In this document: positions 1 to 64,000 of the stretch, in pieces
Position numbering within the stretch: position 1 is the first letter of the stretch
Layout: each line of letters begins with the position of its first letter
The notes under the pieces: model-generated
What the model saw: only the letters and a program-made list of their open reading frames with translations
Told to the model about the DNA's origin: nothing
Databases searched by the model: none
Position numbers and translations under genes: made by a program
Assembly: GCA_050942825.1 (NCBI GenBank)
Contig: JBMNOA010000002.1
Coordinates: forward strand, 4,993 to 68,992
From: Bacillota bacterium
Lineage (GTDB): Bacteria > Bacillota > Dehalobacteriia > UBA4068
Direction of reading: 5' to 3'
Length of the DNA: 64,000 bases

Positions 1-2668
1 TAAAAAGTTACAACACAATATTTTAAAAAGAATAAATGATGAGGGGAAAGTGTGGAGCGATGAGGCTCAGGCCTATATTGAAACAGAAACTTTGCCTAGT
101 CATAATGAATATATCCGCTATCTTTGCAAACCTGATATCATTGAAAGTATGCGTTATTTCTTGGAATTGATGGATGGTAAGCATGAAGCGGACGATATCG
201 ATCATTTAGGTAACCGCCGTTTACGTTCTGTAGGTGAACTTTTGCAGAATCAATTTCGTATTGGTCTTTCTCGTATGGAAAGGGTGGTACGGGAAAGAAT
301 GACCATTCAGGACGTGGAGGCGATTACTCCGCAGGTTTTAATCAATATACGCCCCGTGGTTGCTTCTATTAAAGAATTTTTTGGTTCCAGTCAGCTTTCT
401 CAATTCATGGATCAAACCAATCCTCTGGCGGAACTAACCCATAAACGCCGTCTCTCTGCACTTGGACCTGGCGGTCTTTCCAGAGAGAGGGCCGGCTTTG
501 AGGTGCGTGATGTTCACCACAGTCACTACGGCAGAATATGCCCTATTGAGACGCCTGAAGGCCCCAATATTGGTTTGATCGGCTCTCTTTCCACCTATGC
601 CAGAATCAATGAATTCGGTTTTATTGAAACGCCTTATCGGCTGGTAGTAGATAGGGTGGTTACTGATGAGATTCATTATCTATCTGCCGATGAGGAGGAC
701 AAGTATGTAATAGCTCAGGCTAGTGAGCTTCTCGATGAAAACGGACGTTTTATCAATGAACGCCTTAATGTCAGAAGAGGCCGTGATATTATGGTCGTTT
801 ATGCCGATGAGGTCCAGTATATCGATGTCAGCCCCAAACAGTTGGTCTCTGTGGCCACAGCTTTGATTCCTTTCTTGGAGCATGATGATGCTAACAGGGC
901 TCTAATGGGTGCCAATATGCAAAGGCAGGCCGTGCCGCTTTTGCGTGCAGAGGCTCCTTTTATCGGTACAGGTATGGAATACAAAGCCGCTATGGATTCT
1001 TTTGTGGGTGAAATGGCTTATCATGATGGGGTTATCGAAAGAGTTTGTGCTGATGAGATCATTTTGAGAACCGATGACGGAGAGCTGGAACATCATAAAT
1101 TATTGAAATTCCAACGTTCCAATCAAGGTACTTGCTGTAACCAAAAACCCATTGTTGAAAAAGGTCAAAGAGTAAAAGCCGGCGATCCCATCGCAGATGG
1201 TCCTTCTACCGATATGGGTGAATTGGCTTTAGGGCGTAATATATTGGTTGCCTTCATGACTTGGGAAGGCTATAACTACGAAGACGCTATCTTGCTCAGC
1301 GAAAAATTGGTTAAGGATGATTTTTTTACTTCTATTCATATTGAAGAATACGAATGTGATGCCCGCGATACCAAGTTGGGCCCCGAAGAAATCACCAGAG
1401 ATATACCAAATGTAGGTGAAGATGTCTTGAAAGATTTGGATGAAGAGGGCATCATTCGTATTGGTGCGGAAGTTCATCCCGGCGATATACTTGTTGGTAA
1501 AATTACTCCTAAAGGTGAGACCGAGCTAACAGCCGAAGAAAGGCTTTTAAGAGCTATCTTTGGGGAAAAAGCCAGAGAGGTAAGGGATACCTCTTTGCGT
1601 GTGCCCCATGGAGAGAACGGTAAGATCGTCGATGTTAAAGTATTTTCCCGAGAAAACGGCGATGAACTGGCTCCCGGAGTTAATAAACTGGTTCGCATCT
1701 ATATCGCACAAAAACGCAAAATATCGGTTGGTGATAAAATGGCCGGCCGACACGGCAATAAAGGGGTTGTCTCTCGCATACTGCCGGAAGAAGACATGCC
1801 TTTCTTGCCTGATGGTACACCTATAGAAATAGTTTTGAATCCTCTAGGGGTTCCCTCCCGTATGAATATTGGTCAGGTTTTGGAATGCCACTTGGGTTGG
1901 GCAGCCAAAAATTTAGGTATCTATATTGCCACTCCTGTATTTGATGGTGCTACAGAGGAGCATATTACCGATATTCTGAAAGAAGCGGGAATGCCTCCGG
2001 ACGGTAAAATGACTCTTTATGATGGCCGTACAGGCCTGCCTTTCGATAATAAGATTACAGCTGGTTATATATATATGCTTAAACTGGCTCACTTAGTTGA
2101 TGATAAGATTCATGCCCGTTCTACTGGTCCCTATTCCCTTGTTACTCAGCAGCCTTTGGGCGGCAAAGCGCAATTTGGTGGTCAACGTTTCGGCGAGATG
2201 GAAGTATGGGCTTTGGAAGCCTATGGTGCTGCCTATACCTTGCAGGAAATACTCACAGTAAAATCCGATGATATCGTCGGCCGCGTCAAAACTTATGAGG
2301 CGATAGTAAAAGGTGAAAATATTCCCGAGCCCGGCGTTCCGGAATCCTTCAAAGTTTTAATCAAAGAATTGCAAAGCCTTTGTCTTGATGTCAATGTCCT
2401 TACTGAAGAAAATGAGATTATCGAAATACTTGAGGATGAAGATGATGTGGTGGAAACAGCTAAAGAGCTGGGATTAGATATGGTCATTGATGCAGAAAAG
2501 GAAGCTGAGAAGCCGCATAATGAATATGAAGAGGATTTGGCCGATGAAATATTTGAAGAAGATGATATAGAAATAGACCTTAGTCATTTGCAGACGGCCA
2601 GACCTGAAATATTGGATGAAGATGAAGGAATGAATATAGGGTTCGACGATGATAATGATTTCGCTTGA
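1..2668 (+). CDS. rpoB: DNA-directed RNA polymerase subunit beta; 5' end lies outside the window; long acidic C-terminal tail
   Basis: ORF 50..2668 continues in frame to the window edge; the conserved RpoB C-terminal half is recognisable (motifs [68 protein letters not shown]); rpoC follows. Confidence 0.97.
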
Positions 2669-2722
2669 TGCTAAACATGAGCAAACCCGATAGTTTTAGA
2701 TAAAAGAAGGGAGAGAAGCTCT

Positions 2723-5700
2723 TTGTTGGATGTCAGCAATTTTGATAGAATGAGAATTGGTCTGTCTTCGCCAGAACAGATCGAGGAATGGTCTCATGGT
2801 GAAGTGAAAAAACCGGAAACAATCAATTACCGCACACTAAAACCTGAACGTGATGGGCTTTTTTGTGAAAGGATCTTCGGTCCCACCAGAGACTGGGAAT
2901 GCCATTGCGGTAAATATAAACGTGTGCGTTATAAAGGTATAATTTGTGATCGCTGCGGTGTTGAGGTAACGAGAGCTAAAGTTCGCCGTGAGCGTTTGGG
3001 TCATATCAAATTGGCTACTCCTGTGTCACATATTTGGTATTTTAAAGGCATACCAAGCAGGATAGGCCTATTATTAGATATTTCTCCGCGCAATTTGGAA
3101 AAAGTTCTCTATTTTGTTTCCTATATTGTTCTGGATCCGGGTGAAACCTCTCTTTCACCTATGCAATTGCTCACTGAGACGGAATATAGAGAAGCTAGAG
3201 ATAAATACGGTGATAGCTTTACAGCAGGCATGGGCGCCGAAGCTATAAGAAAAATGCTCATGAGTCTGGATTTGCCTAAATTGGCTGATGAATTACGTCA
3301 GGAATTAAAAGAAGTAAGCGGACAGAGGAAAATTAGAGCGATCCGCCGTTTAGAAGTGGTTGAGGCATTTTTGATGTCCGGTAATAAACCGGAATGGATG
3401 ATTTTGAGCGTTCTGCCGGTTATTCCGCCGGAATTGCGTCCTATGGTTCAATTGGATGGCGGACGTTTTGCTACCTCTGATCTTAATGACCTTTATCGTA
3501 GAGTTATCAACCGCAATAATCGCCTCAAACGTTTATTGGATTTGGGCGCTCCTGATATTATTGTCAGAAATGAAAAAAGAATGTTGCAGGAGGCAGTAGA
3601 TGCCCTTATTGATAACGGCCGCCGCGGCCGCCCTGTGACAGGGCCGGGCAACCGTCCTTTGAAATCTCTTTCCGATATGTTGAAAGGTAAACAAGGCCGT
3701 TTCCGTCAGAACTTGTTGGGTAAAAGGGTCGATTATTCTGGACGTTCGGTTATTGTTGTTGGACCGGAACTGAAATTTCATCAATGCGGATTGCCTAAAG
3801 AAATGGCTTTAGAGTTATTTAAGCCTTTTGTGATGAAACGCTTGGTGCATGATGGCCATGCGCATAATATCAAAAATGCTAAAAGAATGGTAGAGCGTGT
3901 GCGCCCTGAGGTTTGGGATGTTTTGGAAGATGTGATTCGCGATCATCCGGTTTTGTTGAACCGCGCACCAACCCTGCACCGTTTGGGGATTCAGGCTTTT
4001 GAACCAGTTTTGGTTGAAGGCCGTGCCCTGCAGATCCATCCTTTGGTTTGTACGGCATATAACGCTGACTTTGATGGTGACCAAATGGCAGTACACGTTC
4101 CTCTTTCTGCCGAGGCGCAGGCAGAGGCCAGAGTGTTGATGCTTTCTTCTCATAATATTTTGAATCCTAAGGATGGACGACCAGTAGCCACGCCAACACA
4201 GGATATGGTTTTGGGTTCCTACTATCTTACCATTACCAAAGAGGGCGATAAGGGTGAAGGAAAAGTTTTTGCTTCTTATAATGAGGCCCATCGTGCTTAT
4301 CTTAATGGTGATGTTTCCTTGCATGCCATGATTTATGTACCTAAGCCCGATAGATGGGATACTATCTGGCTTAGTCAAGATAAGGAAACCCCTTTTGAGC
4401 AATATGCTGATGGTCGTTATAAGCGTTTTGCTACTACAGTTGGACGTTTAATATTTAATTACGAAATTCCCATGCCAAGTGAAATGGGGTATTTCAATGA
4501 TTGCGTAAATAAAAAAGTACTTGGCCAGATTGTTGACCGTTGTTATCGCAGAATGGGAGTTTATGATACGGCAACCTTGTTAGACGGTATCAAATCTGTG
4601 GGCTTTAAATACTCTACTCAGGCCGGTATTACCATTGGTATTGACGATATTCAGGTTCCTGAAAGTAAAAAGGATATCATGAAAAATGCGGAAGATAAGA
4701 TCCTTGTGATCGAGGATCAATACCAAAATGGTTTAATTAATGAAAATGACCGATATTATAGTACCATTGAGGTTTGGAACAAAGCCACGGAAGATGTAAC
4801 AAAAGCCCTGATGAGCAATTTGGATAAATTTAATCCTATCTTCATGATGGCTAATTCCGGAGCTCGTGGTAATGTTCAACAAATCCGTCAATTGGCAGGC
4901 GCTAGGGGGTTGATGGCTGATCCCTCCGGTAGAATCATCGACTTGCCGATCAAAGCTAATTTCCGTGAAGGCTTGACAGTTTTAGAATTCTTCATCTCTA
5001 CTCACGGAGCCAGGAAAGGTTTGGCCGATACAGCTTTGCGTACTGCTGACTCTGGTTATTTGACACGACGTCTGGTTGATGTTGCTCAAGATGTGATCGT
5101 CAGGGAAGACGATTGTGGTGATAATCGTGGTATTTGGGTTGAAGAGATTAAAGATGTGGAAAATATCGCCGAACGTATTGAAGGCCGTGTTTTGAACACA
5201 GAAGTTGTTAATGTAGAAACGGGTGAAATTATTGCCCGATCCGGTCAATTTCTTGATTCCGATACGTCTATGGCTATAGAGAAATATTTGCATACTCGTC
5301 CGCAAGGAGAACGCAGGGTAAATATTCGTGCAGTTTTGACTTGCCGCACCCGACATGGTGTTTGCCGTAAATGTTATGGCCGCAATTTAGCCACTGGAGA
5401 AATAGTGGATATAGGCGAGGCAGTTGGTATTATTGCTGCTCAATCTATTGGTGAACCTGGTACCCAGCTGACGATGAGAACCTTCCACACCGGTGGTGTC
5501 GCCGGTGAGGATATTACTCAAGGTTTGCCGCGTGTTGAAGAGCTTTTTGAAGCACGTAAACCAAAAGGATTGGGTATAATTGCTGAGGCTGATGGTATTA
5601 TCTCTATAGGTGAAAACAAGGGCCGTCGTGAAGTGCTCATCAAAGGTGAAGGGGAAAATGCTGCTCAGATATTGGCAGAGTATCATGTTTCTTATGGCTC

Positions 5701-6367
5701 TACCCTAAAAGTCCATGATGGACAAAAAGTCGAGGCTGGAGATGAATTGACCGAAGGTTCCATAAATCCTCATGATTTATTGAATGTCAAAGGTATCCGC
5801 GGTGTACAAATGTACCTCTTGCGGGAAGTTCAAAGAGTATATCGCCTGCAAGGTGTTGATATCAATGATAAGCATATTGAGGTTATAGTAAGGCAAATGC
5901 TCAAAAAGGTCAAAGTGGAGGATGCCGGCAATACCAGGCTTTTGCCCGGATCTTTGGTTGATGTGTTTGAATTTGATCAGGTCAATGAAGATGCGATAGC
6001 CGAAGGTAAGGAACCGGCTACCGGTAAACCAGTTCTTTTGGGTATTACCAAAGCTTCTTTAGCTACTGATTCTTTCCTCTCTGCAGCCTCCTTCCAGGAA
6101 ACTACCAGAGTTTTAACTGATGCGGCTATTAAAGGTAAAATAGATCCCTTGCTGGGTTTGAAAGAGAATGTTATTATTGGCAAACTTATTCCTGCCGGAA
6201 CAGGTCTTTCTCGTTATAATAATGTAATTTTGACTAATCCTGATGAAAATGTAAAGCCCGAGGAAGACTACCATAATAACGAAGTGAATGATGATTTTGA
6301 TGATGTTAGTTGCACAATGGCCCACCAGGATGCATTGGTAGGCTTGATGGATTTGGATGTTGATTAA
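2723..6367 (+). CDS. rpoC: DNA-directed RNA polymerase subunit beta'
   Basis: 1214 aa from a TTG start; N-terminal Zn-finger [23 protein letters not shown], catalytic NADFDGD motif; sits immediately after rpoB. Confidence 0.97.
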
Positions 6368-6380
6368 GTTATTAATAAAT

Positions 6381-6420
6381 CAAGCAAATACATGCTATTA
6401 TCAGGGCATGTATTTGCTTG
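6381..6420. promoter_or_regulatory. 15-bp perfect inverted-repeat stem-loop (CAAGCAAATACATGC/GCATGTATTTGCTTG, 10-nt loop) between rpoC and the ybxF-rpsL operon; no U-tract follows
   Basis: The two arms were read directly from the sequence; the downstream arm overlaps a TTGACA -35 hexamer. Confidence 0.6.
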
Positions 6421-6446
6421 ACATGTATAGAAAATAGTGATAAAAT
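6418..6446 (+). promoter_or_regulatory. Sigma-A-type promoter (TTGACA-17nt-TAAAAT) for the ybxF-rpsL-rpsG-fusA-tuf operon
   Basis: Hexamers and a 17-nt spacer read from the sequence, about 30 nt upstream of the ybxF-like start. Confidence 0.5.
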
Positions 6447-6474
6447 ATTCTGGACTGCTATCTTGGGAGGGTTT

Positions 6475-6726
6475 GTGTTGTATACCCATTACTTAGCCAG
6501 TACAAAAAAAACTGTCGGTATCAGACAAACTATGAAAGCAATTGAAAAAGGACTGGCAGATAAGGTTTTTATTGCTAAAGATGCCGAAAAACGTGTGGTT
6601 TTGCCTGTAATCAATGCTTGCCAAAACAAAGGTATTTCCATAGTTGAAGTGGAAACGATGTCAGAGCTAGGAAAGGCCTGCTCTGTACAAGTTTTGACAG
6701 CTGTTGCGGCTTGTTTGAAAGAATAA
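6475..6726 (+). CDS. ybxF: Ribosome-associated L7Ae-family protein (YbxF-like)
   Basis: GTG start 6 nt after a GGGAGG RBS; ~83 aa matching the L7Ae/YbxF fold (KKTVGIRQTMKAIEKG...MSELGKACSV); located between rpoC and rpsL as in Bacillus. Confidence 0.8.
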   Translation: MLYTHYLASTKKTVGIRQTMKAIEKGLADKVFIAKDAEKRVVLPVINACQNKGISIVEVETMSELGKACSVQVLTAVAACLKE

Positions 6727-6777
6727 AATTTTGTATTTATATATGTTTTTTATTTTTTCGGAAGGAGGTGTACTGTT

Positions 6778-7164
6778 TTGCCTACCATTAATCAGCTAGT
6801 AAGACAACGGAGAGATGTAATAACCAAAAAATCTACAGCTCCCGCCTTGAAAGAATGTCCGCAAAAAAGAGGCGTTTGTACTAGGGTTTATACTACAACC
6901 CCTAAAAAACCAAACTCTGCTTTGCGTAAAGTGGCTCGTGTTCGTTTGACTCATGGTGTTGAGGTTACTGCTTATATCCCGGGCATTGGTCATAATCTTC
7001 AAGAACACTCTGTTACTTTAGTTCGTGGTGGCAGGGTTAAAGATATTCCCGGTGTTCGTTATCATATTGTTCGTGGTGCTTTGGATACCGCTGGTGTTGA
7101 AAATAGAGGTCAAGCCAGAAGTAAATACGGCGCTAAAAAACCAAAAACTAAGGCTAAAAGCTAA
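6778..7164 (+). CDS. rpsL: 30S ribosomal protein S12
   Basis: TTG start with a GGAAGGAGGTG RBS; PTINQLVR...[10 protein letters not shown]. Confidence 0.97.
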
Positions 7165-7199
7165 AATCATTTTTTTTAAAAGGGCAAGGGGGGAAGTAA

Positions 7200-7670
7200 A
7201 TGCCAAGGCGTGGCAATGTAGCAAAAATAGAAATTTTACCGGATCCGGTATACAATAGCATAGTTCTGACAAAATTTATCAACCAAATTATGTTGGATGG
7301 TAAAAAGGGCGTAGCTGAGTCTATCGTTTATGGTGCATTTGATATTATACGTGATAAATTAAGCAAGGACCCCATGGAAGTTTTTGATGAAGCTATGAAA
7401 AATGTTATGCCGGTTTTAGAAGTTAAAGCTCGTCGTGTTGGTGGTGCCAACTATCAGGTTCCTGTAGAAGTTCGTGCAGAAAGACGGCAAGCATTAGCTA
7501 TTCGCTGGCTGGTTATGTTTTCTAGAAAAAGAGCTGGCAAATCAATGCAAGAAAAACTAGCTGCCGAATTAATGGATGCAGCTAATAATATTGGTGCTTC
7601 TGTTAAAAAACGTGAAGACACACATAAAATGGCTGAAGCTAATAAAGCTTTTGCTCATTATCGTTGGTAG
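7200..7670 (+). CDS. rpsG: 30S ribosomal protein S7
   Basis: 156 aa; MPRRG...VYNS...; conserved position. Confidence 0.97.
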
Positions 7671-7699
7671 TAAAAAAAGTAAATTACACGGAGGTTTTT

Positions 7700-9775
7700 A
7701 TGCCCAGGCGATTCCCTTTGGAAAAGGTAAGAAATATTGGTATTATGGCTCATATTGATGCCGGTAAAACAACTACGACTGAACGTATTCTTTTTTATAC
7801 TGGTCGTATTCACCGCCCAGGTGAAGTCCATGATGGCGCTGCCACCATGGATTTTATGGTGCAAGAGCAGGAAAGAGGTATCACAATTGCCTCTGCTGCG
7901 ACTACTTGCTTTTGGCGCAATCATCGTATTAATATTATTGACACACCCGGCCACGTTGACTTCACTGTAGAGGTCGAACGCTCTTTACGCGTATTGGACG
8001 GAGCAGTAGCCGTTTTTTGTTCTGTTGGTGGTGTTGAACCTCAGTCGGAGACCGTTTGGCGTCAGGCCGACCGTTATGGTGTACCCAGAATAGCTTATAT
8101 AAACAAAATGGATAGGGTCGGTGCGGATTTTTTCCGTGGCATGAGTATGATGAAAGATCGTTTGGGTGCTAATCCGATTGCTCTTCAATTGCCTATTGGC
8201 AGCGAAGAAAACTTCCATGGGATTATTGATCTCATAAAAATGGAAGCTAATATCTATTTGGATAGTGAAGGTAAGCAGATTGATATTCTTCCTATCCCTG
8301 ACAACATGATGGAGGATGCTCAGATTTACAGAGATAAGATTATCGAAGCTATTTCTGAACATGATGAAGAATTGGAATTAAAATATCTTGAGGGTGAAGA
8401 GTTTACACAGCAAGAAATTATAGCCGGCGTCAGAAAAGCTACTCTTGCTAATGCCTTTACCCCTGTTTTGTGTGGTTCCTCCTTTAAAAACAAGGGTGTT
8501 CAGCAATTGATGGATGCTATCATCGATTATCTTCCTTCTCCTATTGATGTTCCTGCCATCAAAGGAGTGAATGAAGATGGAGAAGAAGTCGAGAGAAAGT
8601 CTTCCGATGAGGAACCTTTTGCTGCCTTGGCTTTTAAAGTTGTGTCAGATCCTTATGTAGGTAAATTGACCTTCTTTAGAGTCTATTCTGGTGTTTTAAA
8701 AAGCGGTTCTTATATTTACAATAGCACAAAAGGCAAAAGAGAAAGGATTGGACGTATCCTGCAGATGCATGCTAATCACCGTGAAGAGATACAAGAAGCT
8801 TTTGCGGGTGATATCTTGGCTGCTGTTGGTCTTAAAGATACAACCACAGGAGACACGCTTTGCAATGAAGGCGATTTGGTGATCTTAGAATCTATGGATT
8901 TTCCCGATCCCGTTATCGATGTAGCTATAGAGCCAAAAACTACTGCTGATCAGGAAAAAATGGGTATTGCTTTGCAAAAGCTGTCTGAGGAGGATCCCAC
9001 TTTTAAAGTCAGAACTGATGCCGAAACCGGCCAGGTTTTGATAGCCGGTATGGGTGAGCTGCATCTGGAAATCATTGTTGACCGTTTGTTGCGTGAATTC
9101 AGAGTCGATGCCAATGTAGGTAAACCGCAGGTTGCGTATAAAGAAACCATACGTAAGCCCAGCAAAGGCGTGGGTAAATTTGTTCGTCAATCTGGTGGTC
9201 ATGGCCAATACGGTCATTGCGTGGTGGAATTTGAGCCGCAAGAACCAGGCACAGGATTTGTGTTCGAAAACAAGATTGTCGGCGGTGTGATTCCTAAAGA
9301 ATATATAGCACCTGTAGAGGCTGGTATCAAAGAGGCTATGGAAAACGGTATTATGGCAGGTTATCCTGTTGTGGATATCAAAGCAACTTTAGTTGATGGC
9401 TCTTACCATGAAGTGGATTCTTCAGAAGTTGCCTTCAAAGTTGCAGGTTCCCTAGCCTTCAAAGATGGTATGGCAAAAGCCAGTCCCGTTATTTTAGAAC
9501 CTATCTTTAAATTGGAAGTTGTTGTTCCTGATGAATATATGGGTGATGTTATCGGCGATTTGAACTCTCGCCGCGGCAAGATAGAAGGTATGGAGCCGAG
9601 AAATGGCTTGCAGACCATCAGGGGTTATGTTCCTCTGCTGGAAATGTTTGGATATGCTACTGATTTGCGTTCAAAAACGCAAGGCCGAGGCACTTATGTA
9701 ATGCAATTCTCCCATTATGATGAGGTGCCGAAAGGTATTGCCGAAAATATTGCCAATAAAAAGCAGAAAGCATAA
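7700..9775 (+). CDS. fusA: Elongation factor G
   Basis: ATG at 7700 after a GGAGG RBS (the ORF-track start at 7664 is an upstream in-frame extension); G-domain [21 protein letters not shown]. Confidence 0.96.
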
Positions 9776-9843
9776 GATTGAGAAATTAGCTGTCTGCACT
9801 AATATAAAAAAGTAATTATTAATGATATTGGAGGGAAAATAAC

Positions 9844-11046
9844 ATGTCGAAACAAAAATTTGAGAGAACGAAGCCACACGTCAATATAGGTACAATTGGT
9901 CACGTAGACCATGGTAAAACGACCTTAACAGCGGCAATCACATTGTGCTTGTCCAAAGAAGGCGGTGCGGAAGTAAAAGCATATGATCAAATCGACGCAG
10001 CACCGGAAGAAAAAGCCCGTGGGATCACGATCAATACATCACATGTGGAATATGAAACAGCAAATCGGCACTATGCACATGTTGACTGTCCTGGTCACGC
10101 CGACTATGTTAAAAACATGATCACTGGTGCAGCACAAATGGACGGTGCAATCCTTGTTGTAAGTGCAGCAGACGGCCCGATGCCACAAACAAGAGAGCAT
10201 ATCTTGTTAGCACGGCAAGTAGGAGTACCTTATATCGTGGTATTTATGAATAAAGCAGACCAAGTAGACGATGCAGAGCTGCTTGAGTTGGTAGAAATGG
10301 AAATCAGGGAATTGTTGTCCGAGTATAATTTTCCGGGAGACGATACCCCTATCATTGCCGGATCAGCGCTTAAAGCCTTGCAATGCGGCTGTGGCGGCAA
10401 AGATTGCCCAGATTGCATGGCAATATGGAAATTAATGGATGCCGTAGATAGCTATATTCCTTCTCCTGAACGCGATAAAGATAAACCTTTCTTAATGCCG
10501 ATTGAAGACGTTTTCACGATCACAGGACGTGGTACAGTTGTAACAGGTCGTGTGGAAAGAGGACAAGTAAAAGTAGGAGATACTGTCCAAATAGTAGGAT
10601 TGGATGAAGAAAGCAAATCCACAGTAGTAACAGGCGTAGAAATGTTTAGAAAACTATTGGATTATGCAGAAGCCGGCGACAATATAGGTTGCTTGCTGAG
10701 AGGCGTGGAACGTAAAGAGGTAGAAAGAGGTCAAGTATTGGCCAAACCGAACAGCATCAACCCTTATACCAAATTCCAAGGCGAAGTATATGTGTTGACC
10801 AAAGAAGAAGGCGGTCGTCATACACCGTTCTTCAATGGTTACAGACCACAATTCTATTTCAGAACAACGGACGTAACCGGTGTAGCACATTTGCCGGAAG
10901 GCGTAGAAATGGTGATGCCGGGAGACAATATCCGTATGGATATCGAATTGATCACACCGATTGCTATTGAAGAAGGTTTGCGTTTTGCTATTCGTGAGGG
11001 TGGCAGAACTGTGGGCGCCGGTGTTGTTACAGCAGTTATAGAATAA
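9844..11046 (+). CDS. tuf: Elongation factor Tu, carrying an unusual Cys-rich insertion ([13 protein letters not shown]) in domain 1
   Basis: 400 aa; [22 protein letters not shown] motifs; insertion codons lie at about 10381-10419. Confidence 0.96.
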
Positions 11047-11058
11047 TTTGTTTTACAA

Positions 11059-11097
11059 CCTTTATGTATGGGCGGGTTCTCTGCCCATACATAAAGG
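11059..11097 (+). promoter_or_regulatory. 15-bp perfect stem-loop (CCTTTATGTATGGGC/GCCCATACATAAAGG, 9-nt loop) directly after tuf; no U-tract follows; precedes a ~110-nt S10-operon leader
   Basis: Inverted repeat read from the sequence. Confidence 0.55.
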
Positions 11098-11209
11098 ATA
11101 TATAAATTGGACTGCGATGAAGCGGGAGGTTGCCACTTATGAGGACATAGTGGGTTTTTCCGTGGAGAATGTCCGTAAAATATGCGGGCGAAAAGGAGGT
11201 AAGTAAATA

Positions 11210-11518
11210 ATGGGTAGACAAAAAATTCGTATCAGACTTAAATCTTATGACCATAAACTTTTGGATCAATCGGCAGTAAAAATAGTGGAAACAGCGACGA
11301 GGTCGGGTGCTTCGGTATCGGGACCTATTCCGCTCCCTACCGAAAAAAATATCTACACTATCTTGCGTTCACCCCATGTGAATAAGGATTCCCGGGAACA
11401 ATTTGAAATGAGAACTCACAAGCGCCTCATTGATATAATCGATCCCACACCTAAAACTATGGATTCTCTGATCCGCATGGATTTACCAGCCGGAGTGGAT
11501 ATCGAGATCAAATTATAG
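11210..11518 (+). CDS. rpsJ: 30S ribosomal protein S10
   Basis: 102 aa; [21 protein letters not shown]. Confidence 0.97.
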
Positions 11519-11641
11519 ACGTTTGTTTTCTATATTATCTTCTGTGCTTTATAAACTATGGCACACCCGGAAACGTGTGCTTTACCCATAAGCTCCTAAT
11601 GTTGTTAGTAACTCAGAGCAAAATGAATGGAGGTGCGAAAT

Positions 11642-12271
11642 ATGCCGAAAGCGTTACTCGGCAAAAAAATAGGCATGACGCAAGTTTTTAGCCCGGAGGG
11701 TAAATTAATTCCGGTCACCGTCATTGCCGCCGGACCTTGCGTGGTGTCTCAGATTAAAACCACCGAGAACGAAGGTTATGAAGCTGTACAAATAGGCTTT
11801 GGAGCAAAAAAAGCTGTAAATGTAAATAAACCCGAAGCAGGTCATGCTAAAAAAGCAGACATTGCTCCTTGCCGTTATCTTAAGGAAGTGGAAGTTGATA
11901 ATATTGCAGATTATCAATTAGGGCAAGAAATAAAAGTCGATATTTTTAACGAAGGCGAAAAAATCGATGTAGTAGGTACATCTAAAGGTAAAGGTTTTGC
12001 AGGTAGTATTAAAAGATGGAATCATAGACGCGGCCCTATGGGCCATGGTTCCAAAAATCATCGCCGTCCTGCTTCTGCCGGAGCAAAAGGTCCTGCCCGT
12101 GTCTTTAAGGGCAAACGTTCCCCTGGCCGTATGGGTGGCGAAAGAGTTTCCATCCAAAATTTAGAAATAGTTAAAATAGACACAGAGCGCAATTTGTTGC
12201 TTGTAAAAGGCGCGGTTCCTGGCCCTTCTAAAGGAATGCTCCTTATCCGCAGCGCTGTTAAGTCTGTATAA
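11642..12271 (+). CDS. rplC: 50S ribosomal protein L3
   Basis: ATG at 11642 after a GGAGGTG RBS; [16 protein letters not shown]. Confidence 0.95.
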
Positions 12272-12290
12272 TTGGGAAAGGAGGGCAAAC

Positions 12291-12917
12291 ATGACTAATA
12301 TAGCTGTATACAACAAGGAAGGTTCTCCTGTTGGCGAAATTGAACTTAATGATGCAATTTTTAATGTTGGTATAAATACCTCTTTAATGCATCAAGCTGT
12401 ACTTGTTTATTTGGCCGCTCAACGCCGGGGAACTCATTCCACCAAAACCAAAGGTTTGGTTTCCGGCGGCGGTAAAAAACCGTGGCGTCAAAAAGGTACC
12501 GGTAGGGCCAGAGTCGGTTCTAGTAGAAATCCTGTTTGGCGTGGTGGTGGTGTGGCTTTTGGACCACAACCTCGCTCTTATAAAATCGATATGCCTAAGA
12601 AAATGCGGAGATTGGCTCTTTTATCCGCCCTTTCCGCTAAAGCTCAAAACGGAGATTTGTTGATTTTCGATGATTTGAATTTCGAAGCTCCGAAAACAAA
12701 AGAAATGGCTAAAGTATTAGAAAATGTATCTGCCCAAAATGCTTTGGTAATTCTGGAAAAAGATAATCTCAATGCTTTGTTATCCGCCAGAAATTTGCCT
12801 GGTGTCATGGCAGCAACGCCTAATTCGCTCAATACCTATATCATTCTTCTTTGTGATAAATTGGTGTTGACAAAAAATGCTTTGGCAACTCTTGAGGAGG
12901 TGCTGGCTAATGCGTAA
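12291..12917 (+). CDS. rplD: 50S ribosomal protein L4
   Basis: 208 aa; conserved operon position. Confidence 0.95.
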
Positions 12918-13200
12918 TCCACATGATGTATTGATTAAGCCTATGGTTTCTGAAAAATCAATGATGTTGATGGAAGATAATAAGTATTCTTTTATCGTTG
13001 CCAGAGATGCCAATAAGATCGAAATAAAACATGCCGTGGAAAAACTTTTTAATGTTGATGTAACAGAAGTAACAACTAGAAATCAAAGGGGTAAACTCAA
13101 AAGGATGGGCCGCTTTCAAGGTAGACGTCCCAATACAAAAAAAGCTGTTGTTACATTGAAAGCCGGCGATAAAATTGAAATTTTTGAAGGCATGCAATAA
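12910..13200 (+). CDS. rplW: 50S ribosomal protein L23
   Basis: ATG at 12910 after a GAGGAGG RBS; overlaps the rplD 3' end by 8 nt; 96 aa. Confidence 0.9.
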
Positions 13201-13223
13201 GCGTGGTAAAGGAGGAAAAGTAA

Positions 13224-14054
13224 ATGGGTATTAAAAAATATCGACCAACTTCTCCCGGACGCAGAGGCATGACCGTTTCCACCTTTGAGGAAATTACCAC
13301 CTCTATTCCGGAGAAATCTCTTTTAGAACCGCTGAAAAAACGGGGTGGCCGTAATAACCAAGGCCGCATGACCACCAGACATCAAGGTGGCGGACATAAA
13401 CAAATGTACCGTATCATCGATTTTAAAAGAAATAAAGACAATATTCCAGCTAAAGTAGCCAGTATTGAATATGATCCTAATCGTACCGCTAATATCGCTC
13501 TTTTAAATTATGCCGATGGTGCTAAAGCTTATATTTTAGCTCCTTATGGCCTGAAAGTGGGAGACGTATTGATCTCCGGTGAAAAAGTGGATATTAAAGT
13601 AGGTAATGCGATGCCGTTTTATTCTATTCCTGTAGGTACCGTAGTACACAATGTTGAACTTTCCCCCGGTACAGGCGGTCAATTGGCCCGTTCTGCCGGT
13701 GCTTCGGTTCAATTGATGGCCAAAGAAGGTAAATATGCTACTTTGCGTTTACCTTCCGGAGAAATGAGAATGGTTTTATCTCGCTGCCGTGCTACTATCG
13801 GGCAAGTCGGTAATATCGACCAAGAAAATATTACTATCGGTAAAGCCGGCCGTAACCGTTGGCTGGGTATCCGTCCCGGTAACCGCGGCGTTGTTATGAA
13901 TCCTTGTGACCACCCGCATGGCGGTGGTGAGGGCCGTAGCCCTGTTGGCCGTAATCCTGTTACTCCATGGGGTAAGCCTGCGCTTGGTGCAAAAACCAGG
14001 AAGAAGAAAAAAGCATCCAGCCGCTTAATCATTAAAAGACGAAATAAAAACTAA
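13224..14054 (+). CDS. rplB: 50S ribosomal protein L2
   Basis: 276 aa; ...[15 protein letters not shown]... Confidence 0.97.
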
Positions 14055-14113
14055 CAAGATCCATTGCTTTTTTATAAGCTTCAGAATAATTACTGAAGGG
14101 AGGCAAAGACTGC

Positions 14114-14398
14114 ATGAGCAGATCATTAAAAAAAGGACCGTATTGCGATGAGAAATTACTTTTCCGCATTGAAAAAATGAATGAATCGGGCGATAAAAAA
14201 GTTATCAAATCTTGGTCCCGTCGTTCTACTATATTTCCACAGATGGTAGGGCATACGATTGCCATTCATGATGGCAGGAAACATGTGCCGGTCTATGTGA
14301 CTGAAGATATGGTAGGTCACAAATTTGGGGAGTTTGCTCCCACCCGCCTATTTCGTGGGCATGGCTCTCATACCGAGAGATCTACTGCCCTCAAGTAG
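14114..14398 (+). CDS. rpsS: 30S ribosomal protein S19
   Basis: 94 aa; [10 protein letters not shown]. Confidence 0.96.
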
Positions 14399-14425
14399 CG
14401 GATATGAGTGAGAGGAGGAAGTATT

Positions 14426-14767
14426 TTGGAAGCTAAAGCAGTAGCCAAATATATCCGCGTCTCCCCTAGTAAGGCCAAATTAGTTATTGACCTCATCAGG
14501 GGGAAAAAAGTGCGCGAAGCAGAAGCAATTCTAAAATTTACGCCCAATAGGGCAGCCGTTCCGATATATAAAGTGTTGCGTTCGGCCACAGCCAATGCTG
14601 AAAACAATCTTAGTCTCAATAGAGAAGATCTGGTTGTCACAAGTGCATTTATTGGTCAGGGTCCCAGCATGAAACGTTTTAAACCTCGTGCTATGGGTCG
14701 TGCAGACAGAATGTTGCATCGCACTTGCCACATTACCGTGGTAGTCGGTGACAGAGAGGAGGTTTAA
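14426..14767 (+). CDS. rplV: 50S ribosomal protein L22
   Basis: TTG start 6 nt after an AGAGGAGGA RBS; [14 protein letters not shown]. Confidence 0.92.
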
Positions 14768-14769
14768 GC

Positions 14770-15447
14770 GTGGGTCAAAAAGTAAATCCGAAGGGCTTTC
14801 GTGTTGGAGTGATCAAGGATTGGGATGCACGTTGGTATGCCAATAAAAAGGATTTCAGGCATTTCCTTTATGAAGATTACCAAATCCGTAAATATATCAA
14901 ACAAAAACTTTACGCAGCCGGTATATCAAAAATCGATATTGAAAGAGCTGCCAAAAGAGTGAAAATCAACATTTTTACTGCAAAACCGGGTATCGTTATC
15001 GGACGTGGCGGTCAAGAAGTTGAATTGCTTAAAAAAGAACTGGAAAAAATGACTGGCAAAAACATCAATCTGAACATTACTGAGATTAAAAGGCCGGAAT
15101 TGGATGCTCAATTGGTAGCTGAAAGCGTTGCTGCCTCTTTGGAAAAACGTATTGCATTCCGCCGCGCTATGAAACAAACAGTAATGCGCACCATGAGAAT
15201 GGGTGCCGAAGGTATCAAAATTATGTGTGGCGGCCGTTTGGCTGGAGCAGAAATCGCTCGTTCTGAATGGTATGCCGAAGGCAAAGTGCCTCTTCATACC
15301 TTGCGTGCTGATATTGATTATGCTTTTGCTGAAGCCAATACAGCTTATGGTAAAATCGGGGTAAAAGTATGGATCTATAAAGGTGAAGTATTGCCCGAAA
15401 AAACCGAAAAAAAAGTAGAAATTAATGCTGTGGAGGAGGGCGAATAA
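14770..15447 (+). CDS. rpsC: 30S ribosomal protein S3
   Basis: GTG start; 225 aa; KH domain. Confidence 0.96.
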
Positions 15448-15449
15448 AA

Positions 15450-15884
15450 ATGTTGTTACCAAAAAGAGTGAAATATCGCCGCCAACACCGTGGTCGGATG
15501 AAAGGTGCCGCCCATAAAGGCAATACTATCTCTTATGGTGAATATGGTATGCAAGCTGTGGAATGCGGTTGGATTACTAGCCGTCAAATCGAAGCTGCCC
15601 GTATCGCCATGACCCGCTATATAAAACGTGGTGGTCAAGTTTGGATTAAACTGTTCCCTCATAAACCTGTTACGGAAAAACCTGCTGAAACCCGTATGGG
15701 TAGTGGTAAAGGTTCTCCGGAATATTGGGTAGCAGTAGTAAAACCGGGCAAAGTGATGTTTGAAATCGCAGGAGTACCCGAAGAATTAGCTAGAGAAGCT
15801 ATACGCCTAGCCCAGCACAAACTTCCTATAAAAACCAAGTTTGTGAAACGAGAAGAAATAGGTGGTGAAGCAAATGAAAACTAA
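15450..15884 (+). CDS. rplP: 50S ribosomal protein L16
   Basis: 144 aa; [15 protein letters not shown]. Confidence 0.96.
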
Positions 15885-16074
15885 AGATATCCGTGAGCTT
15901 ACCAGCGAGGAGCTTTTGAAAAAGGAAAATGATTTGAAGGCAGAACTCTTCAATCTGCGTTTTCGTTTGGCTACCGGACAATTGGATAATCCAATGTCTA
16001 TCAAAGCCGTAAAAAAAGACATGGCTAGAGTAAAAACTATTATCCGCCAAAGAGAACTGAAACAAGCAAAATAA
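15874..16074 (+). CDS. rpmC: 50S ribosomal protein L29
   Basis: ATG at 15874; 66 aa; overlaps the rplP end; [10 protein letters not shown]. Confidence 0.9.
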
Positions 16075-16113
16075 ATGCTCTTTGGGTTGATTTCGGGAAA
16101 GGAGGAACTATAA

Positions 16114-16377
16114 TTGGTTGAAAGAAATTCTCGAAAAAGCCGCATCGGTATCGTTTCCAGCGATAAAATGGAAAAAACTATAGTGGTAAGGGTGGAAAAT
16201 AAAGTCCGCCATCCTTTGTATGGTAAAATCATCCGTACCAGCAAAAAGTTTAAAGTACATGATGAATCTAATGAGGCTAAAATAGGAGATAAAGTTCTGA
16301 TTAAGGAAACTAGACCTCTTTCTAAAGATAAATGTTGGAGATTGGAAACTATCCTTGAAAAGGCACCTATTGTTTAA
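16114..16377 (+). CDS. rpsQ: 30S ribosomal protein S17
   Basis: TTG start after a GGAGG RBS; 87 aa. Confidence 0.93.
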
Positions 16378-16408
16378 ACCAAAGTGATCGAGAAAGGGGG
16401 GCGGTTCT

Positions 16409-16777
16409 GTGATTCAAGCCGAAACCAGACTAAAAGTTGGGGATAATACAGGCGCTAAAGAACTGCTTTGTATTAAAGTATTGGGCGGCTCCCGCCGTAA
16501 ATATGCCACAGTTGGCGATATAATCGTTTGTGCCGTTAAAGAAGCCTCTCCGGGTGGCGTTGTAAAAAAAGGGGATGTAGTTAGAGCTGTTGTAGTGCGT
16601 ACCAAAAAAGAAATCCGTCGTCCTGATGGTTCCTATATTCGCTTTGACGAAAATTCCGGAGTTATCATTAATGATGCCGGACAACCGAGAGGTACCCGTA
16701 TATTCGGGCCGGTAGCCAGAGAATTGAGAGATAAAGACTTTATGAAAATCATCTCACTTGCTCCGGAAGTACTCTAA
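16409..16777 (+). CDS. rplN: 50S ribosomal protein L14
   Basis: GTG start; [18 protein letters not shown]. Confidence 0.96.
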
Positions 16778-16792
16778 GTCGGAGGTGAAGAA

Positions 16793-17137
16793 ATGGCAAG
16801 GGAAATATTAAAAGCAAAAAAAATGCATATAAAAAAAGGTGATACAGTGGTTGTTATCTCGGGAAAAGATGCCGGTAAAAAAGGTAAAGTTATCGCGGCT
16901 GAACCTAAAAAAAATCGTGTGTATGTTGAAAAAGTCAATCTGGTCAGCCGTCATACCAAACCTACCAAAGCTTCGCCGCAAGGTGGTATTATTAAAAAAG
17001 AAGCCGGTATTGATGTTTCTAATGTGATGATCTTTTGTTCCCATTGCAACAAACCTGTTCGCATTGGCAATGAAATAGCCCAAGATGGTTCAAAACAACG
17101 TAAATGCAGTAAATGTGGATCAGTATTTGATAAATAA
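16793..17137 (+). CDS. rplX: 50S ribosomal protein L24, with a 10-aa N-terminal extension and a C-terminal CxxC-x16-CxxC signature
   Basis: KOW motif [23 protein letters not shown]; strong GGAGGTG RBS at the ATG 16793; Cys codons at 17036-17116. Confidence 0.93.
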
Positions 17138-17157
17138 CGAGGGAAGGAGGAATCTTT

Positions 17158-17700
17158 ATGGCAAGGCTAAAAGATAAATATTTAAGTGAAATCCGCCCGC
17201 AACTTCAAGAGAAATTTTCCTATAAAAATATTATGGAAATTCCAAAATTGGAAAAAGTTGTGATTAATATGGGGATGGGCGAAGCTATCCAAAACCCTAA
17301 AGCTTTGGATGCCGCTGTAGGAGATTTGACTATTATTTCCGGACAAAAACCTATTATCACCAAGGCCAAAAAGTCCATTGCTGCTTTTAAATTACGTCAA
17401 GGTATGTCTATCGGTTGCAAAGTAACTTTAAGAGGCAACAGAATGTATGAATTCGTTGACAAGCTAATCTCAGCAGCAATCCCTCGGGTACGTGACTTTA
17501 AAGGCGTATCTACCAAAGCCTTTGATGGCCGCGGTAATTACACTTTAGGACTTAAAGAACAATTAATCTTCCCGGAAATTGAGTATGATAAAATAGATAA
17601 ACTCCGGGGGTTGGAAGTGAACTTTGTTACTTCTGCCAAAAGCGACGAAGAATGCCGTGAGCTGTTGGGTTTAATGGGCATGCCCTTCGCCGAAAGATAG
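17158..17700 (+). CDS. rplE: 50S ribosomal protein L5
   Basis: 180 aa. Confidence 0.96.
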
Positions 17701-17729
17701 TCCGGTGAATTCAAAGAGGAGGGAATCTC

Positions 17730-17915
17730 GTGGCTAAAACTTCTATGTTAGTGAAGCAAAAACGCACACCCAAATTTAGGGTTAGAGGATATAATCGCTG
17801 CAGTATTTGCGGTAGGCCCCATGCTTATATGCGCAAATTCGGTATTTGCCGTATTTGTTTCCGTGAGCTGGCCTATAAAGGAGAAATCCCCGGTGTTACC
17901 AAATCTAGTTGGTAA
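17730..17915 (+). CDS. rpsN: 30S ribosomal protein S14, zinc-binding type Z
   Basis: 61 aa; [20 protein letters not shown] (Cys4). Confidence 0.96.
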
Positions 17916-17946
17916 TCGTGGATGTTGACGGAAGGAGGTTTTTTAA

Positions 17947-18345
17947 ATGGTAGTTACCGATCCTATCGCCGATTTCTTAACTAGGATAAGAAATGCAAAT
18001 ATAGTTTATATGGATAAGGTAGAAATACCCGCTTCAAAAACTAAATTGGGCATGGCTAATATTCTAAAAGAAGAAGGCTTCATTAAAGATGTGGAATATA
18101 TCGAGGATGGAAAACAAGGTATAGTCCGTTTGTATCTTAAATATGGCAATAATAAAGAAAAAGTTATTACTGGCTTGAAAAGAATATCCCGTCCGGGATT
18201 GCGTGTTTATGCCAGAAAAGATGAGCTACCCAAAGTATTAGGTGGTTTGGGGATTGCCATCATTTCTACTTCAGCCGGTCTGATGACTGATAAAATGGCC
18301 AGAAAACAAGGGTTTGGCGGAGAAGTTCTCTGCTATATCTGGTAG
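17947..18345 (+). CDS. rpsH: 30S ribosomal protein S8
   Basis: 132 aa. Confidence 0.96.
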
Positions 18346-18373
18346 TCGGTCAAGACATATAGGAGGTGTAAAG

Positions 18374-18913
18374 ATGTCGAGAATTGGCAAAATGCCTATA
18401 AATGTTCCGGCCGGAGTAACTGTGACCATCAGTGGAAATGCCGTAGAGGTCAAAGGACCTAAAGGCACTTTGAAACGGTCTTTTTCTCCGGAAATTAAAG
18501 TTACCTTGGAAAATGATGTTTTGACCGTTACCCGTGATAGCGACGAGCCTAAGCATCGTTCTTTGCACGGTTTGACAAGAGCATTGCTTTACAATATGGT
18601 AACTGGTGTTACGCAAGGTTTCGATAAGAATCTGGAATTGGTGGGTGTTGGTTACCGTGCCGCCAAACAAGGTAATAAATTATCTCTGCAAGTGGGTTTT
18701 TCCCATCCTGTAGAAGTTGATCCAGGTGATGATTTGCAAGTAGAAGTACTTGCTCCCAATAAAATTCAGGTCAAAGGTATTGACAAAGAAAAAGTTGGTG
18801 CTTTAGCCGCTAATATCAGAAACATCCGTCCGCCTGAACCTTATAAAGGCAAAGGTATCCGTTATGCCGGCGAAGTAGTCAAACGTAAGGCCGGTAAAGC
18901 AGGCGCTAAATAA
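18374..18913 (+). CDS. rplF: 50S ribosomal protein L6
   Basis: ATG at 18374 after a GGAGGTG RBS; [12 protein letters not shown]. Confidence 0.93.
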
Positions 18914-18982
18914 TTTAGTCTCAGTTAAACCACTGTGAAGAAGGGATATAATCCTTTGGAGTGGTTGGAAGGAAGTGAAACG

Positions 18983-19345
18983 ATGTTCAAGAAAATCAAT
19001 AGAAAAGCTATCAGAGCGAAAAAACATTATCGCATCCGCAAAAATATTATTGGCACCGCCGAGTGTCCTCGTTTGGCAGTTTTTCGCAGCGCCAAGCATA
19101 TTTATGCGCAAGTGATCGACGATAATAAAGGAGTTACTTTGGCAGCAGCATCTTCTTTGGACGCTTCTTTAAAAGGTACCTATGGCGGAAATAAAGAAGC
19201 CGCTAATAAGGTTGGTTTGCTGATTGCGGAAAAAGCTAAAGCAAATAATATTACAAAAGTAGTATTTGACCGTGGCGGGCTTCTCTATCATGGCAGAATA
19301 GCAGCTTTGGCTGATGGCGCCAGAGAAGGCGGCCTGGAGTTTTAA
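18983..19345 (+). CDS. rplR: 50S ribosomal protein L18
   Basis: ATG at 18983; 120 aa; conserved position. Confidence 0.9.
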
Positions 19346-19362
19346 GCGAAGGAGGGTAATCG

Positions 19363-19863
19363 ATGGCAAGAATAGATGCCAGCAATTTAGAATTAACAGA
19401 AAGAGTAGTTAATATCAACCGTGTGGCCAAAGTGGTCAAAGGCGGTCGTCGCTTCAGCTTCAGCGCCTTGGTGGTAGTTGGTGATGGTAATGGTAATGTC
19501 GGCGCCGGTTTGGGTAAAGCAGGGGAAGTTCCTGAAGCAATCAAAAAAGGCGTAGAAGATGCCAAAAAGAACATGATCCATGTTCCCGTTATCAATGGTA
19601 CCATTCCTCATGCTGTGGTTGGACGTTATGGTGCGGGTAAAGTACTTTTGAAACCTGCCGCAGAAGGTACCGGAGTTATCTCCGGCGGCCCTGTGCGTGC
19701 GGTGTTGGAATTGGCAGGATATAAAAATATTCTGACCAAATCTTTGGGTTCCAATAATTCTATCAATATGGTTCGAGCTACTATGGAAGGTTTGCAATCC
19801 ATGAAAACTATTGAAGAAGTGAGCCGCTTAAGAGGCTTAATTCCGGAACAAATATTGGGTTAG
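19363..19863 (+). CDS. rpsE: 30S ribosomal protein S5
   Basis: 166 aa; ...[21 protein letters not shown]... Confidence 0.96.
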
Positions 19864-19876
19864 GGGGAGAACTGAA

Positions 19877-20074
19877 ATGACAAAAATTAAAATAACCTTA
19901 ACCAAAAGCCCTATCGGCTATAATAAAAACCAAAAAGCGATTTTAGCCTCTTTAGGATTGAGAAAGCTTAATTCCAGTGTTGTACAAGAGGATACCAAAG
20001 ATATCTTGGGTAAAACACAAAAAGTAGCTCATCTGGTCAAAGTAGAAACATTTGATGAACAAGAAGCAAAATAA
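19877..20074 (+). CDS. rpmD: 50S ribosomal protein L30
   Basis: 65 aa; conserved operon position. Confidence 0.9.
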   Translation: MTKIKITLTKSPIGYNKNQKAILASLGLRKLNSSVVQEDTKDILGKTQKVAHLVKVETFDEQEAK

Positions 20075-20092
20075 AAGTAGGGAGGTGTGAGC

Positions 20093-20530
20093 ATGAAACT
20101 CAATCAATTATCCCCTGCTCCCGGTTCTCGCAAAAAAACTGTCAGAGTTGGTCGCGGTACTGGCTCCGGCGCAGGTAAAACATCCGGCAGAGGCCATAAA
20201 GGGCAAAATTCACGTGCCGGTGGTGGCGTTCGTCTCGGTTTTGAAGGCGGTCAAATGCCTTTACATCGTCGTTTACCAAAAAGAGGTTTTACTAATATCT
20301 TTGGCAAAGAAATTACTGAAGTGAGCCTGGAAGCATTAAATAAATTTGATAATGATACGGTTATTACAGCAGAGGTACTCTTGACTTCCGGCATTATTAA
20401 AAATATTAAAGATGGAGTGAAAATCCTTGCCAATGGTGAATTAACAAAAAAACTCACCGTGCAAGTACCTACAACCAAAGGCGCAGCAGAAAAGATTACT
20501 GCCTTGGGTGGGAAGGTTGAGGTGATTTAA
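20093..20530 (+). CDS. rplO: 50S ribosomal protein L15
   Basis: ATG at 20093 after a GGAGGTG RBS; [14 protein letters not shown]. Confidence 0.93.
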
Positions 20531-21786
20531 TGCTATCCGTATTTGTTAATGCCTGGAAAGTAGCAGAATTGCGCAAAAAAATCATTTTTACTATCTTGAT
20601 GTTTATCGTCTTCAGGATTGGTGCGCATATTCCTGTTCCGGGAATTGATACTGAAATCATCCAACAACTTTTAAGCTCTTCAATATTTGGCTTCGTTGAT
20701 ATTATTTCCGGCGGTGCCTTGAAGCAATTTACTGTGTTTGCTATGGGTATTATCCCATACATTAATGCTTCAATTATTCTCAATCTTTTAACTATGGTGG
20801 TGCCGTATTTCGAGAAATTATCTAAAGAGGGCCCGGAAGGCCGCAAAAAAATGACTCAGATCACCCGTTATGGTACTGTAATTTTAGGTTTTGCACAGGC
20901 TTTAGCAATGTCATTTTATCTGAGAAGTGCCTTTGTTGATCCGAGTATCGGCTCTGTCTTTTTGGTAGCTCTTACGCTTACGGCCGGTACTGTATTCTTG
21001 ATGTGGTTAGGCGAATTGATTACTGATAAAGGTATCGGTAATGGTATATCTTTAATCATCTTTGCTGGTATCGTTGTCAACTTGCCTTCCCAAATCGGTT
21101 CTATGACCCAATATGTTAAAACCGGTGAGGCCAGTATTGTTACAGTAGTTTTGTTTGTGTTGATTGCCCTATTTGTTATTGCTGGTATAGTAGCAGTGCA
21201 GGAGGGCCAAAGACGTATACCTGTTCAATATGCCAAAAGAGTTGTGGGCAGGAAAATGTATGGTGGCCAGAGCACTTATATACCAATGAAGATCAATCAA
21301 GCCGGCGTTATCCCCATCATCTTCGCTATGGCTATATTGACTCTTCCTGCTCTTTTAGCGGGCTTGTTTGAGCAAAGCAGTTCTATAGCTGCCTTCATTT
21401 CCACGATTTTTGGTTTCCAACATCCTGTATACATGGTTTGTTACGCACTTTTAATCTTAGCATTTACCTATTTTTATACCGCCGTAACATTCAATGTTCC
21501 GGATATTGCCGACAATCTGAAAAAATATGGCGGATTTATTCCCGGATTGCGTCCGGGTAAACCTACTGTAGACTATTTAGATAAGGTTCTTTCCCGTATT
21601 ACTTTTGCGGGAGGTCTTTTCTTAGCATTTATTGCTCTCTTACCTAGTATTGCTATGGGGGTTACGGGACTTAACTTCTATTTTGGTGGTACATCCTTGC
21701 TGATTGCCGTTGGCGTAGCTTTGGATACTATGAAGCAGGTAGAATCTCAGCTCTTAATGCGGCATTATCAAGGGTTTATGAAATAG
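20530..21786 (+). CDS. secY: Preprotein translocase subunit SecY
   Basis: 418 aa polytopic membrane protein; its ATG overlaps the rplO stop (TAATG). Confidence 0.96.
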   Translation: MLSVFVNAWKVAELRKKIIFTILMFIVFRIGAHIPVPGIDTEIIQQLLSSSIFGFVDIISGGALKQFTVFAMGIIPYINASIILNLLTMVVPYFEKLSKEGPEGRKKMTQITRYGTVILGFAQALAMSFYLRSAFVDPSIGSVFLVALTLTAGTVFLMWLGELITDKGIGNGISLIIFAGIVVNLPSQIGSMTQYVKTGEASIVTVVLFVLIALFVIAGIVAVQEGQRRIPVQYAKRVVGRKMYGGQSTYIPMKINQAGVIPIIFAMAILTLPALLAGLFEQSSSIAAFISTIFGFQHPVYMVCYALLILAFTYFYTAVTFNVPDIADNLKKYGGFIPGLRPGKPTVDYLDKVLSRITFAGGLFLAFIALLPSIAMGVTGLNFYFGGTSLLIAVGVALDTMKQVESQLLMRHYQGFMK

Positions 21787-22455
<669 letters not shown>

Positions 22456-22574
22456 TAATCATGCAAATATAAAACAATCTCAAGTCATAACCTTGGATAA
22501 TAGCGTTGACAGGTTGTTTGTGGATAGGCATAGCTTTTGCAATCAATATTAAATTCATATCTATAGGTGGACCA

Positions 22575-22901
22575 ATGAAAATAGAGAATGAAAAACTTAA
22601 TAATTTTGATTGTAAATGGGAGATAAATAATAAGCTGTCATTATGTCCTGGACAATTAGTCAGGTCTAAACAAGGCAGAGATCAGGGGGAATTTTATCTG
22701 GTTTATGCCATAACAAACGATTGTCTTTGGTTGGTGGATGGCCGCAAAAGAAGGGTCGAAAACCCCAAAAAGAAAAATCGTCGTCATTTGCAACATATCA
22801 ATAAGGTAGCGGCTGACTTTGCTGATATGTTAGCAAAGGGTCAACCCGTCACAAACGAAGATGTCAGAAGAGCTATGTCCAACCTCTTAGATGAGCAGTA
22901 A
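22575..22901 (+). CDS. KOW-domain RNA-binding protein (YbzG-like), occupying the adk-infA slot where map is often found
   Basis: ATG at 22575 after an AGGTGG RBS; GQLVRSKQGRDQGEFYLV KOW-like core; basic tail. Confidence 0.6.
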   Translation: MKIENEKLNNFDCKWEINNKLSLCPGQLVRSKQGRDQGEFYLVYAITNDCLWLVDGRKRRVENPKKKNRRHLQHINKVAADFADMLAKGQPVTNEDVRRAMSNLLDEQ

Positions 22902-22943
22902 CTGCCATAAAGAGAAAAAGGAATTTGACAAGGAGGACGAAAC

Positions 22944-23162
22944 ATGTCTAAACAAGACGGAATAGAAATAGATGGTACTGTTGTTGAGCCATTGCCAAAT
23001 GCCATGTTCAAGGTAGAGCTGGCAAACGGACATAAAGTATTGGCTCATATTTCCGGCAAAATACGCACTAATTATATTCGTATCCTGCCCGGAGACAAAG
23101 TGACGGTAGAATTATGTCCCTATGATTTAACCAGGGGCAGAATTATCTATCGCTACAAATAA
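22944..23162 (+). CDS. infA: Translation initiation factor IF-1
   Basis: 72 aa; [41 protein letters not shown]. Confidence 0.97.
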
Positions 23163-23217
23163 TTGATTCAAAAGTCAGATTTGGCTTTTGCTTGACAAAA
23201 GCAAAGGAGGATTGGGT

Positions 23218-23331
23218 ATGAAAGTCAGAGCTTCTGTTAAACCCATCTGTGAAAAATGTAAAATTATTAAAAGACGTGGTAAAGTAATGGTTATTTGCCG
23301 TAATACCAAGCATAAACAAACCCAAGGCTAA
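23218..23331 (+). CDS. rpmJ: 50S ribosomal protein L36 (Zn-ribbon form)
   Basis: Hand-translated 37 aa [37 protein letters not shown]; AAGGAGG RBS; missed by the >=60-aa ORF track. Confidence 0.93.
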
Positions 23332-23377
23332 GCCCGTCAAAAAACTGTAGAAAAACTTGTGGAGGTGTGTAAAATAA

Positions 23378-23749
23378 ATGGCACGTATTGCTGGCGTCGA
23401 CCTGCCCAGAGATAAAAGGGTGGAAATTGGCTTGACCTATATTTTTGGCGTAGGCTTGACTACATCCAGAAAAATATTGGCACAGGCAGGTATAAATCCC
23501 GATACAAGGGTCAAAGATTTAACTGAGGATGAAGTTCTCAAAATCCGTGATATTTTAGATCGTACTTGCCAAGTCGAAGGTGACTTGCGCAGGGATATTG
23601 CTTTGAATATAAAAAGGCTTACAGAAATTGGTTGCTATCGTGGCATCCGCCATCGTCGCGGTTTACCAGTGCGCGGGCAAAAAACCAAAACTAATGCTCG
23701 TACCAGAAAAGGTCCGAAACGCACTGTGGGCGCTAAACGGAAAAAATAG
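23378..23749 (+). CDS. rpsM: 30S ribosomal protein S13
   Basis: 123 aa; [10 protein letters not shown]. Confidence 0.96.
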
Positions 23750-23768
23750 AGGAAGGGAGGTCTTTTGA

Positions 23769-24155
23769 TTGGCAAGAAGACAAACTCGCAGAAAAAAAGA
23801 GAGAAAAAATATTGAAGTAGGCGTAGCACATATTCAATCTACTTTTAATAATACCTTAATTACTATCACCGATAAATTCGGTAATGCTGTTTCGTGGTCC
23901 TCTGCAGGGGCTATGGGTTTTAAAGGCTCCCGGAAAAGCACACCTTTTGCCGCGCAAATGGCAGCAGAAGTTGCGGCCAAAGAAGCCATGGAAAATGGTA
24001 TGCGCCAAGTGGAATGCTTGGTAAAAGGACCTGGTTCAGGCAGGGAGGCTGCCATTCGTTCACTGCAAGCTGCCGGTTTGGAAGTTAGCATGATTAAAGA
24101 TGTAACTCCCATTCCCCATAATGGCTGCCGTCCACCCAAAAGAAGAAGAGTTTAG
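23769..24155 (+). CDS. rpsK: 30S ribosomal protein S11
   Basis: TTG start after a GAAGGGAGG RBS; 128 aa. Confidence 0.95.
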
Positions 24156-24166
24156 GAGGTTACTAA

Positions 24167-24793
24167 ATGGCTAGATATAAAGGCGCTGTTTGCCGCCTCT
24201 GCCGTCGTGAAGGTATGAAACTCTACCTTAAAGGTGACCGTTGCTATTCCGATAAATGCGCCGTAACTACTAAAGCGTATGCCCCGGGAGAGCATGGTCA
24301 ATCTAGAAAGAAAGTTTCCGAGTATGGCATACAGTTGAGAGAAAAACAAAAAGTACGCCGTATCTATGGCGTATTGGAAAAACAATTCCGTAATTATTTC
24401 CGTAAAGCCGAGAAGCAAAGAGGCGTTACCGGTGAGAATCTCTTGAGATTATTGGAGAGCCGTTTGGATAATGTAGTTTATCGTCTGGGCTTTGCTTCCT
24501 CCAGAGTTGATGCTCGCCAATTAGTCCGACACGGACATTTTACCGTCAATGGTAAAAAAGTAAATATCCCTTCCTATTTAGTTAAAATGGGAGATGTGAT
24601 ATCTGTCAAAGAAAAAAGCAGAACCTCTCCAAAAATCGAAGCCATTGCTGCTGCTCTTACCTCGCGTACGGCTCCGGCCTGGTTGGAAGTGGATAAAGAA
24701 AACTTGGTAGGTAAAGTAATTGCATTACCCACAAGAGAAGATATAGATCTGCCAATCGATGAGCAATTGATAATAGAACTTTATTCCCGTTAA
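24167..24793 (+). CDS. rpsD: 30S ribosomal protein S4 (Zn-finger form)
   Basis: CRLCRREG...CYSDKC; 208 aa. Confidence 0.96.
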
Positions 24794-24831
24794 TTTTTGC
24801 TGTTAATGCTCAAAAAAAGGAGGGCGATAAT

Positions 24832-25779
24832 GTGTTTGGAATAGAAAAGCCCAAAGTCCAATGTGTTGAAAAAACAGAGGATAATTCTTATGGCAAATTT
24901 GTCATCGAACCTTTGGAGAGGGGTTACGGTATTACCTTAGGTAATGCCTTACGTCGGGTACTTTTATCTGCTTTGCCCGGAGCTGCTGTGACGGCTGTAA
25001 AAATTGAAGGTGTGCTGCATGAATTTTCTACAGCCCCTGGTGTAGTGGAGGATATCACCGATATCATCCTCAATCTTAAAGGTCTCTCTGTAAAAATGCA
25101 TTGTGATGAGCCACAGGTAATCTATGTCGAGGCCAAAGGTCCGGGTGTTGTTACTGCCGCCGATATCCAATGTCCTGCTGGAGTAGATATATTGAATCAC
25201 GATCATTATATAGCTACTTTGGATGATGATGGTTATCTGATGATGGAGATTTCCGTTGATAAAGGCCGCGGTTATGTCAGTGCCGAGAAGAATAAAAAAG
25301 AGAATCAACCTATCGGTATTATTCCTATTGATTCATTATTTTCCCCGGTTGTAAAAGTGAATTTTTTGGTAGAAGATACTAGGGTAGGACAACAAACGGA
25401 CTATGATAAGCTAACTTTGGAAGTTTGGACGGACAAGACAATTGCCCCCGATGAAGCTATTAGTGCTTCTGCTCATATTTTAAGCGATTATCTCAATCTT
25501 TTTATCTTTCTTACTCAAAGTGCGCCTCCCGAGGTTGCTTTAGTGGAAAAAGAAGAAGACAAAAAGAATAAATTGCTGGAAATGACTATTGAGGAATTGG
25601 ATCTTTCTGTACGTTCTTATAACTGTTTAAAACGTGCCGGCATTCATACCACACAAGAATTAACGCAAAAAACCGAAGAGGAAATGATGAAAGTCCGCAA
25701 TTTAGGACGTAAATCATTGGAAGAAGTAATCAGCAAATTGCAAGAATTGGGATTGTCTTTAAGAAAAAGTGATGAATAA
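24832..25779 (+). CDS. rpoA: DNA-directed RNA polymerase subunit alpha
   Basis: GTG start after an AAAGGAGGG RBS; 315 aa; alpha-[19 protein letters not shown]. Confidence 0.96.
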
Positions 25780-25809
25780 AGAAAGACCGAGAGCAAAGGA
25801 GGTTGTAAA

Positions 25810-26148
25810 ATGGCATACCGCAGATTAGGTGTGAAAAGCGCTCATCGTCGTTCTATGTTGCGTAATGCATCTACTTCCCTTTTGAAAAACGGTAAAATAG
25901 AAACTACCGAAGCTCGTGCCAAGGAATTGGCCAGTGTAGTGGATAAAATGATCACCTTGGGCAAACAAGGCGATTTGGCCGCTCGTCGCACTGCTTTGGC
26001 CTATCTTACCGAAGAAGATGTGGTGACTAAATTGTTTACTGAAATAGCTCCTAAATATGCCGACCGTCAAGGTGGTTATACCCGAATTATCCGTCTTGAT
26101 CTGAGACGCGGGGACGCAGCTCAGATGGCTCTGGTGGAATTGGTATAA
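25810..26148 (+). CDS. rplQ: 50S ribosomal protein L17
   Basis: 112 aa. Confidence 0.96.
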
Positions 26149-26176
26149 ACTATTTCTATTAATAACAAAAACGAGA

Positions 26177-26212
26177 GTCAGGGTAGATCGCCTATCCTGA
26201 CTGCTTTATTTT
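26177..26212 (+). terminator. Probable partial intrinsic terminator after rplQ (AGTCAGGGTAG..CTATCCTGACT followed by a T-rich tract)
   Basis: Hairpin with one G-U pair, followed by GCTTTATTTT. Confidence 0.5.
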
Positions 26213-26237
26213 GCAGCACATTTTTTTGGAGCTACCT

Positions 26238-27083
26238 ATGATAGAAATTAAAAACATTTCTTTTAGTTATGATAAATACCTTGATCAAGATAGAGATAAG
26301 CAAAAGCTGACGGTAAAAGCTGTCAGTGATTGCAGCTTGCATATCTATCCCGGTGAATGGCTGACTCTTATCGGGGCCAATGGCTCCGGTAAAAGCACCT
26401 TAGCCAAGCACCTCAATGGCCTTTTATTGCCTAGTAAAGGTCAGGTTTTGGTTGATGGTTGGGATACCAGGGACCAAGAGCATATTTATGACATCAGACA
26501 AAAGGTAGCTTTTGTTTTTCAAAACCCCGATAATCAGATAGTTGCCAACAGCGTAGAAGAAGATATTGCTTTTGGCCCGGAAAATCTGGGACTTGACTCT
26601 GATGAGATTAACAGACGCATAGAAAAGGCCTTGGATATTACAGGATTGCGCGAAGTAAGAAGCAAAGAACCATATCTTCTTTCCGGTGGCGAAAAGCAGC
26701 GACTGGCGATAGCTGGGGCCTTGGCTATGTCTTCTCGCTACCTGGTTCTGGATGAACCGACATCAATGCTCGATCCACAAATGCGCAGGCAAGTGATTTC
26801 TACTTTGCAATACCTCCATCGAGAGATAGGTATGGCGATCATTTATATTACTAATATTATGGAGGAAGCCCTATTAGCCGAGAGGGTAGTCATTATGCAG
26901 GATGGTATGATTGCAGCCCAAGGAAATGTCAAAGAGATTTTTTCTCAGGAGCGGAGCATGGCGGGCTGGGGGTTGGCTTTACCTCCTATTTGCCGTTTGT
27001 CGTCCATGCTGGCAGATGCCGGCTATGAACAGGTGAGGGGAGCTGCCACCATAGATGAAATTATGGAGGTTTTATGCACATAA
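26238..27083 (+). CDS. ecfA1: Energy-coupling-factor transporter ATPase EcfA1
   Basis: Walker A GANGSGKST; signature LSGGEKQRLAIAGALA. Confidence 0.9.
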   Translation: MIEIKNISFSYDKYLDQDRDKQKLTVKAVSDCSLHIYPGEWLTLIGANGSGKSTLAKHLNGLLLPSKGQVLVDGWDTRDQEHIYDIRQKVAFVFQNPDNQIVANSVEEDIAFGPENLGLDSDEINRRIEKALDITGLREVRSKEPYLLSGGEKQRLAIAGALAMSSRYLVLDEPTSMLDPQMRRQVISTLQYLHREIGMAIIYITNIMEEALLAERVVIMQDGMIAAQGNVKEIFSQERSMAGWGLALPPICRLSSMLADAGYEQVRGAATIDEIMEVLCT

Positions 27084-27931
27084 GACTTGATAATGTCAGT
27101 TATATGTATAAAGAACATACTCCTTTTGCCACGCCCGCTTTACAGGGTATAAACCTTTATATTCCTGAGGGAGAGTTTGTAGTGGTGGTAGGCCATAGTG
27201 GTTCGGGAAAAAGCACTTTGGCACAAGTGATCAGCGGTCTCTTGTCACCGCAAGAGGGTATAGTGACAGTTGATGGTAAAAAAGCCAATAAAGATGAGAT
27301 TTTTTATCAGGTGGGATTAGTGTTCCAATATCCTGAGCAACAGTTTTTTGCCGATACCGTGAAAGAAGAAGTTGGTTTTGCCGCCAAAAATAAAGGTCTG
27401 TCCCAGGAAAAGGTAGATAAAATCATTATTGATGTTTTGCAGAAAGTGGGTCTTGATCCGTCATCATTTTTAGAGCGTTCGCCTTTTGCTCTATCCGGCG
27501 GAGAAAAGCGAAAGGTGGCTTTGGCCAGTATTTTAGCTATGGAGCCGCAGATTTTTATTTTTGATGAGCCCACCGCCGGTTTGGATGAAAAGGGTAGAGC
27601 CTGGATCATGGATTTGATCCGCGCTGAGCATAGAGCAGGCAAGACTGTGATTTGGATTTCTCACAGTATGGAAGAGGCCGCTGCTTTAGCTCAAAGGGTA
27701 GTAGTGATGAATAAAGGTAGTATTGTGTTGGACGGTAAACCTCAGGAGGTCTTTGCCGATGAGGAAAAATTATTTGCTATAGGTTTAGAACTTACCCCCG
27801 CGGCCGATTTATTGAGAAGATTAAAAAAAAGGAATTTTCCTGTGCTAGCCCATGGACTAACCATAGAGGAGGCTTTTGCAGAAATAAGAGCTGTTTTATG
27901 GCCGGAGAGTGATGACGATGATAGTAAATAG
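27074..27931 (+). CDS. ecfA2: Energy-coupling-factor transporter ATPase EcfA2
   Basis: GHSGSGKST; LSGGEKRKVALASILA; overlaps ecfA1 by 10 nt. Confidence 0.9.
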   Translation: MHIRLDNVSYMYKEHTPFATPALQGINLYIPEGEFVVVVGHSGSGKSTLAQVISGLLSPQEGIVTVDGKKANKDEIFYQVGLVFQYPEQQFFADTVKEEVGFAAKNKGLSQEKVDKIIIDVLQKVGLDPSSFLERSPFALSGGEKRKVALASILAMEPQIFIFDEPTAGLDEKGRAWIMDLIRAEHRAGKTVIWISHSMEEAAALAQRVVVMNKGSIVLDGKPQEVFADEEKLFAIGLELTPAADLLRRLKKRNFPVLAHGLTIEEAFAEIRAVLWPESDDDDSK

Positions 27932-28724
27932 ATTACTAATAGGTCAATATTATGCTCTCGATTCCTTAGCCCATCGCTTAGATGCCAGGGCCAAACTATT
28001 AGCCGTGCTTATTTATATGATCGCCCTTTTTACAGCACAGCAATGGATATCTTATTTATTATTGGCAGCGATATTTTTTTTAGCTTTGATTATTAGCCGT
28101 ATACCTTTTCTATTTTTATGGCGAGGTATGTGGATGATTATATTATTTATTGTTATCAGTATGTTTTTTAATTTTTTCATGGTGCCCGGAGAAGTAATTG
28201 CCAGTTTTGGTATTTTTCAATTAACGGAAGAGGGCCTGACCAAAGGTCTTCTGATAGGTTCACGTTTACTGCTTTTGGTGCTTTTTGCTTCTTTATTGAC
28301 TCTTTGCACCACACCCCTGGATCTGACAGATGGCATGGAAAGGCTATTGTCCCCGCTGATTAGATTAGGAGCCCCAATTCATGAATTGGCTATGATCATA
28401 TCAATCGCTTTACGCTTTATACCCACTATTTTGCAAGAATTTGACCGTATCATACTGGCGCAAAGGGCCAGAGGTGCCAGATTTTCCGGTTTAGGCCTCA
28501 TAAAAAAGGCCCAGCAAATGATGCCTCTATTGATACCTCTTTTTATCAGCTCTTTTCGGCGTGCTGAGGACTTGGCTTGGGCCATGGAGGCCCGTTGTTA
28601 TCGAGGAGGCAGGGGCCGCAGCCGCTGGCGCCAAAGCCAATGGAAGCCTCGTGATACTGTTACTTTGCTGATTTTTGTCTTTATACTTTTATTAGTAATA
28701 TATCTTCGTGTAAAAGGGTTATGA
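27918..28724 (+). CDS. ecfT: ECF transporter transmembrane subunit EcfT
   Basis: Polytopic membrane protein; the start is ambiguous among 27909 (GTG), 27912 and 27918 (ATG). Confidence 0.85.
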   Translation: MIVNRLLIGQYYALDSLAHRLDARAKLLAVLIYMIALFTAQQWISYLLLAAIFFLALIISRIPFLFLWRGMWMIILFIVISMFFNFFMVPGEVIASFGIFQLTEEGLTKGLLIGSRLLLLVLFASLLTLCTTPLDLTDGMERLLSPLIRLGAPIHELAMIISIALRFIPTILQEFDRIILAQRARGARFSGLGLIKKAQQMMPLLIPLFISSFRRAEDLAWAMEARCYRGGRGRSRWRQSQWKPRDTVTLLIFVFILLLVIYLRVKGL

Positions 28725-28725
28725 T

Positions 28726-29496
28726 ATGCGCAATATAAAACTTACAATCCAATATGATGGAGCAGCTTATATCGGTTGGCAAGCCCAGCCGCAATTTCAT
28801 GGTAAAAGTATTCAGCAAACAGTGGAATCCGCGCTAAAAAAGGTGCTTTTGCAGCCTGTGACTATTTACGGAGCGAGCAGAACTGATGCAGGTGTAAGTT
28901 CTTTGGGACAGGTTGCTAATTTTCATACTGATAATATCATTCCTCTGACAGGTCTTTTGAAGGCATTGAATCATGCTTTGCCCAATGATATCAGAATTTC
29001 TGAGGCAAAAGAAGTATCTGAGGATTTTCATGCCCGTTATAGCGCTTGCGGTAAAACTTATTGTTATACAATAGACCGCTGCAAGGACATCAATGTTTTT
29101 CGTGGGCATTGGGCTTGGCAGATCGCACAAGAGTTGGATATAGAGGCTATGCAAGAGGCAGCGCGTTATTTTATCGGAGAACATGATTTCAGCCAATTTT
29201 GCGCCGCGGGCGGCTCCGCCAAAAGCCATATCAGGCGTATTGACAACATTGTGGTGGACCACAGCAGTTATTTTACTGAGCTGCCTTGGAAGGGTATGCA
29301 CGACCCTTTGGTGATAGAGATTTCCGGCAATGGCTTTTTATACAAAATGGTTCGTTTTATTACTGCTCGTTTAGTGGCTGTGGGTCTGGGCAGATACCAG
29401 GCTGAGGATATGAGGCAATTCATCGAAAACAACCTAACCGAGCCCATAAAACCAGCACCTGCTCATGGTCTGATTTTATGGCAAGTAAAATATTAA
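28726..29496 (+). CDS. truA: tRNA pseudouridine(38-40) synthase
   Basis: GASRTDAGVS catalytic motif; conserved ecf-truA-rplM order. Confidence 0.92.
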   Translation: MRNIKLTIQYDGAAYIGWQAQPQFHGKSIQQTVESALKKVLLQPVTIYGASRTDAGVSSLGQVANFHTDNIIPLTGLLKALNHALPNDIRISEAKEVSEDFHARYSACGKTYCYTIDRCKDINVFRGHWAWQIAQELDIEAMQEAARYFIGEHDFSQFCAAGGSAKSHIRRIDNIVVDHSSYFTELPWKGMHDPLVIEISGNGFLYKMVRFITARLVAVGLGRYQAEDMRQFIENNLTEPIKPAPAHGLILWQVKY

Positions 29497-29538
29497 CTGC
29501 ATTTGTTTAAAAATTAATGATTTATAAGCTATACTGCC

Positions 29539-29567
29539 TTGACATACAAGCTTGACCTGTATATAAT
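29539..29567 (+). promoter_or_regulatory. Consensus sigma-A promoter (TTGACA-17nt-TATAAT) for rplM-rpsI
   Basis: Exact hexamers and a 17-nt spacer read from the sequence. Confidence 0.7.
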
Positions 29568-29661
29568 ATTTAGGTAATGCCTTTCGACTTCTGCCCCGTT
29601 GGCGAAAGGCTTGGCATGATTTTAAAAATGGTTTTCTTATGATTTTAAGGAGGGAAATAAT
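29568..29661 (+). promoter_or_regulatory. Probable ribosomal-protein L13 leader (autoregulatory 5'UTR) containing the GCCTTTCG...CGAAAGGC stem
   Basis: ~95-nt leader between the promoter and the rplM RBS with an 8-bp stem; position matches the known Firmicutes L13 leader. Confidence 0.45.
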
Positions 29662-30090
29662 TTGGGTACTTATATGGCAAAGCCTGCTGATATCCAAAGA
29701 GCTTGGTATATACTTGATGCTGCCGGCAGACCATTGGGCCGTTTGGCAACTGAAGCAGCTCGTTTGTTGCGCGGTAAGCATAAACCGATTTTTACACCGC
29801 ATATTGATACCGGTGATTTTGTTATTATCATTAATGCCGATAAAGCTGTTCTTACCGGCAATAAACTCGTGCAAAAGAAATTATACCGCCATTCCGGTTA
29901 TCCGGGCGGATTAAAAGAAACTTCTTATAAAGATTTAATGGCACAAAGACCTATCTTGGCCGTGGAAAAAGCTGTCAAAGGTATGCTTCCTCATAATCGT
30001 TTGGGCAGAGCATCCGCTAAAAAGCTCAAAGTCTATGCAGGTGATATGCATCCGCATGAAGCACAAAAGCCGCAACTATGGCAGTTTTAG
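29662..30090 (+). CDS. rplM: 50S ribosomal protein L13
   Basis: TTG start; [20 protein letters not shown]. Confidence 0.95.
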
Positions 30091-30111
30091 TTGAAGGGAG
30101 GATTATCTAAA

Positions 30112-30507
30112 GTGGCTGATCAATTAAAATATTATGGTACCGGTCGCCGTAAAAATGCTATCGCTAAAGTTTGGCTGGTAGCCGGCAACGGTAATATAAC
30201 AATCAATAAAAGAGAACTTGGTGAATATTTCGGTAAAAAAACTTTGGAAATGATCGTAAAACAACCTTTGGAACTGACTTCTGCTTTAAGCAAATATGAT
30301 GTTATCGCTTCCGTCAAAGGTGGTGGCACTACTGGTCAAGCCGGTGCAGTACGTCACGGTATTGCCAGAGCTCTTTGTTTAGTAGATGAAGGGTTGCGTC
30401 CGGCGCTCAAATCTGCCGGGTTTATCACTCGTGACCCGAGAATGAAAGAAAGACGCAAATACGGTTTGAAAAAAGCCCGCAAAGCCAGCCAATTCTCCAA
30501 ACGTTAA
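30112..30507 (+). CDS. rpsI: 30S ribosomal protein S9
   Basis: GTG at 30112 after an AAGGGAGG RBS; ...[12 protein letters not shown]...KFSKR. Confidence 0.93.
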
Positions 30508-30534
30508 TATGTTACTTGCTTTTCCGTATTATAT

Positions 30535-30570
30535 AAGGCTGTTATGGATTTTGCCATAACAGCCTTTTTT
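30535..30570 (+). terminator. Intrinsic terminator after rpsI (13-bp stem AAGGCTGTTATGG/CCATAACAGCCTT followed by TTTT)
   Basis: Read from the sequence. Confidence 0.85.
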
Positions 30571-30816
30571 AGCTTATTGTCTATCCTAGAAATTTCCTCG
30601 CATATGATAGTAAAAATGGCCCAATATTATTGGGTGAGCCATAATTATCAGTTGGTTTATCAATGCTAAAAAATAATAACGAAAAGTAGAATATTGCCAA
30701 AAGAGAGTACTTTTGTTTTGTTTGAGGGCAGGATTAATATTATTTAAGTAGAAACTATCTTATAAGTTGTATTTTGTTAAAATGCAGGGCTTATAACCTT
30801 TAGTTAAGGAGAAATT

Positions 30817-31332
30817 ATGTCTGTTCCTATGATCAGTATTATAGCCGGTCATGCCGATTGCGGCAAGACGACTATTATCGAAGGTATCTTATCCGTTCTT
30901 GACAGACGGGGATTTAAGGTAGCGGTAATCAAGCATGGTCGCCATTTATCTCTGCCGACAGGCAATAAGGATACTAATCGGCATAATCGGGCCGGTGCCC
31001 AGGTTTCTTTGCTCATTACTCCTGAAGGTTGGTTGGCGCAGGGATTTCCCGAGCAGGAGCCATCTTTAGAACAAATGTCTGCTTTTTTAGAGGCTTATGA
31101 TAAGTGGGATATAATTTTAGTCGAGGGATATAAAAGAGGTTATCAGGACAAAATAGAGATTTCCATAGATCCTCAGGCAGAATTGTTTTTGCCTCCTAAG
31201 GAAGCAGTCGCTTATATAATTAAAGATTTTGATGAGAAAAAAAGACAACTTATCGGAAATAAGCCTGTTTTTAGTCCTGATGATGTTGAGAGCATCGCAG
31301 ATTTTATCTGCAGCTACTATCATTTGACATGA
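30817..31332 (+). CDS. mobB: Molybdopterin-guanine dinucleotide biosynthesis adapter protein MobB
   Basis: P-loop IAGHADCGKTT; ...VIKHGRH... Confidence 0.8.
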   Translation: MSVPMISIIAGHADCGKTTIIEGILSVLDRRGFKVAVIKHGRHLSLPTGNKDTNRHNRAGAQVSLLITPEGWLAQGFPEQEPSLEQMSAFLEAYDKWDIILVEGYKRGYQDKIEISIDPQAELFLPPKEAVAYIIKDFDEKKRQLIGNKPVFSPDDVESIADFICSYYHLT

Positions 31333-31356
31333 TAATAATTATTCGGAGGTTGATTT

Positions 31357-31869
31357 ATGAGCATGAGCAAGGAACAAGAGCTGACTCATATTGATGAGAA
31401 TGGCCGAGCCAGAATGGTTGATGTATCAGCTAAGGCGGATACGGAGCGTTTGGCTATTGCACGCGGTTGGGTGAAAATGGCTCCCGAAACATTAGCTTTG
31501 ATTAAGCAAAAGGGTTTTAAAAAAGGTGATGTTTTAGCTGTGGCCCAGGTAGCCGGCATTATGGCTGCTAAAAAAACTTCTGATATAATACCGATGTGTC
31601 ATCCTTTGATGCTCACAGGAATAGAAATGAATTTTTTAATAAATGAAGAGGACCACTCGGTAGAGATAGAGGCCGCTGTAAAAAACAACGGTAAAACAGG
31701 TGTTGAAATAGAGGCCCTGACTGCTGTCTCTGTAGCAGGGCTAACTATATATGATATGTGTAAAGCTGTGGACAGAGGTATGGTGATAGGTGATATTCGC
31801 CTAATCAGTAAAAGCGGCGGCAAAAGCGGTACTTTTACCAGACAAGGAGAAAAGCAATGGAAAAAATAA
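31357..31869 (+). CDS. moaC: Cyclic pyranopterin monophosphate synthase MoaC
   Basis: [16 protein letters not shown]...IIPMCHPL conserved MoaC motifs. Confidence 0.9.
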
Positions 31870-32831
31870 GTACTAAAGAGATAAAAAAAGGCTCTGTGAT
31901 AGGGCAAATTGCTGCCGTATGTATCAGCGAAAATAAAGGTATGCGTAAGAAAGATGTTGGCTCCGGTGTATTAATACAGGAGTGGGGTATTCAGGGTGAT
32001 GCACATGGTGGAAAATGGCACCGTCAGGTCAGTCTTTTGGCTCAGGAAAGTATCGATAAAATGATTGCCAAAGGTCTGGATGTCGGTACCGGAGATTTTG
32101 CCGAAAATATTACTACCAAAGGAATAGAATTATATACCCTTCCCATCGGTACGCGCTTATGGCTAGGTGATGAATGTTTGACGCAAGTAACACAGATAGG
32201 TAAAGAATGCCATAATCGCTGTGCCATTTATGAACAGGCCGGTGATTGCGTGATGCCCAGAGAAGGTATTTTCGTGCGGGTTATTACAGGTGGCGAGATC
32301 CAAAATGGCCAGCCTATCAGGGACGCTAATGATATTATTACTTTTGCCATAATTATCGCCAGCGATAAAGGCTCTCTGGGACTAAGAGAAGATAAAAGCG
32401 GTCCTGCCATAAGAGAAATGATGGTTGATAAAAGAGCAGTAGAGATAGATTGTAGAATAATCAGCGATGACCGGAAAAAATTGGCCGCTGCCATGCGTGA
32501 TTTAGCCGATAATTATACCGTCGATGTGATTTTTGTCAGTGGCGGTACCGGTTTTTCGCCCAGAGATAATACACCTGAGGCTACACTTGATATTATTGAT
32601 AAGCAAGTGCCTGGTATACCGGAAGTCATGCGTGCCATAAGTATGGAAATTACTCCTAAAGCTATGCTTTCCAGAGCGGTGGCGGGCATTCGGGGCCAAA
32701 CTCTGATTATAAATCTGCCTGGCAGTCCTAAAGCTGTTAAAGAATGTTTACAAGCAATTTGGCCTGCCTTACCGCATGGTGTAGCTATTTTGAGAGGTAT
32801 CAGCGGTGAATGTGCTTCAGTATCTAAATAA
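31857..32831 (+). CDS. Fusion protein: N-terminal MOSC domain plus C-terminal MogA/MoaB molybdopterin adenylyltransferase-like domain
   Basis: N-terminal half has the MOSC conserved Cys ([11 protein letters not shown]); C-terminal half has the MogA signature [15 protein letters not shown]; overlaps moaC by 13 nt. Confidence 0.8.
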
Positions 32832-32876
32832 AATTTAGATGCTCCTATTCTAAACACCTCATCTACAGCATAATTT

Positions 32877-33614
32877 ATGGCGGGGGTGAGGCCTTTGCGC
32901 ATAAATTATTGGGGTGTTTTCCAACTAAAATGGTTACCTATTATAATCATAACCGCGCTGGCAGTATGTGCATTGTTGTGGTGGCGTTTTCCCGGAGCGG
33001 AAGTTTATTCCTCCAAGCCTGTGATCTCTTGGGCTTTAGCGGGTAAGACTATCTTTATCGATCCCGGCCATGGAGGTAAAGATCCCGGTGTAATCAGCAA
33101 AAATGGATTATTAGAAAAGGATATCAACCTAGCTATTTCACGCTCTTTAGCTGAAATATTACGTCAGTCCGGAGCAACAGTGGTATTAAGCAGGGAAAAC
33201 GATGTTATAGTAGATGAAACTAAAAGAGCCGACCTAGACAGGCGGCTGCAATTAATGACGGATACTAATTCAGCTGTATGCATAAGTATACATGGAAATT
33301 CTTTCCCAAAAAAAACACATGTTTATGGAGCTCAAGTTTTTTATAACAAAAGTGATGAAAAAGGTAGGCAATTGGCAGAAAGTATCCAATCCGAAGTTTC
33401 TATTATCAGCCAAAGCAATAGGAAGGCTTTGGCACATCCGGATGCCTATATTTTACAACACAATTCTATACCTATTGCCTTAGTAGAGGTAGGCTTTTTT
33501 TCCAATGATCGAGAGGAGGCTCTGTTGCAGGACAAAGATTATCAATGGCAATTAGCCTGGGGGATTTATAGTGGTATTGTTAAATATTTTATCACCGTAG
33601 ATTGCGAGAATTAA
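32877..33614 (+). CDS. cwlD: N-acetylmuramoyl-L-alanine amidase, CwlD-like (spore cortex)
   Basis: N-terminal TM segment; Amidase_3 motifs IDPGHGGKDPG and SIHGN. Confidence 0.85.
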   Translation: MAGVRPLRINYWGVFQLKWLPIIIITALAVCALLWWRFPGAEVYSSKPVISWALAGKTIFIDPGHGGKDPGVISKNGLLEKDINLAISRSLAEILRQSGATVVLSRENDVIVDETKRADLDRRLQLMTDTNSAVCISIHGNSFPKKTHVYGAQVFYNKSDEKGRQLAESIQSEVSIISQSNRKALAHPDAYILQHNSIPIALVEVGFFSNDREEALLQDKDYQWQLAWGIYSGIVKYFITVDCEN

Positions 33615-33638
33615 ATATTTATTGAAGGAGATAGTTTT

Positions 33639-34133
33639 ATGACTAGAGAGAGAATACAGACCTATTGGGGACCAGTAGACTGTGTTTGGGATAAAAGAGG
33701 TATACTTGCTTTGGGTACTCCCGATCATAGTTTGCCTGCTCCCAGAAGTGAGATCTCTGAATTTGGATATTTATTGGAAAAAGAATTGGCCGCCTATCTT
33801 TCAGGCGCTTTGACCCACCTAACATTGCCTTTTGTTATACCTGATCATCCGCAATTTTTTAGCAAAGTATGGCATGCCGTAACTACCATTCCTTATGGAG
33901 AGCTTAGATCTTATAGCCAGATCGCAGAGATGATCGGCAAACCGCGTGCCCAAAGAGCAGTTGGCCTTGCTTTGGCTCATAATCCCATTGCAATTTATAT
34001 TCCCTGCCATCGAGTAATCGGTAAGGATGGTGATTTAGGACATCACCGTGACAAAATCAGCCAGGAGATGCTGGAGCTGAAACGGAGGCTTTTGATTTTA
34101 GAGGGCAGCATTATAAGTCCTATCAAGGACTAA
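33639..34133 (+). CDS. ogt: Methylated-DNA--protein-cysteine methyltransferase
   Basis: Active-site IPCHRVI; 164 aa. Confidence 0.9.
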   Translation: MTRERIQTYWGPVDCVWDKRGILALGTPDHSLPAPRSEISEFGYLLEKELAAYLSGALTHLTLPFVIPDHPQFFSKVWHAVTTIPYGELRSYSQIAEMIGKPRAQRAVGLALAHNPIAIYIPCHRVIGKDGDLGHHRDKISQEMLELKRRLLILEGSIISPIKD

Positions 34134-34264
34134 AGCTGATTGTACCAATTTTGATAACAGGGACAATCTTTGCAAGCTTGTGGCCCTTCAATGAGGCCCT
34201 TTTCATTAATACACTCGCCATTTCCAAAAGTATATGGGCAATCGCAAACCATTTGATAATTCAT
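34130..34264 (-). CDS. Predicted small Cys-rich protein (44 aa, MNYQMVCDCPYTFGNGECINEKGLIEGPQACKDCPCYQNWYNQL), unannotated
   Basis: Hand-translated minus-strand ORF with an AAGGAGA RBS 5 nt upstream of the ATG; six Cys residues; overlaps the ogt stop by 4 nt in convergent orientation. Confidence 0.3.
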   Translation of the reverse strand: MNYQMVCDCPYTFGNGECINEKGLIEGPQACKDCPCYQNWYNQL

Positions 34265-34319
34265 GATGATCTCCTTTTTATTGAATCAAATATATAAAAT
34301 ATTGTGCCTGAAAAATATT

Positions 34320-34373
34320 TATGTATACATAAAATAATATTTATTACAAAGAAAATGTTGCATTATTATTCAT
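34320..34373 (+). promoter_or_regulatory. Candidate ArgR/AhrC operator region: perfect 12-nt palindrome TATGTATACATA plus an ARG-box-like TTGCATTATTATTCAT overlapping the argC -35
   Basis: Compared by eye with the ARG-box consensus TNTGAATWWWWATTCANW. Confidence 0.45.
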
Positions 34374-34386
34374 TATGTTGTATAAT
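34358..34386 (+). promoter_or_regulatory. Consensus sigma-A promoter (TTGCAT-17nt-TATAAT) of the arg operon
   Basis: Read from the sequence, 35 nt upstream of the argC ATG. Confidence 0.7.
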
Positions 34387-34420
34387 AGTTTTTATTCTTA
34401 GTAAAATGAGGTGCAAATTA

Positions 34421-35476
34421 ATGACCAAGCTTCAAATCAATGCTTCTATTGTTGGTGTTACAGGTTATACCGGTGGTGAATTGCTGAGACTCTTATTAGG
34501 GCATTTAGCCGTTAATATAAAACATATTACCGCTGCTAAAAGCTTTATTGGCGAACAGGTGACTGCTTCTTACTCTTATCTTGAGGGGCTTTGTGCTCAT
34601 AAAATAGAAAAGACCGATATAGAAAAGGTGGTTGAAGATAGCGATCTGATTTTTTTGGCCATGCCTGCCGGCCAAGGTATCGAGCCCGCTGCCGCTGCTG
34701 TGGCTAAAGGTAAAAAAATTATCGATATCAGCACGGATTTTCGTTTCCGTGACACTGCTGTTTATGAAGAATGGTATGGTGTCAAACATAATTATCCCCA
34801 ACTGGCCGAAAAAGCAGTTTATGGTTTGCCGGAATTGTACAGGAATAAAATAGCCGGAGCCGATATTATTGCCAATCCTGGCTGTTTTCCCACAGCTTCC
34901 CTTTTAGCACTATATCCACTTTTTTCTCATGGGTTAGTCAAAAGGAATTCTGTCATTATCGATGCTAAATCAGGTGTATCGGGAGCCGGGCGCAGTCCTA
35001 CGGCCAACAATATCTATGCGCAGGTCAATGAGAACATTAAGGCTTATAATGTCGGGCGTCATCGCCATACTCCGGAAATTGAGCAGATTTTGACCGATAT
35101 ATCTGCCGAGGAGCAAGTGATCAATTTTACTCCCCATCTGACTCCCATGACCAGAGGTATTCTTTCCACGGTCTATGTGGATCTCAAAGATAGCAGTTCC
35201 GCTGAGGATTTGACAAAGCTATATCGTGAAACATATGCTGATGAATATTTTGTCAAAGTGCATGATGTGGGCAATTGGCCACAAAGCAAATGGGCTTGGG
35301 GAAGTAATTTTTGCCATATTGGTGTTACTTATGATCCCAGAACGCAAAGGGCTATTGCCTGCGGAGCCATTGATAATTTAATGAAAGGTGCAGCTGGTCA
35401 AGCTGTACAAAATATGAATATTCTATTTGGTTTACCGGAAAATCAAGGTCTGGAGGCCATACCCATTTTCCCCTGA
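34421..35476 (+). CDS. argC: N-acetyl-gamma-glutamyl-phosphate reductase
   Basis: ATG at 34421 after a GAGGTG RBS (the ORF-track 34304 start is an AT-rich upstream extension); GYTGGELLRLL; catalytic-Cys region NPGCFPT. Confidence 0.93.
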   Translation: MTKLQINASIVGVTGYTGGELLRLLLGHLAVNIKHITAAKSFIGEQVTASYSYLEGLCAHKIEKTDIEKVVEDSDLIFLAMPAGQGIEPAAAAVAKGKKIIDISTDFRFRDTAVYEEWYGVKHNYPQLAEKAVYGLPELYRNKIAGADIIANPGCFPTASLLALYPLFSHGLVKRNSVIIDAKSGVSGAGRSPTANNIYAQVNENIKAYNVGRHRHTPEIEQILTDISAEEQVINFTPHLTPMTRGILSTVYVDLKDSSSAEDLTKLYRETYADEYFVKVHDVGNWPQSKWAWGSNFCHIGVTYDPRTQRAIACGAIDNLMKGAAGQAVQNMNILFGLPENQGLEAIPIFP

Positions 35477-35495
35477 TCAGTTTAAGAGGTGTATT

Positions 35496-36728
35496 ATGTC
35501 GAGCAATATTAAAGAAATAGCGGGTGGTATAACCGCGGTACAGGGTTTTAAGGCTTCTGGTATACATATTGGTATCAAAAGTCGAAATCCTGATAAAAAA
35601 GATGTGGCCATTATTGCTGCTGAAAATATTTGTCAAGTAGCCGGCTGCTATACCAAAAATAAATATGCTGCTGCGCCAGTAACTTGGTGCCGGGAGATAA
35701 CAAAAAAAGGTCAAGCTAGAGCTATCGTTATAAATAGCGGCAATGCTAATGCTTGTACCGGTAATCAAGGTCTGTCCGATGTCAGAGAAATGGCCTGCCT
35801 CACTGCCGATTGCCTGCAAGCCGAAACAGAGCAGATACTTGTTTGCTCCACGGGCGTTATCGGTGTTACTCTGCCCATGGATAAGGTAGAAGCGGGGATC
35901 AAAGCAGCAGCCCAAGCTCTTTCGGATAATGGAGGCAGACACGCGGCGCAGGCTATCATGACTACTGATACCTTCCCCAAAGAAATCGCTATCAGTGTGC
36001 AAATTGGTGATCATACCATAAATTTAGGCGGCATGGCCAAAGGATCAGGAATGATTCATCCTGATATGGCCACTATGCTAGCATTCATAACCACAGATGC
36101 ACTTATTTCCGCGGAGGCTTTACAAGCAGCCTTGTCACAATCTGTCATCAAATCATTCAATATGGTTACGGTTGATGGAGATACCAGTACTAATGATACA
36201 GTGCTGGTGATGGCTAATGGTTTAGCTGCCAATCCGCGCATTGAAAAAGATAGTCCATTATTTAAACCATTTTGTGAGGCTCTTGATTATGTTTGTTTGT
36301 TTTTGGCAAAAATGCTGGCCAAAGATGGTGAAGGCGCGACCAAATTATTGCGAGTTATCGTAAAAAATGGTAGCTCATGGCAGGAGGCGGCCAAAGCAGC
36401 CAAGGCGGTGGTATCCTCCAGCTTGGTTAAAGCGGCCTTTTTTGGTGAGGATGCCAACTGGGGGCGTATCATCTGTGCTTTGGGTTATTCGGGTGCACAA
36501 TTTGATCCCGGACAAGTAGACATCGTTTTGAAAAGTGCTGCCGGCCAGGAGCCCGTGATGAAAAAAGGCAGCGGCTTGAATTTTGATGAAGATAAGGCGG
36601 CGCGGATTTTGGCTGCGGATGAAATAGATATTTTGGTGGATTTGCATGATGGAACAGCCGAGGCTACCGCCTGGGGCTGCGACCTTAGTTATAAATATGT
36701 AGAAATAAACGGTTGCTACCGTACCTAA
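35496..36728 (+). CDS. argJ: Bifunctional ornithine acetyltransferase / N-acetylglutamate synthase ArgJ
   Basis: ATG at 35496 after an AGAGGTG RBS; autoproteolytic ATML site (PDMATMLAFITTDA). Confidence 0.93.
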   Translation: MSSNIKEIAGGITAVQGFKASGIHIGIKSRNPDKKDVAIIAAENICQVAGCYTKNKYAAAPVTWCREITKKGQARAIVINSGNANACTGNQGLSDVREMACLTADCLQAETEQILVCSTGVIGVTLPMDKVEAGIKAAAQALSDNGGRHAAQAIMTTDTFPKEIAISVQIGDHTINLGGMAKGSGMIHPDMATMLAFITTDALISAEALQAALSQSVIKSFNMVTVDGDTSTNDTVLVMANGLAANPRIEKDSPLFKPFCEALDYVCLFLAKMLAKDGEGATKLLRVIVKNGSSWQEAAKAAKAVVSSSLVKAAFFGEDANWGRIICALGYSGAQFDPGQVDIVLKSAAGQEPVMKKGSGLNFDEDKAARILAADEIDILVDLHDGTAEATAWGCDLSYKYVEINGCYRT

Positions 36729-36750
36729 CTAATTTAATAATGGAGGGAAT

Positions 36751-37608
36751 ATGAGCTATACACAAGCATTAGAAAAAGCGGCTATACTATCGGAAGCTTT
36801 GCCATATATTCAAAAGTTTCATGGCAAAATAGTGGTAGTTAAATATGGCGGCAATGCCATGATTAATGAAGAATTAAAAAGATCTGTGATCAATGATTTG
36901 ATTTTAATGCATTTGGTGGGAATGCGTCCCATCATAGTCCATGGCGGAGGGCCCGAGATCAACATCACTCTGCAAAAAATGGGTATTAATACTCATTTTG
37001 TTAATGGACAGAGATATACTGACGAGGCCATTATGAATGTAGTGCAAATGGTTTTGATAGGCAAAATAAATACGGAAATCGTCAGTCATATCAATCATAA
37101 CGGAGGACATGCTTCAGGTATATCCGGAGTGGATGGCAATTTTTTGCGTTGTGTTCAGCAAGATCCCTCTTTAGGTTTTGTGGGCAAGGTCAAGGAAGTC
37201 AATGTTGATTTTATGCTTTCCATCCTGAATGATGGTCTAATGCCCGTGGTATCACCTATCGGTTTTGATGAAAGTGGCCAAAGATATAATATTAATGCAG
37301 ATTATGCCGCCGGCAAGATCGCCGAGGCTATGAAGGCCGAAAAATTGCTGCTTTTGACTGATGTGGAAGGTATTTATGCCAATCCTAAAGAAAAGAAAGA
37401 TATTATCTCTGTTTTGCGTACTAGCGATGTGCCTGCTTTAATAGAAAAAGGCGTTATAGATGGAGGTATGATACCGAAAGTCAATTGTTGTGTCAGCGCT
37501 TTAGCAGGTGGTGTCAAAAGCACTCATATTTTGGATGGCCGCAAACAGCACAGTATATTATTGGAGATTTTTACTAAAGAAGGCATCGGTACCATGGTGA
37601 CGGAATAA
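36751..37608 (+). CDS. argB: Acetylglutamate kinase
   Basis: VVKYGGNAM; 285 aa. Confidence 0.93.
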   Translation: MSYTQALEKAAILSEALPYIQKFHGKIVVVKYGGNAMINEELKRSVINDLILMHLVGMRPIIVHGGGPEINITLQKMGINTHFVNGQRYTDEAIMNVVQMVLIGKINTEIVSHINHNGGHASGISGVDGNFLRCVQQDPSLGFVGKVKEVNVDFMLSILNDGLMPVVSPIGFDESGQRYNINADYAAGKIAEAMKAEKLLLLTDVEGIYANPKEKKDIISVLRTSDVPALIEKGVIDGGMIPKVNCCVSALAGGVKSTHILDGRKQHSILLEIFTKEGIGTMVTE

Positions 37609-37658
37609 ACGTTTTTTTATAAGGACAGTTGGTAGAAGTTTTTTGAGGGGGAATTAGA

Positions 37659-38852
37659 GTGTCTAATATGCAACTTGAACAAAGAGGCAAAAAATATCTT
37701 ATGAATACATACGGGCGTTTACCTATTACTATGGTCAGAGGCCATGGAACTAAGATTTATGATGCCGATGGTAAAGAATATTTGGATTTTGTGGCCGGTA
37801 TAGCCGTTAATGCTTTGGGCCATTGCCATCCGGCTATTGTGAAAGCTATTCATCAACAAGCACAAGAATTGATACATTGTTCCAATCTTTATTGGATAGA
37901 ACCACAAATAGATTTGGCACAAATATTAGTAGAAAATTCTTGTTTTGATAAAGTCTTTTTCTGCAACAGCGGCGCAGAGGCCAATGAAGGTGCTATCAAA
38001 TTAGCCCGCAAGTATGCTAAAACAAAAGGCAGACCACATAGTTATGAAGTTATAACCATGGAGAATTCTTTCCACGGGCGCACCTTGGCTACTTTGACCG
38101 CTACAGGACAGGAAAAAGTGCGCCAGAATTTTGATGTGTTGCCCGATGGATTCAAATATGTGCCTTTGAATGATATAGAAGCCCTGAGATCTGCTATAAG
38201 CCCTAAAACATGTGCTGTTATGATGGAACCGGTACAGGGCGAAGGCGGGGTGATCCCGGCTGATAACCAATATTTGCATGATGTACGCCGGCTTTGTGAT
38301 GAAAAGGATCTGCTCTTGATTTTTGATGAGGTGCAGGTAGGATTAGGCCGTACGGGCAAGTTGTTCGCTTATCAAAACAGTGGTGTGGAACCGGATGCTT
38401 TAACTTTGGCTAAAGCTTTGGGCGGTGGTGTGCCTATCGGAGCACTTCTGGCTAAAGAAGCTGCCTCGGTATTTGTACCCGGTGAGCATGCTACGACTTT
38501 TGGCGGCAATCCCTTGGTCACTGCTGCCGGTATCGCATTTATGCGTACCATGCTTGAAGAGGATATTTGCAGTCAGGCCGTCAAAACTAGCAATTATATG
38601 AGAGAAAAATTGCAGGCTCTAAAAGCCCAATTTCCTTGTGTTCAGGAAGTTCGTGGTATGGGCTGGCTATTAGGTTTGGTCTTGGATAAGCCGGGGGCTA
38701 AAGCTGTGGAAGCTTGCTTGTCAAAAGGGCTTTTAATTAATTGCACGGCCGGAACTGTGTTGAGATTTGTACCGCCGTTGACGGTCACTTATGATGAAGT
38801 GGATCAGGCTGTGGCTATACTGATAGAGGCTTTGAGAGAAAACGGCTATTAA
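37659..38852 (+). CDS. argD: Acetylornithine aminotransferase
   Basis: Class-III PLP aminotransferase; FDEVQVGLGRTGK. Confidence 0.9.
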   Translation: MSNMQLEQRGKKYLMNTYGRLPITMVRGHGTKIYDADGKEYLDFVAGIAVNALGHCHPAIVKAIHQQAQELIHCSNLYWIEPQIDLAQILVENSCFDKVFFCNSGAEANEGAIKLARKYAKTKGRPHSYEVITMENSFHGRTLATLTATGQEKVRQNFDVLPDGFKYVPLNDIEALRSAISPKTCAVMMEPVQGEGGVIPADNQYLHDVRRLCDEKDLLLIFDEVQVGLGRTGKLFAYQNSGVEPDALTLAKALGGGVPIGALLAKEAASVFVPGEHATTFGGNPLVTAAGIAFMRTMLEEDICSQAVKTSNYMREKLQALKAQFPCVQEVRGMGWLLGLVLDKPGAKAVEACLSKGLLINCTAGTVLRFVPPLTVTYDEVDQAVAILIEALRENGY

Positions 38853-38942
38853 TCAATAAGAATTTATATCCCTCCCTCAAGCTTTTATCTTGGTTTAAAA
38901 AAGCTATGCATGGGGGATTATCATCGATGAGGAGGCATATTG

Positions 38943-39887
38943 ATGGATTTGAAAAAATGCTTTAAAGGCAAAGACTTTATTTCTTTGCATGATTTCAGCT
39001 CGGCTGATTTAGAATATATGCTAGATGTGGCTGATTTTTTTAAAAAAGAAAAAAAAGCCGGGAAAAGAATAAATTATCTGGCCGGTAAAACATTGGGTAT
39101 GATCTTTGAAAAAAATTCTACTCGTACGCGCGTTTCTTTTGAAACGGGCATGTATTATCTGGGCGGTTCGGCACTTTTCCTTTCGGCCAATGATTTACAG
39201 ATAGGACGCGGAGAGCCGATAAAAGATACAGCCCGTACGCTTTCCCGTTATTTGCATGGCATCATGATCCGTACCTTTGGCCATGACAGGCTATTACAGT
39301 TGGCCCAATATGCTTCGATCCCTGTCATCAACGGTCTTACAGATCTTTTGCACCCCTGCCAGATCATGGCTGATGCACAGACCATCAGAGAACATAAAGG
39401 CAGTCTGAAGGGGCTAAAATTAGTGTATTTGGGCGATGGGAACAATGTAGCTCATTCTTTGATGTATGGTGGTGCCAAATTTGGTATGGATACGGTGATT
39501 GCCTGCCCCAAAGGCTATGAACCGGACCAAGCTGTGTGGAATGCAGCCCTAGCCGATGCTCGAGTCAGCGGCGCTGTAATAGAAGTTACTCATGACCCCA
39601 TACAAGCTGTCAAGGATGCCGATATACTTTATACCGATGTTTGGGCCAGTATGGGGCAAGAAGCGGAAGCCGATGAAAGAACCTCGGTTTTTGCTGGGTT
39701 TCAGATCAATGCTGATCTGTTGGCTAAAGCTAAAAGCGATGCTATCGTTTTGCATTGTTTGCCGGCAAAAAGAGGTCAAGAAATCACTGATGAAGTAATC
39801 GAATTGCCGCAATCTGTGGTCTTTGATGAAGCTGAGAACCGTCTATGGGCTCAAATGGCCGTCATGGCTCTTTTGATGACCGAATAG
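38943..39887 (+). CDS. argF: Ornithine carbamoyltransferase
   Basis: STRTR carbamoyl-phosphate motif; HCLPA; ATG 7 nt after a GAGGAGG RBS. Confidence 0.92.
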
Positions 39888-39927
39888 GACGTACGCTATA
39901 ATAATTATATATAAAGGAGAACTTATC

Positions 39928-41136
39928 ATGGTAAAAAAAGTTGCATTAGCCTATTCCGGCGGATTAGATACATCCATTATCATCCCTTGGCTCAAAGAAA
40001 ATTATAATTGTGAAGTTATTGCCGTATGCGGTAATGTGGGGCAGGGGGATGAAGTGAAACCTTTGAAAGAAAAAGCTCTTGCCTCCGGCGCCAGCAAAAT
40101 CTTTATCGGTGATCTAACAGAGGAATTTATAAAAGATTTTATTTTCCCCACATTAAAAGCAGGGGCCGTTTATGAAGAAAAATATCTTTTGGGAACGTCC
40201 TTTGCCCGTCCAATTATTGCCCGTTATTTAGTGGATATCGCCAAACAAGAGGGCTGCGATGCTATCTGTCATGGCTGCACAGGCAAAGGCAATGATCAAG
40301 TCCGTTTTGAGTTGACTATCAAAGCCTTAGCTCCGAAAATGAAAATTATCGCTCCCTGGAGGGAGTGGCATATCAGAAGTCGCGAGCAGGCTATTGACTA
40401 TGCGCAAGCTCATGGGATTCCTGTGCCTGTGACCAAGAAATATCCCTACAGTATGGATAGAAACATCTGGCATCTCAGTCATGAAGGCGCGGATTTAGAA
40501 GATCCCTGGAATGAACCGAAAGATAATTTGCTTCTAATCTGCAAAACTCCCGAAACAGCACCTGATAAGCCTACTTATGTAGAAATCGATTTTGAAAAAG
40601 GCAATCCCATTAAATTGAATGGAGAGGCTCTTTCTGCGGTTGATCTGTTGACCAAACTCAATGATTTGGCAGCAGAAAACGGCGTAGGTATTACTGATAT
40701 GGTTGAAAACCGTTTGGTGGGTATGAAATCTCGCGGCGTTTACGAAACCCCTGGCGGTACCGTTCTATATGCTGCTCACAGCAGTATGGAAAGCCTTTGC
40801 CTGGATAGAATCACCTCCCACTATAAAGCTCAAATTGCTTTGCGTTATGCCGAATTGGTCTATGATGGGGTTTGGTTCTCTCCCTTAAGAGAAGCCTTGG
40901 ATGCTTTCGTGGAAAAAACTCAGGAAACCGTGACCGGCACCGTCAGGATGAAGCTCTACAAAGGCAACTGCACTACAGTAGGTATCAAAAGTGCCTATTC
41001 TCTATATGATGAAGCTATGGCAACCTTTGGCGAGGATGAGGTTTATAACCAAAAAGATTCCGAAGGCTTCATAAATCTCTTTGGTTTACCCTTAAAGGTC
41101 CGTGCCATGCTGAAAAAAAATTGGCCCCAAGACTAG
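39928..41136 (+). CDS. argG: Argininosuccinate synthase
   Basis: [12 protein letters not shown]-binding motif; 402 aa. Confidence 0.95.
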
Positions 41137-41170
41137 TTCTTATAAAAGATTTACTAATTTAAACATTCAA

Positions 41171-41200
41171 AAGGCTGTGCTATGCGCAGCCTTTTTTGTT
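41171..41200 (+). terminator. Intrinsic terminator after argG (AAGGCTGTGC tatg CGCAGCCTT followed by TTTTTT)
   Basis: Read from the sequence. Confidence 0.8.
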
Positions 41201-41377
41201 TAATAAGTCAAAAAATAATACAAGATCGCCATATTCTATTTACTCTTTTATTTATAAAACAGTAATTATTATGGAAGTAATAATTAAAAAATTCATAGAT
41301 TTATCATGCTTTTTTATTGCTCATGCTGGTGGTTTGTATTATAATAATCATATCTGGTTATACTGGAGGATTATATA

Positions 41378-41977
41378 TTGGATAAGTGGCAAGATTTCAA
41401 GAGTGACTTGCAGCTATGTCAAAATTGTGCTTTATGTAAAACAAGAACTAACGTAGTATGCGGTGCGGGAGATCCGCAATCACCAATTATGGTTTTGGGG
41501 GAGGCTCCCGGCAAAGAGGAGGATCTCAGTGGACAGCCTTTTTGTGGGGCGGCCGGCAAAAAATTACATGGCTTTCTGGACCAGTTGGGTTTAGATCGGG
41601 ATGATATCTATATCAGTAATATTGTCAAATGCCGTCCGGTACGTCCATCCGCTGATGGTCAAGGCTACGCTAATCGTCAACCTACAAGACAAGAGATTTC
41701 AGCTTGCAAGGCTTGGTTGCAAAGGGAGTTGTCGCTTATAAATCCTTGTATCATCATCACACTGGGCGCTGTGCCTCTTTCGGTTTTTATGCCAGGTTGG
41801 CCAAAAATGCAAGAATATCATGGCCGTCCTTTTAAGTTGGCTGATTCTTCTGTAACGATTTTTCCTCTCTATCACCCGGCAGCCGTTATTTATGATAGAA
41901 AAAAAGAAATCGCATACCAGGTGGATTTGCAATGCTTACATAAATTTTTACGGGAGATGCGGAGGAATAATATATGA
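41378..41977 (+). CDS. Uracil-DNA glycosylase, family 4 (Fe-S type)
   Basis: TTG start after a GGAGG RBS; GEAPG motif; N-terminal CxxC...C; HPAAV. Confidence 0.85.
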   Translation: MDKWQDFKSDLQLCQNCALCKTRTNVVCGAGDPQSPIMVLGEAPGKEEDLSGQPFCGAAGKKLHGFLDQLGLDRDDIYISNIVKCRPVRPSADGQGYANRQPTRQEISACKAWLQRELSLINPCIIITLGAVPLSVFMPGWPKMQEYHGRPFKLADSSVTIFPLYHPAAVIYDRKKEIAYQVDLQCLHKFLREMRRNNI

Positions 41978-42456
41978 AAAAAGTGGTTTATGCAGGGACT
42001 TTCGATCCTATAACATCCGGTCATTTGGATATTGCTATTAGAGCCGCGAAAATATTCGATGAGGTCATTATTGCCGTAGCTGTTGATAATTATAAAAAAA
42101 ACCTCTTTTCTTTAGAGGAAAGGGTGTTTATGGTCGAAGACAGTGTCAAAGATTTGCCTAATATTTCTGTAGATTCTTTTAGCGGGCTTTTGGTCGATTA
42201 TTGTTTGAGAGTGGGTGCTTCCGCTATTCTTCGGGGATTAAGAGCTGTTGCTGATTTCGAGGCTGATTTTAAGATGGTAATGATGAACAGAAATTTATCT
42301 GACGATATCGATACCGTCTTTTTAATGTCTTCTCAACAATATCTTTTTGTCAGCTCCAGCTTGATAAAAGAAGCCGCTATGGTGGGCGGTAATATCACTG
42401 GATTAGTTCCACCTCTGGTAGAAGAATGTCTATTGGCAAAACTAGCTGAGAAATAG
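41974..42456 (+). CDS. coaD: Phosphopantetheine adenylyltransferase
   Basis: GTFDPITSGH; 160 aa; overlaps the udg stop (ATGA). Confidence 0.95.
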   Translation: MKKVVYAGTFDPITSGHLDIAIRAAKIFDEVIIAVAVDNYKKNLFSLEERVFMVEDSVKDLPNISVDSFSGLLVDYCLRVGASAILRGLRAVADFEADFKMVMMNRNLSDDIDTVFLMSSQQYLFVSSSLIKEAAMVGGNITGLVPPLVEECLLAKLAEK

Positions 42457-42656
42457 ATGTATGATATTTGATTAGACATATATAAAAAATAATTAGATGA
42501 TCCAATATGCTCGGCGGAGAAATTTTTGTTTTGTACCGAATAAAAAGCTTGAACGAGTAAAAAGCAAAAAGAAAATTACTCTAGCTAATAACAAAACGCT
42601 CAATTACTGCAGCAAGTCAAAGCGGATTTTTAATTATTTTAGAAGGAGTGGTATTA

Positions 42657-42854
42657 ATGTGGGCAGTCATTTATATCGCCAGCGGAAAAAGGCAAATAAA
42701 GTCTATTACAGAATTGTTGCAAAGAGAAAGTATTCTTTGTCGGATCCGTTATTTTGGCGATGCTAATGAAACGAATACTCATGCCGAAATATTGGTGCCG
42801 GAATCGGAGGCTGAGGAAGCTAGCTCAATTATTAATACTAATATTTTTTTATAA
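42657..42854 (+). CDS. DUF2007-family small protein (putative signal-transducing protein)
   Basis: ATG at 42657 8 nt after an AAGGAG RBS; 65 aa; family pattern (VIYIASGKRQ...LLQRESILCRIRY...AEILVPESEAEEA) recognised from memory. Confidence 0.6.
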   Translation: MWAVIYIASGKRQIKSITELLQRESILCRIRYFGDANETNTHAEILVPESEAEEASSIINTNIFL

Positions 42855-42885
42855 AAGAGTTTTTTCGGGAAACTCTTTTTTATTT
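42854..42885 (+). terminator. Intrinsic terminator (AAAGAGTTT ttcggg AAACTCTTT followed by a T-tract)
   Basis: Read from the sequence. Confidence 0.8.
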
Positions 42886-43090
42886 TCTTCTTCTAAAGAA
42901 TAAAGAGCTTTTTTACCGGACGGTTGTTTTTGTAATTATATTTGAGGCAGGAATTAAAAAGATAAAAAGAGAAGTTACTTGTAAATAAACTTTTTATTTT
43001 ATGAACCTCTCGGGGAAATCGCAAACTTTAGATATCCCCTCCCTGTTTTTTAACAAAATGAAATGAGAACTAATCGAAAAGGAGATATCG

Positions 43091-44656
43091 ATGAAGAGAA
43101 TTTTTCCGATTGTAATATTATCGTTGGTTTTTATTTTTTATTGTAGCTCTATAGCTGTGGCGACCGATAGCTATTATAAGAAAGGCAACCCGGAGAAATA
43201 TACACTTGTGCAACATACCGTATTAACTAATAATAGCAATTCTGTAGTACGTGATATATCTTTACATTTGCCTCTGATGGATAGCAAAATGCCTATTTAT
43301 CAGGAGTTTGTAGGTGAGCAGCTTTCACCTTATCCCAATCGGATCGTTTATGGCGCCAATGGTGATAATGGCTCCCGAGAAGCAATATATAATATTGCTT
43401 CTTTAGCTCCGGGAGAAAGATTGGTTTTCGAGCAACGTTATGCTATTGTCTGTTATAGCATCAACTATACCTTTACGGCTGCCGATATTCCCGATAATTA
43501 TTCTCGTCTGCCTTTATATATTTATACCGAGCCCTCTTTGTATGTGGAATCAGATAGCCAGGAAATAATTGATTTTGCCAAAAAGGCTTTGGCCTACGGC
43601 AAAAACCCCTATTTACTAGCTAAAAATCTTTTTTCGCAGGTCAATCTGTATATGACGTATAAAGACGGCATCAATGCTAATAAAGGGGCTTTAAATGCTG
43701 TACGATCTGCAGAAGGTGTCTGTGAGGATTATACAGATCTATTTGTAGCATCCCTGAGAGCATTGAATATACCTGCTCGCCAAATGACGGGTTATTTGTA
43801 TATGCCCGCCGATAGCAATCAACAACAGTACAAAAAACAGGATGGCTCCGTTGATTTAACCGCTATCGGACACACCTGGCCGGAGTTTTATCTGCCTAAT
43901 GTTGACTGGGTCTTTGCTGATCCCACCTTTACCTACCTTGTTAATGTTAACGGAGTCGATAAGAAATTTATTGACTGGAGCTTTTTTGCTAATATCCCTG
44001 ACTCCAGAAAATATATCTTTTTCAGGGAAGGTTCTGCTTCAGCGAAATTGAGTTATTTTAGTTCCAGTGGCGGTGATTTAACGGCCGATATTTCCTCCTC
44101 TTTGTTAATGGATAATCAATTTCTGCCATATAATGATTTAGCGGGCCATTGGGCATCTGATGCAGTTTGTTATTTATATAATTATGAAGACTCCTTGGTA
44201 AAAGGTGTGGGTAATGGGCTTTACGGTGTTAATTTGCCTATTACCCGGGCACAATTGGCTGTTTTTTTGCAAAGAGTAAAAGACCCTCCCTCGGCAACCT
44301 TGTCGTTTCCGGATGTATCTTCGACCCATTGGGCAGCGCAAGCTATTGCTTCGGCCAAAGAACAAGGCTGGTTGGCAGGTTATGCTGACGGCACCTTTAG
44401 GCCCAATCAGCAGCTAACCAGAGCAGAAATGGCAGCCGTGCTGGTAAGAGCATTTAATATATCCAAGGGGGATTTCCAGGTTGAGTTTAAGGATTTAGGA
44501 TTGCCGGGATATTCTTGGGCTGATTCAAGCATCATAATCTTGGCTTCTAATAATTTAGCAGGGGGGGACGGCAAGGGTAATTTTATGCCGCAAAAAACAG
44601 TCACCAGGGCAGAATTCGCTGTGTTTTTCAGTAAGATATTGCAAAATATAAAGTAA
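43091..44656 (+). CDS. Secreted transglutaminase-like cysteine protease domain protein with three C-terminal SLH domains (S-layer anchored)
   Basis: Signal peptide; Cys/His/Asp triad context GVCEDYTDLFVA...GHTWPEFY...DWVFADPT; three SLH repeats in the last ~180 aa. Confidence 0.8.
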   Translation: MKRIFPIVILSLVFIFYCSSIAVATDSYYKKGNPEKYTLVQHTVLTNNSNSVVRDISLHLPLMDSKMPIYQEFVGEQLSPYPNRIVYGANGDNGSREAIYNIASLAPGERLVFEQRYAIVCYSINYTFTAADIPDNYSRLPLYIYTEPSLYVESDSQEIIDFAKKALAYGKNPYLLAKNLFSQVNLYMTYKDGINANKGALNAVRSAEGVCEDYTDLFVASLRALNIPARQMTGYLYMPADSNQQQYKKQDGSVDLTAIGHTWPEFYLPNVDWVFADPTFTYLVNVNGVDKKFIDWSFFANIPDSRKYIFFREGSASAKLSYFSSSGGDLTADISSSLLMDNQFLPYNDLAGHWASDAVCYLYNYEDSLVKGVGNGLYGVNLPITRAQLAVFLQRVKDPPSATLSFPDVSSTHWAAQAIASAKEQGWLAGYADGTFRPNQQLTRAEMAAVLVRAFNISKGDFQVEFKDLGLPGYSWADSSIIILASNNLAGGDGKGNFMPQKTVTRAEFAVFFSKILQNIK

Positions 44657-44666
44657 TTTACAAATA

Positions 44667-44698
44667 AAAAAACTGTCTAAAGATAGACGGTTTTTTTA
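44667..44698 (+). terminator. Intrinsic terminator (AAAACTGTCTA aaga TAGACGGTTTT followed by TTTT)
   Basis: Read from the sequence. Confidence 0.8.
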
Positions 44699-44726
44699 TT
44701 TATTTTAATCTAAAAATAGCATTGCT

Positions 44727-44757
44727 TGCATAATAATATAAAAGTATAAATTATGCA
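44727..44757. promoter_or_regulatory. Inverted repeat TGCATAAT-N15-ATTATGCA in the promoter region of the tandem-HTH gene (candidate auto-operator)
   Basis: Read from the sequence, 20-50 nt upstream of the ATG 44776. Confidence 0.35.
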
Positions 44758-44775
44758 TACAAAAGGAGGGTTAAT

Positions 44776-45129
44776 ATGGGTCAAAAACTTGATAATGAGT
44801 ATTTGACATTAAAAGAAACGGCAAAACTAAGCGGAACAGCCTATGCCACGGTAAAAAGAAATATAGAAAGTGGTAAATTGCCCGCATATCATATCGGACG
44901 TAAATATTTCATCAAAAAGGAGGATGCAGAAGCTTATCTTAAAGATAAAGAGAAGCATAATAATATTGATGGTTATACTATCAAGGAGATTATGGAAATA
45001 ATCCCTCTCAGCTATGCCTTTATTATTGAGTTGATACGCTTGAAAAAATTGGAGGCTGTAAAAGTCGGCCGTCAGTACATCATCCCCAAATCTAGTTTTG
45101 AAGAATTCATCAAGAATAATAAGATTTGA
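44776..45129 (+). CDS. Tandem excisionase/MerR-type helix-turn-helix DNA-binding protein (two HTH_17-like repeats)
   Basis: Repeat 1 LTLKETAKLSGTAYATVKRNIESGKLPAYHIGRKYFIKKEDAEAYL and repeat 2 YTIKEIMEIIPLSYAFIIELIRLKKLEAVKVGRQYIIPKSSFEEFI. Confidence 0.65.
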   Translation: MGQKLDNEYLTLKETAKLSGTAYATVKRNIESGKLPAYHIGRKYFIKKEDAEAYLKDKEKHNNIDGYTIKEIMEIIPLSYAFIIELIRLKKLEAVKVGRQYIIPKSSFEEFIKNNKI

Positions 45130-45210
45130 TTAGCTGATCAAAACAGTATAAAGGATTTTGCTTCTTTGATGCAGAAATATGTAACATAAAATAATTAAGG
45201 ATGTGATTTT

Positions 45211-46173
45211 TTGCGCCAAGATTGGCAGAAATGGGAAGATCAATATCTGTCTCCTTATGCAGCCAGAAGCAGCCGCAGCTTGGGCCGCCTGAAACCTGAA
45301 GAGCCATGTCCGATCCGCACCGCTTATCAAAAAGACAGGGATAAGATCATCCATTCCAAAGCTTTTCGCCGTCTCAAGCATAAAACACAGGTCTTTATCG
45401 CACCTAAAGGTGATCATTTTCGTACCAGATTGACTCATGTTTTGGAGGTTTCTCAAATTGCCCGTACTATTGCCAGAGCTTTATGTCTCAATGAGGATCT
45501 GACGGAAGCTATTGCTTTGGGGCATGATTTAGGGCATACCCCTTTTGGGCATGCCGGAGAAAGAGCCTTGGCTACTCTTTATCCCGGCTTCAGCCATAAT
45601 AAACAAAGTTTGCGTGTGGTAGATTGTCTGGAAAGAGGCGGCCGAGGCCTTAACCTCACTTATGAAGTGAGGGACGGTATACTTAATCATTGTGGAGAAG
45701 GCGTGCCTGCTACTTTGGAGGGCAAAATAGTTCGTATTTCTGATCGTATAGCCTATATCACACATGATATTGATGATGCTATCAGAGCGGGGCTGATTTC
45801 AGAGGATGAATTGCCTTTATCAGCTACAGCTGTTTTAGGCAAAACTCATAGCATTAATATTGATACCATGGTTTTAGATATTATTAATAATAGCATGAAC
45901 AGAAATGATATAGAAATGTCGCCTAAAGTTACAGAGGCTATGAATGATTTACGCAATTATCTTTTTAATAAAGTCTATTTTCGTCCTCATGCTTTGAAAG
46001 AAGAACAAAAACTAAGCCGTAAATTAGTGGATTTTTATAATTATTATCTACAAAATACTGATGCTTTGCCTAAAGAATATATTTGTCAGCCTCTGACGGT
46101 AGCAGTTTGCGATTATATAGCTGGTATGACTGATAATTTTGCGCTAGAAGAACACGATCGTATTTTTGGCTAA
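45211..46173 (+). CDS. dgt: dGTP triphosphohydrolase-like HD-domain protein
   Basis: HD motif region FRTRLTHVLEVSQIAR...GHDLGHTPFGH; conserved dgt-dnaG-sigA arrangement. Confidence 0.88.
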   Translation: MRQDWQKWEDQYLSPYAARSSRSLGRLKPEEPCPIRTAYQKDRDKIIHSKAFRRLKHKTQVFIAPKGDHFRTRLTHVLEVSQIARTIARALCLNEDLTEAIALGHDLGHTPFGHAGERALATLYPGFSHNKQSLRVVDCLERGGRGLNLTYEVRDGILNHCGEGVPATLEGKIVRISDRIAYITHDIDDAIRAGLISEDELPLSATAVLGKTHSINIDTMVLDIINNSMNRNDIEMSPKVTEAMNDLRNYLFNKVYFRPHALKEEQKLSRKLVDFYNYYLQNTDALPKEYICQPLTVAVCDYIAGMTDNFALEEHDRIFG

Positions 46174-46176
46174 CAA

Positions 46177-46204
46177 AAAGAGAGCCTTTAAAGGCTCTCT
46201 TTTC
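46177..46204 (+). terminator. Intrinsic terminator (perfect palindrome AAAGAGAGCCTTT/AAAGGCTCTCTTT followed by T-tract)
   Basis: Read from the sequence. Confidence 0.8.
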
Positions 46205-46584
46205 AAGCTGCTGACAGCGGCACAAAAGAAGGAAAAACCTTTCCGCAGGGTCATGCTATATCGGCTGTGACCAAAAGCCGATCAGGGTTTTTAACCTTCT
46301 TTTAATATTTTGTTAAATATATTGATAAAATATACTTCAAATTTTGCTAAAATGTAAAACTTTCTGTAGGTATAAATTGCCATTTTTCGGTAATAATAGA
46401 AACGAAATAGCAGGAATATAATAAAAAAAAGCGAATATACCTGCCTAGGCATTATTAAGATAAATATACGATATTAGTCGATTAAGCAATAAAAAGTGCA
46501 ATAGAGGGAATTAATATGGAGGTGGCGAAAGATTATTAATTCATACTAAAGCATATTTTATGTAAATAATCCAGAGGTTCGTTC

Positions 46585-48372
46585 ATGAATATTTTCGTGC
46601 CACCGCAAATCCTTGATGAAATAATTCAAAAAACAGATATAGTGGAATTAGTCAGTGAATATCTTACTCTAAAAAAACAGGGTAAAAATTTCGTTGGCTT
46701 ATGCCCTTTCCATTCTGAGAACACGCCATCTTTTTCTGTCAGCCCCGAAAAGCAGATTTATTATTGTTTTGGCTGTCAAAAGGGTGGCAATGTCATCAAT
46801 TTCGTAATGGAGACCGAGGGTCTGACTTTGCCGGAAGCTGCTGAAAAATTAGCAGAGAGACTTGGTATTGCCATCCCCGAAAAAGATTATGATTTCAAGC
46901 AAAATGCTAAGCAAAAAGAAAAGCAGGATATATTGCGTATTCATCAGCTGGCTGCAGATTTTTACAGACACCACTTGTATGGTGCTCAGAGTAAGGTAGG
47001 CGCCAACTATTGTGCTAAAAGGGGTCTTGGCAAAGAAATTATTAATGCTTTTGCTATTGGTTATGCGCCGGAAAATGATTGGCAGGCCTTAGGTAATTAT
47101 CTAAAAAAGCAGGGTTATGCTCCAGCTTTGATAGAAAAAGCCGGTTTGATCAGCAAAAGCGCTAAAACAGGTCATTATTATGATAAATTTCATGGCCGTT
47201 TGATTTTCCCCATTTGTGATTATCGCTCCCATGTTATCGCCTTTGGCGGTCGTATAATTGGAGAAGGCCAGCCTAAATATATAAATTCTACGCAAACGCT
47301 TATTTATAATAAATCACATAATCTTTATGCAATACATATAGCTGCATCTTCCATCCGCCAAAATGATTTGGCTATAGTTATGGAAGGCTATATGGATGTC
47401 ATCATGGCTCATCAAAATGGTGTCACTAATGCGGTAGCCTCTTTGGGTACGGCTTTGACTGCACCACAGGCGCGTTTGCTGAAAAGATATACTACCAATG
47501 TCCTACTGGCTTATGATGGGGACAGTGCCGGTACCAAGGCTGCTCAAAGAGGCTTGGAAGTTATGAGCCAAGAGGGCCTTAATATCCGTATTTTGCCTTT
47601 GCCACGGGATATGGATCCCGATGCTTTTTTGCGTCAAAATGGCAAAGCAGGTTGGGATGATTTTGTACAAAAACACTCTTTGGGTGTTTTGGAATATCTC
47701 TTAAAGGCTGCCGAAGCCAAATATCCCGCTAAAAGCGTAACTGATAAGGGATTGATAATCAAACAATTAATCCCGGCTATCAGCAAAACATCCAGTCATG
47801 TGGAAAGAGATAGTTTTATCCGTTTATTAGCCCATAGATTAGAGGTAGAGGCGGAAGCAATTTATGCTGACTTGGCTAAAAACGGAATAAAAATCAGCAA
47901 CTCTGCCTCCAAAACAAAAGTAGCCTCAAAGAAACCAATTATTGTCAAGTCCCCTTCTTTAAAGGCTATCAATCCGCTATTTTCTTTGCTTTTGCAAGAT
48001 AAAGAATCTTTTTATCGCATGAGGCAAGAAACAGGTTATGATTTTTGCCGCAACGAAGAGGAAAAAAAATTGGTAGAACTCGTTGAGTCTTTAGGTGATA
48101 ATTATGATTGGCAAATTGTAACTTTATTGCATATATTACCACAGGAAAATGAAGGGTTACGACAACTTTTGTTGAATTTATTACAAGCAGAAGTTCCCCT
48201 ATCTAATAGTTCCGATATCATTGATACTTGGATAAAAAACTGTAAATTGAACAATTTGCAAAAAGAGATCCTGATTTTGCGCCAAGAGCTTACCGAACAC
48301 CCAGAAAATTGCCATAATTTATTAAAAAAGATAAGCACTTTACAACGAAAAGTGCAAAAATTAAAATCATAA
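46585..48372 (+). CDS. dnaG: DNA primase
   Basis: Zn-finger CPFHSENTPSFSV...CFGC; TOPRIM EGYMDV...DGDSAG. Confidence 0.95.
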   Translation: MNIFVPPQILDEIIQKTDIVELVSEYLTLKKQGKNFVGLCPFHSENTPSFSVSPEKQIYYCFGCQKGGNVINFVMETEGLTLPEAAEKLAERLGIAIPEKDYDFKQNAKQKEKQDILRIHQLAADFYRHHLYGAQSKVGANYCAKRGLGKEIINAFAIGYAPENDWQALGNYLKKQGYAPALIEKAGLISKSAKTGHYYDKFHGRLIFPICDYRSHVIAFGGRIIGEGQPKYINSTQTLIYNKSHNLYAIHIAASSIRQNDLAIVMEGYMDVIMAHQNGVTNAVASLGTALTAPQARLLKRYTTNVLLAYDGDSAGTKAAQRGLEVMSQEGLNIRILPLPRDMDPDAFLRQNGKAGWDDFVQKHSLGVLEYLLKAAEAKYPAKSVTDKGLIIKQLIPAISKTSSHVERDSFIRLLAHRLEVEAEAIYADLAKNGIKISNSASKTKVASKKPIIVKSPSLKAINPLFSLLLQDKESFYRMRQETGYDFCRNEEEKKLVELVESLGDNYDWQIVTLLHILPQENEGLRQLLLNLLQAEVPLSNSSDIIDTWIKNCKLNNLQKEILILRQELTEHPENCHNLLKKISTLQRKVQKLKS

Positions 48373-48415
48373 AAATTAATAATAATCCCCTTAGGAAAGA
48401 GAGGTTACCTACAAG

Positions 48416-49519
48416 GTGGAACATACTAAAACGGAGGCAGTGAAAAACTTAATAGAATCAGCCAAACAGAGAGGACATATTTCTTATGTTGATATTATGG
48501 ATGCTCTCAGCGAAGTGGATCTCACCCCTGAACAAATAGATGAAATCTATGAAAAGTTAGGGCAATTGGGTGTGGAAATAGGCGTGGCCTCCGTAATGAT
48601 CGAATCTGCAGACGAGGTTGAGGACTCCGATGAGGTATTGTTGCCGGCCGGAGAACCTATAGACATTGATTTATCGGTACCGGAAGGGATCGCTATTGAT
48701 GACCCTGTCCGTATGTATCTAAAAGAAATAGGGCGAGTTCCTTTACTTTCCGCTGAGGAAGAGGTTATTTTGGCCAAAAGGATGGAAGAAGGCGATGAAG
48801 AATCCCGCCGCCGTCTGGCAGAAGCCAATTTGCGTCTGGTGGTCAGTATAGCTAAACGCTATGTAGGGCGGGGTATGCTCTTTTTGGATCTTATTCAAGA
48901 GGGTAATCTGGGCTTGATCAAAGCTGTAGAAAAGTTTGACTATCATAAAGGCTATAAATTTAGTACCTATGCTACTTGGTGGATTAGGCAGGCTATCACT
49001 CGAGCCATTGCCGATCAAGCTCGTACAATTCGTATACCTGTGCATATGGTAGAAACTATCAATAAACTTATCCGTATCCAACGCAATCTTATTCAAGAAC
49101 TGGGGCGTGATCCTTCTCCTGAAGAAATTGCCAAAGAGATGGAGATACCCGTAGAAAAAGTCCGTGATATCTTAAAAATTTCTCAAGAACCGGTATCTTT
49201 GGAAACCCCTATCGGTGAGGAAGAGGATAGTCATTTAGGGGATTTTATCGAAGATGAAGAAGCTCTTGCTCCAGCTGAGGCTGCATCTTTTTTCCTTTTA
49301 AGGGAACAATTGGAGGATGTTTTGAGTACTTTAACACCTAGAGAAAAAAAAGTATTGCAATTGCGTTTTGGGCTGGATGACGGACGTAGCCGTACTTTGG
49401 AAGAGGTCGGCCAGGTTTTTGGTGTAACCCGTGAAAGAATTCGCCAAATAGAAGCAAAAGCTTTAAGAAAATTGCGTCATCCCAGCAGAAGCAAAAAACT
49501 TAAAGATTATTTGGACTAA
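48416..49519 (+). CDS. sigA: RNA polymerase sigma factor SigA (sigma-70)
   Basis: Region 2.4/3/4 signatures [27 protein letters not shown] and [20 protein letters not shown]. Confidence 0.95.
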
Positions 49520-49523
49520 TAAC

Positions 49524-49550
49524 AACCGGGTCTGTTCGACCCGGTTTTTC
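49524..49550 (+). terminator. Intrinsic terminator after sigA (AACCGGGTC tgttc GACCCGGTT followed by TTT)
   Basis: Read from the sequence. Confidence 0.85.
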
Positions 49551-49563
49551 TTTAATTCTTTTC

Positions 49564-49592
49564 TTGACCACTATCGATAAATTTAGTATAAT
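49564..49592 (+). promoter_or_regulatory. Consensus sigma-A promoter (TTGACC-17nt-TATAAT) for the tRNA gene
   Basis: Read from the sequence, ~27 nt upstream of the tRNA 5' end. Confidence 0.65.
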
Positions 49593-49619
49593 ATAATTCG
49601 CTCGGCTATTTGATGTTGA

Positions 49620-49694
49620 GGGCCTATAGCTCAGCGGTAGAGCCACCGGCTCATAACCGGTCGGTCCCTGGTTCGATCCCAGGTGGGCCCACCA
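49620..49694 (+). tRNA. tRNA with anticodon CAT (elongator tRNA-Met or lysidine-modified tRNA-Ile2; not an initiator), CCA-encoded
   Basis: Cloverleaf folded by hand: 7-bp acceptor GGGCCTA/TGGGCCC, D-arm GCTCAGCGGTAGAGC, anticodon stem ACCGG/CCGGT with loop CTCATAA, T-arm CCTGGTTCGATCCCAGG, then ACCA; G1-C72 is paired and the anticodon stem lacks GGG/CCC, so it is not tRNA-fMet. Confidence 0.9.
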
Positions 49695-49962
49695 AAATAA
49701 AAGCCTCTCAAATGCCTATATTTTGGGTGTTTAAGAGGCTTGATATTTTTATCTTCAAAAGAATCATGAACTATTTTTGCATTTATCCATAATCATAATA
49801 CTGATAGTTTCCTTCTCGAAACAGACATGTACTAACAACAAAGAATATTTCTTATATGGTGGCTACTAGAAACGATGGTGTTAAATACATTGCTAAAAGA
49901 AAACCGGGTGTTTTATTAAAATATGCCAACTTTGATATATTATAGAGAAGGACATCAATTTC

Positions 49963-50256
49963 TTGAGAAAACAGCTAAAAGATGTTAAAATAACTATAAG
50001 TAAAATGAACATACTAAGAGAAGAAAAGATAGTGGATAATTACTTCGCGATTTTACGGGAGTGGTGGAATATGACGGAAGAAAAAAATAAACCCTGGTAT
50101 AGTCCCCCCATGATGGAAAACCCGTTTTTTCACCCTGATATAACTCCTGAGGAGTATGATGTCGAAAGAGCCTATTTTGTTAAACATTGGGATAATTATA
50201 AACGTGGCTTATATAAACTACTGTGGAAGCAGCAACAAGAAAATGTTAATAGATAG
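49963..50256 (+). CDS. Hypothetical protein (orphan; start uncertain among 49963, 50005 and 50071)
   Basis: 97-aa ORF, Trp/Tyr-rich; no recognisable motifs; poor RBS. Confidence 0.3.
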   Translation: MRKQLKDVKITISKMNILREEKIVDNYFAILREWWNMTEEKNKPWYSPPMMENPFFHPDITPEEYDVERAYFVKHWDNYKRGLYKLLWKQQQENVNR

Positions 50257-50456
50257 AAACCATCTACTGGTAAACGGTAGGTGGTTTTTTAATGCTCATT
50301 TTTAGTTAATCAGCACTTTGTCATTTGATGGAGTGTTTTTGATTATGCCCTGAGCACGGCGTAAAAAGGTTCAATATTTCGCTATCTGCCAGCAAAAAAT
50401 GCAGGACGGTTAGTGATGCAACCACGTTAAAAGCGTAACCGAGAAAGGATAGACAC

Positions 50457-50573
50457 ATGAAAAGAGAGTTTTTAAAAGGGTTAGAGCTTGCCGATGATAT
50501 TACAGATCAAATCATGGCCGAACACGGCAAAGGCATTGAGAAATATAAAACGGCAAACGAGAGCTGGATATAA
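50457..50573 (+). pseudogene. Truncated N-terminal fragment (38 codons) of a phage scaffold / GP20-like minor structural protein gene
   Basis: MKREFLKGLELADDITDQIMAEHGKGIEKYKTANESWI* with a GAGAAAGGA RBS; the MKREFL.GLGL...I..IMAE.GK N-terminus is characteristic of Firmicutes phage scaffold proteins (from memory). Confidence 0.45.
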
Positions 50574-50662
50574 ATCCATTGTAAAAAGAAAAATATAAAG
50601 GAAAAAATATTTTATTTGCGAATATCTATTGGTATAAAAGATTATTAAAGAAGGGGATCAGT

Positions 50663-51358
50663 ATGCAAATAGAACTTAGCCATCGTTTGGATAAAGTTGC
50701 CGGCATGGTTATTCCCGGGAAAATTACTGCCGATATCGGAGCCGACCATGCTTATTTGTCGGTTTATTTGGTAATCAATAATATTTGTCCCAAGGTTATC
50801 GCTACTGATAGGGTTAGAGGGCCTTTGGTTTCTGCCCGCCAATTAGTTGAACTCCTTTCTTTGGATAAGCAAATAGATATTCGCTTAGGGGAAGGATTAG
50901 AAGTGCTAACCCCCGGTGAGGCTGCTACTATCTGCATAGCCGGTATGGGTGGCTCTACCATCAGGTCTATTTTGCATGCTTCCCCTGATGTGTTGGAAAA
51001 GACGCAAAGATTGGTGCTGCAGCCGCAGAGAAATATTGCTGATCTTCGTTATTACCTAGCGGAGACCGGCTGGAAAATCATTGCTGAAGAGATTGTTATG
51101 GATAGCGGTTTTTATTATCAGATAATGTCTGTGGAAAAGGGTCACATGGTTCTTACTGATGAAGAGGCTGAGTTTGGCCCATTGCTTTTAGCTAGGAGGC
51201 ATCCGCTTTTGACTTCTTATATGGAATTGAAGCTGGCTGATTATAAAAGTCTGATAGAAAGATTAAATGCGCAAGAGGGTGTTGATGTTCAGGCTCGAAT
51301 TGAGGAGCTGATGGACGAAGTCGCCTCCATAGAAAAATTACTGGCAAATTATGGTTAA
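50663..51358 (+). CDS. trmK: tRNA (adenine22-N1)-methyltransferase TrmK (YqfN-like)
   Basis: ITADIGADHAYLSVYLV N-terminal SAM-binding region; position downstream of sigA as in Bacillus. Confidence 0.8.
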   Translation: MQIELSHRLDKVAGMVIPGKITADIGADHAYLSVYLVINNICPKVIATDRVRGPLVSARQLVELLSLDKQIDIRLGEGLEVLTPGEAATICIAGMGGSTIRSILHASPDVLEKTQRLVLQPQRNIADLRYYLAETGWKIIAEEIVMDSGFYYQIMSVEKGHMVLTDEEAEFGPLLLARRHPLLTSYMELKLADYKSLIERLNAQEGVDVQARIEELMDEVASIEKLLANYG

Positions 51359-51421
51359 AAAAAACAGAAAATAGGCTTTAATTTCTTTTCTGTTTATATT
51401 TTATAATAAAATGTTAAAAAG

Positions 51422-51450
51422 TTGCGAAAAAAGTGTACAAGTGCTATAAT
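51422..51450 (+). promoter_or_regulatory. Promoter of rnpB (TTGCGA-17nt-TGC-TATAAT, extended -10)
   Basis: Read from the sequence immediately upstream of the RNase P RNA P1 helix. Confidence 0.65.
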
Positions 51451-51466
51451 ATTATATCGCCGAGTT

Positions 51467-51830
51467 TTATCCGAGTAAGACGAATGAACGCAGGCAGAGT
51501 GCCGAAAGGCCCTGTCTGAGGAAAGTCCGGGCTCCATAGGGCAAAGTGCTGGCTAACGGCCAGTGAGGGCGACCTTAAGGATAGTGCCACAGAAATGCAA
51601 ACCGCCTCCGCTTTTATTGGGGGTAAGGATGGAACGGTGCGGTAAGAGCGCACCAGCAATCAGGTGACTGATTGGCTAGGTAAACCCCACTTGGAGCAAG
51701 ACCGAAAAGGAAAATATCAGGGCTGCCCGTCCTTTTTTCTGGGTTAGGTTGCTAAAGACTTCTGGCAACAGATGTCGTAGATAGATGTTCATTTATTACA
51801 GAACTCGGCTTACAGACTTGCTCGGATCAG
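51467..51830 (+). ncRNA. rnpB: RNase P RNA, bacterial type A
   Basis: Universally conserved GGAAAGTCCGGGCTCCATAGGGCA, GGTGCGGTAAGAGCGCACC and GGTAAACCCCACTTGGAGCAAG blocks; P1 helix CCGAGTAAG (51471-51479) pairs with CTTGCTCGG (51817-51825); the ends are approximate (+/-10 nt). Confidence 0.9.
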
Positions 51831-51874
51831 CTCGGTAATTTGTTAAATGATGATGTGATAGAGGGGGAAAAACA

Positions 51875-52258
51875 GTGCAGGATTTACAGCAGTTATTTGA
51901 GAAAATGCAAGACTATACCAAAATGACGGAAGAATTGCCTTTTCCCGAATTCTCTCAATATTATCAAGAAGTCATGACCTGCTTGCAAAAAGATTATCAA
52001 GAATTTGATCAAGAGGATTTGATCAAGGCTAAAGGTATTTGTTCGATAATTTTTATCAATGCTCAAGCAAGAGCTATGAAAAAAGATGATAACCGCAAAA
52101 AATTTCTAAAAATAGCGGAAAAATCAAATTTCTGGCAGGATGCTATCAAGTCCCGTCTTATGAAAGAGGGACTTTCCGCTCAGGAAATAAGCGACAAAGA
52201 GGAAGCACTATGGCAAGATGATGCCAGCGCAGAGACAAGCGAAGAAGCCGGCCAATAA
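51875..52258 (+). CDS. Hypothetical acidic protein (127 aa)
   Basis: GTG start after a GAGGGGG RBS; no recognisable motifs. Confidence 0.55.
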   Translation: MQDLQQLFEKMQDYTKMTEELPFPEFSQYYQEVMTCLQKDYQEFDQEDLIKAKGICSIIFINAQARAMKKDDNRKKFLKIAEKSNFWQDAIKSRLMKEGLSAQEISDKEEALWQDDASAETSEEAGQ

Positions 52259-52296
52259 GCAGACGTTTTGATTATTGACTTAAAGGAGGGTTTGCT

Positions 52297-52929
52297 TTGC
52301 GCCTGCGCCGACAGCCACAGGCTAAAGAATTTATTCAAAAGAGTGAGCTTTTACTGACCCGGCCACAAGATTTTATTGGTAGGTGGTCATCTATTTATCC
52401 TGTAGGCCCCATATATTTGGAGATAGGCATGGGTAAAGGCCGTTTTATTACCGATTGCGCCTTGCGCTTCCCTGAGAATAATTATCTGGGTTTGGAACTC
52501 AGAGAAGAGATGATTATGACAGCTATTGGTCGGCTGCAGGGGCAAGTCCCGCATAATTTACGCTTTTTATGGCTCAATGCCCGATTATTGCCCGATATTT
52601 TTGCTCAGGGAGAAATAAATGGCATTTATCTCAATTTTTCCGATCCCTGGCCAAAAAAAAGACATGCTAAAAGAAGATTGACCCATCCTAATTTTTTGCA
52701 TATATATGAACATATTTTACATCCTGACGGACAAATATTTTTCAAAACTGATAATCAGGATTTCTATTATTGGTCTTTAGATAGTTTTTCCGATAATAAT
52801 TGGAAGATTATAGAAAAAAGTAAGGATTGGCCTTTATGTGAGGGTGATGTAATGACGGAATACGAACAAAGATATCGCCAAAAAGGCCAGCCTATTTATT
52901 TTTGTCGTTTGGCCAATCCAGATAAATAA
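52297..52929 (+). CDS. trmB: tRNA (guanine46-N7)-methyltransferase
   Basis: TTG start after an AAGGAGGG RBS; LEIGMGKG; NFSDPWPKKRHAKRRL. Confidence 0.9.
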   Translation: MRLRRQPQAKEFIQKSELLLTRPQDFIGRWSSIYPVGPIYLEIGMGKGRFITDCALRFPENNYLGLELREEMIMTAIGRLQGQVPHNLRFLWLNARLLPDIFAQGEINGIYLNFSDPWPKKRHAKRRLTHPNFLHIYEHILHPDGQIFFKTDNQDFYYWSLDSFSDNNWKIIEKSKDWPLCEGDVMTEYEQRYRQKGQPIYFCRLANPDK

Positions 52930-52949
52930 TACTTGTAAGGAGGGGTATT

Positions 52950-54428
52950 ATGAAATATATCAGCACCAGAAGCAAAAGTGAACCTATTAGCGCAGCTGCG
53001 GCGATTTGTTTAGGCATAGCTCCTGACGGAGGGTTATTCGTTCCTCAAAGTTTTCCCTATTTTATGCCGGAAAACATAGCCTCTATGTCCTATCGCGATC
53101 TGGCCGAGAAAATTTTTGCTCTTTATCTGGAAGATTATAGCGAGCAAGAAATTGCTTCTATGGTTGATGCTGCATATTACAGCGGTAATTTTGATGAACA
53201 GATAGCTCCGACTGTAACTGTGGGCGAAAGAGAAGTTTTGGAATTGTGGCATGGCCCGACAGCTGCTTTTAAAGATATGGCTTTGCAGATAATGCCCCGC
53301 TTTTTGTCAGCCGCCGTTAAAAAAATCGGTGATGACAAAGAGATCGTTATACTGGTTGCTACTTCCGGTGATACTGGCAAAGCGGCTTTAGAAGGTTTCA
53401 AAGATGTGGATGGCGTAAAAATAATCGTCTTTTATCCCGCAGGCGGTGTCAGCCGCATTCAGGAATTACAGATGCTGACCACTACCGGCAATAATACCTA
53501 TGTGGTGGGCGTAAAGGGTAATTTTGACCATTGTCAGACTGCGGTCAAAGAGGTCTTTGCCGACCAAGAGTTTGCTATCAAAATGGCAGCGGCGGATAAG
53601 CAATTCTCTTCTGCCAATTCCATTAACTGGGGTAGACTTTTGCCACAGATTGTTTATTATTATTATGCCTATGCTCAGATGGTGGCCAAAGGTAGGATCA
53701 AAGTAGGCCAAAAGATCAATGCTGTAGTACCTACAGGTAATTTCGGCGATATATTGGCCGCATATTATGCAAAAAAAATGGGTCTGCCCTTGGATAAGCT
53801 GGTCTGTGCTTCCAATGAAAATAATGTTTTGACCGATGTCATTAAAGACGGCTATTATAATAGAGTCAGGCCTTTCTATAAAACCACCAGCCCTTCTATG
53901 GACATCTTGGTTTCCAGTAATTTTGAAAGATTTGTCTTTGATATGCTGGATCAAGATGCCCAAGAAACAGCTGCTGATTTCCAAAAACTCAAAGCAGAGG
54001 GTAGTTTCTCTGTACCTGCAGAAGTAACCGCTAGGTGGAAAGAATTTCTGGCAGCAGACTATGCTGATCAAAAAGAAGCTGCAACTGCAATTGCCCAAGT
54101 GTTTGTTAAATATCAATATCTTATGGACCCTCATACGGCAGTGGCTTATGCTGTAGCTGATAAATATCTAGAGCAAACTGGGGATAAATCCCCCCTTTTG
54201 ATAGTTTCTACAGCTAGCCCTTATAAATTTCCGGCAGCAGTACTGCAAGCATTGGGTCAGGATATAAAAGATATCGATGAAAATGAACTGCCGGCACTCT
54301 TGGCCAAGATTTCCGGGGGCACTGTACATCCGGCTTTATTGGATGTCGACAAAAAAGAAATCCGTCATCACCGTCAGGCTGATAAAGAAGAGATAGCGCA
54401 AACGGTAGCGGATATTCTAGGATTATAA
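52950..54428 (+). CDS. thrC: Threonine synthase (long form)
   Basis: PLP-binding lysine context PTAAFKDMALQ; 492 aa. Confidence 0.92.
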   Translation: MKYISTRSKSEPISAAAAICLGIAPDGGLFVPQSFPYFMPENIASMSYRDLAEKIFALYLEDYSEQEIASMVDAAYYSGNFDEQIAPTVTVGEREVLELWHGPTAAFKDMALQIMPRFLSAAVKKIGDDKEIVILVATSGDTGKAALEGFKDVDGVKIIVFYPAGGVSRIQELQMLTTTGNNTYVVGVKGNFDHCQTAVKEVFADQEFAIKMAAADKQFSSANSINWGRLLPQIVYYYYAYAQMVAKGRIKVGQKINAVVPTGNFGDILAAYYAKKMGLPLDKLVCASNENNVLTDVIKDGYYNRVRPFYKTTSPSMDILVSSNFERFVFDMLDQDAQETAADFQKLKAEGSFSVPAEVTARWKEFLAADYADQKEAATAIAQVFVKYQYLMDPHTAVAYAVADKYLEQTGDKSPLLIVSTASPYKFPAAVLQALGQDIKDIDENELPALLAKISGGTVHPALLDVDKKEIRHHRQADKEEIAQTVADILGL

Positions 54429-54455
54429 TGGGGTTTGTTTGATAGAAAATTATAA

Positions 54456-54486
54456 AAAAGCAGCTCATTTGAGCTGCTTTTGTTTT
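54456..54486. terminator. Bidirectional intrinsic terminator between the convergent thrC and zf-trcl genes (AAAAGCAGCTCA..TGAGCTGCTTTT, with A/T tracts on both sides)
   Basis: Read from the sequence. Confidence 0.85.
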
Positions 54487-54505
54487 ATTAATCAATTCTT
54501 ATCAA

Positions 54506-54796
54506 TTAATAAGATTGACGTTGTTTTTCGTAACAGTCGCGGCAATATACCGGGCGGTCTTCTGTTGGACGAAAAGGAACTTGCGTATCCACACCACATT
54601 CTGCACAGACTACGTTGAACATTTCACGTTCGCCACGAGCGCTGTTGCGTTGACGTTTACGGGCCGCACGACATTCGGAACAACGGGCAGGATCGTTTTG
54701 AAATCCTTTTTCAGCATAAAATTCTTGCTCGGAAGCGGAGAAAATAAATTCAGCACCACATTCCTTGCAGGTTAGAGTTCTGTCTTCAAAAGCCAT
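54506..54796 (-). CDS. Double zinc-ribbon protein (zf-trcl-like; two CxxC-x17-21-CxxC units)
   Basis: CKECGAEFIFSASEQEFYAEKGFQNDPARCSECR and CAECGV...CRDCY; GAAGGAGGA RBS. Confidence 0.85.
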   Translation of the reverse strand: MAFEDRTLTCKECGAEFIFSASEQEFYAEKGFQNDPARCSECRAARKRQRNSARGEREMFNVVCAECGVDTQVPFRPTEDRPVYCRDCYEKQRQSY

Positions 54797-54800
54797 ATTT

Positions 54801-54869
54801 GAGTCCTCCTTCTTTGGATTTTCCTAATGTTTGTACCCGCAATCCAAAGCTATGGCCCTTATAGGACTC
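54801..54869 (-). promoter_or_regulatory. Structured 5'UTR of the zf-trcl gene: nested helices (CTTTGGATT/AATCCAAAG 9 bp; GAGTCCT/AGGACTC 7 bp), the outer helix occluding part of the SD
   Basis: Complementary segments read from the sequence; the AGGACTC arm overlaps the GGAGGA SD. Confidence 0.4.
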
Positions 54870-54905
54870 AGGGGACGCTGGCGAAATAACAGTAGGTTAT
54901 AATTC

Positions 54906-54934
54906 ATTATATAATCGTTTGCTTAAAAATGCAA
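54906..54934 (-). promoter_or_regulatory. Consensus sigma-A promoter (TTGCAT-17nt-TATAAT on the minus strand) for the zf-trcl gene
   Basis: The reverse complement of 54906-54934 reads TTGCATttttaagcaaacgattaTATAAT. Confidence 0.7.
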
Positions 54935-55015
54935 GAATTTTTTGGCAAAAGTAAAAACAACTTTTATTTTGTCCTAAATTGATAAAAAGGCAGTAAAAAA
55001 TATTTATTTATTTTC

Positions 55016-55045
55016 TTGTAAAAGGCTATAAGGGTATGCTATAAT
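55016..55045 (+). promoter_or_regulatory. Promoter of the cold-shock gene (TTGTAA-18nt-TGc-TATAAT)
   Basis: Read from the sequence, ~32 nt upstream of the csp ATG. Confidence 0.5.
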
Positions 55046-55077
55046 AAATGAGCAATTATTTATTTAGGAGGTACCAC

Positions 55078-55275
55078 ATGGAAGGCAAAGTAAAATGGTT
55101 TAATGCGGAAAAAGGTTTTGGTTTCATTGAAAGAGATGGCGGCGAAGATGTTTTTGTTCATTTTTCTGCTATCCAATCTGAAGGCTTCAAAACTCTTGAC
55201 GAAGGCCAAGCTGTTCAATTTGATGTTGTAGATGGCCCTCGCGGTCCGCAAGCTGCCAATGTAAGCAAACTGTAG
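55078..55275 (+). CDS. Cold-shock protein (CspA family)
   Basis: ATG at 55078 after an AGGAGG RBS; [12 protein letters not shown] (RNP1) and VFVHF (RNP2). Confidence 0.95.
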
Positions 55276-55351
55276 AGTCCAAAAAGAAGCTTGATTGTTG
55301 TCAGGCTAATGCCATACCAAATGATATATATATATTTTATTTTTTGGTACC

Positions 55352-55386
55352 AAAAAGATCTCATCTAAGGTGGGATCTTTTTTTAT
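55352..55386 (+). terminator. Intrinsic terminator after csp (AAAGATC...GATCTTT followed by TTTTT)
   Basis: Read from the sequence. Confidence 0.7.
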
Positions 55387-55496
55387 ATTAATTTACCTAA
55401 TAAAGGAAGCACTAACAGTTCCTTTTGATAATAAATCTTATTTATATATATTAGCGAATTATGTTATAATAAAACGTAAGACAAGGGGGTATTATC

Positions 55497-57464
55497 TTGG
55501 CTGAATTTTTACTAAATAGTAAATATGCTCCGGCTGGTGACCAGATCAAGGCTATTAGAGAACTGGAAGAAGGTATTAATAAAGGCTTATCCCATCAGGT
55601 GCTTTTAGGCGTTACCGGGTCCGGCAAGACCTTTACTATGGCTAATGTGATAGCGGATCTGCAAAAGCCGACTTTGGTCATTGCTCATAACAAAACATTG
55701 GCCGCACAGCTCTATGGAGAATTTAGGGAGTTTTTCCCGCAAAATGCCGTAGAATACTTTGTCAGTTATTACGATTATTATCAGCCGGAGGCTTATATAC
55801 CCTCCAGCGATACTTATATAGCTAAGGATGCCGCTATCAACGATGAAATAGAAAAATTGCGCCATTCGGCTACTGCTTCTTTATTAGAGAGGCGTGATGT
55901 GATAATCATTGCCAGCGTATCGGCTATTTATGGTCTAGGAGATCCGGCCGATTATCTGGAGTTGAGCCTAAGCTTGAGACCGGGAATGACGGTGGAGCGT
56001 GATTATCTATTACACCGCTTGGTGACTATGCAGTATCAGCGCAATGAGATAGATTTTAAACGCGGTACATTTAGGGTGCGCGGCGATGTCATAGAAATTT
56101 TTCCTGCCGGAGCCAGTGATAAAGCTATTAGGATCGAGTTGTTCGGCGATGAGATAGAAAGGATCAGTGATGTAGATACCTTGAAAGGGCAGCAGCTTTG
56201 TCAGCGGAATTATGCTTATATTTTCCCTGCCAACCATTATGTGACTGTTAATGAAAAAATGAAAAAAGCCATTCTTTCCATCAATGAGGAATTAAGAGAG
56301 CAATTGAACTTTTTACGTCAGCAGGGCAAATTGCTGGAAGCACAAAGATTGGAACAAAGGACCAACTTTGATCTGGAAATGATGGAGGAACTTGGTTATT
56401 GCAGCGGTATTGAAAATTACAGCCGTCATTTGACGGGGCGTGAAGCAGGAGATCCTCCTTATACTCTGCTGGATTATTTCCCGCAAGATTATTTAATCAT
56501 GATAGATGAATCACATGTCACCATACCACAGTTGCGTGCCATGTATGAAGGGGACCGCTCCCGCAAGGAAAGTCTAGTCAATTATGGTTTTCGTCTACCT
56601 TCGGCCAAGGACAATCGACCGCTGATGTTTAGAGAATTTGAACAAAAGAGCAATCAATTAATCTATCTTTCTGCTACGCCAGGTCCTTATGAGCTGGAAC
56701 ATTGTCAGAATCTTGTGGAGCAGGTAGTAAGACCCACGGGGCTTGTCGATCCGCAGATCGAGGTGCTTCCTGTAAAAGGGCAGATTGACAACTTGTTGGA
56801 ACAGATACGTCAAAGAACTTCTAAAAAAGAACGGGTTTTGGTTACCGCTTTAACCAAGAGAATGGCCGAAGATCTGACCTCTTATCTGGTGCAAGCGGGT
56901 GTAGCGGCCCATTATATGCATTCTGAGGTCAAAACCTTAGAGCGCATGGCTCTTGTAAGGGATCTGCGTTTAGGTGTATTCGATGTGCTGGTAGGTATCA
57001 ATCTCTTGCGGGAAGGCCTGGATTTGCCGGAAGTGACTTTGGTAGCGATACTTGATGCCGATAAAGAGGGTTTTTTGCGTTCGGAGCGTTCTTTGATCCA
57101 AACTATAGGCCGGGCTGCCAGAAATACTGAAGGCAAGGTCATCATGTATGCTGACCGGATCACGGATTCTATGGATAAAGCTATCAAAGAGACTGAGCGG
57201 CGTCGTGCCTTGCAGATAAAATATAATCAGGAACATGGCATCATTCCACAGACCATAGTCAAGGATATACGGGATGTTATTTCCACTGTATTATCCGAAA
57301 GCTCGGATAAACCCGCTGATCCTACAAAGATGAGTAAAAAAGAAAGGCAAGCTTTGATCCTCAGTCTGGAAAAAGAGATGAGAGAAGCTGCACGCCGTTT
57401 GGAATTTGAAGAAGCAGCTGCTTTGAGAGATCTCTTGATAGAAATACGGGCTGCAGATAATTAA
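55497..57464 (+). CDS. uvrB: Excinuclease ABC subunit B
   Basis: TTG start after an AAGGGGG RBS; [10 protein letters not shown]; C-terminal UVR domain. Confidence 0.95.
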
Positions 57465-57512
57465 CTAAGCTTCAATAAATATAATTTGGATATTGGACAG
57501 GAGTAAAAATTT

Positions 57513-60365
57513 ATGCAGGATAAGATCGTCATCAAGGGTGCCAGAGAGCATAATCTTAAAAATATCGATATCGTGATACCTCGTGATAAGCTGGTTATTA
57601 TCACAGGTTTATCAGGTAGCGGTAAGAGCTCTCTAGCCTTTGATACTATATATGCCGAAGGTCAAAGACGTTATGTAGAGAGTCTTTCGGCCTATGCCAG
57701 GCAATTTTTGGGGCAGATGGATAAGCCCGATGTGGATTTTATCGAAGGTTTGTCACCCGCTATTTCCATAGATCAAAAGACCACCAGTCGCAACCCACGT
57801 TCAACAGTAGGTACGGTGACGGAAATACATGATTATTTACGTTTATTGTATGCCAATATTGGCCGGCCGCATTGTCCACGTTGCGGACGTCCTATTACGC
57901 AGCAGACTATTGACCAGATCGTAGATAGTATCAAATCCTACCCCGTAGGCAGCCGCCTGCAGGTCATGGCTCCTTTGGCCAGGGGCAGAAAGGGTGAATA
58001 TCAAAAAATCTTTGCCGATGCTAAGGCAGACGGCTATCTGCGTGTGCGGGTTGATGGAGAAGTTCGCCTGCTGGAAGAAGAAATTAAACTGGACAAAAAA
58101 ATCAAACATAATATTGAGCTGATTGTGGACAGGATCATACTCAAAGAGGATATCGACAAAAGATTGGCGGATTCGCTGGAATTGGCCTTAGGTATGGGAC
58201 ACGGGCTGGTTTTGGTATTATTACAACAAGAGGACGGCTCGCAGCAAGAGCTGATGTTCAGTCAGAATTTCGCCTGCTTGGAGTGCGGAATAAGTATCGA
58301 AGAGATAACCCCCAGGATGTTTTCCTTTAACAATCCTTACGGGGCTTGTCCCTCTTGCAGCGGATTGGGTTTTTCCATGAATATAGACAAAAACCTCTTG
58401 ATCAGGGATGAAAACCTCTCCATCAATGAGGGCGGTTTGACACGTTGGAGCAGCAATGCCCAGGGTTGGTTTTATCGCTTTATTGAGGCGGTAGCCCAAA
58501 AACATGGATTTTCGCTGGATGTACCTATCAAAGATATGCCCGCATGGGCTTTAGATGAGATCTTTTATGGTTGCGGCGATGAGAAATTCAAGCTGATTTA
58601 TGAAACTGATGAGGGCCGAAAAATCTGGATGCATACCTGGGAAGGTCTGGTCAATAATTATCAAAGACGGTATAAAGAAAGCACTTCCGACTATATCAGA
58701 GCGGAATTGGAAAAATATATGTCTGTTACACCCTGTCAGGCTTGTAAAGGCGCCAGACTACGCCCCGAAAGTCTGGCCGTTACTATCGGTGGTCTGAATA
58801 TTGCCCAGATCAGTACTATGCCTGTAGGTGAGATCAAGCAATTTTTTGCCGGTTTGGAGCTGAGTGAGCGGGAGTTCAAGATCGCCCGCCGTATCTTAAA
58901 AGAAATCGGTGAAAGACTGGATTTCCTCATCAATGTCGGTCTGGATTATTTAACACTAGCACGTTCGGCCTCTACGCTTTCAGGAGGGGAGGCTCAGCGT
59001 ATACGTCTGGCTACGCAGATTGGCTCACATTTGATGGGTGTGCTTTATATATTGGATGAACCCAGTATCGGTCTGCACCAAAGGGACAATATCCGACTCA
59101 TAGAAACGCTGAAGCACTTGCGTGATTTGGGTAATACTGTATTAGTCGTAGAGCATGACGAAGAGACCATGGAAGCTGCCGATTATATTATCGATATCGG
59201 GCCCGGAGCCGGTGTGAACGGCGGGCATGTAGTAGCCTCCGGTACTATCGACCAGATCAAAGCCTGCCCTGAATCTATAACAGGACAGTATCTTGCGGGA
59301 GTCAAATTTATTCCCTTGCCAAAGCAAAGAAGACAGCCTACTGACAAATGGCTGAAAATAACAGGAGCGGCAGCCAATAATCTTAAAGATATCGATGTCC
59401 GCTTACCCCTGGGACTGTTTATTTGTGTTACAGGAGTATCGGGCAGCGGTAAAAGCAGTCTGATTAATGAAATCCTTTATAAAGTCACTGCCCGTCAATT
59501 GAACGGCGCTTATACCTCTCCCGGTAAATATAAAAAAATTGAGGGGCTGGAGCATCTGGAAAAGGTCATCAATATCGACCAGCATCCTATTGGACGTACA
59601 CCGCGTTCTAACCCTGCTACTTATACGGGTCTTTTTGATTTAGTCAGGGATCTTTTTTCACAGACTCCGGAATCAAAGGCCAGAGGCTATAAGCCGGGCC
59701 GTTTCAGCTTTAATGTGAAAGGCGGGCGTTGCGAGGCTTGCCAGGGTGATGGCATCATAAAAATCGAGATGCACTTTTTGCCTGATATTTATGTGGATTG
59801 TGAGGTTTGTAGAGGTAAAAGATATAACAGAGAAACCTTGTCTGTTTATTATAAAGGCAAAAATATTGCCGATGTATTGGCCATGACGGTCGATGCAGCA
59901 GCCGATTTTTTTGCTAATATTCCCCGTATCAGCCGCAAATTAAAGGCTTTGCAGGATGTTGGTTTGGGGTATATCTGTCTGGGACAATCTGCTACCACTC
60001 TTTCGGGGGGCGAGGCGCAAAGAGTCAAATTGGCTACCGAACTTTCCCGACGTTCCAATGGGCGTACACTGTATATTTTGGATGAGCCGACAACAGGTCT
60101 GCATACCGCCGATATTGATCGCCTGTTGCAGGTCTTGAACCGTTTGGTAGAGGCCGGGGATACAGTTTTGGTGATCGAGCATAATATGGATGTGATCAAA
60201 ACAGCTGATTATATTATTGATTTGGGTCCTGAGGGCGGAAATGCCGGTGGTGAAGTAATAGCCGTGGGAACTCCCGAACAATTAGCTATGGTTAAAGATA
60301 GCTACACAGGGCAATTCTTGGCCAAATTGTTGCATAAAAAGAAAGGGGGCCAATCCGGTGACTGA
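57513..60365 (+). CDS. uvrA: Excinuclease ABC subunit A
   Basis: Two ABC ATPase modules, Zn fingers; 950 aa. Confidence 0.96.
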
Positions 60366-62232
60366 CAAGCAGCGTCAATTATCGGACCATCTAAGGCAAA
60401 AGCTTGCCGATCTGCCCGATAAGCCCGGCGTCTATCTGATGAAGGATGATGAAGGAGTAATAATCTATGTCGGTAAAGCCTCCTCACTTAAGAATCGGGT
60501 GCGTTCTTATTTTCAGAATCCTGCTGCTCTTGATGCCAAAACAGCTGCTCTGGTCTCTAAAATAGTTGATCTGGAAACAGTAGTGGTGGATAGTGCCAGA
60601 GATGCCTTGATATTAGAGAGCCATCTTATCAAAGAGCACAGGCCGCACTACAATGTACGCTTGCGCGATGACAAGCATTATCCTTATTTTCAATTAACGA
60701 TGACTGAGGAATTCCCTCGTCTTTTGGTAGCCAGAAGGGCCAAAAATGACGGTAACCGCTATTTCGGCCCTTATATCAATAGCACTGCTATGCGTGAGGC
60801 TGCTAAGCTAATCAGTGAGATTTTCCCTTTGCGCTCCTGTAAGACGATGCGAAAAAGACATAGAGCCTGTTTGAATTCACATATCGGTCGTTGTTTAGCT
60901 CCCTGTGAGGAAAAAATAAGCCGGGAGGAATATGCTAAAATAGTGGAGCAGGTGATACTGTTTCTGCAAGGTAAAACCAAAGAGCTATGCCGCCAGAAAA
61001 AAAAGGCTATGCAGGAGGCTAGCGAAAATCTCTGTTTTGAGGAGGCGGCTCGTTATCGCGATCAGTTGGCTGCCCTGGAGGAGGTGCAAAAACAGCAGCA
61101 TTTGGATAGAAGTTTCCAAGGTGGCAATTATGATATATTAGCAGTGGTAGTACAAGATGACCAGGCTGTGACACAAGTATTTTTTGTCCGTCAGGGTAAG
61201 GTAATAGGTAAAGAAAATTTCTTCTTGCTCAATGCCAATATGGTTGATAAGGCTTCTTTGATGAGTCGTTTTTTGCAGGAATATTATGGCGAAGGCGAAA
61301 ACAGCTTGCCGTGTATCTATCTTAATCATTTGCCGGAGGATGCAGACTTGCTGGAGCAGCTTTTCAGTGAAAAATGCGGCAGAAAAGTCTCTTTTGTAGT
61401 GCCGCAAAGGGGAGACAAAAAGAATCTCGTCGATCTGGCAGAAAAAAATGCTCAGCTGATATTAGAGCAGTATTTGCAGGCCAAGGATAAACAATCGGAA
61501 AAGAATGCTTTGGCCTTGGAAGATCTCAGACAGGCTTTAGGATTAGACAAAACGCCGACGCGCATGGAATGTTATGATATTAGTCATCTCAGCGGTAGTA
61601 ATATGGTCGGCTCGATGGTAGTTTTTATTTGCGGTGCTCCCAGCCCTAAACATTATCGTCGTTTTCGCATCAAATCTGTGGCGGACAATAATGACTTTGC
61701 CTGCCTGCGGGAGGTGCTCTCTCGCCGCTGGCAAAGAGGACTAAAAGAAAGAGCAGAGGGTAAAGAGCCTTTAGATTTCGGCATTTTCCCCGATCTTGTG
61801 ATTATTGATGGCGGCAAGGGCCAGCTTTCCTCAGTTTGTGAGGAATTAGCCGATATCGGAATAGTTAATGTCAATATCATCTCACTGGCTAAAGAACAGG
61901 AAAAGATTTTTCTGCCTCACTGCAAAGAACCTCTTTGTTTACCCAAAGACCGGCCTGCTTTGCAACTTTTGCAGCGTATTAGGGATGAGGCACATAGATT
62001 TGCCGTCAGCTACCATCGTGATTTGCGTGCCAAAGCTCAAGTCCACTCACAATTGGAGGAGGTACCGGGTATCGGCCAAAAAAGACTAAAAAGTCTTTTG
62101 CGCACTTTTGGTTCCTTAGAGCGCATAAAAAAAGCCTCTTTTTACCAATTAGCTAATGCTCCGAGCATGAACGAAAAAGCAGCCGCTACTTTGTGGCAAT
62201 ATTTACACGGCAAGGAGCAAAATGGTATATAA
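60358..62232 (+). CDS. uvrC: Excinuclease ABC subunit C
   Basis: GIY-YIG N-terminus (PGVYLMKD...IYVGKA), UvrBC-interaction and HhH C-terminus; GTG start overlaps the uvrA stop by 8 nt. Confidence 0.93.
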
Positions 62233-62254
62233 TAGATTTGAGAGGTAATACTTG

Positions 62255-63049
62255 ATGAACATAAAATTGATTTCTATGGATTTAGATGGTACTCTTATAG
62301 AAAAGGATAACCATATTTCCGACAGGAACAAAGAGGCTTTAGAGGCCGCCCGTCAAAAAGGTATTCCGGTAACAATTTCCACCGGACGTATGTTCCGCTC
62401 CGCACAAAAGGTCGCCCAGCAATTGGCGCTGGATGTGCCGATTATTACTTATAACGGAGCATATATCAAAACTTCCGCTAGCGGTCAAGTACTGCTGAAT
62501 CAGACTCTGGATAAAGCTATTGCCCAAGATATCATCATCAGGGCGCAAGAGGAAGATCTGACTCCCCAAGCCTTCACAAATGATACTTTGCTAGTAGCAT
62601 ATATCAATAGACGGGTAGCAGATTATGCTCTTTCCGCCGGAGTGCCGGCTAAGGCCGTGGGTGATTTGCCTGCTTTTATTAACGCTGATGTCAATAAGGT
62701 GCTGTTGATAGGTGAGGCTGATCATCTGACTGAATTTTGGCATAAAAGCGGGGAAAGATATGGACATAAAGTCAATATTGTCAAGTCCAAGCCTCATTAT
62801 CTGGATTTTATTAATCCCAAAGCTAACAAAGGCCAGGGCCTGGCCTTTTTGGCTCACATAATGAAGATTAAAAAAGAGCAGATCATGGCTATCGGTGACA
62901 GTTACAATGATATCGGACTGTTTGAAGCGGCGGGGCTCAAAATAGCTATGGGCAATGCCGTTGCTCAACTCAAAGAAAAGGCCGATTATATCACCTCTGA
63001 TTGTGCCCAAGATGGTTTAGCTGCTGCTATTGAAAAGTTTGTTTTATAA
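62255..63049 (+). CDS. Cof-type HAD-IIB family hydrolase
   Basis: MDLDGTL motif I; GDSYND motif IV. Confidence 0.85.
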   Translation: MNIKLISMDLDGTLIEKDNHISDRNKEALEAARQKGIPVTISTGRMFRSAQKVAQQLALDVPIITYNGAYIKTSASGQVLLNQTLDKAIAQDIIIRAQEEDLTPQAFTNDTLLVAYINRRVADYALSAGVPAKAVGDLPAFINADVNKVLLIGEADHLTEFWHKSGERYGHKVNIVKSKPHYLDFINPKANKGQGLAFLAHIMKIKKEQIMAIGDSYNDIGLFEAAGLKIAMGNAVAQLKEKADYITSDCAQDGLAAAIEKFVL

Positions 63050-63066
63050 CCAAAAGGAGCCCGATT

Positions 63067-63975
63067 ATGGAAAACAAAAATGAAAAAATAAAAATAATGA
63101 TTATTACGGGTATGAGTGGAGCGGGAAAATCTCAGGTCATGGCAGCTTTGGAGGATGTTGGTTACTTTTGTGTGGATAATTTGCCCCCCAACCTCTTTTT
63201 GAAATTTATTGAAAGCATTATTTTATCTCAGGGGGCTATCTCCCGCGTGGCTTTAGTCATGGATATTCGGGGCGGGGAGTTTTTGCTGCAAAGCGAGGAA
63301 GTCATGGCTGCCATGAAAGAAGCTAAAATCAGAGAGCTCGTTGATTGCCAGGTACTCTTTCTGGATGCCTCGGACGAGGCTTTGGTACGTCGCTTCAAAG
63401 AGACCAGACGCAAGCATCCTTTAGCCAATGTGGATGATACGATTATAGACAGCATTAGGGAAGAAAGGCGCCGTCTGGAAACCCTCAAAGGCTTGGCTGA
63501 TATGGTTATAGATACCAGCTCGCTAACGGCCAGAGCTTTAGGTAGTCAGATAACCGAGCTTTTTGCCGAAGATCAGCAGCAAGCTATGAGTATCTCTATA
63601 TTATCATTTGGCTATAAATATGGCTTGCCTATAGATGTGGATCTGGTCATGGATGTACGCTTTTTGCCTAATCCTTATTATGTGTCGGAGCTAAAGAATT
63701 TAACTGGCAAGGATAAGGAAGTATATAATTTCGTTATGAGTTATGATGTAACCAAAAAATTTATCCGCCGCTATATCTCTCTTTTACACTTTCTCTTACC
63801 TCATTACAAAAATGAAGGCAAGAGACATTTGACAATTGCTATCGGTTGTACAGGTGGCCGCCACCGTTCTGTTGCCATTGCCCAGTCCTTGGCCAAAAAA
63901 CTATCTGCTTCCGGATATAAACCGTCCTTAAGTCATCGTGATATCAAAAAGGCTGATATTATAGAAAGGCAATAA
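63067..63975 (+). CDS. rapZ: RNase adapter protein RapZ (YvcJ-like P-loop NTPase)
   Basis: ITGMSGAGKS P-loop; 302 aa; a following ORF starts at 63996 (GGAGG RBS) and runs off the window. Confidence 0.88.
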   Translation: MENKNEKIKIMIITGMSGAGKSQVMAALEDVGYFCVDNLPPNLFLKFIESIILSQGAISRVALVMDIRGGEFLLQSEEVMAAMKEAKIRELVDCQVLFLDASDEALVRRFKETRRKHPLANVDDTIIDSIREERRRLETLKGLADMVIDTSSLTARALGSQITELFAEDQQQAMSISILSFGYKYGLPIDVDLVMDVRFLPNPYYVSELKNLTGKDKEVYNFVMSYDVTKKFIRRYISLLHFLLPHYKNEGKRHLTIAIGCTGGRHRSVAIAQSLAKKLSASGYKPSLSHRDIKKADIIERQ

Positions 63976-64000
63976 CAAGGATCGGAGGTATTAATATGTC

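What the first reader, a model, noticed from the sequence alone, without database searches (positions are those of the whole stretch)
10381..10420. EF-Tu carries a Cys-rich insertion ([13 protein letters not shown]) in domain 1
Most bacterial EF-Tu sequences (E. coli and B. subtilis as recalled: ...[22 protein letters not shown]...) have a cysteine-free helix after ALKAL. Here that segment is replaced by [28 protein letters not shown], about 5 residues longer with 4-5 Cys in a C-x-C-x4-C-x2-C arrangement. That arrangement looks like a metal (Zn) binding knuckle. A metal-binding EF-Tu is not, to my knowledge, a textbook feature. It could be lineage-specific, could link translation to metal or redox status, or could be a sequencing artefact. 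The reading frame is intact on both sides, which argues against an artefact.
Basis: partly seen in the sequence, partly recalled or inferred. Interest (0 to 1): 0.65.

Follow-up and report, generated by a model that had tools for sequence, protein, structure and literature searches.

The report
EF-Tu with conserved four-cysteine knuckle
The translation factor EF-Tu encoded here really does carry a four-cysteine loop that probably binds a metal; it is not an error or a one-off, being the normal form of EF-Tu in many mostly anaerobic or heat-loving bacteria, yet no structure and no paper I could find describes it.

Summary
Residues 180-192 (nt 10381-10419) read [13 protein letters not shown]. 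Compared with E. coli EF-Tu, this is a 5-residue insertion plus two substitutions, five residues after the G5 guanine-recognition motif (SAL).

It is neither an artefact nor a narrow lineage quirk. The four Cys (C181, C183, C188, C191) are kept in 119 of 120 nearest homologues. They are also kept in 120 of 120 homologues of a Dehalococcoidia EF-Tu that is only 72% identical. The hits came from Bacillota, Chloroflexota, Aquificota, Thermodesulfobacteriota, Armatimonadota, Omnitrophota and others.

Two AlphaFold models place the loop (182-191) between two helices with local pLDDT 82-92. No PDB EF-Tu has this loop. Ten literature searches found no description of it.

The best reading is a structural Zn(Cys)4 knuckle, a "Cys-plus" EF-Tu analogous to zinc-binding ribosomal proteins. 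Metal binding is inferred, not shown. A redox or zinc-sensing role is possible but has no support here. I rate it a new variant of a known kind, of moderate interest.

The parts
9844..11046 (+). tuf, elongation factor Tu, 400 aa plus stop
   Evidence: ORF. NCBIfam TIGR00485 EF-Tu equivalog scores 747.6 bits against a cutoff of 522.4. Pfam finds GTP_EFTU, D2 and D3. PDB EF-Tu chains match at E down to 1e-214. Foldseek top hits are all EF-Tu.
10363..10371 (+). G5 guanine-recognition motif S174-A175-L176 (SAL), five residues upstream of the first Cys
   Evidence: Read directly from the sequence. It aligns with E. coli SAL at residues 174-176 in Met1 numbering. Its role as G5 rests on established knowledge of translational GTPases.
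10381..10419 (+). Cys-rich loop Q180-M192 ([13 protein letters not shown]), the reported feature
   Evidence: It is a 5-residue insertion relative to E. coli. AlphaFold2 predicts helix 175-181, loop 182-191 and helix 192-204, with local pLDDT 82-92 in both models.
10384..10392 (+). First ligand pair C181-G-C183 (C-x-C)
   Evidence: Invariant in 239/240 unselected homologues. TGC and TGT codons are mixed about 60/40 across 120 species, so the residue is conserved while the synonymous position varies.
10405..10416 (+). Second ligand pair C188-P-D-C191 (C-x-x-C) at the N-terminus of the predicted helix 192-204
   Evidence: Same conservation as the first pair. Most relatives read C-[PEQ]-x-C-[GK], which resembles a rubredoxin-type knuckle.
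7664..9775 (+). fusA (EF-G) upstream; str-operon context
   Evidence: The ORF translation is EF-G-like. The order fusA-tuf-rpsJ is the canonical arrangement.
11109..11191 (+). S10-Clostridia ribosomal protein leader between tuf and rpsJ
   Evidence: Rfam RF03136, 59.1 bits against a gathering score of 35.1.

Best explanation
The gene is the organism's ordinary, essential EF-Tu. Its G domain carries a small Cys4 metal-binding knuckle, most likely Zn(Cys)4. This replaces the short loop that in E. coli joins the helix after the G5 (SAL) guanine-recognition motif to the next helix. C181 and C183 sit on an inserted turn. C188 and C191 sit at the start of the following helix. One metal ion bound by all four would staple the two helices together and stiffen the region just behind the nucleotide base pocket. 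This is a structural, stabilising role, analogous to the different Cys-free 10-residue insertion that Thermus EF-Tu carries at the same site. This 'Cys-plus' form is the standard EF-Tu of many mostly anaerobic and/or thermophilic bacteria across several phyla, and is ancient. It parallels the zinc-binding versus zinc-free forms of ribosomal proteins. Shown: presence of the motif, its conservation, its distribution, and the local secondary structure. Inferred: metal binding, zinc as the metal, and a structural role.
For: (1) The four Cys are invariant in 119/120 nearest homologues (about 88-95% identical). The single exception is a 514-aa chimeric assembly. They are also invariant in 120/120 homologues of a Dehalococcoidia EF-Tu that is 72% identical to the window. 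Loop positions between the Cys vary: 39 and 15 distinct loop sequences in the two sets.
All 120 hits lie in tuf, from Bacillota, Chloroflexota, Aquificota, Thermodesulfobacteriota, Armatimonadota, Omnitrophota, TA06 and others.
(3) Cys-plus EF-Tus are 64-99% identical to each other outside the loop (median 74%). Their identity to Cys-free E. coli EF-Tu has the same median (74%), so this is an old state and not a recent clade. Cys codons are synonymously scrambled.
(4) The pattern C-G-C-G-x3-C-x-x-C-(G) mirrors the beta' zinc site encoded in the same window, CHCG-x12-CDRCG. It also mirrors the C-x-C / C-x-x-C zinc centre of Hsp33 (10.1101/492876).
(5) Two AlphaFold2 runs agree on helix 175-181, loop 182-191 and helix 192-204 at pLDDT 82-92.
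(6) The site tolerates insertions. T. thermophilus has [13 protein letters not shown] there (1aip_A residues 173-229).
(7) The organism uses Cys-containing (zinc-type) S14 and L36.
(8) Some carriers are aerobes (Sulfobacillus). That fits redox-inert zinc better than an oxygen-labile cluster.
Against: There is no direct evidence of metal binding. The tools returned no model coordinates, so Cys-Cys geometry could not be measured, and AlphaFold2 does not model metals. Both models are poor overall (mean pLDDT 56 and 68). No Pfam zinc-finger family matches the loop above threshold: nothing for the window loop, and Sina_ZnF at E=0.044 (14.6 bits against a cutoff of 32) for the consensus loop. The four-residue spacer between the Cys pairs is short. 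The genome scan required the Cys by design and was capped, so it gives a lower bound and not a frequency. Record titles of MAGs may be mislabelled.
Confidence: 0.62

Rival explanations
1. The Cys4 site is a regulatory switch and not a passive staple. Oxidation of the zinc-thiolate centre, or zinc starvation, would release the metal, unfold the loop next to the G5 motif, and lower nucleotide binding or EF-Tu stability. Translation would then be throttled when an anaerobe meets oxygen or runs out of zinc.
For: Hsp33 has the same C-x-C plus C-x-x-C ligand arrangement. There, oxidation forms C232-C234 and C265-C268 disulfides and releases zinc. The loop begins five residues after G5 SAL. Most carriers come from anoxic habitats. 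EF-Tu is already known to be redox-regulated through another Cys in cyanobacteria (PDB 8yly/8ym3 titles; Yutthanasirikul 2016 in the reference list seen).
Against: Nothing here tests reactivity. Cys4 zinc sites in S14, L36 and beta' are purely structural. The motif persists in aerobic Sulfobacillus. No Cys-free backup tuf was seen: both Formimonas copies are Cys-plus, as are both copies in one Chloroflexia MAG (L003/L011).
Confidence: 0.15
2. The four Cys bind iron and not zinc. This could be a rubredoxin-like Fe(Cys)4 site or a small Fe-S cluster, which would make EF-Tu an iron protein in anaerobes.
For: C-P-x-C-G is the classic rubredoxin knuckle and is the commonest form of the second pair. 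The last three Cys have the C-x4-C-x2-C spacing of plant-type [2Fe-2S] ferredoxins (from my own knowledge). Carriers are mostly iron-rich anaerobes.
Against: The fourth ligand is only one residue from the first, unlike any ferredoxin. The motif is kept in aerobic Sulfobacillus. An oxygen-labile cofactor in the most abundant cytosolic protein would be costly. No evidence here separates Fe from Zn.
Confidence: 0.1
3. No metal is bound. The Cys form one or two disulfides that staple the loop for thermostability, or the Cys are conserved for some other reason such as a modification or a partner contact.
For: Many carriers are thermophiles, including Moorella, Thermoanaerobacter, Thermosulfurimonas and Aquificota. 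Adjacent C-x-C and C-x-x-C pairs can form disulfides, as in oxidised Hsp33.
Against: The cytoplasm of strict anaerobes is reducing. Many carriers are mesophiles, such as Dehalococcoidia, Syntrophomonas and gut Firmicutes. The Gly-rich knuckle pattern is typical of metal sites.
Confidence: 0.06
4. Sequencing or assembly artefact, or a pseudogene.
For: None beyond the unusual appearance of the loop.
Against: The reading frame is intact across 400 codons. The identical protein is in NCBI, and independent metagenomes have 95%- and 91%-identical proteins with the same motif. There are hundreds of orthologues with the motif. The full-length EF-Tu score is above the curated cutoff.
Confidence: 0.01

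Closest known systems
Canonical bacterial EF-Tu (E. coli TufA/TufB; PDB 1efc, 1dg1 and others)
   Same: The three-domain architecture, all G motifs, the str-operon context, and 76.6% identity outside the loop.
   Different: E. coli has [12 protein letters not shown] with no Cys at this site. The window has a 5-residue insertion and four Cys. None of the PDB EF-Tu chains listed by the two searches (60 shown of 61; 52) has the Cys loop.
Thermus thermophilus / T. aquaticus EF-Tu with a 10-residue G-domain insertion (PDB 1aip, 1eft, 1ttt)
   Same: An insertion at exactly the same site, between ALE and (E)W-x-x-KIWEL, in a thermophile. This shows the site tolerates extra structure.
   Different: The Thermus insertion ([13 protein letters not shown]) is longer, basic and Cys-free, so it cannot bind metal through thiolates.
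Zinc-binding ('C+') versus zinc-free ('C-') forms of ribosomal proteins S14, L36, L31, L33, L28, S18
   Same: A translation-apparatus protein that exists in Cys4-containing and Cys-free versions across bacteria. The window's own S14 and L36 are the Cys-containing type. The paradigm is summarised in PMC13343924.
   Different: Ribosomal C- forms are often extra paralogues repressed by Zur. No Cys-free tuf paralogue or Zur box was found or tested here. Where two tuf copies were seen, both are Cys-plus.
C-x-C ... C-x-x-C zinc centres: RNA polymerase beta' N-terminal zinc site and the Hsp33 redox-switch domain
   Same: The same ligand pair types, with Gly after Cys. The window's rpoC reads CHCG-x12-CDRCG. 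Hsp33 uses C232, C234, C265 and C268.
   Different: The spacer between pairs is only 4 residues here, against 12 in beta' and 30 in Hsp33. There is no sequence homology. The resemblance is one of pattern only.
a/eIF2-gamma, an EF-Tu-like GTPase with a Cys4 zinc knuckle in its G domain (from my own knowledge; not tested here)
   Same: A translational GTPase of the EF-Tu superfamily that carries a small Cys4 knuckle as an insertion in domain I.
   Different: As I recall, that knuckle is inserted near switch 1 and not after G5, and it is an archaeal/eukaryotic initiation factor. I did not align it here.
Redox-regulated cyanobacterial EF-Tu (Synechocystis / Synechococcus; PDB 8yly, 8ym3)
   Same: A precedent that EF-Tu activity can be controlled through cysteine oxidation (title; reference seen).
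   Different: That regulation acts through the universally conserved Cys next to switch II (C82 here), not through a Cys4 loop. Those proteins have a Cys-free insertion at this site (alignment lengths).

Membership tests
Elongation factor Tu (TIGR00485) | Full-length match above the curated equivalog cutoff | tested here: met
   747.6 bits against a cutoff of 522.4, covering residues 1-400.
Elongation factor Tu (TIGR00485) | Three domains: GTP_EFTU, domain 2, domain 3 | tested here: met
   PF00009 (E=3e-65), PF03144 and PF03143 all above their cutoffs.
Elongation factor Tu (TIGR00485) | G1-G5 nucleotide-binding motifs intact (GHVDHGKT, T in RGITI, DCPGH, NKxD, SAL) | tested here: met
   Read from the translation: GHVDHGKT 19-26, DCPGH 81-85, NKAD 136-139, SAL 174-176.
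Elongation factor Tu (TIGR00485) | str-operon context (rpsL-rpsG-fusA-tuf-rpsJ) | tested here: met
   fusA lies upstream; the S10 leader and rpsJ lie downstream.
Structural Zn(Cys)4 knuckle | Four invariant Cys ligands arranged in two closely spaced pairs | tested here: met
   C-x-C-x4-C-x2-C in 239/240 unselected homologues.
Structural Zn(Cys)4 knuckle | Knuckle-type turns (small residues or Gly after Cys; second pair at a helix N-terminus) | tested here: met
   C-G-C-G is invariant or nearly so. Gly follows Cys4 in 135/239 sequences. The predicted helix starts at residue 192, right after C191.
Structural Zn(Cys)4 knuckle | Tetrahedral S-gamma geometry able to hold one ion | not testable with these tools
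   Structure prediction returns no coordinates (one search shows no model files).
Structural Zn(Cys)4 knuckle | Stoichiometric bound zinc | not testable with these tools
   Needs ICP-MS or a PAR assay on purified protein.
Structural Zn(Cys)4 knuckle | Match to a curated zinc-finger or zinc-ribbon family | tested here: not met
   No Pfam hit for the window loop. The consensus loop gives only Sina_ZnF at E=0.044, 14.6 bits against a cutoff of 32.
Zur-controlled C+/C- paralogue pair | A Cys-free paralogue in the same genome | tested here: inconclusive
   There is only one tuf in the 64-kb window. The two Formimonas copies and the two copies in one Chloroflexia MAG are all Cys-plus. Whole genomes were not searchable.
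Zur-controlled C+/C- paralogue pair | A Zur box upstream of the alternative copy | not tested
   No alternative copy was identified.
Hsp33-like zinc redox switch | C-x-C plus C-x-x-C zinc ligands | tested here: met
   Pattern comparison with C232/C234/C265/C268.
Hsp33-like zinc redox switch | Oxidant-induced zinc release with a change in function | not testable with these tools
   Requires biochemistry.
Plant-type [2Fe-2S] ferredoxin motif | C-x4-C-x2-C plus a distant fourth Cys (about 29 residues away) | tested here: not met
   C183-x4-C188-x2-C191 fits the first part, but the remaining Cys (C181) is one residue away from C183, not distant.

The most novel reading that the evidence does not exclude
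EF-Tu, usually the most abundant cytosolic protein, is a stoichiometric zinc (or iron) thiolate protein in a large part of the anaerobic bacterial world. If so, it would be the single largest pool of that metal in these cells. Its Cys4 centre, sitting next to the guanine pocket, would then act as an oxidant- or zinc-sensitive brake on translation. The Cys-free EF-Tu of textbook aerobes would be a derived form that lost an ancestral metal site, as happened with ribosomal proteins.
Probability: 0.15. Interest if true: 0.8.

Novelty: new variant of a known kind. Interest (0 to 1): 0.5.

Why it matters
EF-Tu is among the best-studied proteins in biology, yet every solved structure matched in the PDB searches here is of a Cys-free form. 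If the Cys-plus form binds one zinc per molecule, the zinc budget of these bacteria would be dominated by one translation factor. This follows from my own knowledge: EF-Tu is present at roughly 10^5 copies per cell in E. coli, the same order as that cell's whole zinc quota. That would extend the idea of translation machinery as a zinc reservoir from ribosomal proteins to a soluble factor. It would also offer a simple route by which oxygen or zinc scarcity could slow translation in anaerobes. In addition, the motif gives a clean sequence marker (C-G-C-G-x3-C-x2-C after SALKAL) for tracing gains and losses of metal dependence across bacterial phyla. If the site is only a structural staple, it remains a useful example of two different solutions (a Cys4 knuckle versus the Thermus basic loop) at one insertion hot-spot.

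Tried and rejected
1. Searching the 5.8-billion-protein database with only the 69-aa loop region returned 20 short fragments and wasted one of three searches. One fragment (P0001) did show KCGCGKRECPKCGKIW.
2. Ten full-text literature searches found nothing on a Cys-rich or zinc-binding bacterial EF-Tu. They covered EF-Tu with zinc, cysteine, insertion, zinc knuckle, CXXC and taxon names; the peptide strings themselves; and the Makarova C+/C- paper. The 2025 table in PMC11943819 lists one Zn-containing PDB entry under the EF-Tu COG without detail. PMC13351119, on EF-Tu sequence diversity, mentions neither cysteine nor zinc. PMC56895 is not held.
3. I ran AlphaFold2 twice, hoping to measure S-S distances. 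No coordinates are exposed, and global confidence was low because only close homologues may be submitted. I used only the local secondary structure and pLDDT.
4. Foldseek against the PDB only re-confirmed EF-Tu.
5. Pfam on the isolated loop gave nothing significant.
6. The look-up of encoding contigs for the exact protein returned no record.
7. I considered and rejected an artefact or frameshift, a pseudogene, and a RiPP-like modified peptide (no modification genes; canonical str operon).
8. I did not build a rooted tree with many Cys-free sequences, because natural Cys-free EF-Tu sequences other than E. coli could not be fetched cheaply. Pairwise identities were used instead.

Full report
**What is there.** The window carries the classic rpoB-rpoC-(L7Ae-like)-rpsL-rpsG-fusA-tuf-rpsJ... 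arrangement. The ORF at 9844-11046 (+) encodes a 400-aa protein between EF-G (7664-9775) and S10 (11210-11518). An S10-Clostridia leader RNA lies at 11109-11191.

The protein is a genuine EF-Tu:
- NCBIfam TIGR00485 scores 747.6 bits against a cutoff of 522.4.
- Pfam finds GTP_EFTU, D2 and D3.
- PDB EF-Tu chains match at E down to 1e-214.
- Foldseek hits for the predicted model are all EF-Tu.

The DNA at 10381-10419 reads caa tgc ggc tgt ggc ggc aaa gat tgc cca gat tgc atg, i.e. Q180[12 protein letters not shown]192. The four Cys are residues 181, 183, 188 and 191. The reported coordinates are right to within one base.

**Comparison with textbook EF-Tu.** I fetched an E. coli tuf gene and aligned it. 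E. coli reads [20 protein letters not shown]. The window reads [26 protein letters not shown].

The difference is a 5-residue insertion that brings Cys1 and Cys2. Cys3 and Cys4 replace the residues on either side of E. coli's 'EW'. The loop starts five residues after the G5 motif SAL (174-176), which in translational GTPases packs against the guanine base (established knowledge).

Thermus EF-Tu has a different, Cys-free 10-residue insertion at exactly this site. PDB 1aip_A residues 173-229 read [35 protein letters not shown]. The site is therefore an insertion hot-spot.

**Not an artefact and not rare.** The identical protein is already in NCBI as an EF-Tu of a 'Bacillota bacterium' MAG. The nearest named relatives, at about 90% identity, are Candidatus Formimonas warabiya and Dehalobacterium formicoaceticum.

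| Homologue set (not selected for the motif) | Carry C-x-C-x4-C-x2-C | Distinct loop sequences |
|---|---|---|
| 120 best hits to the window EF-Tu | 119 | 39 |
| 120 best hits to a Dehalococcoidia EF-Tu (L016, 72% identical to the window) | 120 | 15 |

The one exception in the first set (P0022) is a 514-aa assembly with an internal duplication.

By record title they include:
- Bacillota: Moorella/Neomoorella, Thermoanaerobacter, Thermovorax, Desulfotomaculum, Pelotomaculum, Desulforudis, Desulfosporosinus, Syntrophomonas, Dethiobacter, Sulfobacillus.
- Chloroflexota: many Dehalococcoidia, plus Chloroflexia and Ardenticatenia.
- Other lineages: Aquificota, Thermodesulfobacteriota (Thermosulfurimonas, Caldimicrobium), Armatimonadota, Omnitrophota, TA06, Eisenbacteria, Hydrothermales.
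- Gut and rumen MAGs.

The family consensus is ALECGCGKR[DE]C[EQP]WCGKIWELMDAVD. This scan required the Cys by construction and was capped. It therefore gives a lower bound on spread, not a frequency. MAG labels can also be wrong.

**Age.** Outside the loop, Cys-plus EF-Tus are 64-99% identical to each other (median 74%). E. coli's Cys-free EF-Tu is 67-78% identical to them (median 74%). Of all Cys-plus pairs, 67% are more divergent than E. coli is from its closest Cys-plus relative. At each Cys codon, TGC and TGT are mixed about 60/40 across species.

The Cys-plus state therefore spans the deepest divergences of bacterial EF-Tu. The loop sequence is too similar across phyla for independent invention. 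The likely history is a single old origin with repeated loss, or some lateral spread. I could not root this.

One close relative's loop (P0022...NAPECKCIFELMDAVD) keeps only Cys4 and an extra fifth Cys. It looks like a decayed site.

**Structure.** Only window sequences and close homologues may be submitted, so both AlphaFold2 models are poor overall (mean pLDDT 56 and 68). They agree, however, on the segment 131-210, where pLDDT is 82-92. Both show helix 175-181, a non-regular loop 182-191 holding C183 and C188, and helix 192-204 starting right after C191.

Coordinates are not exposed, so I could not measure sulfur-sulfur distances. No PDB EF-Tu chain returned by these searches carries the loop. 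All 52 chains that match the consensus segment show a 5-residue gap or another insertion.

**Why a metal site is the best reading.** The evidence is as follows:
- Four invariant Cys lie in two tight pairs.
- Gly follows Cys (C-G-C-G, and C-x-x-C-G in most relatives).
- The second pair sits at a helix N-terminus.
- The variable positions between the ligands are charged. These features are those of Cys4 knuckles.
- The window's own RNA polymerase beta' has [20 protein letters not shown]. This is the well-known beta' zinc site, with the same C-x-C-G...C-x-x-C-G pattern.
- Hsp33 binds zinc through C232, C234, C265 and C268.
- The organism's S14 (CSICG...CRIC) and L36 (CEKC...C...H) are the Cys-containing forms.
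- Aerobic Sulfobacillus keeps the motif, which fits zinc better than an oxygen-labile cofactor.

Against this, no curated zinc-finger family matches the loop. The 4-residue spacer is short. Nothing here measures metal.

**Mechanism proposed.** One ion bound by C181/C183/C188/C191 ties the helix that follows G5 to the next helix. This would rigidify the back of the guanine pocket. It is a structural staple, functionally comparable to the Thermus insertion.
- Shown: the motif, its conservation, its distribution, and the local secondary structure.
- Inferred: metal binding (I estimate about 0.7-0.75), zinc as the metal, and a structural as opposed to a regulatory role.

**Rivals:**
- A redox or zinc-sensing switch like Hsp33 (0.15).
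- An iron site or Fe-S site (0.10). The C-P-x-C-G knuckle is rubredoxin-like. C183-x4-C188-x2-C191 resembles the plant ferredoxin spacing, but the fourth Cys is adjacent and not distant.
- Disulfides or some other non-metal role (0.06).
- An artefact (0.01 or less).

**Novelty.** The sequences are abundant in public databases and annotated simply as EF-Tu. Ten full-text searches, including searches for the peptide strings themselves, found no paper describing a Cys4 or zinc-binding bacterial EF-Tu. The library lacks most subscription-journal papers, so an older description cannot be excluded.

I classify it as a new variant of a known kind: an ordinary EF-Tu with a widespread, apparently uncharacterised, probable metal knuckle. 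The window's copy is a typical member, not an outlier. Its only peculiarity is C-P-D-C-M where most relatives have C-x-W-C-G.

**Verdict.** Interest is moderate at 0.5. The finding would not overturn anything. It does point to a simple, testable and overlooked property of a central protein, with consequences for cellular zinc budgets if it is true.

Noticed in passing
window 2900-2956 (+), within rpoC 2723-6367: RNA polymerase beta' N-terminal zinc-site motif [19 protein letters not shown] (residues 60-78 of the mechanical ORF). It has the same C-x-C-G...C-x-x-C-G ligand pattern as the EF-Tu loop, with a 12-residue spacer.
   Followed up: partly
window 17730-17915 (+) and 23218-23331 (+): S14 is the short 61-aa type with CSICG...CRIC. 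L36 reads [37 protein letters not shown]. Both are the Cys-containing (zinc-type) forms, so this organism's translation apparatus is generally 'Cys-plus'.
   Followed up: partly
window 11109-11191 (+): S10-Clostridia ribosomal protein leader (Rfam RF03136, 59.1 bits) between tuf and rpsJ. It supports a Clostridia-type Bacillota origin for the window.
   Followed up: no
window 6418-6726 (+): A small ORF between rpoC and rpsL whose C-terminal part (MKAIEKGLADKVFIAKDAEKRV...ELGKACSVQV) looks like the L7Ae/YbxF-family protein commonly found at this position in Firmicutes. The assignment is from memory and was not tested.
   Followed up: no
window 51472-51828 (+) and 49620-49691 (+): Bacterial RNase P RNA class A (303.5 bits) and one tRNA.
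   Followed up: no
P0022 (514 aa, ENA metagenome contig of 2389 nt): An EF-Tu with an internal duplication of the segment [12 protein letters not shown]...GRVERGMVK. It has two Cys-poor loops (EYVMNGGDDVANAPECKCIFEL and EALTAGKNATEAPECKCIFEL) that keep only the fourth Cys and an extra fifth Cys. It is either a mis-assembly of two related strains or a real duplication. The loops look like a decayed Cys4 site.
   Followed up: partly
homologues P0030, P0050, P0066 and others (62 of 239 loops): Many relatives have a fifth Cys two residues after Cys4 (C-P-N-C-K-C-I-W). It is absent from the window protein and is not conserved across phyla. Its role is unknown.
   Followed up: no
L019 6262-6324 (-) (MAG 'delta proteobacterium' CAWGWZ010000028.1): The tuf reading frame breaks just after the Cys loop (...CQWCSGIWKLIGCGGQFYSGAGAGD*). 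This is probably a frameshift error in the long-read MAG, or a pseudogene.
   Followed up: no
P0233; L104, L004: Some Cys-plus bacterial EF-Tus sit in bins labelled 'Candidatus Bathyarchaeota archaeon', 'Candidatus Saccharibacteria' or 'Gemmatimonadota'. P0233 is 88% identical to a Dehalococcoidia EF-Tu, so at least that label probably reflects binning contamination. Phylum counts from record titles should be treated with care.
   Followed up: no
window tuf residues 136-139 (nt 10249-10260): The G4 motif is NKAD, whereas E. coli has NKCD. The nucleotide-pocket Cys137 of E. coli is therefore absent here, while the loop Cys are present.
   Followed up: no

Follow-up and report, generated by a model that had tools for sequence, protein, structure and literature searches.

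An ordinary C+ form of ribosomal protein uL24 in a Bacillota genome, with a CxxC-x19-CxxC site corresponding to that of Thermus thermophilus

Introduction

Ribosomal protein uL24 is an assembly initiator that acts early in the formation of the 50S subunit, and its binding site on 23S rRNA lies near the polypeptide exit. The uL24 encoded in a 64-kb stretch of DNA from a Bacillota metagenome-assembled genome (the whole stretch analysed, called the window below) carries two pairs of Cys residues in its C-terminal part. The question raised by this locus is whether these residues form a zinc site of a new kind, as an earlier note on the same DNA had implied from a list of ribosomal proteins with Cys-containing (C+) and Cys-lacking (C-) isoforms. 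That list corresponds to the one of Makarova, Ponomarev and Koonin (2001), which reportedly does not include uL24, and it is outdated.

A survey covering 2,021 bacteria and 24,312 of their ribosomal protein sequences extended the C+/C- scheme to uL24 and uS4 (Nucleic Acids Res 2023, PMC10450194). There, uL24 was counted as one of the ribosomal proteins that bind Zn in Thermus, T. thermophilus uL24 being stated to coordinate zinc, and its C+ and C- isoforms were defined by a (CXXC)-(CXXC) pattern; Figure 2 of that paper was built on PDB 4Y4Y, and the uL24 consensus with boxed metal ligands is given in its Supplementary Figure S1. The 2022 preprint of the same work agrees on Zn-binding uL24 and on its C+/C- isoforms. 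The C+ frequency was found to climb with optimal growth temperature, the uL24 metal site being invariant at growth temperatures of at least 80 °C and variable below (PMC10450194). This paper and the Thermus structures in the PDB precede any claim of novelty made for the site, and the uL24 of the window is an ordinary, already known C+ form: it falls within a published class, and its zinc site is not a new one.

Results

The rplX gene and its four cysteines

The protein was assigned to uL24 by Pfam PF17136 (86.9 bits, cut-off 27) and NCBIfam TIGR01079 rplX_bact (113.8 bits, cut-off 53.7). Its gene is preceded by rplN, encoding uL14, and followed by rplE, encoding uL5, and then by the uS14 and uS8 genes, which is the canonical spc-operon order (Table 1). 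Taken as a whole, the window is an ordinary ribosomal region (rpoB-rpoC-str-S10-spc-alpha) from a Bacillota genome of the Clostridia type, with a GC content of 41.7%, and the S10-Clostridia ribosomal protein leader found in it fits such an origin. A Shine-Dalgarno-like GGAGGTG precedes the upstream ATG at a distance of 5 nt and supports this ATG as the start, which makes the N-terminus 10 residues longer than that of B. subtilis uL24. An N-terminal extension of this kind is common to many homologues of 113 to 114 aa.

Table 1. Coordinates of the uL24 gene, its metal-site region and other features of the window
Feature	Position (nt)	Strand	Remarks
S10-Clostridia ribosomal protein leader	11109..11191	+	Rfam RF03136, 59.1 bits vs 35.1; just 5' of rpsJ
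rplN, uL14	16409..16777		before rplX
Shine-Dalgarno-like GGAGGTG	16781..16787	+	sequence reading; 5 nt 5' of ATG at 16793
rplX, ribosomal protein uL24, C+ isoform	16793..17137	+	114 aa + stop; ORF and family profiles
KOW motif of uL24, residues 15-46	16835..16930	+	Pfam PF00467, 40.9 bits (cut-off 22.3), E = 1.5e-10
Knuckle 1, Cys82-Ser-His-Cys85	17036..17047	+	matched to CPAC in T. thermophilus uL24; after model strand E78-82
Knuckle 2, Cys105-Ser-Lys-Cys108	17105..17116	+	matched to CAKC in T. thermophilus uL24; after model strand E101-105
rplE, uL5	17158..17700		after rplX
uS14, short C+ form	17730..17915	+	61 aa; CxxC-x12-CxxC, Cys24, 27, 40, 43
Adenylate kinase, Cys4 lid	21796..22455	+	CxxC-x16-CxxC, Cys132, 135, 152, 155; PF05191 ADK_lid, 67.5 bits
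ORF between adk and infA	22506..22901	+	probable start ATG 22575; about 108-131 aa
bL36, C+ form	23218..23331	+	CxxC...C...H, Cys11, Cys14, Cys27, His32
uS4, Cys form	24167..24793	+	CxxC-x13-CxxxxC, Cys9, 12, 26, 31
tRNA-Met (CAT), single	49620..49694	+
Class A bacterial RNase P RNA	51472..51828	+	303.5 bits

The only Cys residues of the protein are Cys82, Cys85, Cys105 and Cys108, encoded within nt 17036..17116 and arranged as CSHC-x19-CSKC, that is, CxxC-x19-CxxC. This arrangement fits the (CXXC)-(CXXC) pattern by which C+ uL24 has been defined (PMC10450194). The earlier note had placed a zinc-ribbon signature at 17029..17120, a range within which all four Cys codons do fall; the C-terminal, zinc-ribbon-like Cys4 signature that it described was borne out, but the spacer of 16 residues was a miscount for 19. 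Its B. subtilis uL24 sequence was correct; the alignment, described as matching residue for residue, requires one single-residue gap. When uL24 was compared with the generic zinc-ribbon Pfam models Zn_ribbon_4, Zn_Ribbon_1, Zn_ribbon_3 and DZR, scores of 17-19 bits were obtained, below the cut-offs of 25-30. Judged by its sequence, the site is one that would work like a zinc ribbon from outside the zinc-ribbon Pfam families, as a variant inside the uL24 family.

The site corresponds to that of Thermus uL24

The uL24 of T. thermophilus has the identical CxxC-x19-CxxC spacing, and in a gapless HMMER alignment of 29 residues all four Cys are in register. The two proteins share about 46-47% sequence identity; they differ in that the window uL24 has the longer N-terminal extension, and their hosts are a Bacillota metagenome-assembled genome and a Deinococcota thermophile, respectively. 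A PDB search with the C-terminal 43 residues of uL24 made Thermus sequences alone stand out (E about 2e-5), whereas no C+ uL24 from outside Thermus was found with this query, the other uL24 chains scoring like C- forms. The Thermus uL24 sequence variants are jointly present in roughly 300 PDB entries (e.g. 4v8a chain AY, 10px chain 1Y).

An AlphaFold2 model of the window uL24, for which 58 homologues were used, had a mean pLDDT of 88 and a pTM of 0.71, with no segment below 50. In this model, strands E78-82 and E101-105 each run directly into a CxxC, as zinc knuckles do. The top 50 Foldseek hits against the PDB were uL24 chains only, from bacterial, chloroplast or mitochondrial ribosomes, and the top query-normalised TM belonged to the Thermus chain 4v8a_AY (TM 0.89/0.95, rmsd 1.2 Å, 107 columns). 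From the 1.2 Å superposition of the model on Thermus uL24, and from the position of each CxxC just after a strand, we infer that the four Cys sulfurs would converge.

The best whole-sequence PDB matches (E about 6e-29) were instead the C- uL24 proteins of Bacilli, from B. subtilis (3j3v_U), Listeria (8a57_X) and S. aureus (4wce_R). These have the same fold as the window model (TM 0.83-0.86, rmsd 1.0-1.3 Å) and hairpins of equal length except for one residue, but the Cys positions are occupied by residues of the Asp/Thr/Ala/Ser type (...LDPKTGE...VAKKSGQ...), so that a metal site is impossible there.

These comparisons are consistent with the following explanation. The C-terminal part of uL24 would consist of two beta-hairpins, each followed by a CxxC knuckle, and a single Zn2+ would be held between both knuckles in tetrahedral geometry, as in the T. 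thermophilus protein. This ion would act as a structural cross-brace by which the small C-terminal domain keeps its shape on the 50S subunit, and the C- uL24 of B. subtilis, Listeria, Staphylococcus and E. coli would build the same backbone without metal. Very probably, then, the window encodes a standard metal-binding C+ uL24 in which Cys82/85 and Cys105/108 bind one Zn2+ as in T. thermophilus, as a structural brace.

The four cysteines are kept or lost together

We collected the best 120 uL24 matches from a collection of 5.8 billion proteins, and CxxC...CxxC was present in 106 of them. For a second sample, species-representative genomes, one for each species, were scanned with an N-terminal peptide lying outside the Cys region as seed. 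Among the 80 most similar loci obtained in this way, 74 carried the strict motif, in taxa spanning Clostridia, Negativicutes, Desulfuromonas and Adlercreutzia; a CxxC...CxxxxC variant was found in two (L051 and L080, from Ruminococcus / Clostridiales MAGs), and uL24 was Cys-free in four (two Dialister, one contig labelled Fusicatenibacter and one Peptostreptococcaceae MAG). The second knuckle of the two variant loci reads CKNAECG or CKNADCG, a two-residue insertion in the knuckle.

Both samples were then placed in one joint alignment of 200 uL24 sequences, and the four Cys columns were read. The pattern was CCCC in 184 sequences, Cys was absent in 10, and CDCC occurred in five; what remained was one GCCC singleton and one CCAA sequence, apparently frameshifted, so intermediates are rare. 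This all-or-none pattern is the one to be expected of four residues that behave as one unit, or site. It also resembles the C+/C- isoform classes of ribosomal proteins in general, in which a Cys4 site is either wholly kept or wholly replaced: here, 184 CCCC sequences stand against 10 Cys-free ones.

The five CDCC sequences are uL24 proteins of Caloranaerobacter (P0088-P0091 and P0094), in which the first pair is Cys-x2-Asp and the second CxxC is intact. A CCCD form has been described for bL33 (PMC10450194), and the Caloranaerobacter arrangement may be a comparable Cys3-Asp metal site or, alternatively, a site in decay.

A further search, in which the N-terminal 78 residues (Cys-free) were compared with 50%-identity representatives, gave 10 C+ in 88 among the best 150, a count unusable as a frequency: these best 150 representatives were mostly fragments or frameshifted gene calls, 62 being truncated, and many of the apparent C- sequences were visibly frameshifted C+ ones.

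Separately, some C+ homologues were seen to carry long C-terminal tails rich in Lys, Ala, Thr and Glu (for example ...KPVKAEKPAKTEEKVEKTTKTAPKK...) that extend 40-60 residues past the zinc ribbon; examples are P0108 (173 aa), P0120 (149 aa) and L074 (165 aa).

The C+ state as a lineage trait

The side claims of the earlier note about other metal-site proteins in the window were correct: uS14, bL36 and uS4 are all Cys forms, and the adenylate kinase lid is of the Cys4 type (Table 1). It had read these features, together with uL24, as the mark of a zinc-replete lifestyle. One could accordingly propose that C+ uL24 is a specific adaptation of the source organism, to a zinc-replete niche or to high temperature (a "molecular thermometer"), and not a matter of inheritance. 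That all four metal-site ribosomal proteins of the window are Cys forms and that the adenylate kinase has a Cys4 lid would agree with this proposal. However, most of the relatives found, many mesophiles included, have C+ uL24. The C+ relatives comprise the mesophiles Sporomusa ovata, Selenomonas artemidis, Phascolarctobacterium, Flavonifractor, Intestinimonas and Heliobacterium chlorum, together with Desulfuromonas and Adlercreutzia. Since C+ is the majority state among relatives, its presence in the window reflects ancestry and says nothing specific about zinc supply, and the zinc-replete reading is not supported. As for temperature, the published rise of C+ frequency with growth temperature and the invariance of the uL24 site at 80 °C and above would favour an adaptation, but C+ uL24 is uninformative below 80 °C because the site is variable there (PMC10450194). 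Taking both sides together, we consider an adaptation specific to the source organism very unlikely.

Comparison with a second metal-site protein agreed with inheritance being the main factor. In 74 of the 78 scorable loci, uL24 and uS14 were both C+. Three loci of the Dialister type (L032, L037 and L038) had a uL24 without Cys and a degenerate uS14 site with one Cys per half, and in the Peptostreptococcaceae MAG (L072) only the uL24 Cys were lost, uS14 still being C+. The C+ state is mostly a lineage trait, and we infer that the uL24 Cys site of the window was inherited from a clostridial ancestor and is no adaptation to zinc supply. One of the three Dialister-type loci, L038, carries the label Fusicatenibacter saccharivorans but shares an identical uL24 C-terminus and an identical uS14 with the Dialister locus L037, which suggests that L038 is a mis-binned contig.

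C- copies of bL31, bL33, bL36, uS14 and bS18 often coexist with their C+ counterparts as Zur-regulated paralogues. In contrast to these pairs, the window holds a single uL24: by tblastn, no second copy, Cys-free or otherwise, was found within the 64 kb, where rplX matched only itself. A literature search for a Zur-regulated paralogue of uL24 likewise gave nothing relevant.

The nature of the metal

The relatives of the window uL24 that we found are mostly anaerobes. This would suit another reading, in which the Cys4 site binds iron, as a rubredoxin-like Fe(Cys)4 centre, or senses redox state or zinc, instead of serving passively as a structural zinc site. A precedent exists in T. thermophilus uS4, whose Cys site was long taken as a zinc site and is reported to hold an iron-sulfur cluster (PMC10450194), and uL24 itself gave a weak match to the rubredoxin-type model PknG_rubred. 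This match, at 15.5 bits, lies under the cut-off of 28.5 and is no better than the matches to zinc-ribbon models, and CxxC-x19-CxxC on two hairpins is classic zinc-ribbon geometry. Moreover, zinc and not iron was assigned to uL24 in the published work (PMC10450194), and nothing in the present data points to a regulatory function. An iron-binding or sensing site is, on this evidence, very unlikely. The fuller proposal, that in anaerobic Bacillota a rubredoxin-like iron or redox-sensitive uL24 site would make early steps of 50S assembly responsive to metal or redox status, is very unlikely too. The metal held by the uL24 site of the source organism is presumably zinc rather than another.

Finally, the idea that the four Cys are chance substitutions with no joint function, which might appeal to the fact that C- uL24 works well in many bacteria, has virtually nothing left to it: an orthologue survey, suggested in the earlier note, found the Cys kept in 184 of 200 relatives, so that they are not the product of drift, and the all-or-none pattern and the identity of the Cys positions with those of Thermus across phyla refute it as well.

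Other observations in the window

Between adk and infA, where the methionine aminopeptidase gene map usually sits, the window has no map gene. An ORF is found there for which no Pfam or NCBIfam family match was obtained. To the eye, its stretch GQLVRSKQGRDQGEFYLV looks KOW-like, and we presume that the ORF resembles the small uncharacterised proteins encoded at the same spot in other Bacillota, e.g. YbzG of B. subtilis. The RNA features of the window are listed in Table 1.

Discussion

The source organism contributes one data point to the published scheme in which ribosomal metal sites indicate growth temperature, a scheme within which uL24 alone is uninformative below about 80 °C. The analysis removes a false lead: bacterial ribosomal proteins currently listed as having C+ and C- forms already include uL24, and the bacterial ribosome crystal structures in widest use contain its C+ form. 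In practice, the result serves the annotation of the source genome, in which uL24, uS14, bL36 and uS4 can be recorded as C+ forms.
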